From: Octopus bimaculoides
Lineage: Eukaryota
Assembly (NCBI RefSeq): GCF_001194135.2
Contig: NC_068998.1
Location: 51,624,981-51,688,980 of the forward strand
Direction of reading: 5' to 3'
Length of the DNA: 64,000 nucleotides
The notes beneath the pieces are model-generated. The model was not told where the DNA came from and ran no database searches. It worked only from the letters and a program-made list of their open reading frames with translations. The translations under genes and the position numbers were made by a program. The number at the start of each line of letters is the position of its first letter. The stretch's first letter is position 1. Shown here in pieces: positions 1-64,000 of this stretch.

Positions 1-57
1 AAAACCCTTTTTTTTCCCATCATTTTTTAAAATTATTTTATTTATGTATCATGTCAG

Positions 58-234
58 TTGTATTGGAAGGAGTTGATGTCGGAAAATATGTTGCTTGATT
101 TTAAAAAAGAAATTTTCTCTGTTCATTTCGTTTTTGTTTCTTTTTCTTTTAATTTTGTTTTGCTTTTTCATAAAACGCTAATATGTAACAGAAGGTTTAT
201 CTCAACTTCCCTCTTTCTGAATTGATCTTTTTGA
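58..234 (+). CDS. Speculative pair of short internal exons (58-120 LYWKELMSENMLLDFKKEIFS; 192-234 KVYLNFPLSELIFL) upstream of the 761 exon
   Basis: AG acceptors at 56-57 and 190-191, the second with a pyrimidine tract and CTAAT branch-like motif. Phases chain 0-0-1 into the 761 exon. Donors GTTCAT and GTATTG are weak. Confidence 0.2.
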
Positions 235-380
235 GTATTGATTCTTTGGACACTCATACATAAGGGGGAAAAAAAATGCAACAACAACTACCACCAACAC
301 CACAATAATAATAATAATAATAATAATAATGATGATGATGATCATCATCATGATGATGACGACGACAACGATGACGATCC

Positions 381-600
381 TTTCTACTAAAGGCACAAGG
401 CCTAAAATTTTGCGGTGGGAGGGTACTAGTGGCTTACATTGACCCCAGTGTTTCACTGGTATGGTACTTAATTTATTGACCCCAAAAGGATGAAAGGCAA
501 AGTCATCCTCAATGGAATTTGAACTCAGAACCTAAGGACAAGTGAAATGTTGTTAAGCATTTTGCCTGGTGTGCTAGTGATTTTGCCAGCTCACCACCTT
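381..600 (-). mobile_element. tRNA-derived SINE (family 1)
   Basis: Reverse complement of the family seen at 1773 and 11857, with B-box-like GAGTTCAAATTCC (plus strand ggaatttgaactc). Confidence 0.85.
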
Positions 601-760
601 AATAGTAATAATAATAATAATATAATATAATATAATATTGTTTCTAAACTACAGTGTTGCTGTCAGCTTAATAAATATGTTGCCGTGTATTGTTCTTGTT
701 GCTATCATAGTCATCATCCCACTCTTAGTTACCATTGTTATTATCTTCATTGTACTTTAG

Positions 761-808
761 TGCAAGGACAACTCACACCTGACCCTGTTATGACCAATCT
801 GTCTATTT
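761..808 (+). CDS. 48-nt symmetric phase-1 internal exon, xQGQLTPDPVMTNLSI
   Basis: tttag acceptor, T|gtatgt donor, open frame, and phase matches the 2479 exon (T+AT = Tyr). Confidence 0.5.
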
Positions 809-1772
809 GTATGTCCATGATTATATTCTACAATGGATCTTTTACATTTTTATGATGGTAGGTGTATTATTTGAGGGAGGTTTGGTTTTTATTTCCAGCA
901 GATTGGGCAAATATTTGGAGACATCCTCATCGGCTCACAACCTTTATTGTTGTTGTTGCTGTTGCTGTTTAGTGTCAGGTGACTTCAGCTCTAATCCAGC
1001 TGCTCCATAAGCAATGTTATTCCAGCTGTTACCATCTCATAATTCTTTCTTCCAAATAACCTAAATCAAATTACATTAAGTAATGTGTCTTTCGCCTCCT
1101 TTTGAGACAATTCTGTTCTGAAATGAGGGAAAATAAACTACTATTTCCAGCAGACTAAGCAACTACATTAGGCAGTGAGCTTGTAAAATTATTAGCAGCA
1201 TTTCTTCTGGCTTTTTACCTTCTGAGGCCAACTTTAGCTTTCATCTGCTCAGGTCAATAAAATGTAACACCAATCAAGTATGAGAGTCAATACAATCAGC
1301 TTGTGCCCTCCCCTTTGAAATACAAGCCTTGAATCTTGTAATGGACTAGTGTTGTAGTCAGGGGGAAGTGTTGTGACTTCAATGATTTACATACCTTGGA
1401 ACCTGGGTAATCAGCTTTCTGAGTCTAAGAGCTCAAGAAAAAAATATATTAAAATATACTGTTGTATAGAACCACCTCTTTGGCTTATCATTGCCGTCAT
1501 TTTTCTTATCCTCTTTGGCAATATTCTCAACACTGTTGTCATCAAAATCATTGTCCTCATTTTGTTATCATCTTCATTATTATCATCGTCAGCATCATCA
1601 TCGTGCCAGATGGCAAAAGTGTTATTGTTTATTTTGTCACATTCCTCAACTTATTTCTCATTGACTTTCATCTTTTTTCTCTTCATTTGTAACATTGCCA
1701 TTTTCATCATCTCTGTCATTATCATCTTCCATTTTTATCATCACTATTATTATTATTATTATCATTATCAAG

Positions 1773-1962
1773 GTGATGAGCTGGCAGAATCGTTAGCACA
1801 CCAAGTGAAATGCTTAGCGGTATTTCATCTGCTGCTACGTTCTGAGTTCAAATTCCGCCAAGGTTGACTTCACCCTTCATCCTTTCAGTGGCGGGGTCTA
1901 TAAATTAAGTACCAGTTGAGTACTAGGGTCGATGTAATCGACTATCCCCGTCCCCCTGGTCT
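1773..1962 (+). mobile_element. tRNA-derived SINE (family 1)
   Basis: gagctggcagaatcgttagc head and gagttcaaattcc B-box; many copies in the window. Confidence 0.85.
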
Positions 1963-2478
1963 TGCCAGTTCTTGTCAAGCCAGCCAACCCATGCTAACAT
2001 TGAAAATAGAAGTTAAATGATAATGATGAAAATAATCTATTTACTTTACTAAAAGGAGAATTATTTCTACTGACTGAGGGTTTTTGTAAAATAGTTTGCT
2101 AATTACAAAAATAATTTGTTTTAATTGGTAGAAGGAACTACTTTCAAAAATCAAAATAAGTCTGCAGCAAAATGAATTGTTTTACAGTCTGAAAACTTGA
2201 GTAAATCTGTCTCTGTTTTCATTCCCTCTCTCTGTCTTATTCTTCCAGTCTCCTTGTCTTTAACATTTTCCTTTCATCACCCAGTTTATTGATATATTTG
2301 AAAATGAAATATTCATAGACATAGTTTTTGTGTGTGGTGGTGGTGTGAGGAAGAAATAAGCTTTAACTAAAAATAAAACACAATCTTTCTTTTTCCTTAT
2401 ATTGCATATGATACCTCAATGAATAAATTAATTAAATTCACTATTTTTATTTTGTTTCTCCAAATAAATTATTTGCAG

Positions 2479-2690
2479 ATTGTCTCGATCAGAGGATAAT
2501 GTATGATGAATTGATAGATAAGAAAGAAGAAAATGGCATTTATTATAAAATGGATTTATTACCAAAAATCATAGAATGTCTAACTGGGTTTCCATTTATT
2601 AAGAAACGTTTTGCACACCATCTTGTGTACAAAGTTTTGCCTGAAATCAATATTTCAATTGATTTCCAATTCAGTGCTGCATCAGACTAA
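2479..2690 (+). CDS. Terminal coding exon of an unidentified protein (YCLDQRIMYDELIDKKEENGIYYKMDLLPKIIECLTGFPFIKKRF...AASD*)
   Basis: atttgcag acceptor at 2478, 70 open codons of ordinary protein composition ending in TAA at 2690; not repeat-derived. No family recognised. Confidence 0.62.
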
Positions 2691-2987
2691 GGACACTAGG
2701 TGACCTTGTGGTAGATTTGTTTGTCAGGTAGTTTTTTAATCATTTTAACCCATTTCATATCGACCTACCCAAAATCACCTCTAGTATCTATGATGCAAAC
2801 ATCTAAATTAAAATCCTCCTCCAAAATTTCATATGAATCTATGTTCCAAACACCAGTTTGTTAATGACAAAGTTATTTCCTTAAATTGTTCGGTTTTTTT
2901 CAAAATTTCATTAAAACAAAAGCAGCGTTTTTCGTTTTTGGATTTGGTTTACAAGATTCTTTATGTGAATTCGTGTGTTGAAGCATA

Positions 2988-3123
2988 TTTTATTGTGCCT
3001 GGGGAGAGACATTCTCTTTTAGTGCCTTATTATTTAATACACTTACCGGTTTGATTTCCAACCATTGAGTGTGTTAAATATTAAGGCACTAAAAGAGAAT
3101 GACTCTCCCCAGACACAATAAAA
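2988..3123. mobile_element. Foldback/MITE-like element: 56-bp inverted arms with a 24-nt spacer
   Basis: 2988-3043 is the reverse complement of 3068-3123 with 4 mismatches. A lone copy of the arm start (tattgtgtctggggagag) occurs at 10861. Confidence 0.8.
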
Positions 3124-4024
3124 GCAGTGTATTTTAACAGAAATATGGTTACAAAAGGCTTCAGCCTATTGAACGAATGCTATGGGGAAGCTGAAAAATC
3201 TGGGATGATACAAAAATATTTTAAGTGAAGTTTTCTAGTTTGTATATTTTGCTGAGTGATCTAGGGATTCATGTCATTGTTTCTCACAGTCTATCAAAGT
3301 TGATTTATTCATTTGAGAGTTCTTTGCCATTTACAACAGCATTGTAAATTTATGAAAATGACATTTACTTTGTGGTCAAAAGCTTTTCCAATATTATTGA
3401 GTAAATTTTTTCCAGGGAAATGAAAAAATACCAGGAATTTTCTTTGCAGCTTTAATTCTTGTTAAACTACCGGTGACAGAATACAGTGACCTTAAAAAAA
3501 AGATACTTGAAATAATGATTCCGCATATGTCAGGTCTTTTAGCTTTCAGTTTCTTTGATTGATTCTTATCCAAAATTTCTTTTAATTTCCTTTCATTCGT
3601 TTGTAATTTAATTTTAGTTTACAGTGACATGTTTTCCACCTGTCAACAGTATAAAATTAATGTTGCCGGTGTGGCTGTGTAGTAAGACCTTCTTAATCAC
3701 ATGGTTCTAGGTTCAGCCCCACTGCATGGCACTTTTGGACATGTGTCTTCTACTGAAGTCTTGTGAGTGTGGATTTAGTAGATGGAAACTGAAAGAATCC
3801 AGTTATATTTATACATACACATATCTATCTGCATGTGTATGTGTGTGTCTTTGTGCCTGTGTGTCCGTGTGTTCACCACCACTGCTTCATTTTCTATCAT
3901 CTTTTATTCATGTATACACTTCATTGTTATATTGGTACCTTTGTCACATCTTGGTATCTGCAACCTTCCAAGAGAATGCTATTTTTACTTCATGGTTACT
4001 TTATGAGATTCTTTATCTGGGAAT

Positions 4025-4814
4025 TTAACCCTTACAAACATCTTCAAAAGATACAGATCTCTCTTGAATCTGAAGATCACAATCTATACTTTGAAGATAA
4101 ATTATGGCAAAAATTCTACCTGTTCAACATGTATGGCATCAGGTGTTGTATTATTGAACAGTGATTTTTTTGCCTTTGACATTTCAAAGACTGTGTATCA
4201 AAATGAAACTAGAGTTAAGAGAAATAAATTAATTTTGCAATTTCATTTGGCAAATAATGTGTTTGTAACCTTCCTCTTTTTTTCTTTTTTTTCTCTTGGC
4301 ATTCTTTGTCATTCTGGACATGGATTCCGACTACAGGAACCCAAAGAAATGATTCATCTGTTCACAAAAATTATCATTGGAAACATCACTGAGAGATACC
4401 ATAGAGTGTTAAACCTCCCCACCACCACCACCACCACCACCTTTAGTTAGCTCTTCTACCATAATTTGTTTATACAGAAAATTTCCTATACATTTGATTG
4501 TATAAATTCTTTGAGCTTTTCTCATTATACACAATTCAATTTAGGCTGGTTATTACATTCATTCTAAAAAATTCTGTAAAGTATATTTTTGTCCATTTTT
4601 TTTTTCTAAAGTAAACTATCCATTTATTATATTTTTTTTTTTTTTTTGTCAGAGCTGAGAAATTAACTCAGCGTTACCAAAGAACAGAAGCAGTAAACAA
4701 AAAAAATGGCGTGTTTCTTGACACTCCACATTGGCCAATCTCTGTCATTGTTGTGATTCTTGTCTTTAATCCTTCTGACACCCATGACTGCTCCTGGTTC
4801 TATGGTACCAATTA
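4025..4814 (-). CDS. Speculative exon chain of a - strand gene (4814-4678, 4330-4270, 4190-4120, 4069-4025)
   Basis: Each piece is AG-flanked and open, the first three end at GT, and phases chain 1-0-1-0 to TAA at 4027-4025; AATAAA about 120 nt downstream. The GTTACA donor is weak and the last intron is only 50 nt. Confidence 0.25.
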
Positions 4815-6432
4815 CTGTTTGAAAATAATCTAAATTAAAACTATCCATCAACATTCCAATTTAATTTATGCCCCAAACACCGACTCAATAACGGCAGTTA
4901 GGCAGTTATGTTAGTAAATCATTTGATATTTTCAAAATTAATTGGAACAACAGCTTTGTATTTCACTAAAAATACAGTAACAAAAGGTTAAATAAGTCAA
5001 CTGGAAAAAGATTGCTGTTCTCTATCACTTGGAAATGTTTTTAACAAGGAAACTCATACTTTCTATGCACATTTTTCATTATTTTCTACATTTCTTTGCA
5101 TCAAATGTCCAGTATCAAATCTCTATACTATGTCGTTGATATGTTCTTTTTCATAATTTAGTTTTAAGTTTGTGGTGTTGTATTCATTTCTGTGTTGATT
5201 CTTTAGGTGCTGTAGATGACTCAGACATTTTGTTTTTAGTTTCTTCATGAGTAGAAGGTTCAGCTTTTCAGCAGCAATAAGTAGCAGCCATGTCTCCCTA
5301 TAATATCCTCTGTAATCACACATGATGCAACAGATCATCATCACCATCATCATCATGTTCTTTTTTCCATAATTGCTTTGGTCAGATGGAATTTGTTAAG
5401 GAAGAATTTCTATAACCAGGTACCCTTCTTGCTGCTCTTTCTGCTCTGTTTCCAAGCAGGGTAGTATTCCCCCCCCCCATGAGCAGACATGTTTTCGTGG
5501 AAGATTACAAATGAAGGGATCACTTATATACCAGTAATGCTCATTTACAACAGTCATGTGACATCAAAATGAGGAGACACACAACGAATTTCTTTCAGTT
5601 TCTATCTACCAAATTCAAATCCACAATCCTCCGCTTGATCTTTGGCTGCACTAGAAAAAAGATACTTGTGCCAAGGGTTATACAGTAGGACTGAACTTAA
5701 AATCACATGGTTGGCAAACAAATTATTCAACCATGCGTGCACCTTGCCAGAAAATTGTAAAACCATTATTTTCCTGCCAAACCAAGTTAAATAAATTTTA
5801 TCAATCACTCCCATCTTCATTAAAGCTACTGATAAAGCCCTTGAGAATCTAGCTTCATTGCAATTCTAAATATATATATCAAAACGAGTCCATATATTTA
5901 TTTATTCATAGCCAACACTGTATTAGCACTGTAGTAAGTTTTGTCAGGCCATTAATCTTGTACCATTAATTAAACGAGATACCTCAGACTTAACTTTCGT
6001 TCACAATTTGCTAAATTGTCTTCTGTTACAATTATAGACATTTTGGGAATGTATGTGTGGATGAATCTTGTTAAATAACAATGGAAATTGTTTAGTTGAG
6101 CCAAGCTGACAGAAAAAGCCTTCATGGTCTTTAATTCACATTGTCATCATCATCATCATCAGCAGCAGCAGCGTTATTAATGTCCATCATTTTAATGTCC
6201 ACTTTTGCATGCCTGCATGTGTAAGACGGAACTTGCTGAAGCAAATCTTTTTGTTGCCGGATGTCCTTTTTGTTACTGTCCCTCACTTGTCTAAGCAAAT
6301 AATATATTTTCTGTGGTAGACTGGAAATGAACTACACTGCTTGTATGATGGTGATGCTCATTTACAACCATCATGTGATCTTAAAACAAGAGCACACACT
6401 AACATACACATGTATGTATATATATATATATG

Positions 6433-6464
<32 letters not shown>

Positions 6465-7940
6465 AATATTTATATGAGGGGGAATGTAGCAACAAAAAAC
6501 ATGTGCTTTGAGGAAACATATGTAGCAATGCATCAAAAGACTTATGAATTTCCATCCAAGACTTCTTGTTATTGCTATATTTATCCTACCCTATAGCAGC
6601 ACCACACAAATAACCATTCCATAGAATTAATCTGGAAGATTGGAATATGTGGTAGCCCAAATGAACAGCATAGGAACTTTTTATGAGCACACTCAAAACG
6701 TTTCACATAAATGAACTCTAAGGATGTGTGTGTGTGTGTGTGTGTGTGTTATAGGTTTCTTTCAGTTTCCATCCACTCATTCCACTCACCAGACTTCAGT
6801 GAGCCCTGTGCTACACCAGAAGACACTTGCTCAAGGTACCATGTAGAGCACATAACTGGGAAGGAAGCTTCCCCATCACTCAGTCCCCCACCTGTACCTT
6901 ACAACCACACCTGAATAAATACATGTGGATGTGAGGTTGTATTCACAGAATTTCAAACTGTTTCATTATTCATTGTCCAACCACTGACTGGGAATAATGC
7001 ACAAGGAATAGATCTATAATTATTTATCATAGAATTTAACTTATGACAATTCAGCACAAGAGACTCTACCAAGTTGAAATCTAACACCATTTGTATGAAG
7101 GAGAGCATTGTAGATCACAGGAAGACAAGTACTTTCATTTTAGCACATGATGATATCAGAATACTTGATATCAAGTTCTCTAGTGTTTCTAAAAATCTTC
7201 AATGTTTTGTGTATTGCCTGGAACTAGATAGAATTATGTACAAGATTGTTTCCTTGATCTAAGTCTCTGTGTCTCTGTGTTGTTGGAACCATCTAAATTG
7301 TGCTGACTTTATTTGGAGGCTGTTTTTGCAATCTCTGTTAATCAAAGTGGTACAGGTTTGGCAGTGGTTGTTATGAAGATCTGTAAGTAGAAAGTGAAAG
7401 AGACATCGGTTTTAATGTTCGTTATTCCATGCAATGAAAGATTTAAAAAATCTAATGAGAACCAAGACTAACACTGTTTGTAGGTAATAGAAAAGGCATT
7501 TTAATTTTCGACAGCCATGCTGATTTGAGGAGACAAAATGTGATTTCATGCTGAAATATATATACATGTGTGTATATATGTTTGTGTGTGTCTTTGTGTC
7601 TGTGTTTGTACCCCACCACCACCACCACCACTTGACAACCAGTGTTGGTGTGTTTACATCCCTGTCACTTGGTGGTGTGGCAAAAGAGACCGATAGAATA
7701 AGTTTCAGGCTTGAGAAAAAAATAAGTGCTGGTGCTGATTCATTCAACTAAAATTCTTCAAGGTGTTGCCCCAGCATGGCCACAGTCTAATGATTGAAAC
7801 AAGTAAAAGATATTAATATATTAGGCGAAAAAAAATCCTATGGATAAAATATGTTGAAGGCTGCATGTAGGATATGAACCCACATCAGCTATGAACATGA
7901 CAGGTGTTTTGCTGTACTGGAGTATGTGTGTGTGTGAGCA

Positions 7941-7985
<45 letters not shown>

Positions 7986-8699
7986 AAAGTAACATGTGAA
8001 ATTTCTTGCATTAAAATGGTATTTTCTGAACTTGGACATCAAGAAGTATGGCTAAACAGAATCCTTTTATTGCGGGAATAAAAGATTTCAAATTTTGCAA
8101 ATAACAAATTCTTGTAAATTTAGAAAATGACTTCTCTCTTATGAAGAAGTTTTAAAGAAATCTTTGCTACCAACGTCTGGAATCTCCATGTAAAGTCTAT
8201 AGATGTGTTACTCAGTTGTCAGCAGATATACTATAGAATACTTATAAGTGGTCTTAGGAATCATTATATGCCATTCAAATTGTCAAACGATGGACATAAC
8301 TGAAAAACAACGCGTAATGGAATTTATTAGTTTATTCAGAAAGATGATATAACTGACCAGCTTTTATTTTTGAAGGAACTTGAAACGAGATGCTTGTTAA
8401 GATATTTTTGGAATTGCAGGCTCATATTTCACATCTGATAGAATATTTTGGAGTGTGTAGGAATTTGCATTGATAGAGCTTGAAATATTTTTGATATTCT
8501 CAGCAGTTTGTAACTTTGACAAGAAACGTGAATCTAAGCATGGTTATAATTTATTATTTCATTCACTGTGAAGTTCTCATAAATAAGAGCTTAAACAGTG
8601 AATTGCTGACTGAATGGGACAATGCTGTTCCTATGATCAATGTAATGAAGTCTCTAAAAAAATTGTATCGTTATATAGCTATAACTTTATATAACCCTA

Positions 8700-8915
8700 A
8701 GGCAGAAGGCCGGTAGAATCATTAGCACATGGGACAAAATATTAAGCGGCATTTCGTCTGTCTTTATGTTCTGAGTTCAAATGCTACTGCGGTCAACTTT
8801 GCCTTTCATCCTTTCAGGGTTGATAAAACAGGTACCATTGAACACTGGGATCAATGTAGTTAACTTACCCACTCCCCCAGAATTGCTGGCCTTGTGCCAA
8901 TATTTGAAACCAATA
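8700..8915 (+). mobile_element. tRNA-derived SINE (family 1)
   Basis: gtagaatcattagc head, ctgagttcaaat B-box and ggccttgtgcc tail. Confidence 0.8.
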
Positions 8916-9156
8916 TCAATCAATAAAAGGCAAAAGAACAGGAGTTGCATAATCACTTTCATTAGCTTACAGCTGTTTCTCCCATAAGAAGCATTACATT
9001 CAGAGTTGTGTCCCCATGGGACATCTTATTGCTTTCTTTTGGGTCATATATGTATATCTTATATTATACCTTGACGCTGTGTGGACTGAGATTCCTGTTG
9101 GTAGGCCATTGATATTAAACAAAGTGTTAAACACTTATGATATATGCAAGTTGGTG

Positions 9157-9600
9157 CCCCTAGGGGTCAGCCACATTTAAGTGGCAATATACTTCACCTT
9201 ATTGTGCAGTTACTGTTAATACCTCGTTTAGAGAATTAACATTGCTTGTTTTCACTTTTTCGATATCAGTGAATAATTTCACTGGAAAAAGATATATAAG
9301 TTTTGCCAGGAATTAGCTTTTTCATCGTAGATCGGTGGCTATCGGACGCTGACGAAGGGAAATAACCCTGAAACTCGAGTCCGTTCGTGCTACAGATCAC
9401 GATGAGAGGGATAACTTCCCTTGGCAAAACAAAAAATAGACAGGACACAGAAGTGTGTCGATAAGCCAGCTGGAGGAGATGTCCTCCTGGGGCTAAAAGC
9501 AACAGTAACATCCACCCCTAGGGGTCAGCCACATTTAAGTGGCAATATACTTCACTTTATCGTGCAGTTACTGTTAATACCTCGTTTAGAGAATTAACAT
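9157..9600 (+). mobile_element. Retrozyme-like / Penelope-derived non-autonomous element: 358-nt unit plus 86-bp terminal direct repeat
   Basis: 9157-9242 equals 9515-9600 (84/86 identical). The interior holds a hammerhead ribozyme and several hairpins, has no ORF, and abuts a (TA)n tract at 9601. Confidence 0.8.
9335..9393 (+). ncRNA. Type I hammerhead ribozyme, minimal form with palindromic stem III
   Basis: Stem I CGGACG(9343-48)/CGTTCG(9382-87); core CTGACGA 9349-55; stem II AGGG-AAATAA-CCCT; GAAA 9370-73; stem III AC-TCGA-GT; GTC triplet 9379-81, predicted cut 9381/9382. Confidence 0.9.
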
Positions 9601-9635
9601 ATATATATATATTTTTATATATACTCATATATGTT

Positions 9636-9678
<43 letters not shown>

Positions 9679-10457
9679 TAGACATAAGTTTCATAAACTA
9701 CAAAATATAAATATCCACACCACCACATTTGAAACATACCTGTTATAACACTTTATCCCGATTTGAATGTATGTGAAGGTATTTAGAAGGCCCAAACTTA
9801 TTTCTGCAAATGTGCTAAGCGCTGGTGCTGATCATAGTTTAATCAATAAGTGTAGGAGCAAGGTAAATGTAGTAACAATAAGGGGTCAGTGGGAGCTACA
9901 TTTAAGTGGCCCTTTAGAAATTAAACCTCCTTATGATACTCACTGGAAGTTCATGATATGAAATTCATTGTCATTGCTCCAGTTTGGTCATCAATGCCAT
10001 GTATTTAGTTTAAAATGCAGAAAAAATAGGTGAGGGTTAGTGGGACACTTAGGTGGCCCTTAAAAAAAATAGACCCCCTTAGGATATTCCCTAGGATTGG
10101 GGGAGTTGCTGGTTTGAGTTTCGTTGTCCTTGCACCAATGGATTAGGAGGAGTTAACAAACATAAAAACATAATGGATAGAGAAACATCACTCAAATTTA
10201 TGATAGGACATACAAACACACACAAACATACATATAAACAGGAGAGAATTGTAGTTCGGTTGAAGCATTGTGTATTGTTTGTAAAGAATAAAAAGTTTTG
10301 AATCGTACAACAATGCAATAATTATAAACGTTGTGGTGTCATCAGTCATCCTGACAAAATGAAAACACTCAAAGGTTTGTGGAGCTTGATCACTCACAAA
10401 AGCATCAATACATTAATTAAATAAGTGATTAACTCCATTCTTGGTCACTAGTGCGAA

Positions 10458-10600
10458 GGTGCGTGGCTTAGTGGTTAGGGCATTCAGCTCATGATCGTTA
10501 GGTAATGAGTTCAATTCCTGGCAATGCATTGTGTCCTTGAGTAAGTCACTTTATTTCCCGTTGCTCTAGTCCAAATCGGCAAAAATGAGTGATACCTGGA
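10458..10600 (+). mobile_element. tRNA-derived SINE (family 3)
   Basis: A-box TGGCTTAGTGG (10464-74) and B-box GAGTTCAATTCC (10507-18), followed by gtgtccttgagtaagtcacttta. Confidence 0.75.
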
Positions 10601-11856
10601 TTTCAGAAGGTTAGATTAGAGATCAATGAAGTATGGTAGCATCTTTCATAGGCATTGTTGGAGTTGATAACATTTGCTCAAAACATTGCATAGCTGGATT
10701 GAACTCAAAACCATTTGGTTGCTCAGTAAAATTCTTAACCAAACTGTCAAACCAATGTCTACATGAGAAGTTTTGCATATAATTGAATACAAAGCTTTCT
10801 ATAAAGATACACACTAATATACATGTGTATGTGTGTGTGTGCTTTTGTGTCTATATGTTTTATTGTGTCTGGGGAGAGCATATACATACATTCACCTACA
10901 AACACACACTCTCTCTCTCTCTCTCTCTCTCTCACATAAATACAAATCTCTCATTTCTATTTTCAGTTAGAAATTTCAATTTGTCACTTAAAAGATAGTA
11001 TCATTTATCAAAAATGATGCTAGAATTGAATTTTAAAAATATTAAGAAAGAATGATTTCCAGTGTATTCTAAAAAACAAAAAGCTAGAATAAAAACATTA
11101 TTATTATTATTATCATTATCATCATCATCATCATCATTATTATTATTATTTAATTTTTGATTTATGTTATTTTTACTTCAATGAATTTTTTTGCTTCTCT
11201 GATAAAAATCTTTGATTATTCCAAAACTTAAATTAAAAGAACTGAAAAATATCTCTCTTACTTTTGTTCTTGTTCTTACTGCTGAACTGAAGAAAGAGGA
11301 TTTTTTTTGTTTTTTTAATATTTTTCGTCTATCAGGAAGAAAGAATTTACTAATTAAAAATTATCTATATATTGCATAATTTCTGATTAATATTTTACAG
11401 TTTTTAATTCTAATTAATTTAATTGAGAAGACCCAGCAACTAAAGTGAGATTGCAGACATAGCCGGTGTTAGTGTTGCATGTCCAGCTCATTTAAGAGTG
11501 CCTTTGATGCGTTGGGCAATATGGTATGATATGATATGCTTGAAAAGACCTGTTGAGTCAAGTAAAACCAAAATCGTAGCTGTGACCAGCGCCCCCTGAC
11601 TGGCTCTCATTCCGGTGGCATGTAAAATACATCATTCGAATGTAGTCAATGCCAATGTCCCCTGACTGGCTCCTGCACTAGTGGCATGTAAAAAGCACCA
11701 TCCGTATGTGATCGATGTCAGACCCACATGAACGGCCCCTGTGCCGGTGGCACGTAAAAAGCACCCATCCATGCATACATGCATGCTTCCATGCAGGCAA
11801 CATATACGTGTTATACCATGTTATGTTTACTTTGTATTATATATATACGGCTGGAA

Positions 11857-12046
11857 GGCGGCGAGCTGGCAGAATCGTTAGCACGCCGGGCGAAATGCTT
11901 AGCAGTATTTCGTTCGTCTTGACGTTGTGAGTTCAAATTCCGCCGAGGTCAACTTTGCCTTTCATCTTTTCAGGGTCGATAAATTAAGTACCAGTGAAAC
12001 ATTAGAGCCCCCAAATTTCAGGCCTTGTGCCTTTAGCAGAAAGTAT
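11857..12046 (+). mobile_element. tRNA-derived SINE (family 1), CpG-intact copy with internal deletion
   Basis: ggcggcgagctggcagaatcgttagcacgccgggcg head; B-box GAGTTCAAATTCC at 11929-41. Confidence 0.88.
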
Positions 12047-12216
12047 TATATATTGCGGGTTCGTTTTTATTTCTTTCTCCTTCATGTTTCGATTCCTATT
12101 TCCAGCAGCTTCACTTCTTTGTCTGTTATTTACATAAACCATTAAGGAAGGGATAAGCATCTCACCCTACCAACTTTGCAGCCATTTCCTAGTCAATATA
12201 TATAAAATATACTTAC

Positions 12217-12265
12217 TTTTAAAAAATAAACTCAGCATGTCTTGAGCGAGTTCGTTTAGCCCCAT
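12217..12265 (-). CDS. Candidate first coding exon (MGLNELAQDMLSLFFK, phase 1)
   Basis: Consensus GTAAGT donor at 12216-12211 on the - strand, at the edge of a CpG-retaining region, with an in-frame ATG at 12265. Could instead be a non-coding 5' exon. Confidence 0.27.
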
Positions 12266-13751
12266 CCCCCATCGCTTTTATTTCCGTTTAAAGTCAGCCG
12301 AATAAACCCAGGATCCTTGACCTTCCGACTGCAACCGTACTCTCGTTTTGAGTGGTTTGCTAATACATTATATAATAGCTACTTCCCTTTTTTAGGACTC
12401 TAACACAAAAAGTTTCTTCACCGATGCACCACGAGGTATTTAGGTGTGCCTTGAATTTTTAAAAATAAAAAACTTAAACAGGATGACGAAATTCGATTTC
12501 ATTTTTAAAGTCTTATTCATATGTTTATTACATTTAAATGTGATTAATAAATTAGGATAACCGTTAATCTTCTAAACACCCCCCTCGCCTTTTTTTTTCT
12601 TCATCTTTCTTAATTTTCAACTTCCAAACTTTTCTCCTTTTTTTGAGAAAAAATACGTTATGTGATCTACGCCTGTATTTTTATTTAATCGATCGACATC
12701 CAGTAAGCTACTAAGTCAAACAGATTAAGAAGCATTAATATATGGCGCGATTTCAGTGGAATTTGATTGTTATTTCTAGCAGACATAACATCCACATGGA
12801 GGCTACTTGTTTTTTGCCTTTCGTTTTAAGCTTGTTGGTCATATAAGTACAGCCCGTTTTTTTTTAATATTCTTGTTGCTGTTTAGTGTCAGGAAAGGAA
12901 GAGGAAGGGCTGCATCTATGGAGGGTTTTATTATTATTATTATTATTATTATTAATGAGTGGAAAGGAGGAAGTTATACTCAAAACTAAAGCTCTGACCT
13001 GAATGCTTTGCATATAAACCAGGCTTCGTTAAGGACATATAAGGTGTGTCTTTTTGTGTAGTGGTTTTAAAGCGGACGATGAATTAAATCTACCGCCCAG
13101 GAAATCGGAGAGCAAAAAGCCATTATAGAGACACACACATTCAGTTTTCGTCTACCGTATTCACCCACAAGGCTTAAGGTCAGCTCGGCTCTATAGAAAA
13201 ATACATCTAACCAAGGTGCCACGCAGTAGGATTGAACCCGAAACCACGTAATTGCAAAGCGAATTTCATAGCCACACGTATCTCACCCGTCTCGAGAAAT
13301 GAACTCGGAGCGGAAATGTCCAGCAGACATTTTTGTTCCATGCTTTAACAATTCGGCCAATCTACCATCTTGGATTTATTGCTCACGAAAAAGAAAATTC
13401 AAGTTTGATCTTAGTAGGTTTTGAACTTAGAACGCGGGGGTTCGAAAGAAATACTACGTTACTCGTAACTAATCCATTTGGAAAACAAATAACTATATAA
13501 ATAAATGACAAATTTGACTAGAGCTGGGATTGAACTCAGAAACAAATATCGCAAGAAATCTCGTTCGACACTGCAACACCTCCGCCACATGTCTTTATGC
13601 TATTAGCTCCAAAAAAGAGGAAAGGTAAAAGTTGACCTCGACATAAATTTGAACTCTGAACGTAGATAACCGGAAAAGGTAATTGCAATGTATATTTGTG
13701 TTTTTGTTCGATACTCTAACATTTCTGCCAGTTCCTTTGACTATTCTAGAT

Positions 13752-13898
13752 AGGCATGAGCAAACTTTTTCGAGAAGTGGGCCGTATAGACATGGATCAT
13801 TATCAGGTGCGCCGCGCTATTAAAAAATGTTGTGTTCCTCCTTGAAATTAGGTCCGGCCTTCAGAAAGTCCCACAAGGCAGCAGTTTGCTAAAGACTG
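13752..13898. mobile_element. hAT (Charlie-like) MITE
   Basis: Ends (T)AGGCATGAGCAAACT and GCAGTTTGCTAAAGACTG are flanked by ttctagat / ttctagac, matching the nTCTAGAn target preference of Charlie-type hATs. Confidence 0.65.
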
Positions 13899-15034
13899 TT
13901 CTAGACCTAAGAGAACCGGAGACTTAAAATAGCCGCAGAGAAAAAAACTAAATAGTAATTTCAAAATTTACTTTGGACCCCAGAAGGTATGAAAATATGT
14001 CAAGTCAAACTTTCTTTTTGTTTTCCCATTGAAAATTAAATTTATAGAAAGACTAAACTCTTCGAGATACCCATTAGAATTGTTTGTGAAGTATTCAATT
14101 TCTAAGAACAAATAAACTGTAGGCACTACTGTACTTCGAAGGTTCCATCGTTTAAAATCTTATAGAATTCTAATTTTGCTTTTATGTGTTTATTTTTATT
14201 TATTAAATTTTAGTAATTAATATTAAGTTTGAATTTAAACATTAATTAATGTTTCAGATTAAATTTTAAAACAGATAATTGATGTTTATTCTAGGAGTAT
14301 AAATTAAAATTGCTCATATGTTTAGCAACGATGTTTAGTAATATTTTAGCAATATTTTAGAAATTGGTCTTTTATTTAATAAATAAAAAAAACGAGATTA
14401 TTTTTAAATAAAATAAATGGTTTACAGTGTGGGTCAGTTTCTTCTTTTACCAAACTTTATGCTAAATATTTTACAATTTTTATATGCAAATAAGACATTT
14501 ATGTATTTATTCATAAAGAATAATACTATTAACTAAAAAAAAAAAGGCGTCATTGAACGTGTTCCATATATAAAATCAGTTAAATTAGTTTAACCCCCAG
14601 GTGAACTCTGATCAAACAGACTTTATGATCAAAGATATTCAAGAGATGATGACTCTTTCATGCAGACATTGTATATATCACGTTAAAATAATATACAATG
14701 CATCCTTCCTCTTCCAAATCGTTTGTGTATGATTTGAAGCAGATTTTGGCTGCTATTTCGAGCCGGTTTTACGACCTTGTGCACGCTGCCAGTTTCATTT
14801 TCGTAATGTTGCCGACGTTTTGGCAAACACAGCTTTTAAATCATGATTCATAACTTTTCGTTGATACCTCTTAAATTTTTTCATTTAATTCTTTCAAAAT
14901 GTAACGTATTTAGTACAATTAAAAAAAAATCTAATACACACTCAGGATAATTATTCTTTATTCCTATATTGAAATAATCGTAATACTTAGAAACGCATTG
15001 CAGCATATCTGCAAAAGTTAATCTCTCCACGACA

Positions 15035-15360
15035 TTGTTTCCTTATAACTTTCGGAAAAATAGCTATTTTCTAATGAAATTTATTAAAAATACATTTCAG
15101 GTGTTGTAATTTCTTTTTTTGTAGATTACCATTATATAGGAATTAAATGTGGGGGGAAAAAATTGGTAGGTGCACTCACATACTTACACAACATATTCCA
15201 CAAAATAAATCTTGAAATAAAAGTATAATGTATGTATGAGCGCCAACCATTTCTTTTTCATGTTAAATTCCAATATAATCGTTATCTACAATATCTCAAA
15301 GGTGTTTGTAGAAAATTTCATTAAAATATAGCCATTTTTCTACAAGTTATGAGAAAACAA
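15035..15360. repeat. Diverged inverted repeat (about 60-bp arms), probable DNA transposon remnant
   Basis: ataactttcggaaaaatagctattttctaatgaaattt is mirrored by aaatttcattaaaatatagccatttttctacaagttat. Confidence 0.6.
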
Positions 15361-15798
15361 AGTCGGAGAGGCAGACTTGTGCAGGTAAACCACCTTTTTC
15401 TTTATTTCGTCATAAACATACCACAAAATAAACTTTTAACGAAGTTTTTATATTTCGTGGTTATTATATTTTTTGTCTGTTTCTAAATCGTTCGCAAAAT
15501 TATGTTTAATATTCCTATAACATGAATTACTGTAGTTGGCAGTTAAAACTGCTTTTGCTCAGGTGTCCATAAAAAAACAACCCACACGCATGAAGTGTTT
15601 TTCTAACTTTGCTGAGAACCATGAACCGGAACCATGTGGTTACGACTCGGCCACGCCGGTTTTAGATTCGTTCTTCCCGCTAATTTTTGGTACACTGCTT
15701 GTGTTGTTTTTATTCATTTTTATTTTAATCGATAATAACCGACTGTTTCAAGGAATCTTAAAAGAGGTGTTAACATAAAAAAAAAATGCTTTGTGAAA

Positions 15799-16165
15799 TT
15801 GTGTGGTAAGTAGCTTGCTAACCAACCACATGGTTCTGGGTTCAGTCCTACTGCGTGGCACCTTGGGCAAGTGTCTTCTACTATAGCCTCGGGCCGACCA
15901 AAGCCTTGTGAATGGATTTGATAGACGGAAACTGAAAGCCCGTCGTATATATATATGTATATGTATGTGTGTGTATATGTTTGTGTGTCTGTGTTTGTCC
16001 CCCCCCCCACCATCGCTTGACAACCGATGCTGGTATGCTTACGGCCCCGTAACTTAGCAGTTCGGCAAAAAGAGACCGATAGAATAAGTACTAGGCTTAC
16101 AAAGAATAAGTCCTGGGGTCGATTTGCTCGACTAAAGGCGGTGCTCCAGCATGGCCGCAGTCAAA
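15799..16165 (+). mobile_element. tRNA-derived SINE (family 2), near full length and CpG-intact
   Basis: gtgtggtaagtagcttgc...gggttcagtcc head, gacggaaactgaaag core, central (TA/TG)n and ccagcatggccgcagtc tail. Confidence 0.88.
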
Positions 16166-16459
16166 TATATTTCACATCGTTAGCAGACGACACAGCGATT
16201 AGCAGACGACAAGATGTAAGGGAAGTAACTCTTGTTGTACTCGAGCTAAAATGTCGCAAGGCGAAGCTGACGAAATCTCCACGCGGTCGCTTCGCTTTAG
16301 AAATAGCAGCTATATATCACTGAAAGAAATATTTATTACCTTAAAAAAATGAAGGACACATTAGATAATCCTTTCTATTACAGGCACAAGGCCTGAAATT
16401 ACGTGAGGCGGGTGTTTCTCGATTACATCGACGACAACTTTCGGTACTATTCAAGAAGA

Positions 16460-16566
16460 GTGGTCCCGGTGCGCGCTCTCGCGAACTCGCGCATCCTAAA
16501 ACTACCTAGCGCGAGTGCGCGTCATGCACAAAAGATGTATCAGGGTTTTTTCTAAACGAAGTAAAT
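16460..16566 (+). promoter_or_regulatory. GC/CpG cluster, candidate promoter or first exon of the gene containing the 23123 exon
   Basis: Dense CGCG motifs (TCTCGCGA 16477-84), a possible GAA|GTAAAT donor at 16561, and CpG depletion starting just downstream. Confidence 0.3.
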
Positions 16567-19519
16567 AATTTTTTTTAAACAAAATAAATAAATTATACAC
16601 TACCCATCTTTAGTAAAGTGTCCATTAAAAAGTCTGTCTTTCAAAATCTACATTTGTTCAATGGTATCAGTACCAGTAATTATCTTTTGCGTAACCCCTA
16701 CCATCCCGGTTTCCATATATATTCTGTCTTCCTTATTTTATTCACAAGGAACAGGTCAGCATAAAGCTATAGAACATGATACTTGCCTCTGGAATTGAAC
16801 CCTAGACTTCTGGTTTCAATGCAAATTTCTTAACCATTCAAGTATCCTGTTCCTACTTAAGCCCATGTATAATCATCATCATCATCATTATCATCATTAT
16901 TTTAACGTCTGCTTTTCCACTCCTGCATGGGTCAGATTGAATTCGTTAAGTTAGATTTTTTTTTCTTTCTTGATAAAAGCCTGCTCTGTCACAAACCCTC
17001 AACTATTTCGAAGCAAGGTAGTAGTCTACCGATGGCCGGACATGTTCTCACGGAAGATTGGAAATGAAGGACACTGCTTATATGACAGTGACACTTGTTT
17101 ACAGCCATCACACAGTCACAGGACACAAACATGCTTACACACAAACACACAAGGAACATCTTTCGCTTTCTGCTTACAAAAGCCTCAGGACTTTGGTCAG
17201 CCCCAGGCTATAACAGAGACAATTACCCAAGGTGCCATGTTGTGGGACGCAACCTAAAACCACATGATTACAATGTGAACTTTTTAACCGTACATTTAGT
17301 ACATGTATACTATTATTACTAAAATGATCTAATGAAAGCAACTCATTAGAGCTGAAGGTAAGTTATTCTTTTAAGATTGTTCTAATTAATTACAATTAAT
17401 TATTTGTATGACGTGTGCTGAGAGAGGGTTGCCTCCAGTATTTGCGATCATCAGTTTAACCTCCACTTTTCCATACTTGCATGGGTTGGACAGAACTTGT
17501 TGAGGCAGATTTTTTTTTACAGAAGGATGCTCTTCCTGTTGCCAACCTTCACCTATTTCCAAGTAAGTTAATATTTCCATAACACCAGACATGTTTCCAT
17601 AGAATATTGGAAACAAGGACCTCACTTGCTTTATAGAGCCACTTGTTACATCAATCCTGTAAGGAAACTAACACAAACATGTACTGCAATAGCTTGGGAT
17701 TAAAGGGCCTACAGCTATTCAACTCCTTGCCAAAACATCCGCAGTAGGATTGAACTTGGAACCATGTGGTGAGGAAGCAAACTTCTTACCACACAGTCAT
17801 GTGTGCACCATCATATATACATATATGATAGGCTTCTTTCAATCTTTACCTACTAAATCCACTCACAGGGCTTTGGTCAGCCCGAGACTATAGTAGAAGA
17901 CACTTGCCCTAGGTGTCACACAGTGAGACTGAACCAAGAACCATGTGGTTGGTAAGCAAGCTCCCCTCCCACACAGCCATACCTGTACATCTGGATTTTT
18001 ATTGAAGATTGGAGAAATTTGAACTTAATTTTATATTGTTTAGTGCACTATTATTTATATTGGGAAAGGTATGACTACCAACACATCTCGTAAATTTTAT
18101 TGCCATGTTTCTGATTAGTTTTTGTTGGTTAAACGTGGTCCATGGGTTCAATTCTCACACAGGATTAAACAGGTGTTGTTCATTAAAAATGTAGTCACAG
18201 AAAGATAAAATCCTGAAAATTATAAACCTTACCCCTTACTTCATTCTATCTAACATCTAAATCATCATAATTATCATCACCCACCCACCACAGACAACAG
18301 CCCATCTTTAAAAAATCTGATTTATGCCTTTAAACATTTTAATGTTGCACTTTTATTACCTCCCTTGTTAAATTCAGTTTTACATTGTCTAATCTCCCTT
18401 GTTTCAAATCATTGATGTTCTCCCTGTAGTTTCTACTACAATATTTTACAGTCAAGCCAACAGGGAAGTCCCCACAGGATCACTTGAAATCCTAGAAATA
18501 CCAGCTAAATCTATGTCCCTTACCCTACTATCCTAACCCTGTCTTAAGCATTTGAATTATCATAGGCCAAAATATTTTAGCTGTTTCATATTCAAATGGC
18601 CAGATCTGACTTCTCACACCTACTCTACGATGTCATTCTAAAAATAAACAATGAGTCAAAATTTCCAAGCTCTAAGGTAATGCATAATTGCTTTAAAACA
18701 GTGTGAATAAAGAAGTATTACATTTGACAGAGTATGAATGATAAAGGGTTCAACAAGACGTTAGTCTTGAAAACTCTATAGCTGTCACTCACAAGCAAGT
18801 GTGACCTGGTAGCATCTACCATGTTTCTGCCAATTGTTTTAACTGTTTGTGTGGTTGTAAGCTGACATAGATACCCTCTCAGCGTTCTCTTTCTGAGCCA
18901 GCAAAACTTTGAGGATGTAACTACTGGGAAGAGAGAATGAGAGAGTATGAGAAAGAAACTTTTAGCTAAAGATAGTTTGAATTAGATGTGAGGTGAGATG
19001 AGAAAGTTTGTTGGGGTGAGCGGGATTGAGAAGGGGAGAAAGAAAGGGGGAGAGAGAGAAAGAGAGAGCTTGTCTAGCACTCAGCTGGTGAAGCCATCTT
19101 TCCTTCCTCATTTCAGTTGTGTAGACTAGAACAACATGAACCAAAGTGTCTTGCTCAAGGACTCAACTCTCCACCTGGTGTGTGTGCCCTCATCTCGACA
19201 TTACTTGCCCTTTGTAAACAAGAGTCACCGTCATACAAACAATGTTATTTTTTTCTAATCTTTGAGAATTGTATCAGATCTTGGGGAAATGTTACCTAAC
19301 TTGGAAACAAATGAGGAAGGGCAACTGTATGTAGAAAATTTGCCACAATAAATTCTGTTTGACTCATTGGAAAGTAGACATTAAAACAATGACAACAGCA
19401 ACGATGATGGTGATGATTTTTCTTCAGCAATCAAGGTCAGCAATTTAATTTATCCAAACAAGTTGCTACATATCCTGCAGCTTGAGTGATAATATGTAAT
19501 ATATCTAAAAGTATGTTTT

Positions 19520-19830
19520 AGGTGCTAAATTTATAAATTGCTCCTAAGTGGTCTATAGATCTCTACTTTGCATTTTTCCTTTTCTTTCTTTCTTTTATAA
19601 GTCCTTTACATTAAGTGGGCTACTATCATCCATAAGATTCCATGGTTTTCTTTAATGTTCTCAAACAGCAATATCAGGTCAGTTGTGTTTTAATATTGTT
19701 GCTGTTTCTACTTTTCGGTTCCATTAATATTCCTTGCATCCATTAGTCCCAATATGTTCACCTGTAATTAGTTCGTGTGAGTTTCCTTTTCTTACTTTTT
19801 CCTCTATCACTCTTCTAACCTCATCACGCC
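19520..19830 (-). mobile_element. Degenerate fragment of an RLE-type (R4/NeSL-like) non-LTR retrotransposon endonuclease region
   Basis: - strand reads WNRKVETATILKHN*PDIAV, resembling the HNRPDIV motif of restriction-like endonucleases; multiple stops. Confidence 0.55.
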
Positions 19831-20919
19831 TTATTTATTATAGGATGATAGAACTGTTTTCTTACAATTGACATTGATGAGGAGAATGTCTTCGTTTCTA
19901 GTTCCACGTGTATAGCCTACATATATTAACACCTGTGTATATAAAAGAGACCACTAAAGGACGACTGTAAATGTGCTAGAAAAAGATCACTTAAAAAATT
20001 CTCAAAGAAAGATTCAGTGGAGCAAAAACAGGCGAGTGAGACTAGTGAAAATTATAAATACCTCGGTTCTCTGTAGACCATAGTTTCAAAATCAACACTT
20101 TCTAACGAAAGTATCTGTTTATCATCAGTACAGACGGCCAACATGATTATAATCGAACAGAATCTCGTGCTACATTAATACCTGTTACTTTTTGTATGGT
20201 TTGTATTTTGGGGGATTTCTTGTTTCTGCGCTGCATCGAGGTAACTTTTAAGGTGAGATGTTAAAAAAGCTTGTTGCTATTATATATGAAGGTTTTAGTG
20301 TGGTTTGTTCCCTCTCGGGTCTCCATTTACCCTCTCCTCAGTGATATGGTCTATTTTTTTGTTTTTGTTATTAAGCAAGATCTTTCTCATCTGCTCCTTG
20401 GAGTGTGGTAGGTATCAATCATTTGATTGCCTTTATACTAGCATCAGTGAGGCGAATCTATTATTGAGGTATTGTTTTACTGTCAGGTGCTCTTCCTGTC
20501 ACTAATCTTTTTTTCCAAATAAGGGATCACTTATTTCATATATCTTCAAAAGTGCAAAGTGAGTAGACAGTTTGTTGACAGGGGAATTAAAAACAACACT
20601 ACTTCTTGCAAGCAACTTTTGTCAAGTGTGTCTGCTTTTGTTTGTTGTAAACGAACACAGGCACATACGTGTAACAAACAAACACAGGCACATACATGCA
20701 ACAGACAAACAAACAAAACAAAACAATGAGCAGCATTGAGTCACCTTCTCTACCAAATTCATTCTTATGGATTTGGTTGATTAGGGCAACAATAGGAGAC
20801 TTTTGCCCAATGTGCTATGGAGCAGGGGCTCCTCAATCACTTGGCTTATGGGTTTATACAAAACCATGGGAAGTAAACTCCCTAATCGCACACCCATGCC
20901 TTTGCTCATATGCACTCAA

Positions 20920-20948
<29 letters not shown>

Positions 20949-20950
<2 letters not shown>

Positions 20951-21473
20951 AGGTATGTCTCAAAAAGTATTGAACCTGGTGCTATAAAAAGAAATTTGGC
21001 ATTTAGTCTCCTTTTGAAGTAGTCTGGTTGTGAAACCACACACTTTATCCAACATCATTTTCTATCAATTAAAGCATTCCTCGAACTCCCTTTTTGGGAT
21101 TGTAAGTAGCTGCCTTGTCGCTTTCCCTTGAATTTCCTTGACACCTTGAAACCTTGTTTCTCTCCAGTAGGATTCTTTTCAAGCTTGGGTTTCAGTGTCA
21201 TAGCCACAGACCTGCGATTCGTCACTTGTTATGACGGTTTTCATTGTCACAATCGGGATCCTGCACAACTGACACCTAATCTTTTTGCGTTGACCACACT
21301 CTACAGACTTAACGTCTAAGCACTGCTCCAAGTAACAGAAGTGAGCAAGAACATGATACCTTAGTGTGCATACGCAACAGAGTTCAAGGACAATCTGTGC
21401 CAAACTGCTTCACTCTGTGTACTTTAACTTTGTTACCATAGCAGCAGTCTCAGTACTTTTTGATCCAACCTCA
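20949..21473 (-). mobile_element. Internally deleted mariner element
   Basis: TA flanks; related TIRs CAAGGTATGTCTCAAAAAGTATTGA and TGAGGTTGGATCAAAAAGTACTGA; residual transposase C-terminus EFEECF...WIKCVVSQPDYF on the - strand. Confidence 0.8.
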
Positions 21474-21965
21474 TATATATGTGTGTATATATTTCTACGC
21501 AGATTCTTGAGCTGTCTTAATGATGATTTCCTTTTTAATTGTAAACATGACTCTATGTCACTACAGATATAAGACTGCAGTTAATTTCCTTGCTTGGAAA
21601 ACAATTTGTTTACACCTCTATTGATGTTGAAATTTCCAGTAACACTGATCAGCTTCCAAATCCACCAAGTTAAGCATTTGTATTGATCAGCTTGGAAAGC
21701 TATATGTAAGACCCTTCCTAACGCCAACCACTCAGAGTGCAGTGGGTGCTTTTTACGTGCCACCGGCACAAGGGCCAGTCCAGCGATCTCTAATATTCTG
21801 CCAAAATGTATCTGGCCATTGGGCAGTATTACTTTGGATTGAAATAGGTGACAGTGGCAAGAGGAAGGACATCTGGCCATAGAAAATTTGTTTTGGTAAA
21901 ATTCATCTGCCTTGTGCAAGCATGGAAACATGGACAATAACATGGTGTGTGTGAGTGTGTATATA

Positions 21966-22098
21966 TATCTTTTATTTGTTTCAGTCGTCATTAGACTGCA
22001 ACCTTGCTGGGGCACTACGTTGGAAATAAATACCCTTGTATCAGCTGGGAACTGAACCTGAGCTGCCCATGTGGAAGACAAGCATTCTAACACTGAGG
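21966..22098 (-). pseudogene. tRNA-Gly(TCC)-like pseudogene head (22098-22037) joined to the family-2 SINE tail
   Basis: TCAGTGTTAGAATGCTTGTCTTCCACATGGGCAGCTCAGGTTCAGTTCCCAGCTGATACA is colinear with eukaryotic tRNA-Gly, differing largely by transitions. The 5' acceptor strand is missing. Confidence 0.6.
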
Positions 22099-22099
22099 C

Positions 22100-22430
22100 A
22101 CACACACACACACATATACATAGTGCACATAAAAAGCACCATCGGAATGTGGCCAATGCCAGTACCTACTGACTGGCTCCAATGCTGGTGGCACATAAAA
22201 AGCACATGATCGATGCTGGGCCTGCCTGAATGGCTCCTGTGCCAGTGACACGTAAAAAACACCCTCTACACTCTCGGAGTGGTTGGCATTAGGAGGGGCA
22301 CCCAGCTGTAGAAACATTGCCAGATCAGATTGGAGCCTGGTGCAGCCACTGGCTCTCCAGACCTCAGTCAAACTGTCCAACCCATGCCAGCATGGAAAAC
22401 GGACGTTAATCGATGATGACGATGATGATG
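22100..22430 (+). mobile_element. 3' non-coding end of an RTE-type LINE (or derived SINE) with (GAT)n tail
   Basis: Same 3' sequence (ccaacccatgccagcatggaaa...gatgatg) as the tail of the RTE fragment at 35.8 kb. Confidence 0.75.
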
Positions 22431-23122
22431 ACATACACACACACACACACACCCACATTGGGCTTCCTTTTTCAGTTTCCATTTACTAAATCCACTTAAA
22501 ATGCTTTTGGTTCATTTGGGAGCTATAGTAGAAGACATATGCCCAGTGGACCTTGCAGTGGGATTGAACATGAAACCATACAGTGGGGAATCAATGTTTT
22601 CCCAACCACACACTGCAGTGCCTGCACCCATACAAAAAAACTGTCTTGAGGATTATCAGAGAAAATTCATTATTTATATGGAATCCATTTAGTTGCAGAA
22701 ATCTCAGAGAAACTCTCACCAAGTTATTTCACATAATAATAATAATAATTTTGCGTAACTTTTAAAATGAATGTTTTCTACAGTTATTAATTTTTAACAC
22801 AAGCATAAGATCTTATATATTGTTTAAAGGGTTAGGTGACTTTGATTGACCACAATGCTTGATTAATATTCTATTTTGTTGACCTTCCAGAAAATGAAAG
22901 GTGGGGAAGTCATCTCCAGCGGCATTTGAACGCAGAATGTAAAGACCTGCAGTGAAATGTCACAAGGCATTTAGCTGACATTTCTTTTTCTGCAACATTG
23001 AACAAAAGTTAACATTGGAAATTCCCATTACTACTGTTTCCATTTTTATTTTATTATGACATTCATTGATTTATTTCGCAATTTAAGCGTTCACTGACAT
23101 TCTTTTTTATTCTATTTTCCAG

Positions 23123-23299
23123 AGTTACTATAGCCTGGTGGCTCTAGTTTACACAGCTAAGGATTACAATGGCTGAAGCCCTGAGTAATAGTTTTGCTGG
23201 AGGGTGTAGCGATGTCCCATCAGCAGGAACTTCTGATGTGGAAGATGAACTCCCAGATTTGTTTTCACATTTTACAATAAGAAAACAAACATCCTACAG
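23123..23299 (+). CDS. Exon with 46-nt 5' UTR and start codon at 23169: MAEALSNSFAGGCSDVPSAGTSDVEDELPDLFSHFTIRKQTSY(R/S), phase 2
   Basis: Strong ttctattttccag acceptor, ACAATGG Kozak context, open frame and CAG|gttagt donor. Protein not recognised. Confidence 0.65.
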
Positions 23300-23360
23300 G
23301 TTAGTTTACATTTTCAAAACTATATTCTGCTAACATGCATAGATATATATATATACATAT

Positions 23361-23393
<33 letters not shown>

Positions 23394-23400
<7 letters not shown>

Positions 23401-23547
23401 CAAGGTTTTTAACTTTTAAATTCGTATATTTAAAAGAAATAGAAACTTCAAACTCGATATATCCAAGATCGATCTTGGATATATCGAGTTTGAAGTTTCT
23501 ATTTCTTTTAAATATACGAATTTAAAAGTTAAAAACCTTGAAATATA
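23394..23547. repeat. Perfect 154-bp palindrome with no spacer
   Basis: Checked block by block: 23394-23470 is the exact reverse complement of 23471-23547. It lies between two (TA)n tracts. Confidence 0.95.
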
Positions 23548-23642
23548 AATATAAACTGTGAGAACGACCCTTAAGGAATCTAATTAATGATCCCCTAAGG
23601 TAAGTTCTTATGATATATTGGTAACGGTTGCAACATCCTCTG

Positions 23643-23674
<32 letters not shown>

Positions 23675-25735
23675 GTCTGAAATAAGTTAATTATGGTGCT
23701 TTCTTTTCACTTTTTGGGGTGTTTTCTTTATCTTGGACATGTTAACACAATGTTTCAATTTATATTCTGTCCAGTTAGTAACAATTCTAAACCCTGACTA
23801 TACATGAGATGGTAGTACCTATTCCTTCAAGGTGATAAATGTTAGTATAAAATCTGATAAACAAATTCAGTTTGTCAGTATGGTACAAAGAAGGAGTGAC
23901 GAAGTCTTTTGGTGAAATGTTAAATTTTCTTTCATGCTCAAGAGTTGCAGCATGTCTTCAAAAAACATAACTAAGTGTTATATATACAGTGAGAGGAGTG
24001 AGAGCTACATAGTATATATTTCTTATGTTTTCTTCATCTCTAGAGAATCGTGTTTTAGGAAAGATAGGCACTGTAATCCAATATTATTATGGGAGCTGCA
24101 TATAATAACTTCAATAGCTTTTAAGCCCACACTTGTGGCCACTGTCAATACATTGTTTAGTTTACAACAATTTAGAAACGAGATGTTTGTTGGGGGAATT
24201 TACAGTTGAGGACTTGTATTCTAGCCCTAGAGCAGACCTGTATTCGTGCTATGCCATTTCTGAGTATTTTACTGTTTTAGACATCTAGGACTATATTGCT
24301 CAATGTGTCTCCTTATTTAGTGCTGTGTTTCTCAAAGGTGAGGACAGGGTGAGAAGTTTGAAAATGGGACAGATAAATTCTCATGTTTAATACAATTAAG
24401 ATGATGTCTAACTTTTTGAATTTGTCCTACATCATGGCAGCTGGGGCTAAATTACAGCAACATTCGTCCTAAACCAGGACTGCCATGTTATGTTGGCAAA
24501 CAATCTTTACTACAAAGTATTGTTGCTGAATATCTCTTGTTGTGAGATGTACAAATAGTAATTTTCTAATTTAACTGTGATTTTGTTGAGTTTTCTTTCT
24601 TCTTTGGCGAAGGAATGTGATCTCTGAATAACGTGTTTATGGTTGGCTAGTTCAGCTCTAAACCTGTATTCTCAAATTAACCTTGATTAAGCATGCTTAT
24701 GATCAAAGCTCTTCTAACATAGACCATCCCATAAATTATTCATACGTACTTTTTCCTGTTCCTAGGACAGTCGTATATATAATACTGTCTTTTGTGTGAG
24801 AGTGTTTTAAGATAGTAAGGTGTGGTTTGGTGGTGATAAGAGCTGCTATTTCTAGCAGTCGGAACAACCACACAGTCTTATCCGCTGTTACTTTGATGTA
24901 ACTAAAATGAATGTATTCACTACTTTCGTCTGTATTTTTGTTCTAATTTAAAAAAATAGAATCTTTCTAAATGTTATTATTGCTGTCCCCTTTCAACAAT
25001 GATCGAGCAGTATTTCGCCATGATCATCTTGTATTTTAAGGACTGGGGCTACATTTCCTTACATGCGCATCCCTTATATAAAACTGTAGTGTTTAATTTA
25101 ACGGAGATTTAGCTGCTGTTTCTAGCTGGTCGTGTAGCTCTGTAGCTGCGTCATCGATGACTTGTTTACGACACACTCTCGAGAAGCGTGCAAGCACCGA
25201 GATGTTGCAGAGTTGCAGGAAAATAAAGCGTGAGAAATGGTTTCCAGTTAAATTCTAGCAGAATGCTACTATGGTAGTTCCAAGGGAGACAATAGAAATC
25301 ATGATCGATAACTCAAAATAACTTCGAATTCGGAATATTTTGAGTTGTCTTTCTTTACGCATTGCTGCTCTTAACTTTAACATGGTTATGCGCTAGAAGA
25401 TGGAATCCTTTACATGGTTGCTATCAGTGCTAGAAATATCAACCAAATCTTCCTCACATTGTAACTTAGGTTACAGGAACGTAAATACATCGTCAATTGG
25501 TGGTGGTGGTGGTTGTGGTTGGACAAACACAGACAAACAAATACATATAGGCCCAGGAATGGCTGTGTGGTAAGAAGCTTGCATCCCAACCATATGGTTC
25601 AAGGTTCAGTCCCACTGTGCGGCACCTTGTGAAAATGTCTTCTACTATAGCTTCAGGCCGACCAAAGCCTTGTGAGTGGATCTGGAAACTGAAAGAAGAC
25701 CGGACGCGACTCTATCTCTTTCTCTATCACTTTTC

Positions 25736-25860
25736 CCCCTCTCGTTCTTCCTCTGTTACTACTACGTATCTCTCTTTACCCCTCTCGTTCTTCCTTCTGT
25801 TACTACTATATCTCTCCCTTTCCCCTCTCGTTCTTCCTTCTGTTATTACTATATTTCTCT
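25736..25860. repeat. Three tandem copies of a 43-bp pyrimidine-rich unit
   Basis: cccctctcgttcttcc(t)tctgttactacta starts at 25736, 25779 and 25822. Confidence 0.85.
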
Positions 25861-26219
25861 CTTCCTCTCTTTCTCTCGTTGCTCACCTATACTTCTACTT
25901 CCTCCCCTTGTTTCTCCCTCTACCACTCTCTCTCTCTTCCTTACCCCTCCCTGGTCACATGCTTCCGGTTACTAATCCTTTTCTTCCTTGGCTATAGCCG
26001 AGCAAACACGCGAACTTACTTCGTTCCGGCTTTCAGTTCGTGCCTCACAGCGTTCATATACACATAATTTTTCACGTCTGGCCTAATAGCTATTTCCGTT
26101 TGTTTTCCTGACTTGTTTTCTTTTCCGTTTGTTTTCCTGTCTTGTTTTTTGTCCGCCACTACATTCCTCCATGGCACAGGTTTAATTTGTGCATACAAAT
26201 TTAATTTGCGGTCCATGGG

Positions 26220-26332
26220 AAGAGCCGTTTTAACGATGCGTCCTGCCCAACTCTTCGAAACGCCGGTGTTAAAACGGGGGTAGCTGATAAAGGAAAATGT
26301 TCTCTATGTGGCTTGTGTGTATTCTTTATTAT
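26220..26332 (+). mobile_element. Dispersed repeat, possibly PLE-related; second copy on - strand at about 60530-60695
   Basis: Shared aactcttcgaaacgc...agctgat(a/g)aagga(a)aatgttctctatgtggc in both copies, each beside (TA)n or a gap. Confidence 0.55.
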
Positions 26333-26830
26333 NNNNNNNNNNNNNNNNNNNNNNNNNNNNNNNNNNNNNNNNNNNNNNNNNNNNNNNNNNNNNNNNNNNN
26401 NNNNNNNNNNNNNNNNNNNNNNNNNNNNNNNNNNNNNNNNNNNNNNNNNNNNNNNNNNNNNNNNNNNNNNNNNNNNNNNNNNNNNNNNNNNNNNNNNNNN
26501 NNNNNNNNNNNNNNNNNNNNNNNNNNNNNNNNNNNNNNNNNNNNNNNNNNNNNNNNNNNNNNNNNNNNNNNNNNNNNNNNNNNNNNNNNNNNNNNNNNNN
26601 NNNNNNNNNNNNNNNNNNNNNNNNNNNNNNNNNNNNNNNNNNNNNNNNNNNNNNNNNNNNNNNNNNNNNNNNNNNNNNNNNNNNNNNNNNNNNNNNNNNN
26701 NNNNNNNNNNNNNNNNNNNNNNNNNNNNNNNNNNNNNNNNNNNNNNNNNNNNNNNNNNNNNNNNNNNNNNNNNNNNNNNNNNNNNNNNNNNNNNNNNNNN
26801 NNNNNNNNNNNNNNNNNNNNNNNNNNNNNN
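26333..26830. other. Assembly gap (N)
   Basis: Run of N. Smaller gaps at 36470-36479, 43608-43652, 57302-57350 and 58856-58931. Confidence 1.
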
Positions 26831-26831
26831 N

Positions 26832-26870
<39 letters not shown>

Positions 26871-27656
26871 TATATGTACGTATGTACACGCGTCTGTGTG
26901 AACCCCAGTATTTTATTTGTTACTTATTTTATCCAATCACAGAATTGAGACTAGGTAAATCGACCTTGGCAAGATTTGAACTCGGATCGTAACTAAATAA
27001 ACCAAGGTGTTTACTTGCTTTAGTGATTGGACTGGGATACTGTCTTGAAGTATTTACTCGAACAAATATCGACTCCAGTGTTATTTTTAAGCACGATACT
27101 TATTCTATCGTTCGTTTTTATCGAATCGCTATAACGTAGGGACGTTAACAAACCAACACCAGTTGTCATACATATACACATACAACGGACATCTTTTAGT
27201 TTCCGTCTACCGAATCCATTCACAAGGCTTTGGTCGGGCCGGTTCTATAGTAGACAACATTACGCAGTGGGACTGAACCCAGAACCATGTGATAAGGAAG
27301 CAAAGCCTCCGACCGCACTGCCATCCCTATATTCACACACACACACACACACACAAGATGATCTTTGACGCTGATTTCGCCTCCGAAATAAATGTCATTC
27401 ACGGGGCTTTGATAGACCCCAGGCTGTTTGTAGAAGTTACTTGCTGAATGTGCTGTACGGTGGAATTGGACTCAAATCTATGATAACATGATCGCCAAAC
27501 GACCCTAACCACTGAGCTATGTCTGCATTCATTATTCATCCTCATAAAATATTCAAACCAGTCGCTTTATTCCGTTTTGTCGAGACGTTCACATAACCGT
27601 GTGTGCATATGTGTGTAAATGTATGTATATATCTATATGTGCATTCGTGTGTGTGC

Positions 27657-27693
<37 letters not shown>

Positions 27694-27779
27694 AGTAAAA
27701 ATAAATACAAAAAAGGTGGGGTTTTTTGTATGATTGTGTATAGAGGAATATATTATTTTGCTTAAAAGAGTTCCAACAC

Positions 27780-27815
<36 letters not shown>

Positions 27816-27887
27816 GTGTGCGTGTGTGTGTTGCTTTCTATTGCAGCCACCGATGAGTCATGGTCTTCGCCAACCATTTCCACTCAC

Positions 27888-27915
27888 CTGTTTCACAGGT
27901 CCTGCAACAGGTCAT
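27888..27915 (-). CDS. Candidate first coding exon on - strand (MTCCRTCET, phase 1)
   Basis: Consensus CAG|GTGAGT donor at 27887, ATG at 27915, about 1 kb from the 28.9 kb promoter. Could be non-coding. Confidence 0.28.
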
Positions 27916-28819
27916 GGGCGTTGATCCTCCTCCTCCTCTGACTAAGAAGCCTGACTCACTTCTGTCAGGCACAAAACATTTACGTTATCATTAAATTATC
28001 CAGATTTATCTATCAGTCAGTCTACATCCCCCCCCTCCTCTCTCTATCTCTATCTATCTATCTATTGGAAACACCTCCTGTCATCTCTCCACCTCCAACG
28101 CCGCGTCTTTCTCTCTCTCTCTGTTTCTGTTTCTCCTCGCTCTCTCCTCCCTGTGTCCTGTACAATCCTTTCTCTATCTGCCTTTCGTATTCTCTTCCAT
28201 AGTTCTCTCCCCTCCCTCACTCTCTATCTCCCCTCCCTCACTCTCTCTTCCTCCCCTCTCTCTCTCTCTCTCTCTGTAACTTTTTCCACACTCTCTATAA
28301 TGGAAATTATTGACAACTTTTGTTTTATGCTAATTTCTTTTAACTGAAGGTTTGTGTGTGCGTATGTAGTTAAGTATGTTTATATTTAAATCTTTCCGTT
28401 AATCTAGAATTCGGAATTTTGTCAGTGAAGAGAGATCGCTGTCTCAAAGAGACGAAAATATTTTGGCAAATTAAATTTAAATGTTGAAATGAATCTAACG
28501 GTTTCTGAATGTTTCTAAATGACTTATAAACACCTTTCACGCTGCAATTGTTTTTGTTTCAGCACACGATCTCAGAACAGGTCACTTGCTATGCAAGTGC
28601 ATCTGCGTAATTCAATAATCAAATATCGTCATATTCCTTCTTACATCGTTCATATTTAAACCTGAGATCAATTCTGACTCAGCCGTTCTATAGTCAAAAC
28701 AATTCTACCCCACTGTAGTGAAACTACCTATCGTCACTAGATACAAACTACTATCGCCATTACATACAATCTTCTCATTTAAATATAAATAAATGCGAGC
28801 GTAGTAGAGAACCCATTCC

Positions 28820-28925
28820 TTGTCATCACGTGACTGATTATTATTCGAATCGGCAATCTCTTCGAACCTTTCCCGCCAGAACGCAAACTGACCAATCACG
28901 ACCCCTAATAAGGTCACGTGATAGA
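28820..28925. promoter_or_regulatory. Core promoter cluster: two E-boxes, an E2F-like site and a CCAAT box
   Basis: ATCACGTGAC 28825-34, TTTCCCGC 28869-76, CCAATCA 28892-98 and GTCACGTGAT 28913-22, in a CpG-rich non-repeat segment. Confidence 0.65.
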
Positions 28926-29031
28926 GTAAAATTCTAAAGGCATTTGGAGCCCTCTTAACGCTATATATAGATCAACTCATACCCAATAATTTGTCTCGGT
29001 CCAGTTTCTCTTTGAGAACTGTTCCGTGTAC

Positions 29032-29704
29032 NNNNNNNNNNNNNNNNNNNNNNNNNNNNNNNNNNNNNNNNNNNNNNNNNNNNNNNNNNNNNNNNNNNNN
29101 NNNNNNNNNNNNNNNNNNNNNNNNNNNNNNNNNNNNNNNNNNNNNNNNNNNNNNNNNNNNNNNNNNNNNNNNNNNNNNNNNNNNNNNNNNNNNNNNNNNN
29201 NNNNNNNNNNNNNNNNNNNNNNNNNNNNNNNNNNNNNNNNNNNNNNNNNNNNNNNNNNNNNNNNNNNNNNNNNNNNNNNNNNNNNNNNNNNNNNNNNNNN
29301 NNNNNNNNNNNNNNNNNNNNNNNNNNNNNNNNNNNNNNNNNNNNNNNNNNNNNNNNNNNNNNNNNNNNNNNNNNNNNNNNNNNNNNNNNNNNNNNNNNNN
29401 NNNNNNNNNNNNNNNNNNNNNNNNNNNNNNNNNNNNNNNNNNNNNNNNNNNNNNNNNNNNNNNNNNNNNNNNNNNNNNNNNNNNNNNNNNNNNNNNNNNN
29501 NNNNNNNNNNNNNNNNNNNNNNNNNNNNNNNNNNNNNNNNNNNNNNNNNNNNNNNNNNNNNNNNNNNNNNNNNNNNNNNNNNNNNNNNNNNNNNNNNNNN
29601 NNNNNNNNNNNNNNNNNNNNNNNNNNNNNNNNNNNNNNNNNNNNNNNNNNNNNNNNNNNNNNNNNNNNNNNNNNNNNNNNNNNNNNNNNNNNNNNNNNNN
29701 NNNN
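29032..29704. other. Assembly gap (N) immediately downstream of the promoter cluster
   Basis: Run of N; may hide a first exon. Confidence 1.
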
Positions 29705-30115
29705 AAAGACATGGTATAATTGCTCACGTGTTATTGACTCTCTTTCTCTGCTGTAATATTTCACATACACATACATGTATCACTCACATACATACTTTTC
29801 TTTGTACAACGGCCTGTCTTTGATTATGTTCTTATGTCGCATTCACACTCACACACAGACATACATCTTTAACGCCATAATAAATATCTCTGTTATTTCA
29901 TCTAATACGGTTGTGGTCTTTCATTACTGGTCATCTATGTTATCGTCGCATAACATATCATCTATATCATCCATCGATATATTATTTTGTGTTCGACCGT
30001 GTGACACGTTTAAATAAAAGGAGTCCTCTGTTTTTCCATTCGTCACCATTTCTCCTTTATGAGTTCGCACGGTCGTTCCCTTACACCACCACCAACGTTA
30101 TTTATTTATCTATAG

Positions 30116-30265
30116 TGCTCTTTCCTGAGGTTGTGGTTTTAGAGTGGACAGTTCCCAACTTAACGGTCTTTGCATCCCTAGGGATCCCTAAAAGTTCTGT
30201 GAACAATGTCCAGAATTTCGAGGCTGCATTTAAGTTAGATACATATCGACGAGTGGCACCCAATT
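30116..30265 (+). CDS. Candidate 150-nt symmetric phase-1 exon (LFPEVVVLEWTVPNLTVFASLGIPKSSVNNVQNFEAAFKLDTYRRVAPN)
   Basis: tttatctatag acceptor, T|gtaagg donor and open frame. The antisense frame is also open, so the strand is uncertain. Confidence 0.27.
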
Positions 30266-32021
30266 GTAAGGTCATGGATTTGGTTCATGGGCTGAGATCA
30301 TAACGTTCTTCCCTTAAAAGGGGACGCCGGTCATTTGCAGGGTCCAAAACCAGTAGTTTTGAGGAGAGAGGATAAATCGATCACGAAGTGATGAAAGGCA
30401 AAGTTAACCTTGTTGGGATCTGAACGTAAAGATCCAGAAGAAACGACACTTAGCATTTTGTTCGACGTGATAACCATATTGCCAGCTCGCACAATAGGTT
30501 TGTTATTGATCGTTCAACCATGACTTAACAAATCTATTTCTAAAGGCCCTCTAGCCACGACCATGCCGTCCATCTTACGAGCATTGCGCACGTACGACTT
30601 GCAATTTCGAATGTAGCCTTCTCTTTTCTAGATTGTACAAGACTTGGCTGCTATTTCTAACAGGTCAGAAGCTCCATAGTTGACTTAGTAAATTTGGAAT
30701 AGAAAGTGAAACTTTCCATTACTGTTTACACGAACTAAATTCAAGGGAAATTATTTCTTCTAATACATCATTATTCTCCCTTGGATTGGTAAAGCTCTAG
30801 TTTTCTGTTACTGATCTGTTTTAGTACCACAACGAAACAGTTTCTTAGATGTGACATTTTAAAAAGAGTGCTTTTAGCATACCTCTGAGATGATTGATAT
30901 TTTCTCCTATCGATCTTGATAGACTAAATCTATAGCTAAAGGCATTCCAGTCAAGACACTCCATTTTAGTAGAGTGGACCACCCGATGATGAACCATATC
31001 TCATGCTGACTGCTACTCGAAAGAGGTTGCCCACACCAGATTATAAAAAAATAATATGATATGATTTGAGAGGATTTTGGCTGCTATTTCTAGCAAGTCT
31101 CGTGATCATATGCTGACTCCTTCGTTGGCTCAGCAGTTTTTTTTTTTGTTTATTTTTGTAAACTTGATAATTTTAAAAATTTAAGTACCTGGCTTAGAAA
31201 ATAAGTTCTGGGGTCAATTAGTTCAACTGAAATTCTTCAGTGGACACAGTTTACTGAATGAAACAAGTAAGAAATAAAAGATACACTGCTAAAAGACATA
31301 CGCATGCTCACGTTCTTGTCATTATTGTCATTACTACCATTGTCATCATCGTAATTTTATGTCCGATTTTCCATGCTGGCATGAGTTGGAAGGTTTCTTA
31401 TTGGTTGCCCCCTTTGATATGCCCCCAAGAAATGCAGGAGGCACGGCCCTGCAAATTTAACTGATTATTTCAAATCTAGACACAAGGCCAGCAATTTTGA
31501 ATTGGTGTGGAGTACTGACTCAGTACATGGTACTTTATTTTATTGAGTCTGAAACTATGAAAGGTGAAGTTGACTCCAGCAGGATTTGAACCCAGAACAT
31601 AAAGATCCAGGACGAATACTGCAAGATGTTTTGTTTGATGTTCTAACATTCTTGTTAGCCACCTCTTTCCTAGATTTTAATTAATTAAAAATATAATGCA
31701 GCCAGGAAGTGAATCTGATCTTAGCTGTGTGACATTCTGTTGTTAAATCATTATAACTTATTAAACTTTTGGCTAGAACCAATCCTAGTTAATGACTATT
31801 TCTGGTTAATGAGGATTTCTCATCACCAAGGGTGTGGTTTTCATTAATTAAAGTTTTCTTGGTTCACCACACTGAAGATGTCAGCATCAACCTCACTAAT
31901 TTGTTTTCATGCAAAACATGTTCTTGAGTATTTTTGTTTTTTTTGTTTTCTAGTCTTTATTTCATGCTTAACCCTGCCAGCCGGGAGATCACCATGACCC
32001 ACTCCATTGTCCTCACACAAG

Positions 32022-32067
<46 letters not shown>

Positions 32068-34172
32068 ACATGCAATTTAACTTTTGATGGTTTTTCTGTT
32101 ATTGCTATCTCTTCCTTATGAAACAACTACAACAAAAAACATTAGCATAACCCTTTAACCACGAAATTAAATTTCATGATTATTCCAGCATTGATGTTAA
32201 ATGTCTACTCAAAAATAGAATTGGTATTTTCTACAAGTCACATTGCCTCTCTAAACTTGATATATCTCAACCAAAAAGAGTTCAAACATGACATTCTTCA
32301 ACAAAAGATAGATTGTTATACAAAACCACTTTCTGCAGTTAAAGGTAACGAAAATTTGAGTGGATATATATATATACCTGATCTCTGCTCTAAAAAGGTT
32401 ATGATGAATTACTTGTTGCTGTAAAAAAATGAAGAAATATGTAAATAATAATTATTGAGAAGAGGAATAAGATTTCATAAGAAATACTGAAATAAACCTT
32501 GGGTGATAGACTTAATCCATCACTTTATTTAGCACCTTCTTCTGGCCATTAAATGCCACTAAGTCTGATACATTACTTCCTACTGAACCAACTCATGAAT
32601 CATGGTCGGTTCCACTAATTTTCTCACCATTCTCAGAAACCCTGCAAAAGGTCACAGGTACCGCCCTGCTGCTGACTAAGCCATAAATATACATGTCTAA
32701 GAAAATTTCTTTCAACCAATTTTTTGATATAGAAGTTTGAAGAGAAAACTAAATTCTCTATCATTCTTTTTTAAAAATTTCTCACCTATTCAAATGTAAT
32801 TATCTCCCTTACATATGTTCTGTCTTACGCTGCGAGAGACACGATATATCATCGGCTTCCTTCATGCCGCTTCCAGCTCTCATCTTCATAGCTGTAAAAC
32901 AGTGATTTCTTATTAAGCTGTATCGCATGGACAAGTACAGTAAACAATCGTTTGCTTAAATCATTTGTAGCCAAAAAAAGTTAATAAAAGAAATAATCAG
33001 CCCTAGGAAAGTAGGAAATGGTTATGAGGTGTGCATGCCTTTCCCAAAAACTGTGGGGAAATAGTAAAACATAAAACTAGGAATCGATTCATTATTCGAG
33101 ATACATTTTGCCATGAGCTTTATCATTTATGCTACAGTGCTCATTTGATTCATAGCAAATCACATTCTATCATCTTAAAACAGGGAGAACACTTTGGATA
33201 TTGCAGTCTTAGGCAAACGAAAATATAGGGCATTCGAAGCTGGAACACGTTTGATCATAAATCTGTTTGATTAGAATTGACCTCAAGTTGACATCCCTTC
33301 TCCATCATCTTCCTCTTCTGACTGGAGTAACCATATATCTCCCTTACAGCTAAGCACAGAGTTAATCTGAGACTAAACAACTACTATTAGGACTCAAAAT
33401 CTATTTTTGAAAGAAATGTCACAGTATGATGAAAGTTCTCCAGCAAAAATTATTGGATTTTGCAGAAAATAAATTGGAATAAATTACTTTTTGATTTCTT
33501 TACCTTTAGTATTCCTACAAGGAGACACTGTGATTCTCACAAGGAGACACTCTTTCAATTTTCTCAATATATTCTCAATTGTTTTCATTATGAGATCAGC
33601 ACATAGCTTTATGGTGAAGGTGTTTCCTTTGCTAATGTATAGTTTCTAGTTTGATTTCCTGCTGCATAGCACCTTGGATAAGTGTCGCTTGGTTGTATCT
33701 TTTAAGTGGATTAATTCTTATAAAGTTGGGTTTGATAGACAGGAACTCTGTGTGTCTGTGTTTGTGCAAACCAATAAGAATCTGCATTCTGTTTATGTCA
33801 ATTCAGTAAAATAGGATTCAATAAAGTGAGTGTTAGCGTGAAACATGTTCTCGAGGATCAATGTCAGAGACCAAAGTCCCTGAAAGCAGTTCTCCAGTAT
33901 GACAGCACTTCAGAAAATTATCTTTTCGCTTTACTGCTGCCTTGCTGGAGCACTTTCCTGAAGGGTTCAATTGAACAAATCAACCCCAGTAGTTTTTCTT
34001 TATTCGTTGTTTTTTTTTTTTTTCTATGTCTGGTAATCATTCAGTTGGTCTCTTTTGCTGAACCACTTATGTTACACTGATGTTACAGGAACATACACAA
34101 CCCAACACTGGTTCTCAAGCAGTGGTGAAGAACATGGGGATGCACCCCACACACACACACACACACACGCAT

Positions 34173-34208
<36 letters not shown>

Positions 34209-35149
34209 GATAAGCTTCTTTCAGTTGCCATCTACCAGATCCACTCACAAAGCTTTGGTTGGCCTAAGGCTATGGTAGAATACACTTGCCCAAGGTGCCA
34301 CATAGTGTGACTGAACGCAAAACCATGTGGTTGGGAAGCAAACTCCTTACCATACAGCCATGCATGCAACTAAATTTTTTTTTTTCTTTTTCTTTTAAAT
34401 GTGGTGAAAGAACAACACAGTTAAAGATAGCAGAAAAAAATTTAGATTTAAATGTTTAATTTGAATAGAGGACCCCTGTATTTTAATTAGAAATACAATC
34501 TCCTGGAATAACGTTTTGCTTTCTTGTACTTTATTATCTTCATTATTTTTTCATGAATTTGATCTGCAATCATCACCAGGTGTATCTTATTCATTTGCTG
34601 GAGGCTGAATTAGACCCAGGAACCATTGTTTCTAATCTCTATATCTACTAATCCAAGGGTTTATGTCTAATTATTTTTCCAGTTTTTTGGTTATATAAAT
34701 TTTTATTTTAATTAAGGCAGCAACCATATTGAATTGAAATCTGCCTGACATTAATTGGTTTGAGTTATCTTTTTAATTTAGCTTTTTCTCTTTGGTTCTT
34801 TGTAAGAGAAATTTCATTCCATAATTATGTTTTTGCCCATTTTTTTTCATTATGCTTGGCCATTACTGACTTCTTTCATTACTGTTTTGACCAGTTCATT
34901 GTAACTAATCTCCCTGACACAGTACATAAAAACTGGAGTAATCTATTTTCTGGCAAATCCATCATATCTTTTCTACATAATACTAAACCACATATATTAT
35001 TTTTATTTACTGTGTTTCAATCAAAGATTTTATTTGTTTTTAACTATATTAACTATTTTAGATAAAAAAAAAAAAATATGTATTGGAAAAAAATAGAATT
35101 TAGAGCTAGAACTATTTTATATGATGCATATGTACATACAGCTATGTAA

Positions 35150-35873
35150 CATGGCAGTGAAACATCGGTTTTGACTACAGAAGACCAGTGAAGGCTTGAA
35201 AGAAATGAAGCTAGCATGCTCTGCTGGATGGGTAATGTCAGTGTGCATGCATAACTGAGTGTAAATGATTTAAGAGGTGGACTAGGTACAAGAGCATCAG
35301 ATATTGCGTACAAAAGAGAAGACTGCACTGGTTTGGTCATGTGATGCGTATAGATGAGGACAGCTGTATAAAGTACTGAATTCTAATTGTGGAGGGTACC
35401 TTTGGAAGGGGTAGACCCAGGAAGGCATGGAACAAGGTGGTAAGAAAGGATCTTCGGATGCTGAGGAAATGACAAGGGACTGAGCGATGTGGGGATTTGC
35501 TGAACTTTATAAGATGCACCAAGCTAAGTAAAATCACTGTCCTCCACACATACAGGTTTGTCCTTAAGGTGCTGGTGCCACTTAAAAAGTACCCGTTGCC
35601 AGTGCTGCATTAGCACACTTGTGCTGGTGCCATGTGAGTGCATCTGTGTCAGTGCTACATAAATGCACCTGTGCTGGTGGCACATAAAAAGCACCCAGTA
35701 TACTCTGTTAAGTGGTTGACGTTAGGAAGAGCTTCCAGCCATAGAAACGATGCCACAACAGAGAGTTGGAGTCTAGACAGCACCCTGTTAGACAGCTCCA
35801 TTTCAAACCATCCAACCCATGCCAGTATGGAAAGAGGACACTAAATGGTGATGATGATGATGATGACGACGAC
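35150..35873 (+). mobile_element. 5'-truncated RTE-clade LINE (ORF2 C-terminus, 3' UTR and (GAT)n tail)
   Basis: QKRRLHWFGHVMRIDEDSCIKY*ILIVEGTFGRGRPRKAW from 35311, typical of the RTE ORF2 end; contains stops. Confidence 0.88.
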
Positions 35874-37187
35874 AGATTACTATTAGGGTGAGATTAGAAA
35901 GTTGACAAAACTGATTTGTTATTATCAACATCTTTTTAATGTCCAATTCCCCATGTTTGTATGAGTCACACAGAATTCATTTAGACAGATTTTTTATTGC
36001 CAGATCCCTTTTCTGTCAGCAACCCTCACTTGTTTTCAAGCAAAGTAATATTTCCACATGGCCAGACATTATTTTTTTTTATGGAAGATTAACTATGAAT
36101 AATGCTCATTTACAACCATCCCAAGATGCCAAGACAGAAACAGACATACACAAATACAAAAATGTACACACAAACATATATATATATATATATACACACA
36201 ACAGGCTTCTTTTAGTTTCTGTCTACCAAATTCACTCAAGGCTTTGATCGGCCGTTTTAAAATGTGGCTCCTATAGGAAAATACCTGCCGATGGTGCCAA
36301 GCAGCATTACTAAATATGAAGCCTCGTCGTTAGAAAGTAGGTGTCTTAGCCGCCGTCACACCTTTTTATTATAGCTGAATTTTCAATTTCATAAGATTAA
36401 TTATGGATTAATTTTCAAGTTTGGAGATTATTTATGGGTCAGTTTTTATGATCACAAACATTAATATAANNNNNNNNNNAAAAAAAAAAAAAAAAAAGAC
36501 AAAAGCTCAAAGAAATGAAAAATTTCAGTTTTGGGAAACTGCATTTGTTTTTTTTGTTTTTTTTTTGTTATAGCAACATTAAAATTAGGGTTTTTGATAT
36601 TACAGCCATTTAGATGATGTTTCCCAATTTCTATACATTGTTTTTCAAGTGTAGAACATTCTTTTTCACAAAAGTAATTTGTTGTAAAAAGCTGCCATAA
36701 TTTTGTTCTTTCCACATGTGTAGTTTTGAAAGCTTTTGCAGATTTTGACATCTGAAATTATATATATAAAAAAAAAAAGATCTCCTCTGTTCTGAAATTT
36801 AATATTTCTTTTTTGGAGTGAAGCTTGTGCCTTTGCCAATCCTTCAGGCACAATGACAGTTTTACAGTTAAAGGCATTCACAAGCCAACTGACATAATAT
36901 ATAATAAACGAACAATAAAAATGTAATAAATGCTAAAAACTATATAGATATATTTTATGCAAGAAAGGAAATCTGTGCATTGAAATATGTAAGCAAACAA
37001 TTAGAATATTTTTCAAGATTTGTAGCTTTAAAATTTACTTGAAAAATATTTTAATATAACTGCAGACATTATTCTTTGCTTACGCTTTTGTGAATTGCCT
37101 TGCATAACACTGCAAGTTACATAATGCATCCTCAGGTATGCATGCACCTTACTTTAAAAGCTTCTGAATATTAATATCATAGGTACA

Positions 37188-37565
37188 GGCATGGTTATGT
37201 GGTAAGAAGTTTGTTTCTCGACCATATGGTTTTAGGTTCAATCCCATTGTGTGACATCTACTTTAGCCTCAGGCTGATCAAAACCTGGTGAATGGATTTG
37301 GTAGACAGAAACTGAAAGAAGTCCATCATGTATGTGTATGTATGTGTGTATCTTTGCGTGTCTGTCCCCCACCACAGCTTGAAAACAGTTGTTGGTGTGT
37401 TTACATCCCCATAATTTAGCAGTTCAGAAAAAGAGACCAATAGAATAAGTAGCAGGCTTTAAAAATATAAGTACTGGGGTTGGTTCATTGGTCTAAAAAT
37501 TCCTCAAGGCAGTGCCCCAGCATGGCTGCAGTCTAATGACTGAAACAAGTAAAAGATAAAAGATA
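37188..37565 (+). mobile_element. tRNA-derived SINE (family 2)
   Basis: Colinear with the 15799 copy, with CpG decay. Confidence 0.85.
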
Positions 37566-37814
37566 ATGGTTTCAAATGTTGGTACAGGGCCAGCAGTTTT
37601 TGAAGGGAGCAGGAAGTTGATAACATTCACCCCAGTATTTGACTGGTACTTATTTTATCAACCCCAAAAGGATGAAAGGCAGAGTCAACCTTGGTGGGAT
37701 CTGAGCATAGAATGCAAAGACAGACGGAATGGTACTAAACATTCTGTCTTCCATGCTAACAGTTCTGCTAGCTTGCTGCCTTAGAATATTTAATGATACC
37801 AAAATAGTCTTTTC

Positions 37815-38013
37815 TACTCTAGGCACAAGGCCTGAAATTTTGGCGGAGTGGGGTCGGTCAATTAGATTGACCTGAGTACGCAACTGGTACTTAATTTATC
37901 AGGCCTGAAAGGCAAAGTCGACCTCGGCAGCATTTGAACTCAGAATGTAAAGACAGACGAAATACCACTAAGCATTTCGCCCAGCTTGCTAACATTTCTG
38001 CCAGCTCGCTGCC
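37815..38013 (-). mobile_element. tRNA-derived SINE (family 1)
   Basis: Reverse complement of the family-1 head and tail. Confidence 0.85.
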
Positions 38014-39074
38014 TCAGTCAACTAAAATATTAAAATACATATATTCATTTTTGTTGTGTTATTTTGGTGGGTTTTTTTTTTTTTTTTTTTACCAATTGAT
38101 AAGCAGTTGATTCTCAGCTTTGAAAAGTTAGAAATGATTCAGAAAAAAAAAAAAAATTTTTTTTCTTTTTATAGCCTGGATAGACGTAATATTGGTACAA
38201 CATTATTTATTACTTTATATGTGAAGTTTAAATGTAGATTCAGTAGTTTTCAATAGAAAAAAAATTATTACCCCGCTGCAGTTTTCACACCTCACTTGAC
38301 ATAAAATTGTATTTAAAATACAGCTTTGCTCTCATGACAATGATTCTATGTATAAATCAAGGAAAGAAGGAAAAAAACTATAAAATTTCAAACTGAAAGA
38401 CATAAACTGGTAATATTCTAAAAGAAAAAAAAAATTAAAATAGCATCACATTTATTGAACAAAACAAATAAAAATAAATACAAAAAAATATCAGCTCAAA
38501 ATGTTAAGCAATAAAGACATCTCTCTGTTTCATGATTATATATACACACAACCCAAACTCTGAGAAATGCATCTCTTATGCCATTTGCAGGAGACCTCAA
38601 TTTTTCTGGGGTTTTTTGCTTGATTTTTTTTTTTTTTTTGTTGTTCTACCCCATTTGGAGTGATTCATCTTTGTTCCTTGAGCCCCCATATAGGTAGAAT
38701 TCTCGTCTGTTGCATATCTATTACCTTTTCCATTATTCTTTCTGTTACTTATCGATTTTAGTCTTTAGATTGTTGTCTGTCAAATAAAATCTTTAAATAC
38801 TTCACCGTTTTTGATGCTAACCCACCTGGGACCACCCCAGTTCAATGTTACAAACTTAATATTTAAAATAATTACATTAAAACTCTTCATGAAAATTTCA
38901 TGTTAATTCATGTTCTAAACACAAGCTAAATGATTCTTTCTACTTCAGGCACAAGGCCTGCAATTTTAGGGGAGGGGGCTAGTCCATTATATTGACCTCA
39001 GTGTGTAACTGGTACTTAATTTTATTGACCCTCAGAAGGATGAAAGTCAAAGTCAGCCTCAGCAGAAATTGAAT

Positions 39075-39440
39075 ACTCTTTTACTCTTTTACTTGTTTCA
39101 GTCATTTGACTGTGGCCATGCTGGAGCACCGCCTTCAGTCAAGCAAATCGAACCCAGGACTTATTCTTTGTAAGCCTAGTACTTATTCTATCGGTTTCTT
39201 TTGCCGAACCGCTAAGTTACGAGGACGTAAACACACCAACATATACACACAGATACATGTATATATATATATATATATACATATATACGATGGGCTTCTT
39301 TCAGTTTCCGTCTACCAAATCGACTCAGAAGGCTTTAGTTGGCCCAAGGCTATAGTAGAAGACACTTGCCCAAGATGCCACACAGTGGGACTGAATCCGG
39401 AACCATGCGGTTGGTAAGCAAGCTACTTACCATGCAGCCA
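39075..39440 (-). mobile_element. tRNA-derived SINE (family 2), young copy
   Basis: Near-identical reverse complement of the 15799 copy. Confidence 0.88.
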
Positions 39441-39860
39441 CTCCTACACCTAATGACAATTACTTTTATAAATTCTTCAATATTTTCAAAATTAATTGAA
39501 GCAAAGCAAGGGAATTCCAACAGAAATGTAGTGTTAAAAGGATTTGAAACATTTTCTTTCAATTTCATTAACTCCATTACATTCTCTGGTTCTCTTTTAT
39601 TGATCTCTTAAGAAATAAATAACTAAGTCAACCTGATCATAATGGTATGAATCAAATACCCCCAGTTGTGTTCAGCATCCCTTACTGACACATCCGATTG
39701 TCTACCAAATTTTTCTCAGCAGGCTTTGGTCAACCCAAAGCTGTAATAGTAGTAGCAGCAGTCGCAGTAAGTACTTGCTAAGATGCCATGCAGTAGCAAA
39801 ACAAATTTCATAACCACACAAACATACCTGGAGCTATCTTGTTGACTGAAGACAGATTAA

Positions 39861-40083
39861 CCCTTTCGTTACCGCATTTATTTTGAGATGCTCTGTGTTT
39901 CTCTCAATTAATTTTAAATATAACGAAGAATTTAGTAAAATAACTTAGTTATCATTAAGCTAGTGTTAGGAACATAACTTGTGACTAAGGTTTTGGTGGA
40001 AGATTTTGATTTGAAACTTATGAAAACAAGACATTTGTACTACAGAGCCAAAGGCAGTTTCAGCCAGGTTGGTATCAAAAGGG
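39861..40083. mobile_element. piggyBac-like MITE
   Basis: TTAA|CCCTTTCGTTACC ... GGTATCAAAAGGG|TTTTAA; 13-bp TIRs with 2 mismatches. Confidence 0.7.
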
Positions 40084-40233
40084 TTTTAACAGAATTCTAC
40101 ATGAACTTTTCCCACTTTAAATATACAGTCACTTCATCAACCACATCCAGATCATTCTAGTCAACATGACGTAGTTGTTATTTCATTATCTCTGGCGAAA
40201 TAAAAGACTTAGCCACATAGTTAAGAGGCTCAC

Positions 40234-40310
40234 CTCATCATTACAAGTTGTGTCATACTGTCCACACATTTGGCAACTGTCTTCTAACAAAGCATTGGCT
40301 TGTCTCGAGC
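40234..40310 (-). CDS. Candidate internal exon (xSRQANALLEDSCQMCGQYDTTCNDE), phase 1 to 0
   Basis: Strong GAG|gtgagc donor, ttataag acceptor, only one open frame. Confidence 0.38.
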
Positions 40311-42412
40311 CTTATAATTGCAATTTGGTATATGGATGTATATCAGCTTTGGATATCAAAATCTATACTTTGAGTTTAAAAAAAAATCCATTGTGGTATT
40401 TGATTACATTCTAATTATATCTTCCTGTGCTTAGGTTGACTTTGTTGTCCCAACTTACTGAGACAATCAAATATGTACCTGGCCAAGTACTATGGTCAGT
40501 ATACTCACCTAAAGTTCTTGGAAACAAGGCCCCAGCATGGTCACAGTTCATTAATTGAAAGCAGTAAACGATTAAAGAATCAGCTCAAATTGGTTAATCT
40601 CTTTGATCTAACTTTCCCTATTAGAGAAGAATTTACCACTTTCCATATAGAATCCACTTTGTTCTAGAAATATAACCAATCATGTTACTGGAATGCCATA
40701 ACTGAATATTCATATTATCTCCAGAATAACTCTGCCCAACATTTCTATTGTGAAATATTGGTTATTATTTCCCTTTACAATTTTATCTTTCAAAATTCTA
40801 GAACTGTCTTGCAAACATCTAAAAGCCATTTTGGTATTAGACATCTATCATGATAAAAGCAATAAAAAAATTTTTTTAAATATGATGCAATAATTTTTCC
40901 TTTCTTTTATTATTTTTTTCTTTTATTATTATTATTATTTTTTTTTTTTGCAACATCAAATGTCTAAAAGACACCAAAAATATAACTAAAGTTAGCTTTG
41001 ATTGCTGTCATTTCTTTCTTTTTCTCTCTTTTATTCTATGGTTGTCTGATATATCATCATCATTTAGTGTCCATTTTCCATGCTGGTATGGGTTGGATGG
41101 TTTGACTGAAAACTAATAAGCTGGAGAGCCACACAAGGTTCTAATTTGATTTGGTATGGTTTCTACAACTGTCTGCCCTGCCTAATGCCAACCGCTTCAA
41201 GAGTGTAGTGGGTGCTTTTTTCATGCTCACTGGCATCGGTTCCAGTTACGAAACACCATCACCACCCATGACTATACTCTCATTTGGTATGACAGGTCTT
41301 TTTAAGTTTCTATGGCTGAATGCCCTTGAGTCTACTAGCTAGGGGAGAGGGATTGATGGTTGGCAGTCAGAAAGAGTGGTACGCCAGATCTGGTGCAATC
41401 TTTCATACATGACCTTCATGAGGGACAGGAAAGCTAGAGTAATAGTATGGTGGTAGAGGCTATTGAATACATGTAACTCTAATATCATCTTTCTTTACAT
41501 GGGTTGTATGATATAATGAATAGGTGAGTGTCAAGCAAAGAAGAGAGTTAGACTGGTTTGATGGCATCTATATCTAGTTATACAGGTTGCATGGTATAGA
41601 ATAAATTCACTGCCATTTGTTGTTACACAGACAGCACGTAATCTTTTTTTTTTCTATGCGCAATGAGGCTTCCAACCATTCACAGTATTGTGATGCACAG
41701 ACGGATACGCATTTATTGTTGAGACATTATTTCTGTGTTTTCAAACCAAACTCTGCATTTTTAAAACGCAAATTAAGATCATAACGGTAGCAGTGGTCAG
41801 TCAGCTAAATGTGTGCCAACTCCGTCATTGACAGAAAGTCATGATAACATGAAAATTAATTGGGCAACGAAGCGCTTGTATCGTTTTTATCTCTGTCATT
41901 ATTTCTGTTCGGTTCTACAGTAGCCCCGGATGAGGATTCAAAGTCATTGCATCTTTTTGTTTCATTCTGGCACAGCTAATCGACAAAATTGTATCATCAT
42001 CATTGTTTAATGTCCATTTTCCATGCTTGCATGAGTCAGATGAAATTTGTTAAGACACATTTTTCTATGGCCAGACATGTTTTTCATAAGAGACTGGAAA
42101 TTAACAAAATTGCTTGTGTGATGGTGATGCTCGTTCATGGCCATTGTATGATATCAAGACAAGGGTACACGTACACACACACACACACACACACACACCA
42201 ATCATCATTATCCTCATTTAACATCCATCTTTCCATGTTTGCATGGATCAGACGGAACTTGTTAAAGCTAATTTTCTGCCTTATCTGTTGCCAAACCTCA
42301 CCTGTTTCCCAGCAAGGTAATATTTCTCCATGGCCACACAGGTTTTCATAGAATATTGGAAAGGAATGACATTCATTTACAACAACCATGTAATGTCAAC
42401 ACAATAAGATGT

Positions 42413-42464
<52 letters not shown>

Positions 42465-42679
42465 GGCTTTTTTCAGTTTCTCTCTGCCAAATTCACTCAC
42501 ATGGTTTTGGTCAGTTCGCGGCTATATTAGAAAAAGCTTACCCAAGGTACCACACAATGGGATTGAAGCTGGAACTTCTCAACCACATAACCATGCCTGC
42601 TTCTGTAGTATATATGGATATCCTAATTTATAGATAAATGAAAGTACAGAATGAAGGAAAATGGACAATACGATTTTTA

Positions 42680-42935
42680 TTGGCACATAAAATACACCAT
42701 TTCGAGCGTGGCCGTTGCCAGTACTTCCTGACTGGCCTTCGTGCTGGTGGCACGTAAATGCACCCACTACACTCTCAGAGTGGTTGGTGTTAGGAAGGGC
42801 ATCCAGCTGTAGAAACTCTGCCAAATCAGATTGGAGCCTGGTGTAGCCATCTGGTTTCACCAGTCCTCAGTCAAATCGTCCAACCCATGCTAGCATGAAA
42901 AGCGGACGTTAAACGATGATGATAATGATGATGAT
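42680..42935 (+). mobile_element. RTE-type 3' end with (GAT)n tail
   Basis: cgtccaacccatgctagcatgaaaagcggacgttaaacgatgatg; same family as 22100. Confidence 0.8.
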
Positions 42936-43709
42936 GAAGTCTACCACATCCACTCACATACCTTTGGTCAGCCCAGGGCTGTTGTAGAAGATACTTACCT
43001 AGATGAAGTAAATGTTCAGTGTCGCACTGTTGTTGTGATATCATATATGGGGAGCAGTGATTGATGTTGTTGAGCAGCATCTCCTAGTGGCATTTATTGT
43101 GGGTAAATTTTTGAATTCTAGTAGATTGTAAGTGCAGCATCAGTGTGTTGTTGACAGGATTGTCTTCCAATTCCTATGATTCAATGTCAGCTTTGCATGG
43201 ATCACACAAGATTTTTTGGAAGGCAAACTCTAGACATTGTTATATTTGTCCATTCTATATTTGATGTGATCTCCATCAAAGTGCATATTGATGCACAGTT
43301 ACAAAGAACAGGCTTTATTTTATCAAGAACTTTCTAAAAAGTTCTTATCCAAATGTGTAAATATTTAATAAAAACTGTAGACAGTAGCACTAGTTACACA
43401 GCAGGAAGAAAAAAGCAGAAAAGTATTTTGAAATATTTGCAATATGCTGTACTTAGTGTGCTAAAATTTTGATTCTTTTTTCCTTGTGTATAACTTGAAA
43501 AAACATATATAAAATCTGAATTTGGGAATCTGGAAAAGTGTGTTTTTATTGTACTTTATAAATACATTAGTAAATATGATACATATATATATATATATAT
43601 ATATATANNNNNNNNNNNNNNNNNNNNNNNNNNNNNNNNNNNNNNNNNNNNNATATTTGCATAAAGCTTGTAATATATAAATTTATATATATAAAGCTTA
43701 AAATTTCTA

Positions 43710-43752
<43 letters not shown>

Positions 43753-45641
43753 ACAAACACACACAGAGAAACATATATATGTTTATAAATATACTGATAT
43801 AGATATTTATTTAGCTGTAAAGTTATTTTAGTGACTCAATGGCCATGAGTTTCATGTCCTACACTTTGCTCACAAAACATTTAATAAGCACAATGCACAA
43901 AATTCTTGTCCCCTGAAGCATTTGTAAAACTTCACAGAGAAATGAACAATATATATAGTGTTATGTACTGGGTTTTATACTTCCTGCCTGTTTAAACTGT
44001 GAAGTTACATAAGTTACTCAAAGACTGATAGTTTCCTGTATTGCACTTAGAAAAACGTTCATGTACCTATACAATGTTTTCTCATGTTGCCATCAAATGT
44101 GACGTTCTTTTTCAAATATACTCTAATATTTCTTCTCTTCTTACCAAACTTTTTCCAGTTATATGAAGTGTCATCTCTTCATACACTTATAAAAAAGTAA
44201 CTAATAATGTTTAAAACATTAGATTGGTTAAATATTGATATTTGTGAAGATTAACAACAATAGTAAGAACAATAGTTTTGTGTAGCCTCAAGCAACTCTG
44301 AGGGAGTAGATCTCTGGACAGAGGCATTCTTTATATGACCATCTTTCTGTTTTTTGACAGGTGGTTTGATGATAAGATCTAATATGTACTTTCCTGACCT
44401 AAGATGCTAGGAAGTAATTCATATTCAACTTGCCCAATGTTTCTCTGATTACATAACTCCAGTTTTTTCTAGTAATCTAAATTAAAATCTGTCATCAAAA
44501 TTTTCGTGCCAAGTTATGTTTCAACCATTAAATGATGACAAATTTACTTTCAAGGTTACTTGAAATAAAGGTATTTCAACAGAAATATCGTAACAAAAAA
44601 GATTAAAGATTTGGTCACTATTTCTAATGGTTTGAGTGACCATATGAGGGGCTCCTTCATTTGTCTTAATAAACAAATATTAGTCACGAGAACAGTTTTC
44701 TTTGACATGCATTAGATTCCATTATCATATGGTAGTAGTTCTACATTTAGTTTGACATGCAATCGCATTTTTTTCATAGACTTAAACTTGCTTGCTTTTG
44801 AATGTTGAATTTTAAAATTCTGCAAACACAGAGAGAGAAAGAATTGTGTTTGTGTGTGTGTGTGTTTGTGTGTCTGTGTGTGAATCTGTTTTATGATGTC
44901 ATGTTTATAGTAAATGACAAATACAAAATTTTGTAGAATCTTGTGACACTGCCACCGATTCAATTGAGCGCCTAATTTTATTAACACCTGGAGACGAAAA
45001 TATTTTCACACTTTGTTTCTTTGCAAAATAATGTTTTTGGTTATTTTATATTATCTTACGCTTTTACACTTTAGTTACTATAGTAATGTCAGAAGACAGA
45101 ATTCTATTAGACCAAATTTCATGACGCACATTATTAAGAAAAGCATTCTAAAAAGGAAAGGTGTGCTTGCTGCTTTTGGATAACTAGCTGAACAACGTCT
45201 CTATTGCTTACAATACATACATACACTGGATGTGTTAGGTTAGCTAAAAATCAATATTTTTAGTTTTCTTTATCATCATTGCAAAACTTAATGATTCTTA
45301 GATTACCATCACCTGTATTAATTTACCAAAACTTTTAGTTTATGATTCTAATAAATCATTATAGAGTTATGGGTTTTTTTGTTTTGTTTTGTTCTTTTTC
45401 TTTTCTCCTCCCCTCAGATTTTATGAAAGTATGTATGAAATTTTGTGTTTCTCTTTATAAGTCACAAAATAAACGGGTCCAGCTTTGCATTTAGCTGCTA
45501 AAGAAACACTGTAGCACACAATCTCTGTTACGAGACAAGATTCCTGCATATTTTAATTCTAGCAACTGGGCTAAATTTAGCATCTGGCTAGGAAAAGAAG
45601 GAATTTTTGTTCTCCCCTTTTTATTTGTGTTTTGTTTGTAG

Positions 45642-45695
45642 GTTTAATGACACTAATATTATGATCAAGTTCATCTGCACTTTGATGACAAATAG
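45642..45695 (+). CDS. 54-nt symmetric phase-2 exon (RFNDTNIMIKFICTLMTNR/S)
   Basis: Strong ttttgtttgtag acceptor, AG|gtaaac donor and open frame; phase-compatible with the 23299 donor. Confidence 0.5.
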
Positions 45696-46365
45696 GTAAA
45701 CGAGTCAAGCAATTGAAATAAGAGAACTGGTGATAACTGACTAGCAATGCTGAAGAAAAACGATCTTTGGATGCTGAAATGGTAATCACTCATAGTATTA
45801 GATATCTGTGTTGAAATTTCTTTTCTTTGTTAGAGCATTTATAATTACAATCCTAAGCAAATTTCATCACAAAATGAGAAAACAATATTACATAATTTCA
45901 TCAAGACAGTTGCCTCTTGCTGACTGACTGTCAAGCAAGAAACATGTTATTTTATCTTTCAAGTCATTTTCACTGTTCTCATTATTACGTTGTTCCCTCT
46001 CCACACCATACTCTAAATACACAGCTATATACTATCCACCCACTTATATTTTCTTACCGCTGATGTTTAGTACATCACAGCTTTTTTCCTCTTATTAAGG
46101 TTATTTTCTTTCAATCATCAGTAAATACATTAATTTCTCTATCACTATCTTGATTTTTTAAATTTTATTTTCAATTTACGTTTATCTTTTAGAAATATAT
46201 TCTTATATATATAAAGTGTTTATGATTTCTTTTTAGATTTTGGATATTCTTTATTTTCATTTGTTAAAGATTCCATAGTTATAATATTCAAGGCTATAAT
46301 ATTGTAAACACAAGAAAAGTCTTTTATTTTCTGAGCAAACTACTCTCACTTTTTATATTTTTCAG

Positions 46366-46402
46366 TATCATATGGCAGATCTATAGTAGACTGCTAATGT
46401 TC
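46366..46402 (+). CDS. Candidate short exon (SIIWQIYSRLLMF), phase 2 to 0
   Basis: Strong tatttttcag acceptor and phase match to 45695. The gtagga donor is moderate. Confidence 0.25.
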
Positions 46403-48315
46403 GTAGGACTGGTGTCACATTATATCTGATACTCAAGCGACTTTATCAATGTGCCAACATTAATTCTTTAGCACATATTTGGCCCAAATATTTTACCTGT
46501 TTTATGTTCAAGCTGGCACCATCTGGCCTCTCACACCTACCTACAATGTCATTCCAAAAATAGATAATCACATAATTGAAGTATCAAAGGTGTGAGATAA
46601 TGCATGATAAATTCAAAACATTGTGAATAAAGGATTAAAGTGAATGTAAAATGATGATGGTGATGATGATGATGATGGTGGTGATGATGATGATCATGGT
46701 GATGATGGTGGTGATACTACAATGAAATTGTGAGGAGGTCAACAAACTTTCACTCATTATTCAACTTCATCACATTAAACCTTCCAACTCTTTATTCAAA
46801 TATTTTCCATTTTTGAGTTTGCCAATCAATTAAGCAATTTATTTCTCTTTCCTCCCCTTGTCACTTTGTTTATGTTTTCCTTGCACCAAATAGTCAAAGT
46901 AATTTTTTTACTATCTACAACTTGATTTAACTGGACAGCATTGAGCTGTCTAGTTAAACCAGCTTTGAGCTGGTTACTTAATCTGTTAGAAATAATGACT
47001 ATATCTCCTTCAAATTACACTCTACCATCCTTCAAAGAGAAGGCCTCATTGGATGATATTGCTGTAGAGAGACCTTTGATCGTTGATCTATTCTGTCAGG
47101 GCTAACTTTGGGCTTAACAATAGCAACAGCAACAAAAAAATAAATAAAATCTACAATTGGGTTCCAGAAACTCAACAGCTACTTATATATAAACATCAAT
47201 CATAAAAATTTATAAATTTAATTATAAAAGTAAATTTCTCTGTCTAATATTTCATTTATAACTGTTTTGCCTTCTTCTCTACATTGGTTTAATCTTCTTT
47301 GAAGTTCTCTAAATCTCTCTGGACCTCTGAAGCTTCATAATTTACTTGTAAAGGTTGCTCAAGTAACTAAATATATTGTTTTGAGTGATCCATAGTTGAT
47401 GTCTTTAATCATTAGCAACAGAGGTAAACACCTGCTTTCATTTAAGTACATTTTCAACAATTAGTCTGCTATCAATCTTCCAGGTAAACTACTTTATTAG
47501 CATTGCAGCTGTCTATTTGGTTTCAAATGTCTGCTTGTGATCGTTGCTGCTAGCTAAACAATAACTTCCAGTAATTTACGATATTTTCTCTGGTATCCAC
47601 ATCGAAATCACATATGTACATTAAAAGAAATTAGGGATTCGGTTCTTTATCTTAAAATATTTGGTAGAAGTGATTGTTTTTTTAGCTCAGGTCAATTTAG
47701 ACAAACAGACATATGTCAATGCCTTTTTAGACCAAAGAGGTTTTGAGAGGATGATGTGAAACCCTTTAAGGCTACATCATCATCACTATCATCATCTTTT
47801 AATATCTATCTACAAATGTTGGCATGCATTGGACGGTTTTTCCGGATCTGATTGGTCACAGGACTGTGTCATGCTCCAATGTTTACTTTCGCAATGTATC
47901 AGTATATCTGCAACTGGATATCCTTCCTAATGCCGACCACATTACAGAGTGTAATAGACACTTTTTTTAATTGCACCATGTATCTTCCATGACAAAGACC
48001 ACCTTCAACTGAATTGGACTACAGTTGAGAGGGTAACAGGTTTATGCCTAGCAATGAAAGGCTAAAGGATGAAAGGCCCAGAACAGATTTCTTGCTGTAG
48101 AGGAAGTACATGGCTATTGTTAATAATTCCTGACACCTCAAGTACTGCATATACTCTTATGACTATTAAATTGACAGAGCTAAAAGCTTGGATGAGTTCT
48201 CAAGATTTTTTACAATTTCTAATGATGTTATTACATATTACAATTTAAATGTGTGGAGTATTGTTGTAGATTTACTGACACTTGTATAATTTAAAATGTG
48301 TTTGTATGAAATATT

Positions 48316-48500
48316 CTTCGTGCTGAGCCAACTGGCAAAAGGCCTAGATGTAGACCAAGAACAAGACGGTTGAATAATATCCATGTTTTCAGTTAGTCAT
48401 GCTTGGGGATGTGTAATGACAGTTGCTTTTGACAGGACCCAATGGAGGAAGTGCCTGAGGGATTCTACCTCCACAATACTTGCAAGAATAGTGGGTGGAG
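48316..48500 (+). mobile_element. RTE-clade LINE 3' fragment (second family)
   Basis: LRAEPTGKRPRCRPRTRRLNNIH...DRTQWRKCLR; homologous to the 55.8 kb copy. Confidence 0.75.
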
Positions 48501-49094
48501 AAAATAAATAGCTGGATGGAATATTTAAACTTTCTTTTCATCAAACATATTCCTTACACTTAAATAAGCTGAAAGAAATCAATAGATAACTACATTTTCT
48601 GAATATTGATGATATAAGCATTATAGGTTTATTGGGTATTTGGTTTTATGGTGTGAAAGCAGATGAGAGATAAATCTCTTTGACTAAATTCCAGTATATC
48701 ACAGATGTAACATTTCCAGATGTCCTGCTTTCTGTTCCTGGCCATTCGTTGAACTGTGGCAATGTAAAATAAATTGTTCCAACCCCCAAATGAATAAAAT
48801 ATTTGCATAGATTTGAATTTGTGATCCATAAGCATGTTGTCCACTACTTTATCCATGTAACCATCTTGCTTCTTTTTAACTGATCAAGAGGTAAAGAAAC
48901 TGAAGGCTAAACTTAATAATAAACATTATTATCCAGCAGAAGAAAGTAATTTTGAAACCCCACTCCAATATTCAGTTCTTTCTTTTATTTTTTTCTTGTT
49001 TATGTATTTCCAGACCATCATATAACAGCAGTTAATGGAAACAATATTGAAACTTATTACATATGGCTTTCTTACAAAGCATTTATAGATACTG

Positions 49095-49520
49095 GTGTAG
49101 CTGTGTGGTAAGAAGTTTGCTTCCCAACCACATGGTTCTGGATTCAGTGCCATTGCATAGTATCTTGGGCAAGTAACTTCTACTTTAGCCTTGGGCTGAC
49201 CAAAGCCTTGTGAGTGGATTTGGTAGACGGAAACTGAAAGAAGTCCATTGTGTATATAACTATATGCCTGTGTGTGTATGTGTGTGTGTGCATGTGTTTT
49301 CATGTATGTGTTTGTTCCACTACCCCACTGCTTGACAACCAGTGTTGGTTTGTCTGTGTTTCTTAGTGGTTCAGCAAAAGAGGCCGATAGAATAAGTATC
49401 AGGCTAGAAATATTTTTAAAAAAAGAGTACTGGAGTCAATTCATTCAGCTAAAAATTCTTCAAGGCAATGCTCCAGCATGACCACAGTCTAATGCTTGAA
49501 ACAAATAAAAGATAAAAGAC
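49095..49520 (+). mobile_element. tRNA-derived SINE (family 2)
   Basis: Colinear with the 15799 copy. Confidence 0.85.
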
Positions 49521-49794
49521 AACTCAGCATATAACTGTGTTCTTATCTACTTGGAAGTCCATTAGTATACCCATAGATACACAAACGGAACCAGTTGCTT
49601 TTCTAGTTATCATTTCCCTTGGTTATATACATATATATGCACTTGATGCTCTGATCTTTAAAATTGACCTTTCAATTAAGCTCATCTCAACTCTCATATT
49701 TATTTTAATCATAATATCTCATTGACTCTATGATAGTATTATTTCTGTATTATTTTATATAATTCTGTCTACTAACATCTTTGTTTGTTTCCAG

Positions 49795-49960
49795 CAATTG
49801 TTTCGCCATCCAAAGCGCTATATAATTTCTTTGTTCTCTCTCCTTGACACATGATAAAGTCTTGTTTGTTTCTGCCGCTAATTCACTATATGGTATTAAC
49901 CGAATTAATATGGACAAATAAGTAAATAAGTAAATAAATAAAGAAAGACAAAAAAAAAAG
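49795..49960 (+). other. Possible terminal or non-coding exon
   Basis: Very strong acceptor with ctaac branch (actaacatctttgtttgtttccag). All three frames stop within 60 nt; AATAAA near 49934. Confidence 0.27.
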
Positions 49961-50196
49961 AAAGAAAGAAATGCTTATCAAATATGGATTCCAGTTTTGA
50001 TGCCATTGAATGCCAAAGAGTAGAAATGTTGACAATATCAAGCAAGATCTTTAATGTCATAAATATCTAATAACATTACTAAAGTGACACGTTTGCTGCC
50101 TTGCTACTTAGTGTGTGTGAGTGTATATATATATACATATATATAAATAGATGTAGATATAGATGTGTGTGGGTGTATAGATATATGTGTGTTTGT

Positions 50197-50243
<47 letters not shown>

Positions 50244-50599
50244 CACAGACACATATATATGTATATATAATATATACACATATATACATATTCACACATG
50301 TATATCATTGATATTAATGACATTTTTAGTAATTAGAAGAAAAAAATACATGCACACAAGGCACATATGTTGCACCTCTTTGTCTCTTTCATTGTGAATT
50401 TTATTTTATTCTTGTTATTTTTGTGTGTGTGTGTGCATGTGTGTGTGTTTTGTAATGTTCTCTTCCATTTTCTACTCTGATAGCAAGTGTTGTTTGCCAA
50501 GTACTTACATCCTTCTGAGAGTTTGAGCAATAAATATAGTTGAAGGAATATCTACTTCAATTTTTTTTTCCTTTTTTTTTTATATATTTAATGGTTTAG

Positions 50600-50727
50600 T
50601 GGAAGAAATTATCAATGATGGTCTAGAATATTCTCCAAATGTTTCTCAAGAAGTACTGGAGTACTTCACAACCTCTTCCAAACGCGTTCCAGGTCAGAGA
50701 TCATGGATCATTTCCAAAACCGCCTTG
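50600..50727 (+). CDS. Internal exon (xEEIINDGLEYSPNVSQEVLEYFTTSSKRVPGQRSWIISKTAL), phase 1 to 0
   Basis: T-rich ggtttag acceptor, TTG|gttagt donor and 42 open codons of protein-like composition. Not recognised. Confidence 0.5.
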
Positions 50728-51201
50728 GTTAGTGCTAAAGCAACTGTCAGTTTAAAATAAGCGATGCATGTATAACGCTAGTGCATACACCAATACTGAG
50801 TTAAAATTTAAAACCTAATTAAAGCAATGCAATCAAGAGAGCTAGTTTTAAGAGCTAAGTAATGGAAACATTATCTTCATAACAGCCTAGCGCTGACATT
50901 TTTCTGGTGTTAATGAATCTGATACCTTGTTTGTAAGTTGGATGTCAAAGGCACCAGCATTAAAGTAGTTTATTGATGAACACTTTAATTTATTGATTTT
51001 GCCATTAAAGGTCTGTTCCCAATTTGATTAGGCTTTAATTACTTAAATGGTTTTTGCTAATGAGTTTTTAAATAGTCACTTATTGCAATATTGTCTGATA
51101 TGTTCTTTTTTTTTTTTAATTTTTCCATTGGGAAGAATTTCTTCAACTGCTAATTAGTTGCTTTTAACCAAATGAAAAATAAATATTTTAAATTCTATAC
51201 G

Positions 51202-51252
<51 letters not shown>
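51202..51252. repeat. (ATT)n microsatellite, representative of the many simple repeats
   Basis: Uninterrupted ATT array. Confidence 0.98.
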
Positions 51253-51549
51253 TGCTAGAAAGTTATTTATGACATAGAAAATAAATTATCCTTATGTTCA
51301 AATTTATTGGAATAACTTGTGGATCTTTGTTATTGTTGCTTTTTTCTCAGATCAACAAACTTAAAAGCAAAAACACTCCAGCTTTCATCATCTCATCGTC
51401 TCTCACCCCTCACATATATTATATCTAGAACTATATTATTATCCAATATGTCCTCCCTTTTTAAATGAGAGTGTAATTTAAGAGAGATTTGACTGGTATT
51501 TCTAGCATATTGAGTGAACATCTAGAGGTTTCCTTGTATGTAGAAAGAA

Positions 51550-51780
51550 TTGTTATTGTCATTATTATCATCATTATCAAGCTAATACATGCTAATTTAA
51601 TTAACAGGAGTATCTTGAGGTTTGATGACAACAAGTCTACTCATATCTCAAGAATCTTTCTTAGGATTCTTATGGAATATTATGATAGTACTTTTCTGCA
51701 AGTTGACAACATAAGTCTAAATTTCAGTCTCTTGGGTGACATTTTGATGTTGTGCCAAGTATACCAATTACCACAGGGAT
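51550..51780 (-). mobile_element. 3' end of an R4/Dong-like (RLE) non-LTR retrotransposon
   Basis: - strand IPVVIGILG (51780-54) ... LQKS ... IRILRKILEI* (51673-41) with frameshifts, then an (AAT/GAT)n tail; matches the IPVVIGALG...LQK...ILRKVL C-terminus of this group. Confidence 0.72.
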
Positions 51781-51792
51781 AATTGTTGATTT

Positions 51793-51936
51793 TACATTAT
51801 TTACATTTGGCGAATATTTGTCCTCATCTTGTTTGTTTTTAAGACACCTGATGAAGGCTGGAGGGTATATCAGCCGAAACATTGTGTTAACAACAAACAA
51901 GATGAGGGCAAATATCCGTCAAATGTAAATAATGTA
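51793..51936 (+). mobile_element. Penelope-like foldback: 48-bp inverted arms enclosing a hammerhead motif
   Basis: 51793-51840 vs 51889-51936 inverted with 4 mismatches; CTGATGA...GAAA lies between them. Confidence 0.72.
51843..51888 (+). ncRNA. Minimal hammerhead ribozyme motif, probably inactivated
   Basis: GACAC-CTGATGA-A-GGCTG(N10)CAGCC-GAAA-CATT-GTGTT. Stems I and II pair; stem III reads AACATT rather than a palindromic AACGTT. Confidence 0.72.
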
Positions 51937-53878
51937 CATAATTCCTCATCTCTTAAATCAATAGACTAACCGCCTTCCTTAAAATTATGCCTACAGTAGA
52001 AAGGATTATTATTATTCTTTAAATAGCAAGCTGGTGGCATCATTAGTGCCTCAAGCAAAATGCTGCTAAGCATTATGTCTGGCTCTTTATGTTCTGGGTA
52101 TAAATTTTACTGGAGTTGACTTTACCTTTCATCTTTTGGGATCAGTAAAATAAGCACCAGTTGAAGACTGGGCTTAGCATAAATGATTATCCCCACCTCC
52201 TAAAATTACTGGCCTTGTGCTAAAATCTGAAATCACTGTTATTATAATTATTGGGTCTATGTTATCCACGTCCCTATAAATTAATGCTTCTATGTCTAAA
52301 TCAGAAATCATTTTTATTATATTATAACTTAAAAGTTGTGATTAATTCTCATCTGTGCATCTGAAATTGCAAACTTATTCCCTGCTATATTAATGTATAT
52401 GAAGAAAATAAACTGTGTTTTCTTTTTTTATTTGCTCCTTTCCAAAACCACATCTGAATACTGTTTTGTACAATGTAATAAGTCCAGTTGAGACTGCAAT
52501 GACACTTATTTACAAATTGATGTGATGTAACAATTAATTTAGGGAAAGAGTGAAACCAAACCAGTTTCAAAAGCACTTTGACATGTTCTTTGTAATATGC
52601 TACATTTAAAATTGCTGAGGCAATAAAACACACACACACGTGTGTGTGTGTGTGTGTGTGTGTGTCTGTGTGTATGTATAATACATATGCAAAGTGTGGC
52701 TGTGTGTTTTTTTTTCTTTTGAAAAATCAATGGCAAGTAAATAAACCATTAGCTGTAGAAACTCCCCAAAGATATTATAAATTATAGTTTATAGTCTAAA
52801 TACAGTTATCTAGAGAAAGCCGTTTAACAATATTCCTAGAGTTGTAACATTTTGTGTCTAAATTACAGTGACAGTGTAGTAAAGATAAAATGAATAATAA
52901 AAAAAAAATCAACATTTTTAACAAGAAGCAAATATAATAAATATGAGTAATCATAGCTACCAAAAATATGTGTATATCTTTTTTTTTTTTCATTATTTGA
53001 ATGTTATGTAAACAGAAGGGGATATTTTTGTGTATTTATTTTGTTTTATTTTTCTGTGAATTGTAAGCCAATTACTTTTATCTTTATTGTTCCCCACCTT
53101 CTGATAAAATAAATTGTAAGCTGAGCTGTGATACTCTTTTTCTGGACAACTAATTGGATACAAGTCATTTTTCTGCAAATAAACAATTTCTGTCTCACCG
53201 CCGTCACCACCATCTTCACACACATATTTATAGAATAACTGTTGCCAGTAAAAAGAACCTCTATGTGGTTGTATGGTGTTGTAGAAATAACAACAAAACT
53301 TCCCCTCAAACCACACCCTGCCATTTAAAAAATAAACATGATAAGGATACATTAGATAATTTAGTCTCAGATATCTATGTAAACAGATCTGGGGGTTTTT
53401 TGAGTGGTTTTTGAATTGTAAATCAATTATATTTTCTTTATTGTTCCTCCCTCTTCAATAAAATATATTGTAAACTGAGCTGATACTAATTTTCTGGATA
53501 AGTAATTGAGCATGGTTTTTTTGTTTTTTTTCTCTCTTCTTTTTTTCTCTACAAGTAAATAAGACTCCGCTACTGTCTCTCTGTTCACACAAACATCTAG
53601 TTATATATTAATTGTAACTAGCAAGGAAACCTCTCTGTTGGGAGCTGGAAACCTTTTTCAGAACTAGGATCGAATTACAAAGGCATAAGAAACTAATTTG
53701 CAATGAGAAAAATAATGAATTTTTGCTTTTACAAATTCCTAGGTATGCAGGAACGGCAGCATGGTTAAGATGCTTGCTTTTCTAACCATATGGTTTTGGA
53801 TTCAGTCTCATTGTATGGCCGCTGGGAAAGTGTCTTCTCTTTTCATCCCTGATTGACTTGTGTGTGGATCTGATAGAT

Positions 53879-54266
53879 TGTTGTTGGCACTCCATCGCTT
53901 ACTATGTCGAGGGTTCCAGTTGATCTGATCAATAGAACAGCCTGCTTGTGAAATTAACATGCAAGTGGCTGAGCACTCCACAGACACATGCACCCTTAAC
54001 GTAGTTCTCGGGAGGGATTCAGCGTGACACAGTGTGACAAGGCTGACCCCTTTGAATTACAGGTACAACAGAAACAGGAAGTAAGAGTGAGAGAAAGTTG
54101 TGGTGGAAAAGTAGAGCAGGATTCGCCACCATCCCCTGCCAGAGCCTCGTGGAGCTTTTAGGTGTTTTCGCTCAATAAACACTCACAATGCCCGGTCTGG
54201 GAATCGAAACCTCGATTCTATGACTGCGAGTCTGCTACCCTAACCACTGGGCCATTGCGCCTCCAC
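53879..54266 (-). mobile_element. Full-length tRNA-derived SINE (family 4) with perfect 13-bp TSD, nested in an older family-2 SINE
   Basis: GGATCTGATAGAT at 53866-78 and 54267-79; A-box TGGCCCAGTGG, B-box GTTTCGATTCC and (CAA)n tail on the - strand. Confidence 0.92.
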
Positions 54267-55817
54267 GGATCTGATAGATATACCTAGAAAAAAGCCAATC
54301 ATATATGCATGTGCGTAAATGAATGTTACTGCCATATAAATAGTCTCCATTGTCCCTTGTTTTCAGTCTTCTGTGTACACATGTTTGGTCATGGGGAAAT
54401 ATTACTTTGCTTGGAAACAGATGAAAGCTGGCAGCGAGAAGAGAGCCTGGTTGTAAAAAATCTGCCTGAGTGAATTCCATCTGACCCATTATTCAAGTAC
54501 AGAAAAGCAGACATCTTAAACCATTTCTTCATATAGGTACCCAGTGATTTCTTCAACGGTGGGGTTTCTAATTTTAATGCAGACAAGAGGGAGAGAAAGA
54601 TCTCCAGTCCTGCTCTATTTAGCCATTTGATTTAATTGAAATAGCAGATCTCCTACAGATCATTCTTCACTGTCTTACAAAAGGGTAAGATGCATTAGTT
54701 AATATAATCCCAGATACTCCTAAAAGACAGGCATTGTTATCACTTGAATTCTTTAATCATATGTTGTTTTTCATCAGAACCAACCTATGGTTAAACATCA
54801 ATGATATTAAATTATTATAATATCTCAGTTACAGATTATTAATATAAATATATAGAAATTAATGAGTATCCCCAATGAGTGAGTTCATCAGCTATTTTAA
54901 AAACACTTCTTCAAAGTATTGATTGCAAGACTTAGTTCAGATATGAAAATGCACAAGAACTCTGATATTCTGAATATAAACTAATTAGGGAAATCTTAAC
55001 AATCCCCAATCTACAATTATTTGTGAAGGAAATTACTCAATTAACAACGCATTCTAAACGATTCTTTCATCTTTCCAACACATGATATTACTATATGATT
55101 TCTCAAGTTATTTAACCCATCAGTTTTCTTATCAGGCAGACTTGCGATCAAAACATTCCAGTTATGACCATCTCATCTTATTTTCCCAGCCTACGTTGTC
55201 CAATGACTTCTTCCTGTTTTGAAGATAGTGTATGTCTTGAGGATAATTTAGCTGTTATTCCCAGTATTGATGTTTCCTCATTGGTTTATAGAAGCTATTG
55301 TGTTGGAGGATTAAAACAAAATAAAGATGGTGAGAAGGGAAAAGCAAGGCTGATTGATTTAGATTAATCAGCTGTAACATGCTGTTGTTAATTATGAAAC
55401 GAGAGCAATTAACATTTGGCTTCTTTGCTGTTTGGCAAACTACAGGAGCATTAGAATTTGTATGCACTAGGCAGAACACAGCATGTATATAAATCAATTT
55501 GCACAGAGACTTTACTTTCAAATCATTTCAACCACTGACTAATAGCATTTAAAGGAGGTCACACAAACTGCTGGAACTCTGAGCTAATGAAAGAATTTCT
55601 ACTAGGTTATTTCTACTGCTAGAAATAACAGCGAAATCTTTCTCATATTACAGCTTATTGTCATAAAACTTGCTATCTTCATTTCGACTTTTGTGCCTAT
55701 CTTCAACTATGATCATGAATGTTGGCTAATGACTGAAAGAGTATGACTGTAAATATAAGCAGCTGAAATGTGTTCCTCTGAAGTATCAGGGTGTCTTTCT
55801 AGGTTGAGATGCTAATT

Positions 55818-56100
55818 CTACACATTGAAAGGTCATAGTTCTAATACTATGGACATGTGATTAGAATGTTGCAGGAAAGAATTGCAGGATGGGTTCTTCA
55901 CGCCAAGCCAACCATCAAGAAATCTAGGAGTAGCCCAAGAATGAGACGGTGGGATAATATCCATAATCCCAGTTGGTCCTGCTTGAGAGTTTAGGCAGAA
56001 ATTGTAATGACAGTTACTTTTGATAAGGTCCTGTGGAAGCAGTGCCTGAGGACTCTGACCCCACAACTCTCCCAGGAATAGTGGCCAAAGAAGATGGATG
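55818..56100 (+). mobile_element. RTE-clade LINE ORF2 3' fragment
   Basis: LHIERS*F*YYGHVIRMLQERIAGWVLHAKPTIKKSRSSPRMRRWDNIH, resembling Expander/RTE C-termini; contains stops. Confidence 0.8.
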
Positions 56101-56425
56101 GTTAGAGATCAGAAAAAGACTACGTGGACACATTGGAAATATAAACAACTGCCTAACGAAAGAAATAAAATCAAGAACATCAAAATGTGTTGGTCAATAT
56201 TGGAATGTCCTTGATCATAGGTCTGCTTGATGAAGACTGACTACAGCAACACAACAATAACAACTAATTATATTTGGACTAACATAATTTTTGGATTTTC
56301 CACACTTTATGGACTTCGATAATCCTTTTTAATGTACAAGAAATAATCATGAGTATGATGACATCCACTTACATTTAATAATGGCTTTATTTTAAGATAG
56401 TTCTTTATCTTCTTTATTCATAAAT

Positions 56426-56509
<84 letters not shown>

Positions 56510-57252
56510 ACAAAAACAAAACAATTATCCATTAAAGATGAATATAAATTGCCCTGACCTACCAACACTACCACTTGAAAAATAAGGGGGTTTTTTCCTG
56601 TTTAGTGCTGTTTCTTGTCATTCATTAGAAATATGGAAACAAAATATTTGTTTGTTTGTTTATATGTTTATTGTGAGAATTGATCCCGGCAGTGATATTC
56701 AATACTTTTAATCTGGAACGTCACTGAGTGATACTTCCAGGACCAAATAACACAAATTATTTTTAATGATAAATTATTCCAATCGATGGAAGCATTCTTG
56801 AAAATATAATCTAACCCTAACCCATTTCAAGAAAAGGTTTTTATAAATCAATTTCCGTTTCTCAATCAATGCTAAAAATTTGTTGAATGTTGCATAATTA
56901 AGAAAGAATGGAAACAAATTGAGAGAAAAAAATAGAAAAAAGAATTTAGTTATAAATATACTAACACATAATTGTACAAAAGAATACTAATTATTGATCC
57001 TATTACACTTAAAGAACCTGGGGTATTTTGTGTTATTTCTCTCTTTTACTACGGGCGAGTTGGATGGCTTAAAGAATAAATGATCCAGTCTTGGAAAAGA
57101 TGAGTACTATTGAGGAAATATCCTACAGTTAGATGCCCTTACAATAGGCTTCCATACAATTTCTGGCTAGCAAAATTGCTCTCATAAAGCATTAGTGGCA
57201 TGCAGTCAGCTAAACCTGAAACCATGTAATTGCAAAGCAAACTTCTTAAAGA

Positions 57253-57301
<49 letters not shown>

Positions 57302-57350
57302 NNNNNNNNNNNNNNNNNNNNNNNNNNNNNNNNNNNNNNNNNNNNNNNNN

Positions 57351-57381
<31 letters not shown>

Positions 57382-58821
57382 CTAATTATCGATGTTTAAT
57401 CCCTAATCAGCTCTTATTGTGTTGATCTATGATCAAAAATATTCAATTCGAGGCCATCCTGTCTTTCTTTATCCTCCTTAAAAAGGTATTATCTAATGTC
57501 TCCTTTTTGTTTCAGGCTGATAGAGAATGTTTGGAGGGAGATTTGACTTCTATTTCTTGCACTTTAAGTGATTGTGTTGAGGCTTCCACTTCGATTCAAA
57601 AATCAAATTATAGAAATTAATGCTTGAGTGAAAGTAAGATGATGGATGTGGTATCAAAAGTTAGGATTGTACAAAGAAAGAAAAATGGAAATGGTCCAAA
57701 ATTTGCTATTAAGGTATGAGGTTTTGGAAATGATTACCTTGATAATGCAGTGATGTTGTCATTTAGCTCCAGATCACACAGATCTCTAATCAAATCATTT
57801 CTGTCATGGTCATCCCATCATATTTTCAGATAATCTATCAAAAACTACATTACTGAATGTGTCATTTTAAAGATGGTAAAATGTAGTCTGAGAGGAACTT
57901 AGCTACTATTTTCAGCAGATTAGGTAACCATGTAAAAGCTCGCCAAAATTTGTGGAGAGGAAAGCAAAATTTTGCTGAGATACTAGATATACATGACAAA
58001 AGCTCCATTTATAATTAGATTTAAATAGGAATTGTATAAAATTTTTTTAATATTTTGTGTATTGTAGAAATACAATCATATAAGTTGTAACAATAAAATC
58101 TTATACAGACCTCCAAGGGCCATATGGACCCCAGTTGAGAACCACTACACTAGAGCAACAAATCTTTCATGGAGATTATTTGCTTCACATTGTCCAACCC
58201 TCTTTTGCTGCTCCTGAAGAAAGGATGCTTGTGTTTTCTGCAGTTAAGATGAGAGAAGTGAATGGAGTATTGTGAATTCATGAAGTATTTATTCATTGTA
58301 CACCATCATTGTTGTTGCTGCTGCTTCTCGTACTGAATTAACTACTTTGCGATACCCACTTAAAGCCTGATAGACTTGCTAAGAATCAAGTGTCTTACCA
58401 ATAAACACAATGCAAGTGTTTGTATCCTGTATTGACAACAGGATACAAATCTACAGCCCTTCAACTTTTCTTCCAGCACTCTAATAACTTATCTGTCTGT
58501 TTATTTGTGAATTGATAGAATATATTAAAAAATTAGAACACCTAACATTTCATTAAAAAAATTTTAGAAGATTATTTGTTGTTCATAACCTCGGAAAATA
58601 AAATCTTTCTAAATTTCTTTCTCCTTCCTTTTACCCATTATAAAAATACCAATGAAAATAGTATGATTTAGCTTGAAACTATTATGTATTAGTAAAATTA
58701 GTTCTTTTAAATTGCTTGTAATTTATTTAAACTACATTTAATCTTCTATATATTTAGCATTTTCATGTACCTTAACCTATGAGCCAGTTAGTGGTATCAT
58801 GTATGTATGTATATATATATA

Positions 58822-58855
<34 letters not shown>

Positions 58856-59521
58856 NNNNNNNNNNNNNNNNNNNNNNNNNNNNNNNNNNNNNNNNNNNNN
58901 NNNNNNNNNNNNNNNNNNNNNNNNNNNNNNNNTATATATATCTGAAAGAAAATTTATCAATAAAGAACACTTTATCAAATGTAATATCATAGATCAAGTA
59001 GATGTAAAGGCATTGTATCGATTGTAAACATAATTATTTAGTTGGTATTTTAATTTAAAATTGTTATTGTAGCATTGAAAAACATAGCTCTTTGATCTCG
59101 CAAACAACAATTTCTGCTTTTCTTATTCCTTTCCTTGTTATTCTTTCTTAATCCACACTTCTCAAAATACTGATGTCTTAATTGAACCTGGAGTTGAAAG
59201 AATATATGAAAAAAAGAAAACAAATGAATAATAAATGTGTATTGGTTTTATTCATCTTACATCGAAATTTACATTGACAAAAACAAAGTTTTTAATTAGA
59301 GTAAATACTTTCACTTTTTACTGCTATGATCAAAGGTATTCCTATATGTGTACAATAGTAATGATGATGGTAACTCCTGTTGGTTCCAATGTATGACTGT
59401 TTGAAGCAAAGGACTTAAAGTTGAGGAAAAAAAAACAACATTTATATGCGATGGATGCATGAATGTAATTTCAGTCCCAGGTATTTGCGATAATAATGAT
59501 AATAATTATGGTTTCAAATTT

Positions 59522-59563
<42 letters not shown>

Positions 59564-59596
59564 GTATATATATGATATATATATATATATATTATG

Positions 59597-59640
<44 letters not shown>

Positions 59641-60354
59641 GTATGTATGTGTATATATATGTATATATATTAAACACATATATTGTCATGTTTATACATT
59701 TACCCATATATATCTATGACAAGCTTGATAGCTCTTAAAATTTTGATGTATGAATTTTTCTCGTGTGTGGATTGTCAAATCATTTACTGCAGTCATAGGT
59801 GGTCTGCCCTTTCAAAAGGTCAATAATATGCAAATCTTTTCTAGGTTGACTAAACTGAATTACTTGCTATATAATAAATAACGGGGTTTAAATACCTGAC
59901 CTTTGAAAGAGATATTCCACTACCTTAAATAGTCACCCACTATACATATATGACTGTGATGAAATCATGAAGCTTGAATAGATATTGAGTCGTTTAAATA
60001 TTTCTGTTTGCACACACCACTACACTACCACACACCACCACACCCACCACCACACACCACACCACACCACCCTGCACACACTAGCACCGACCACTTCCCA
60101 GCATCCATACCATCATCCACACACCTACACATGAACACACGCACACATGAAGGTCACCAGCCCCTAGCCACACACACATACATGCTCTCACATACACATG
60201 CATGCGCTCCTTCGTTTTGGGATCACCACTACTTTATTATCTCCCCGTCTTCCTAGCTCTCCTGTCTGACCACCTCTGTCTGGCATTCGCCATGATTGAT
60301 TGCTAGCCACTAAACCTTTTTTTTTTATTTTCTCTCTCTATTTATTTCTGTGTT

Positions 60355-60393
60355 CCTTTCTGTTGAAGAGCATAGGCTCGAAACGTAAAAGAC
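60355..60393 (+). ncRNA. Variant minimal hammerhead-like motif (core A6 replaced by U)
   Basis: CTTT-CTGTTGA-A-GAGC(ATAG)GCTC-GAAA-CGTA-AAAG: 4-bp stem I, 4-bp stem II, palindromic ACGT and GTA triplet. Confidence 0.5.
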
Positions 60394-60430
60394 TTTCTCA
60401 CTTCCTGAACATTAAACTAATACATTTGTT

Positions 60431-60479
<49 letters not shown>

Positions 60480-61200
60480 CAAAAAATAAGTGAGTATATG
60501 CATATATACGTGCATGTATGTACATACCTACATCTACATGTATATATAGATGCATATCTGGGTACAGGATGTCACAAAAAAACGTGGACAAAATGAAAAA
60601 CAGAACATAAACAGAGTACAGAAAACACACAGGCCACATAGAGAACATTTCCTTCATCAGCTGCCACCATTCTAAAACTAAGCGTTTCGAAGAGTTAGTC
60701 TAATGTAGTTTGTGTTACTCTCACTATTGTATATCATTGTTTATAGTAATATAACAATGAGCTTATTGTATACAGTGCTCAGGTGAGCTGTAACAAAAGA
60801 GTAAAATAGGTGTTAGAAAACATCAGTTAAGTCAAGTAAAGAAATTCAGCAACGATAGCCAAAAATACATGCATAATTGAACACTGGATAAAACACAGGA
60901 AGACAGAAATGTGAAAAGTAAAAGAACCATAAAGAGAAATGGTTGCCAAGGCAGACATTTGTTCAGAAATGTCCCATCGATGGTGCTGTGGACCACATTA
61001 ACCAATCTTTTATTTGAATCAGTCGTTGGATTGTGGGCATTATATGACACCACCTTGATGGGTTTAGCTGAACATATCAACTCCAGTACTTATTTTAAAA
61101 TTTGGTTCTTATGCTATTAATCTCTTTTGCCAAACAGCTAAGTTATAGGAATGTAAGCAAACCAATGTCAGTTACTAAGTAGTGGTGGGGGGTACAAACA

Positions 61201-61239
<39 letters not shown>

Positions 61240-63266
61240 CACACACATACAATGAGCTTCTTTAAGTTTCTGTCTATCAAATCCACTCATTGATTTAACC
61301 CTTTTGTTACCTTCTGTATTTTCAAATTCCCTGCTGTTTCAATCAATTTTGAAAATTATGAAGAATTTAGTAAATTAACTTTGTCATTATTAAGCTAGTG
61401 TTTGGTACATAAACTATTGGAGGTTTTAATTCAAATCTCTTTAAAACAGGAAGTATATATCATAGAAGCAAGAGTGGGCTGATATCAAACGGATTGAAAC
61501 GCAAAGAGAACAAACATCATCAGATAAATTACTAAGTTGAATGAAATTACAGACTGTTTGATCTCTGTTTCAATTGCTCTTTTCTGAACATCATGCAATC
61601 AACTAAGGCGTTCACAAGCTGTTAGGATAGTTAAGAGTGTTAGACAAAATGCTATGCAGTATTTGTTCTGAATCTTTATGTTCCAAGTTCAAATCCTACT
61701 GAGGTTAATTTTATTTTACATCCCTCCAGGGTTGATGAAATAAGGCACCAGTCAACTAAGTACAAAGGTCAGTAGGGTATCAACTACTTACCCTCCCCTC
61801 AAAATTGTTGGCTTTGTACCTAAATCAAAAACCATTATTTTAATGAGTCTCTGTTCTTCCTTTCCTAATTAAATACCTATGCACGCATGCAAGCTCACAC
61901 ACTTGCTTGTCTGTCTGTCCCAAGTCAGCCTTGGTTGAGTATATCATTGAACAAAGTCACAGCAGCCATGACGATCCTGTCTCTTTTTTTTTTAAAGAAT
62001 ATGTTGGGTTACATAATCTAATAATAAGTCCTTTCCTTTTTGTAAGGATCCAAAGCAGTGTTTGGTGTAAGCTGTGAATTTGTACACCCTGTCAACGTTT
62101 TCCATTTAAATCAAATTATTTTTTAACTGAAGAAATTTGGGAGTGTTTACTCACAAGGATTATACATATATTTTGCAAAGAAAGACAAAAACTGTACATT
62201 AACAAATTTCTGTATACACCTACAGCAAAAAAATTAGAAAGAAAATAGAGGTAGGGTATAATTTGAGGGAGATTTTGCTACTATTTCTGGCAGGTCATGG
62301 AACCATGTAATTGTCCTTTGTTGACTTTTGGTTCCCTTTGTACAGTGTTTCATTGTGGCAATTCATTCTTTCATGGAAATCGATCATGTAATTATCTAAT
62401 TAAAAATTTTAGAATTGATGATCCAGAGTTTTCCTGTGGATCTCCTTATGGGTCTTCAATCATGTATAACCATCTTTGTTAATGAGCTCTCTCTTTAATG
62501 ATCTCCACAGCTTTAGCGATATATTTTTTTTTAATTCTAAAAATAAAAAATTTAATAGTTAATTGCATAAAATAAATGCTTAACATTCATAATGATTGCT
62601 TTAAATGCTCAATTTCCGCATTGAACACTGATAATGTGCATGTGAGTGTTTGTTCATTTATTTAGTTCGTTTTCATGTTGATGTTGCATTCTCTGACCAT
62701 GTTCATAGTCTCTCTGCTACTCTTTCTTTGTCAACCTTTTGAATTAGTTCACCCTTTTAGTATGTCCCCTACCCCAAATTGGATAGTGCAATGACGAATG
62801 CTATTAATAACAGAGAAATGAAAATGCAATAAACTTCAGGAAAAAAACATGAGAACAAGATGAATGTAAAGCTGAGAAAGATTTTACTTTAAGATTTTTC
62901 TTATGGTCTGTTGATCGTGTCTATGATTTTTATTTTTTATCTTCTGGACAGCTTCGCACCTTGCCAGCTCCTCTTAAATCATCCAACTCATGCCACCATG
63001 GAAAATGGATGTTAAACTATGATGATGATGATGATGATGATGATTAGTTTCAATCAGTAGATAGCAAAGTGAGAATTGAGTCTGGAACCCTGAAGTTGTA
63101 AAGTGAGCTTTTTAACCATGCAAAGCTATGTCAGCACCAATTGTTTAGAAGAGCAGTGTCTATCCAATTGAAAGGACATGGTTATGAGTAAAGTTCCACT
63201 AAAAGCTACCATTGGTATATTATAGTTTGACTGATATTACCCAATGAAACTGAATCTTGATGGTTG

Positions 63267-63303
<37 letters not shown>

Positions 63304-63764
63304 GAAAGAGAGAGAGAGAGAGAGAGAGAAATTCAGTATTAATACTTGTATTGGAGAGAAAGAATGGGCTATGAAAGGAAAGAAGTTGTTTCAGTTAGAA
63401 TGTATTGTATAAACAAGCAACACGTGCTATCTCTGTGCTGTCAAGCTTCACTTAGTTCAATCATAACTATATTCAGGAGAGTAATTTAGTTTAGGCTGAC
63501 TTAAGATAGTTCATTATTATACAAAGCCTGACCATCAAATTAATCTAAGTGATTCCCATTTGTGTAAATGAATTATCTAACAAAGCAAACACAGTCAAGA
63601 GGGAGATTATATGTGGTCACATAATCTGGTAGAAACTGCAACCAAATTTTCCCCAAACTGTATCTTCTAAAATAGAAAATATATATTAGATATTTTAATC
63701 CTAGCTATTTAAAGTAAAGAAGAAGCCTGGTACCTATTCTATCTCTTCTTTTGCCAAACTGTTA

Positions 63765-63980
63765 AGTTGCAGGGTCATAAACAAATCAACACCAGTTGTC
63801 AACACACACACATATATACACAATGGGCTTCTTTCAGTTTCCTTCTACGAAATCCTCCCACAAGGGTCCTTGTTGGCCTGAGATTATTAGTTAAACACAC
63901 TTGCCCTAGGTGCCACGTGGTGGAACTAAATCTATGAGCACATGGTTGGGAAGCAACCTTCTTAACCATACAGCCATTCC
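63765..63980 (-). mobile_element. tRNA-derived SINE (family 2)
   Basis: Reverse complement of the family-2 head and core. Confidence 0.8.
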
Positions 63981-64000
63981 TGTGTCTGTGTAACCTTTGT

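Follow-up and report, generated by a model that had tools for sequence, protein, structure and literature searches.

Short mobile elements that carry hammerhead ribozymes are known from mussels, corals, and salamanders. In the mussel Mytilus galloprovincialis, retrozymes with units of 350–390 bp account for ~5,000 hammerheads (Cervera & de la Pena 2020, PMC7229834), and both tandem repeats and abundant circular RNAs, the latter reaching ~1% of total RNA, have been shown for these elements (PMC7229834). Canonical type I hammerheads of metazoans have a helix I of 6 bp, a helix II of 4 bp, and a helix III of only 1–2 bp that is capped by a palindromic loop of 2–4 nt; the design found in newts and axolotls, with its very short helix III and palindromic loop, works best as a ribozyme dimer (PMC4209133). 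The LTR retrozymes of plants (Cervera et al. 2016, PMC4918200) are non-autonomous elements with hammerhead-mediated RNA processing and supposed circular RNA intermediates, and are distinguished by type III hammerheads placed in true LTRs, by a primer-binding site (PBS) and a polypurine tract (PPT), by a length of 600–1000 nt and a high GC content, and by mobilisation through Gypsy elements.

Penelope-like elements insert as partial tandems (pseudo-LTRs) accompanied by inverted truncated copies, and several of their clades favour (TA)n targets (PMC8557442). Animal retrozymes co-occur with these elements and resemble their pseudo-LTRs, monomer copies being common, and it has been argued that non-LTR retrozymes represent non-autonomous Penelope derivatives that leave many monomer offspring (bioRxiv 10.64898/2026.07.22.740005). 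In octopuses, Penelope elements are active, and there has been a huge lineage-specific burst of short repeats, most of which are listed as SINEs, either tRNA-derived or ‘unclassified’, ribozymes being unmentioned (PMC13282606).

Here, we describe a locus in a stretch of 64,000 nucleotides of Octopus bimaculoides DNA (hereafter ‘the window’), the features of which are listed in Table 1. Our preferred reading, held with moderate confidence, is that the locus is a single scattered member of an octopus family, present in very high numbers, of short retroelements that are non-coding, bear a hammerhead, and are of the non-LTR retrozyme or non-autonomous Penelope-like kind. This particular copy is retrozyme-like, probably Penelope-mobilised, and a dead end.

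Table 1. Features of the octopus locus, with positions counted from the first nucleotide of the window; depths are those of aligned genomic reads at the likeness indicated.
Feature	Position	Strand	Basis or description
Short-spacer sequence GCAAGTTGGTG, 11 nt	9146–9156	+	Lies between a short ATATAT (9140–9145) and the element
Direct repeat, copy 1	9157–9242	+	Last 86 nt of the unit; 5'-truncated upstream partial copy, pseudo-LTR-like
Complete 358-nt unit	9243–9600	+	42% GC, 13 CpG
Direct repeat, copy 2	9515–9600	+	3' end of the unit; family-majority base at both differing sites
(TA)n/(TG)n microsatellite	9599–9677		Abuts the 3' end of the element; TRF (AT)38.5; presumed target
Type I hammerhead domain	9323–9405	+	Read from sequence; fold z; descriptor scan
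Catalytic core and helix II	9349–9373	+	CUGACGA, AGGG-AAAUAA-CCCU, GAAA
Helix III, 8-nt perfect palindrome ACUCGAGU	9373–9380	+	Read variants; palindrome check
Long imperfect rod extending helix I	9295–9430	+	Circular fold; 9295–9333 pairs with 9396–9430
Hairpin CAGUGAA-UAAU-UUCACUG	9267–9284	+	Sequence; circular fold
Other named hairpins	9444–9459, 9472–9487, 9170–9185 = 9528–9543	+	Sequence; minimum-energy fold
Segment 9211–9267	9211–9267		Depth 4,000–4,900 at at least 85%
Linker			Depth ~430 at at least 85% (9306–9324); ~8 at at least 97% (9292–9321)
Ribozyme core	9344–9381		Depth ~6,800 at at least 85%; ribozyme segment 9337–9426, ~100–210 at at least 97%
Module A	9442–9580	+	Depth ~29,000 at at least 85% (9477–9533); ~10,000 at at least 97% (9442–9576)

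The locus consists of 1.24 head-to-tail copies of a 358-nt unit and measures 444 bp in total. An earlier note, made from the sequence alone, had reported 86-bp direct repeats with two C/T differences, and repeat alignment confirmed them: the repeats are 86 nt long each, start 358 nt apart, and are identical at 84 of 86 positions, the exceptions being 9198 (C) opposite 9556 (T) and 9203 (T) opposite 9561 (C). At both of these sites, copy 2 has the state of 93–98% of family reads; therefore, both changes arose in copy 1, where one of them falls at a CpG. The repeat divergence of 2.3% points to an insertion that is young but not brand new, with an age that would very roughly amount to a few million years by the clock for octopus repeats that PMC13282606 quotes. 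The element ends on a (TA)n tract, as had been stated, and a clear target-site duplication is not visible at the locus; the 11 nt of GCAAGTTGGTG that precede the element may be junction filler. Such a partial-tandem (pseudo-LTR) layout next to a microsatellite target is the arrangement described for Penelope-like elements (PMC8557442).

In size and composition the unit falls within the range of retrozymes (150–450 bp, GC below 45%, non-coding, and devoid of LTR, PBS, and PPT), and the family, being multi-copy with a highly self-paired RNA, agrees with them also in this respect. The retrozyme-like architecture that had been proposed, i.e. a strongly self-paired, non-coding unit of low GC content with a canonical type I hammerhead, is thus borne out. 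One feature counts against it: the hammerhead sits between the 86-bp repeats, outside the repeated part. The unit had further been described as CpG-rich in CpG-poor surroundings, and its CpG observed/expected ratio of 0.82 does exceed that of the 3-kb flanks (0.23–0.63), but the value is not extreme, being equalled or surpassed in 14% of 358-nt windows across the 64 kb.

A descriptor scan of both strands of the 64-kb window found a single hammerhead site, in agreement with the earlier count of one, whereas the mean expectation from 300 first-order Markov simulations is 0.003 sites per 64 kb. The conserved hammerhead core (CUGANGA, GAAA, the A15.1-U16.1 pair, and an NUH triplet) is present in its entirety. 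Proximal helix I comprises 6 bp (CGGACG at 9343–9348 with CGUUCG at 9382–9387) and leads into CUGACGA (9349–9355), a 4-bp helix II (AGGG/CCCU, 9356–9369, with the loop AAAUAA), GAAA (9370–9373), and a 2-bp helix III (A-U, formed by A9373 and U9380, and C-G) with the loop UCGA; the triplet GUC ends at 9381, and the cut read from the sequence is predicted to fall between C9381 and C9382. Beyond an internal loop, a 10-bp distal stem (9323–9333/9396–9405) prolongs helix I. In its helix sizes, the motif agrees with the layout that PMC4209133 gives as canonical for type I hammerheads of metazoans. Counting against the motif, helix II begins with an A-U pair instead of the usual G-C.

The RNA of the element is predicted to fold strongly. 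The 93-nt domain at 9318–9410 reaches −38.7 kcal/mol (z = −5.0), and the unit folded as a circle reaches −122 kcal/mol, with z = −7.4 for the plus strand and −5.3 for the minus strand. All four hairpins that had been named from the letters exist, and all of them form part of the minimum-energy fold. The Rfam hammerhead models gave no match at the gathering score, nor at E ≤ 10 on either 1.4 kb or 98 nt. Rfam matches were limited to microsatellite look-alikes of mir-297/466.

Variation among family copies is informative about the ribozyme. Other copies have AUCCGGAU as helix III in place of ACUCGAGU; four changes separate the two, and both are perfect 8-nt palindromes. This covariation is documented by read-level variant frequencies and by one protein-coded copy: among family reads, 9375 T>C occurs in 62%, 9378 A>G in 68%, and 9379 G>A in 54%; 2,129 genomic reads run on past 9373 with UCCGGAUACGUUCGUGC; and an O. 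bimaculoides UniProt entry encodes the same helix III variant (NVSG versus NGLE in the window). The base at the cleavage site remains H, i.e. non-G, among the variants (C to A), and the helix I variant 9345 G>A converts a G-U pair into an A-U pair. That the 8-nt palindrome persists through four changes speaks for a ribozyme under selection to pair as a dimer. Complementarity that is kept at the ends of what would otherwise be a helix III ‘loop’ makes sense only if two ribozymes pair via helix III, the dimer mode known for hammerheads of this type, and the covariation argues for a ribozyme under selection rather than a relic.

Counting against the preferred reading, most copies have the weaker core variant U4C: C at 9350 is present in 79% of reads at a likeness of at least 85% and in 39% at at least 97%. 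In vitro, this natural variant reportedly cuts much less well, yet it is viable in a viroid (PMC3088659). Because C>T at a CpG is the favoured mutation, the canonical U4 of the window could be secondary.

Some other copies terminate exactly at the predicted cut site C9381, beside TA-rich DNA. The loose end GCCTTTATATATTTATA after 9381 is present in RNA and in 23 DNA contigs, and a joint from 9381 to 9600 is found in 26 RNA reads. Ends at C9381 are what retro-copying of a self-cleaved RNA would leave, and are suggestive only. Taken with the simulations and the fold, they also bear on the view that both the motif and the hairpins came about by chance in a repeat without RNA function. The silence of the Rfam models and the non-canonical majority core would suit that view, but a motif expected 0.003 times per 64 kb, fold z values of −5 to −7.4, double compensatory changes in helix III, and copies that end exactly at the predicted cut make it barely credible.

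Abundance was estimated from ~1.93 Gb of raw genomic reads aligned to the locus, which corresponds to ~0.7x for a ~2.8-Gb genome (the size of that of O. vulgaris, PMC13282606). At least 85% likeness to some part of the stretch was seen in 0.22% of genomic reads, and read depth implies ~10^3–10^4 family copies. The earlier note had named a single-copy unit, with neither permuted or tandem copies nor circular RNA, as an outcome that would undo its interpretation; the unit is not single-copy. The sequence is present in many DNA and RNA runs of one species and in several of related species. Within the 64-kb window, BLASTN of the unit returned no second copy, the sole match being a 17-nt motif at 9894–9910. 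Diverged motifs resembling module A (Table 1) lie 270–450 bp downstream of the element. Neither the ribozyme core nor the palindrome that flanks module A elsewhere had a match when metagenome and viral contigs were scanned for exact patterns.

The family does not have the homogeneous 358-nt unit that had been assumed. Instead, the unit is a mosaic, the segments of which differ ~100-fold in copy number. Module A, which holds the hairpins at 9444–9459, 9472–9487, and 9528–9543, is for the most part a component of another, far larger family of repeats; elsewhere it mostly has beside it the palindrome AGGTTCGTCCATCGAT|ATCGATGGACGAACCT, a sequence that the 64-kb window lacks, and it often stands in inverted arrangements, with many joints between opposite strands in the reads.

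All adjacencies of the 358-nt circle, that of the closing junction from 9600 to 9243 among them, are covered by contigs that stem from other copies and are not identical to the locus (contigs 9166–9254, 9204–9291, 9260–9375, 9274–9410, 9379–9465, 9466–9568, and 9509–9598), and read depth peaks smoothly over 9242/9243. Thousands of copies therefore contain the closing junction internally, and 9600 does not mark a terminus of the family. Loose ends at 9247, 9545, and 9560 also run into TA-rich sequence. No contig spans the full unit, which at 358 nt exceeds the 150-nt reads, and there was no sign of large homogeneous arrays among them.

These junctions bear on whether the 86-bp repeat might have arisen at the DNA level after insertion, through slippage, unequal exchange between copies of module A, or rearrangement of the microsatellite, without any reverse transcriptase (RT) having passed the end of the unit. 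Module A is extremely abundant, so that partners for ectopic exchange are plentiful; module-A-like motifs, if diverged, occur downstream; and the locus adjoins an unstable microsatellite. A DNA-level event would, however, have had to place its boundary at 9242/9243, precisely where thousands of copies run on without a break, whereas head-to-tail copying needs no such coincidence, and we regard an origin of this kind as very improbable. A long target-site duplication was also considered as the origin of the 86-bp repeat and was excluded, since 9442–9514 and copy 2 together form one intact module A.

The mosaic structure raises a different alternative, namely that ordinary SINE-type repeats of octopus make up the locus as a composite and that a LINE moved it (e.g. 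a microsatellite-targeting element of the Dong/R4 or RTE lineages, which are active in octopus), with the ribozyme being a passenger or relic, as in the SINE-like Sm-alpha element of Schistosoma, and the 86-bp repeat being due to a template jump of the LINE RT or to nested insertion. SINEs are the largest class of Octopus repeats (11.6% of O. vulgaris), 893 ‘unclassified SINE’ families have been recently active, and Dong-R4 is the most active LINE (PMC13282606). At the level of the family, the composite is favoured by the very different copy numbers of the modules, by the presence of module A mostly in other contexts, by one copy that ends by (TAA)n, and by an RNA signal that resembles passive read-through. 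We consider it unlikely all the same: ARAGORN found no tRNA-like head of the kind that marks tRNA-derived SINEs in 8000–11000, the unit is without a poly(A) or LINE-like tail, the palindrome-preserving covariation of helix III argues against a relic, and insertion as partial tandems, together with truncated copies in inverted orientation and a (TA)n target, is the Penelope signature. A search of the unit by eye found no B-box-like string either. The Sm-alpha element of Schistosoma, like the octopus element, is a dispersed, high-copy, short, non-coding, SINE-like retroelement with an active-type hammerhead, and its loop 2 is similarly A-rich (AAAUA), but it has a tRNA-like pol III head, in which the octopus unit differs from it.

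Under the preferred, Penelope-mobilised reading, this signature is visible both at the locus and in the family: a partial head-to-tail copy, a (TA)n target, inverted truncated copies, and variable 3' ends at AU-rich spots by TA-rich DNA (9247, 9545, 9560, and 9600). Penelope-like elements and their pseudo-LTRs share with the octopus element the partial head-to-tail insertion, the inverted truncated copies, the (TA)n preference, and the hammerhead (PMC8557442; PMC4209133). They differ from it in that the octopus unit has no RT/GIY-YIG open reading frame (ORF), in that its hammerhead is of the canonical type with a 4-bp helix II and not the minimal variant, and in that the ribozyme lies outside the repeated part in this copy.

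The differences also weigh on the view that an autonomous Penelope-like element left the locus as its remnant, be it a pair of pseudo-LTRs after an internal deletion or a truncated copy, as the earlier note had allowed, and that the locus does not belong to a dedicated non-autonomous family. Penelope pseudo-LTRs carry hammerheads and retrozymes resemble pseudo-LTRs (PMC4209133; bioRxiv 10.64898/2026.07.22.740005), and the partial-tandem layout fits. Only 272 nt separate the repeats, however, and they contain no trace of an RT or GIY-YIG domain; no RT or endonuclease ORF of at least 110 aa was found in the 64-kb window; many other copies show this short circular order as well; and the hammerhead is of the canonical (retrozyme) type, not the minimal type with a long helix II of metazoan Penelope elements (PMC4209133). 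We therefore consider a remnant of an autonomous element quite improbable.

Coding capacity is otherwise slight. The unit had been said to contain no ORF; mechanically, there is one of 81 aa on the minus strand (9266–9511), but it lacks conservation: other copies commonly have indels of 1, 5, or 12 nt across it, which break the frame, and we reject it as a gene. Its sole relative at the protein level is one Octopus bimaculoides UniProt entry, and neither this entry nor the ORF of the window is on record in the contig index searched.

Both reads and contigs from RNA-seq cover the element. RNA reads of the family are 54-fold under-represented relative to DNA (0.004% of RNA reads versus 0.22% of DNA reads), are equal in both read directions, and have a profile that tracks DNA copy number. 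This pattern fits passive read-through of thousands of copies. In the RNA-seq data, there was no pile of read ends at 9381/9382. Selection for poly(A), if it was used for the libraries, would lose circular RNAs. Reads across the closing junction are not diagnostic of circles because the 1.24-mer locus already contains this junction. A>G changes showed no excess in RNA over DNA, and hence no sign of editing.

Among described systems, the Mytilus retrozymes resemble the octopus element in several respects: a mollusc host, a unit of 358 bp as against 350–390 bp, low GC content, absence of coding capacity, a single type I hammerhead in each unit, copies in the thousands, and highly self-paired RNA. 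The octopus locus departs from them in its 1.24 units, its weak RNA signal, and its mosaic structure, in which a module is shared with a larger family. With the satellite-2-type retrozymes of newts and axolotls (330–350 bp), it has in common that helix III of its type I hammerhead is very short and ends in a palindromic tetraloop; the newt and axolotl elements form long arrays with up to ~10^5 motifs, have proven linear and circular RNAs, and are unrelated to the octopus unit in sequence.

The insertion could have arisen as follows. An RT, most likely that of a Penelope-like element, would have been primed on nicked TA-repeat DNA, with priming taking place at an internal AU-rich spot of the element RNA (…AACAU), and would then have copied 1.24 unit lengths of its template. 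Candidates for the template are a multimer that had escaped cleavage, a circle closed by religation, and a pair of RNAs linked through a template jump. The earlier note had favoured an RT running more than once round a 358-nt circle; such an event is indistinguishable from the copying of an uncleaved multimer or from a template jump of the kind proposed for Penelope pseudo-LTRs. Cleavage in vivo is presumed; helix III is built for pairing with another copy of the ribozyme. Having a single ribozyme and no copy next to it, the locus cannot release RNA of unit length and is a dead-end copy, which supports the earlier statement that a single ribozyme cannot release a monomer.

Our literature search found no paper that ties cephalopod repeats to hammerheads or retrozymes, and in this sense the suggestion of an undescribed family stands. 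As a sequence, on the other hand, a repeat this abundant is surely already present in octopus repeat libraries under another label, probably that of an unclassified SINE. A wider and decidedly doubtful speculation is that a sizeable part of the octopus-specific ‘SINE’ expansion consists not of tRNA-derived SINEs but of a modular, hammerhead-bearing, Penelope-mobilised retrozyme superfamily that cycles via self-cleaved, possibly circular RNAs, in which module A, with its conserved GCCAC/GUGGC hairpin, would serve as a handle for the RT and the alternation of U4 and C4 would tune cleavage.

For the locus itself the consequence is small, as it is a single and probably inert copy. For the family, hammerhead-bearing units in their thousands would add cephalopods to the known range of the retrozyme/Penelope system and would give a mechanistic handle on part of the SINE burst, namely which RT moves these elements and why they enter (TA)n. 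Octopuses are already known for heavy editing of double-stranded RNA, and the family may be a source of small structured or circular RNAs in these animals.

The predicted ribozyme cut site of the retrozyme-like element, between C9381 and the following nucleotide (9381/9382), is the exact point at which some other members of the family stop, TA-rich DNA then following. These stops are seen both as a joint from 9381 to 9600, the 3' end of the element, and as a loose end, GCCTTTATATATTTATA. At 9623-9691, the sub-threshold Rfam matches to mir-297, mir-466 and mir-1277 are artefactual, produced by the (TA)n/(TG)n microsatellite.

The mechanical minus-strand ORF of the element (9266-9511) is 83% identical to UniProt A0A0L8IHK6_OCTBM, an O. 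bimaculoides 'uncharacterized protein' 54 aa long. This entry is evidently a spurious gene model placed atop another copy of the repeat, and the copy beneath it lacks the 12 nt that are commonly deleted and has helix III in its variant form.

The element is flanked by other multi-copy repeats (see table). The RNA runs contain diverged contigs or reads from all three, and the DNA runs from that at 9059-9115 as well; the element therefore lies inserted in repeat-dense DNA. Runs of N mark gaps in the window, and the source is thus a gapped draft assembly.

Repeats flanking the element and assembly gaps in the window
Feature	Position in window	Represented by
Multi-copy repeat	8934-9001	diverged contigs or reads
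Multi-copy repeat	9059-9115	diverged contigs or reads
Multi-copy repeat	9700-9870	diverged contigs or reads
N run (assembly gap)	~26,330-26,860	
N run (assembly gap)	~29,030-29,700	

Module A is the part of the unit common to a far more abundant repeat. Elsewhere in the genome, outside the window, a 30-nt perfect palindrome, AGGTTCGTCCATCGAT|ATCGATGGACGAACCT, lies on either side of 9453/9464-9545 in thousands of near-identical copies, and such palindrome-bordered copies are also joined at variable points to inverted copies.

Downstream of the element, the window holds two diverged copies of another repeat (9868-9940 and 10020-10095). The motif GGGGTCAG…ACATTTAAGTGGC is common to these copies and module A, and the module A hairpin GCCAC/GUGGC is preserved in them despite base changes, as GCUAC/GUGGC and GGGACAC/GUGGCCC. 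A stem-loop of the GCCAC/GUGGC type may be common to several octopus repeat families.
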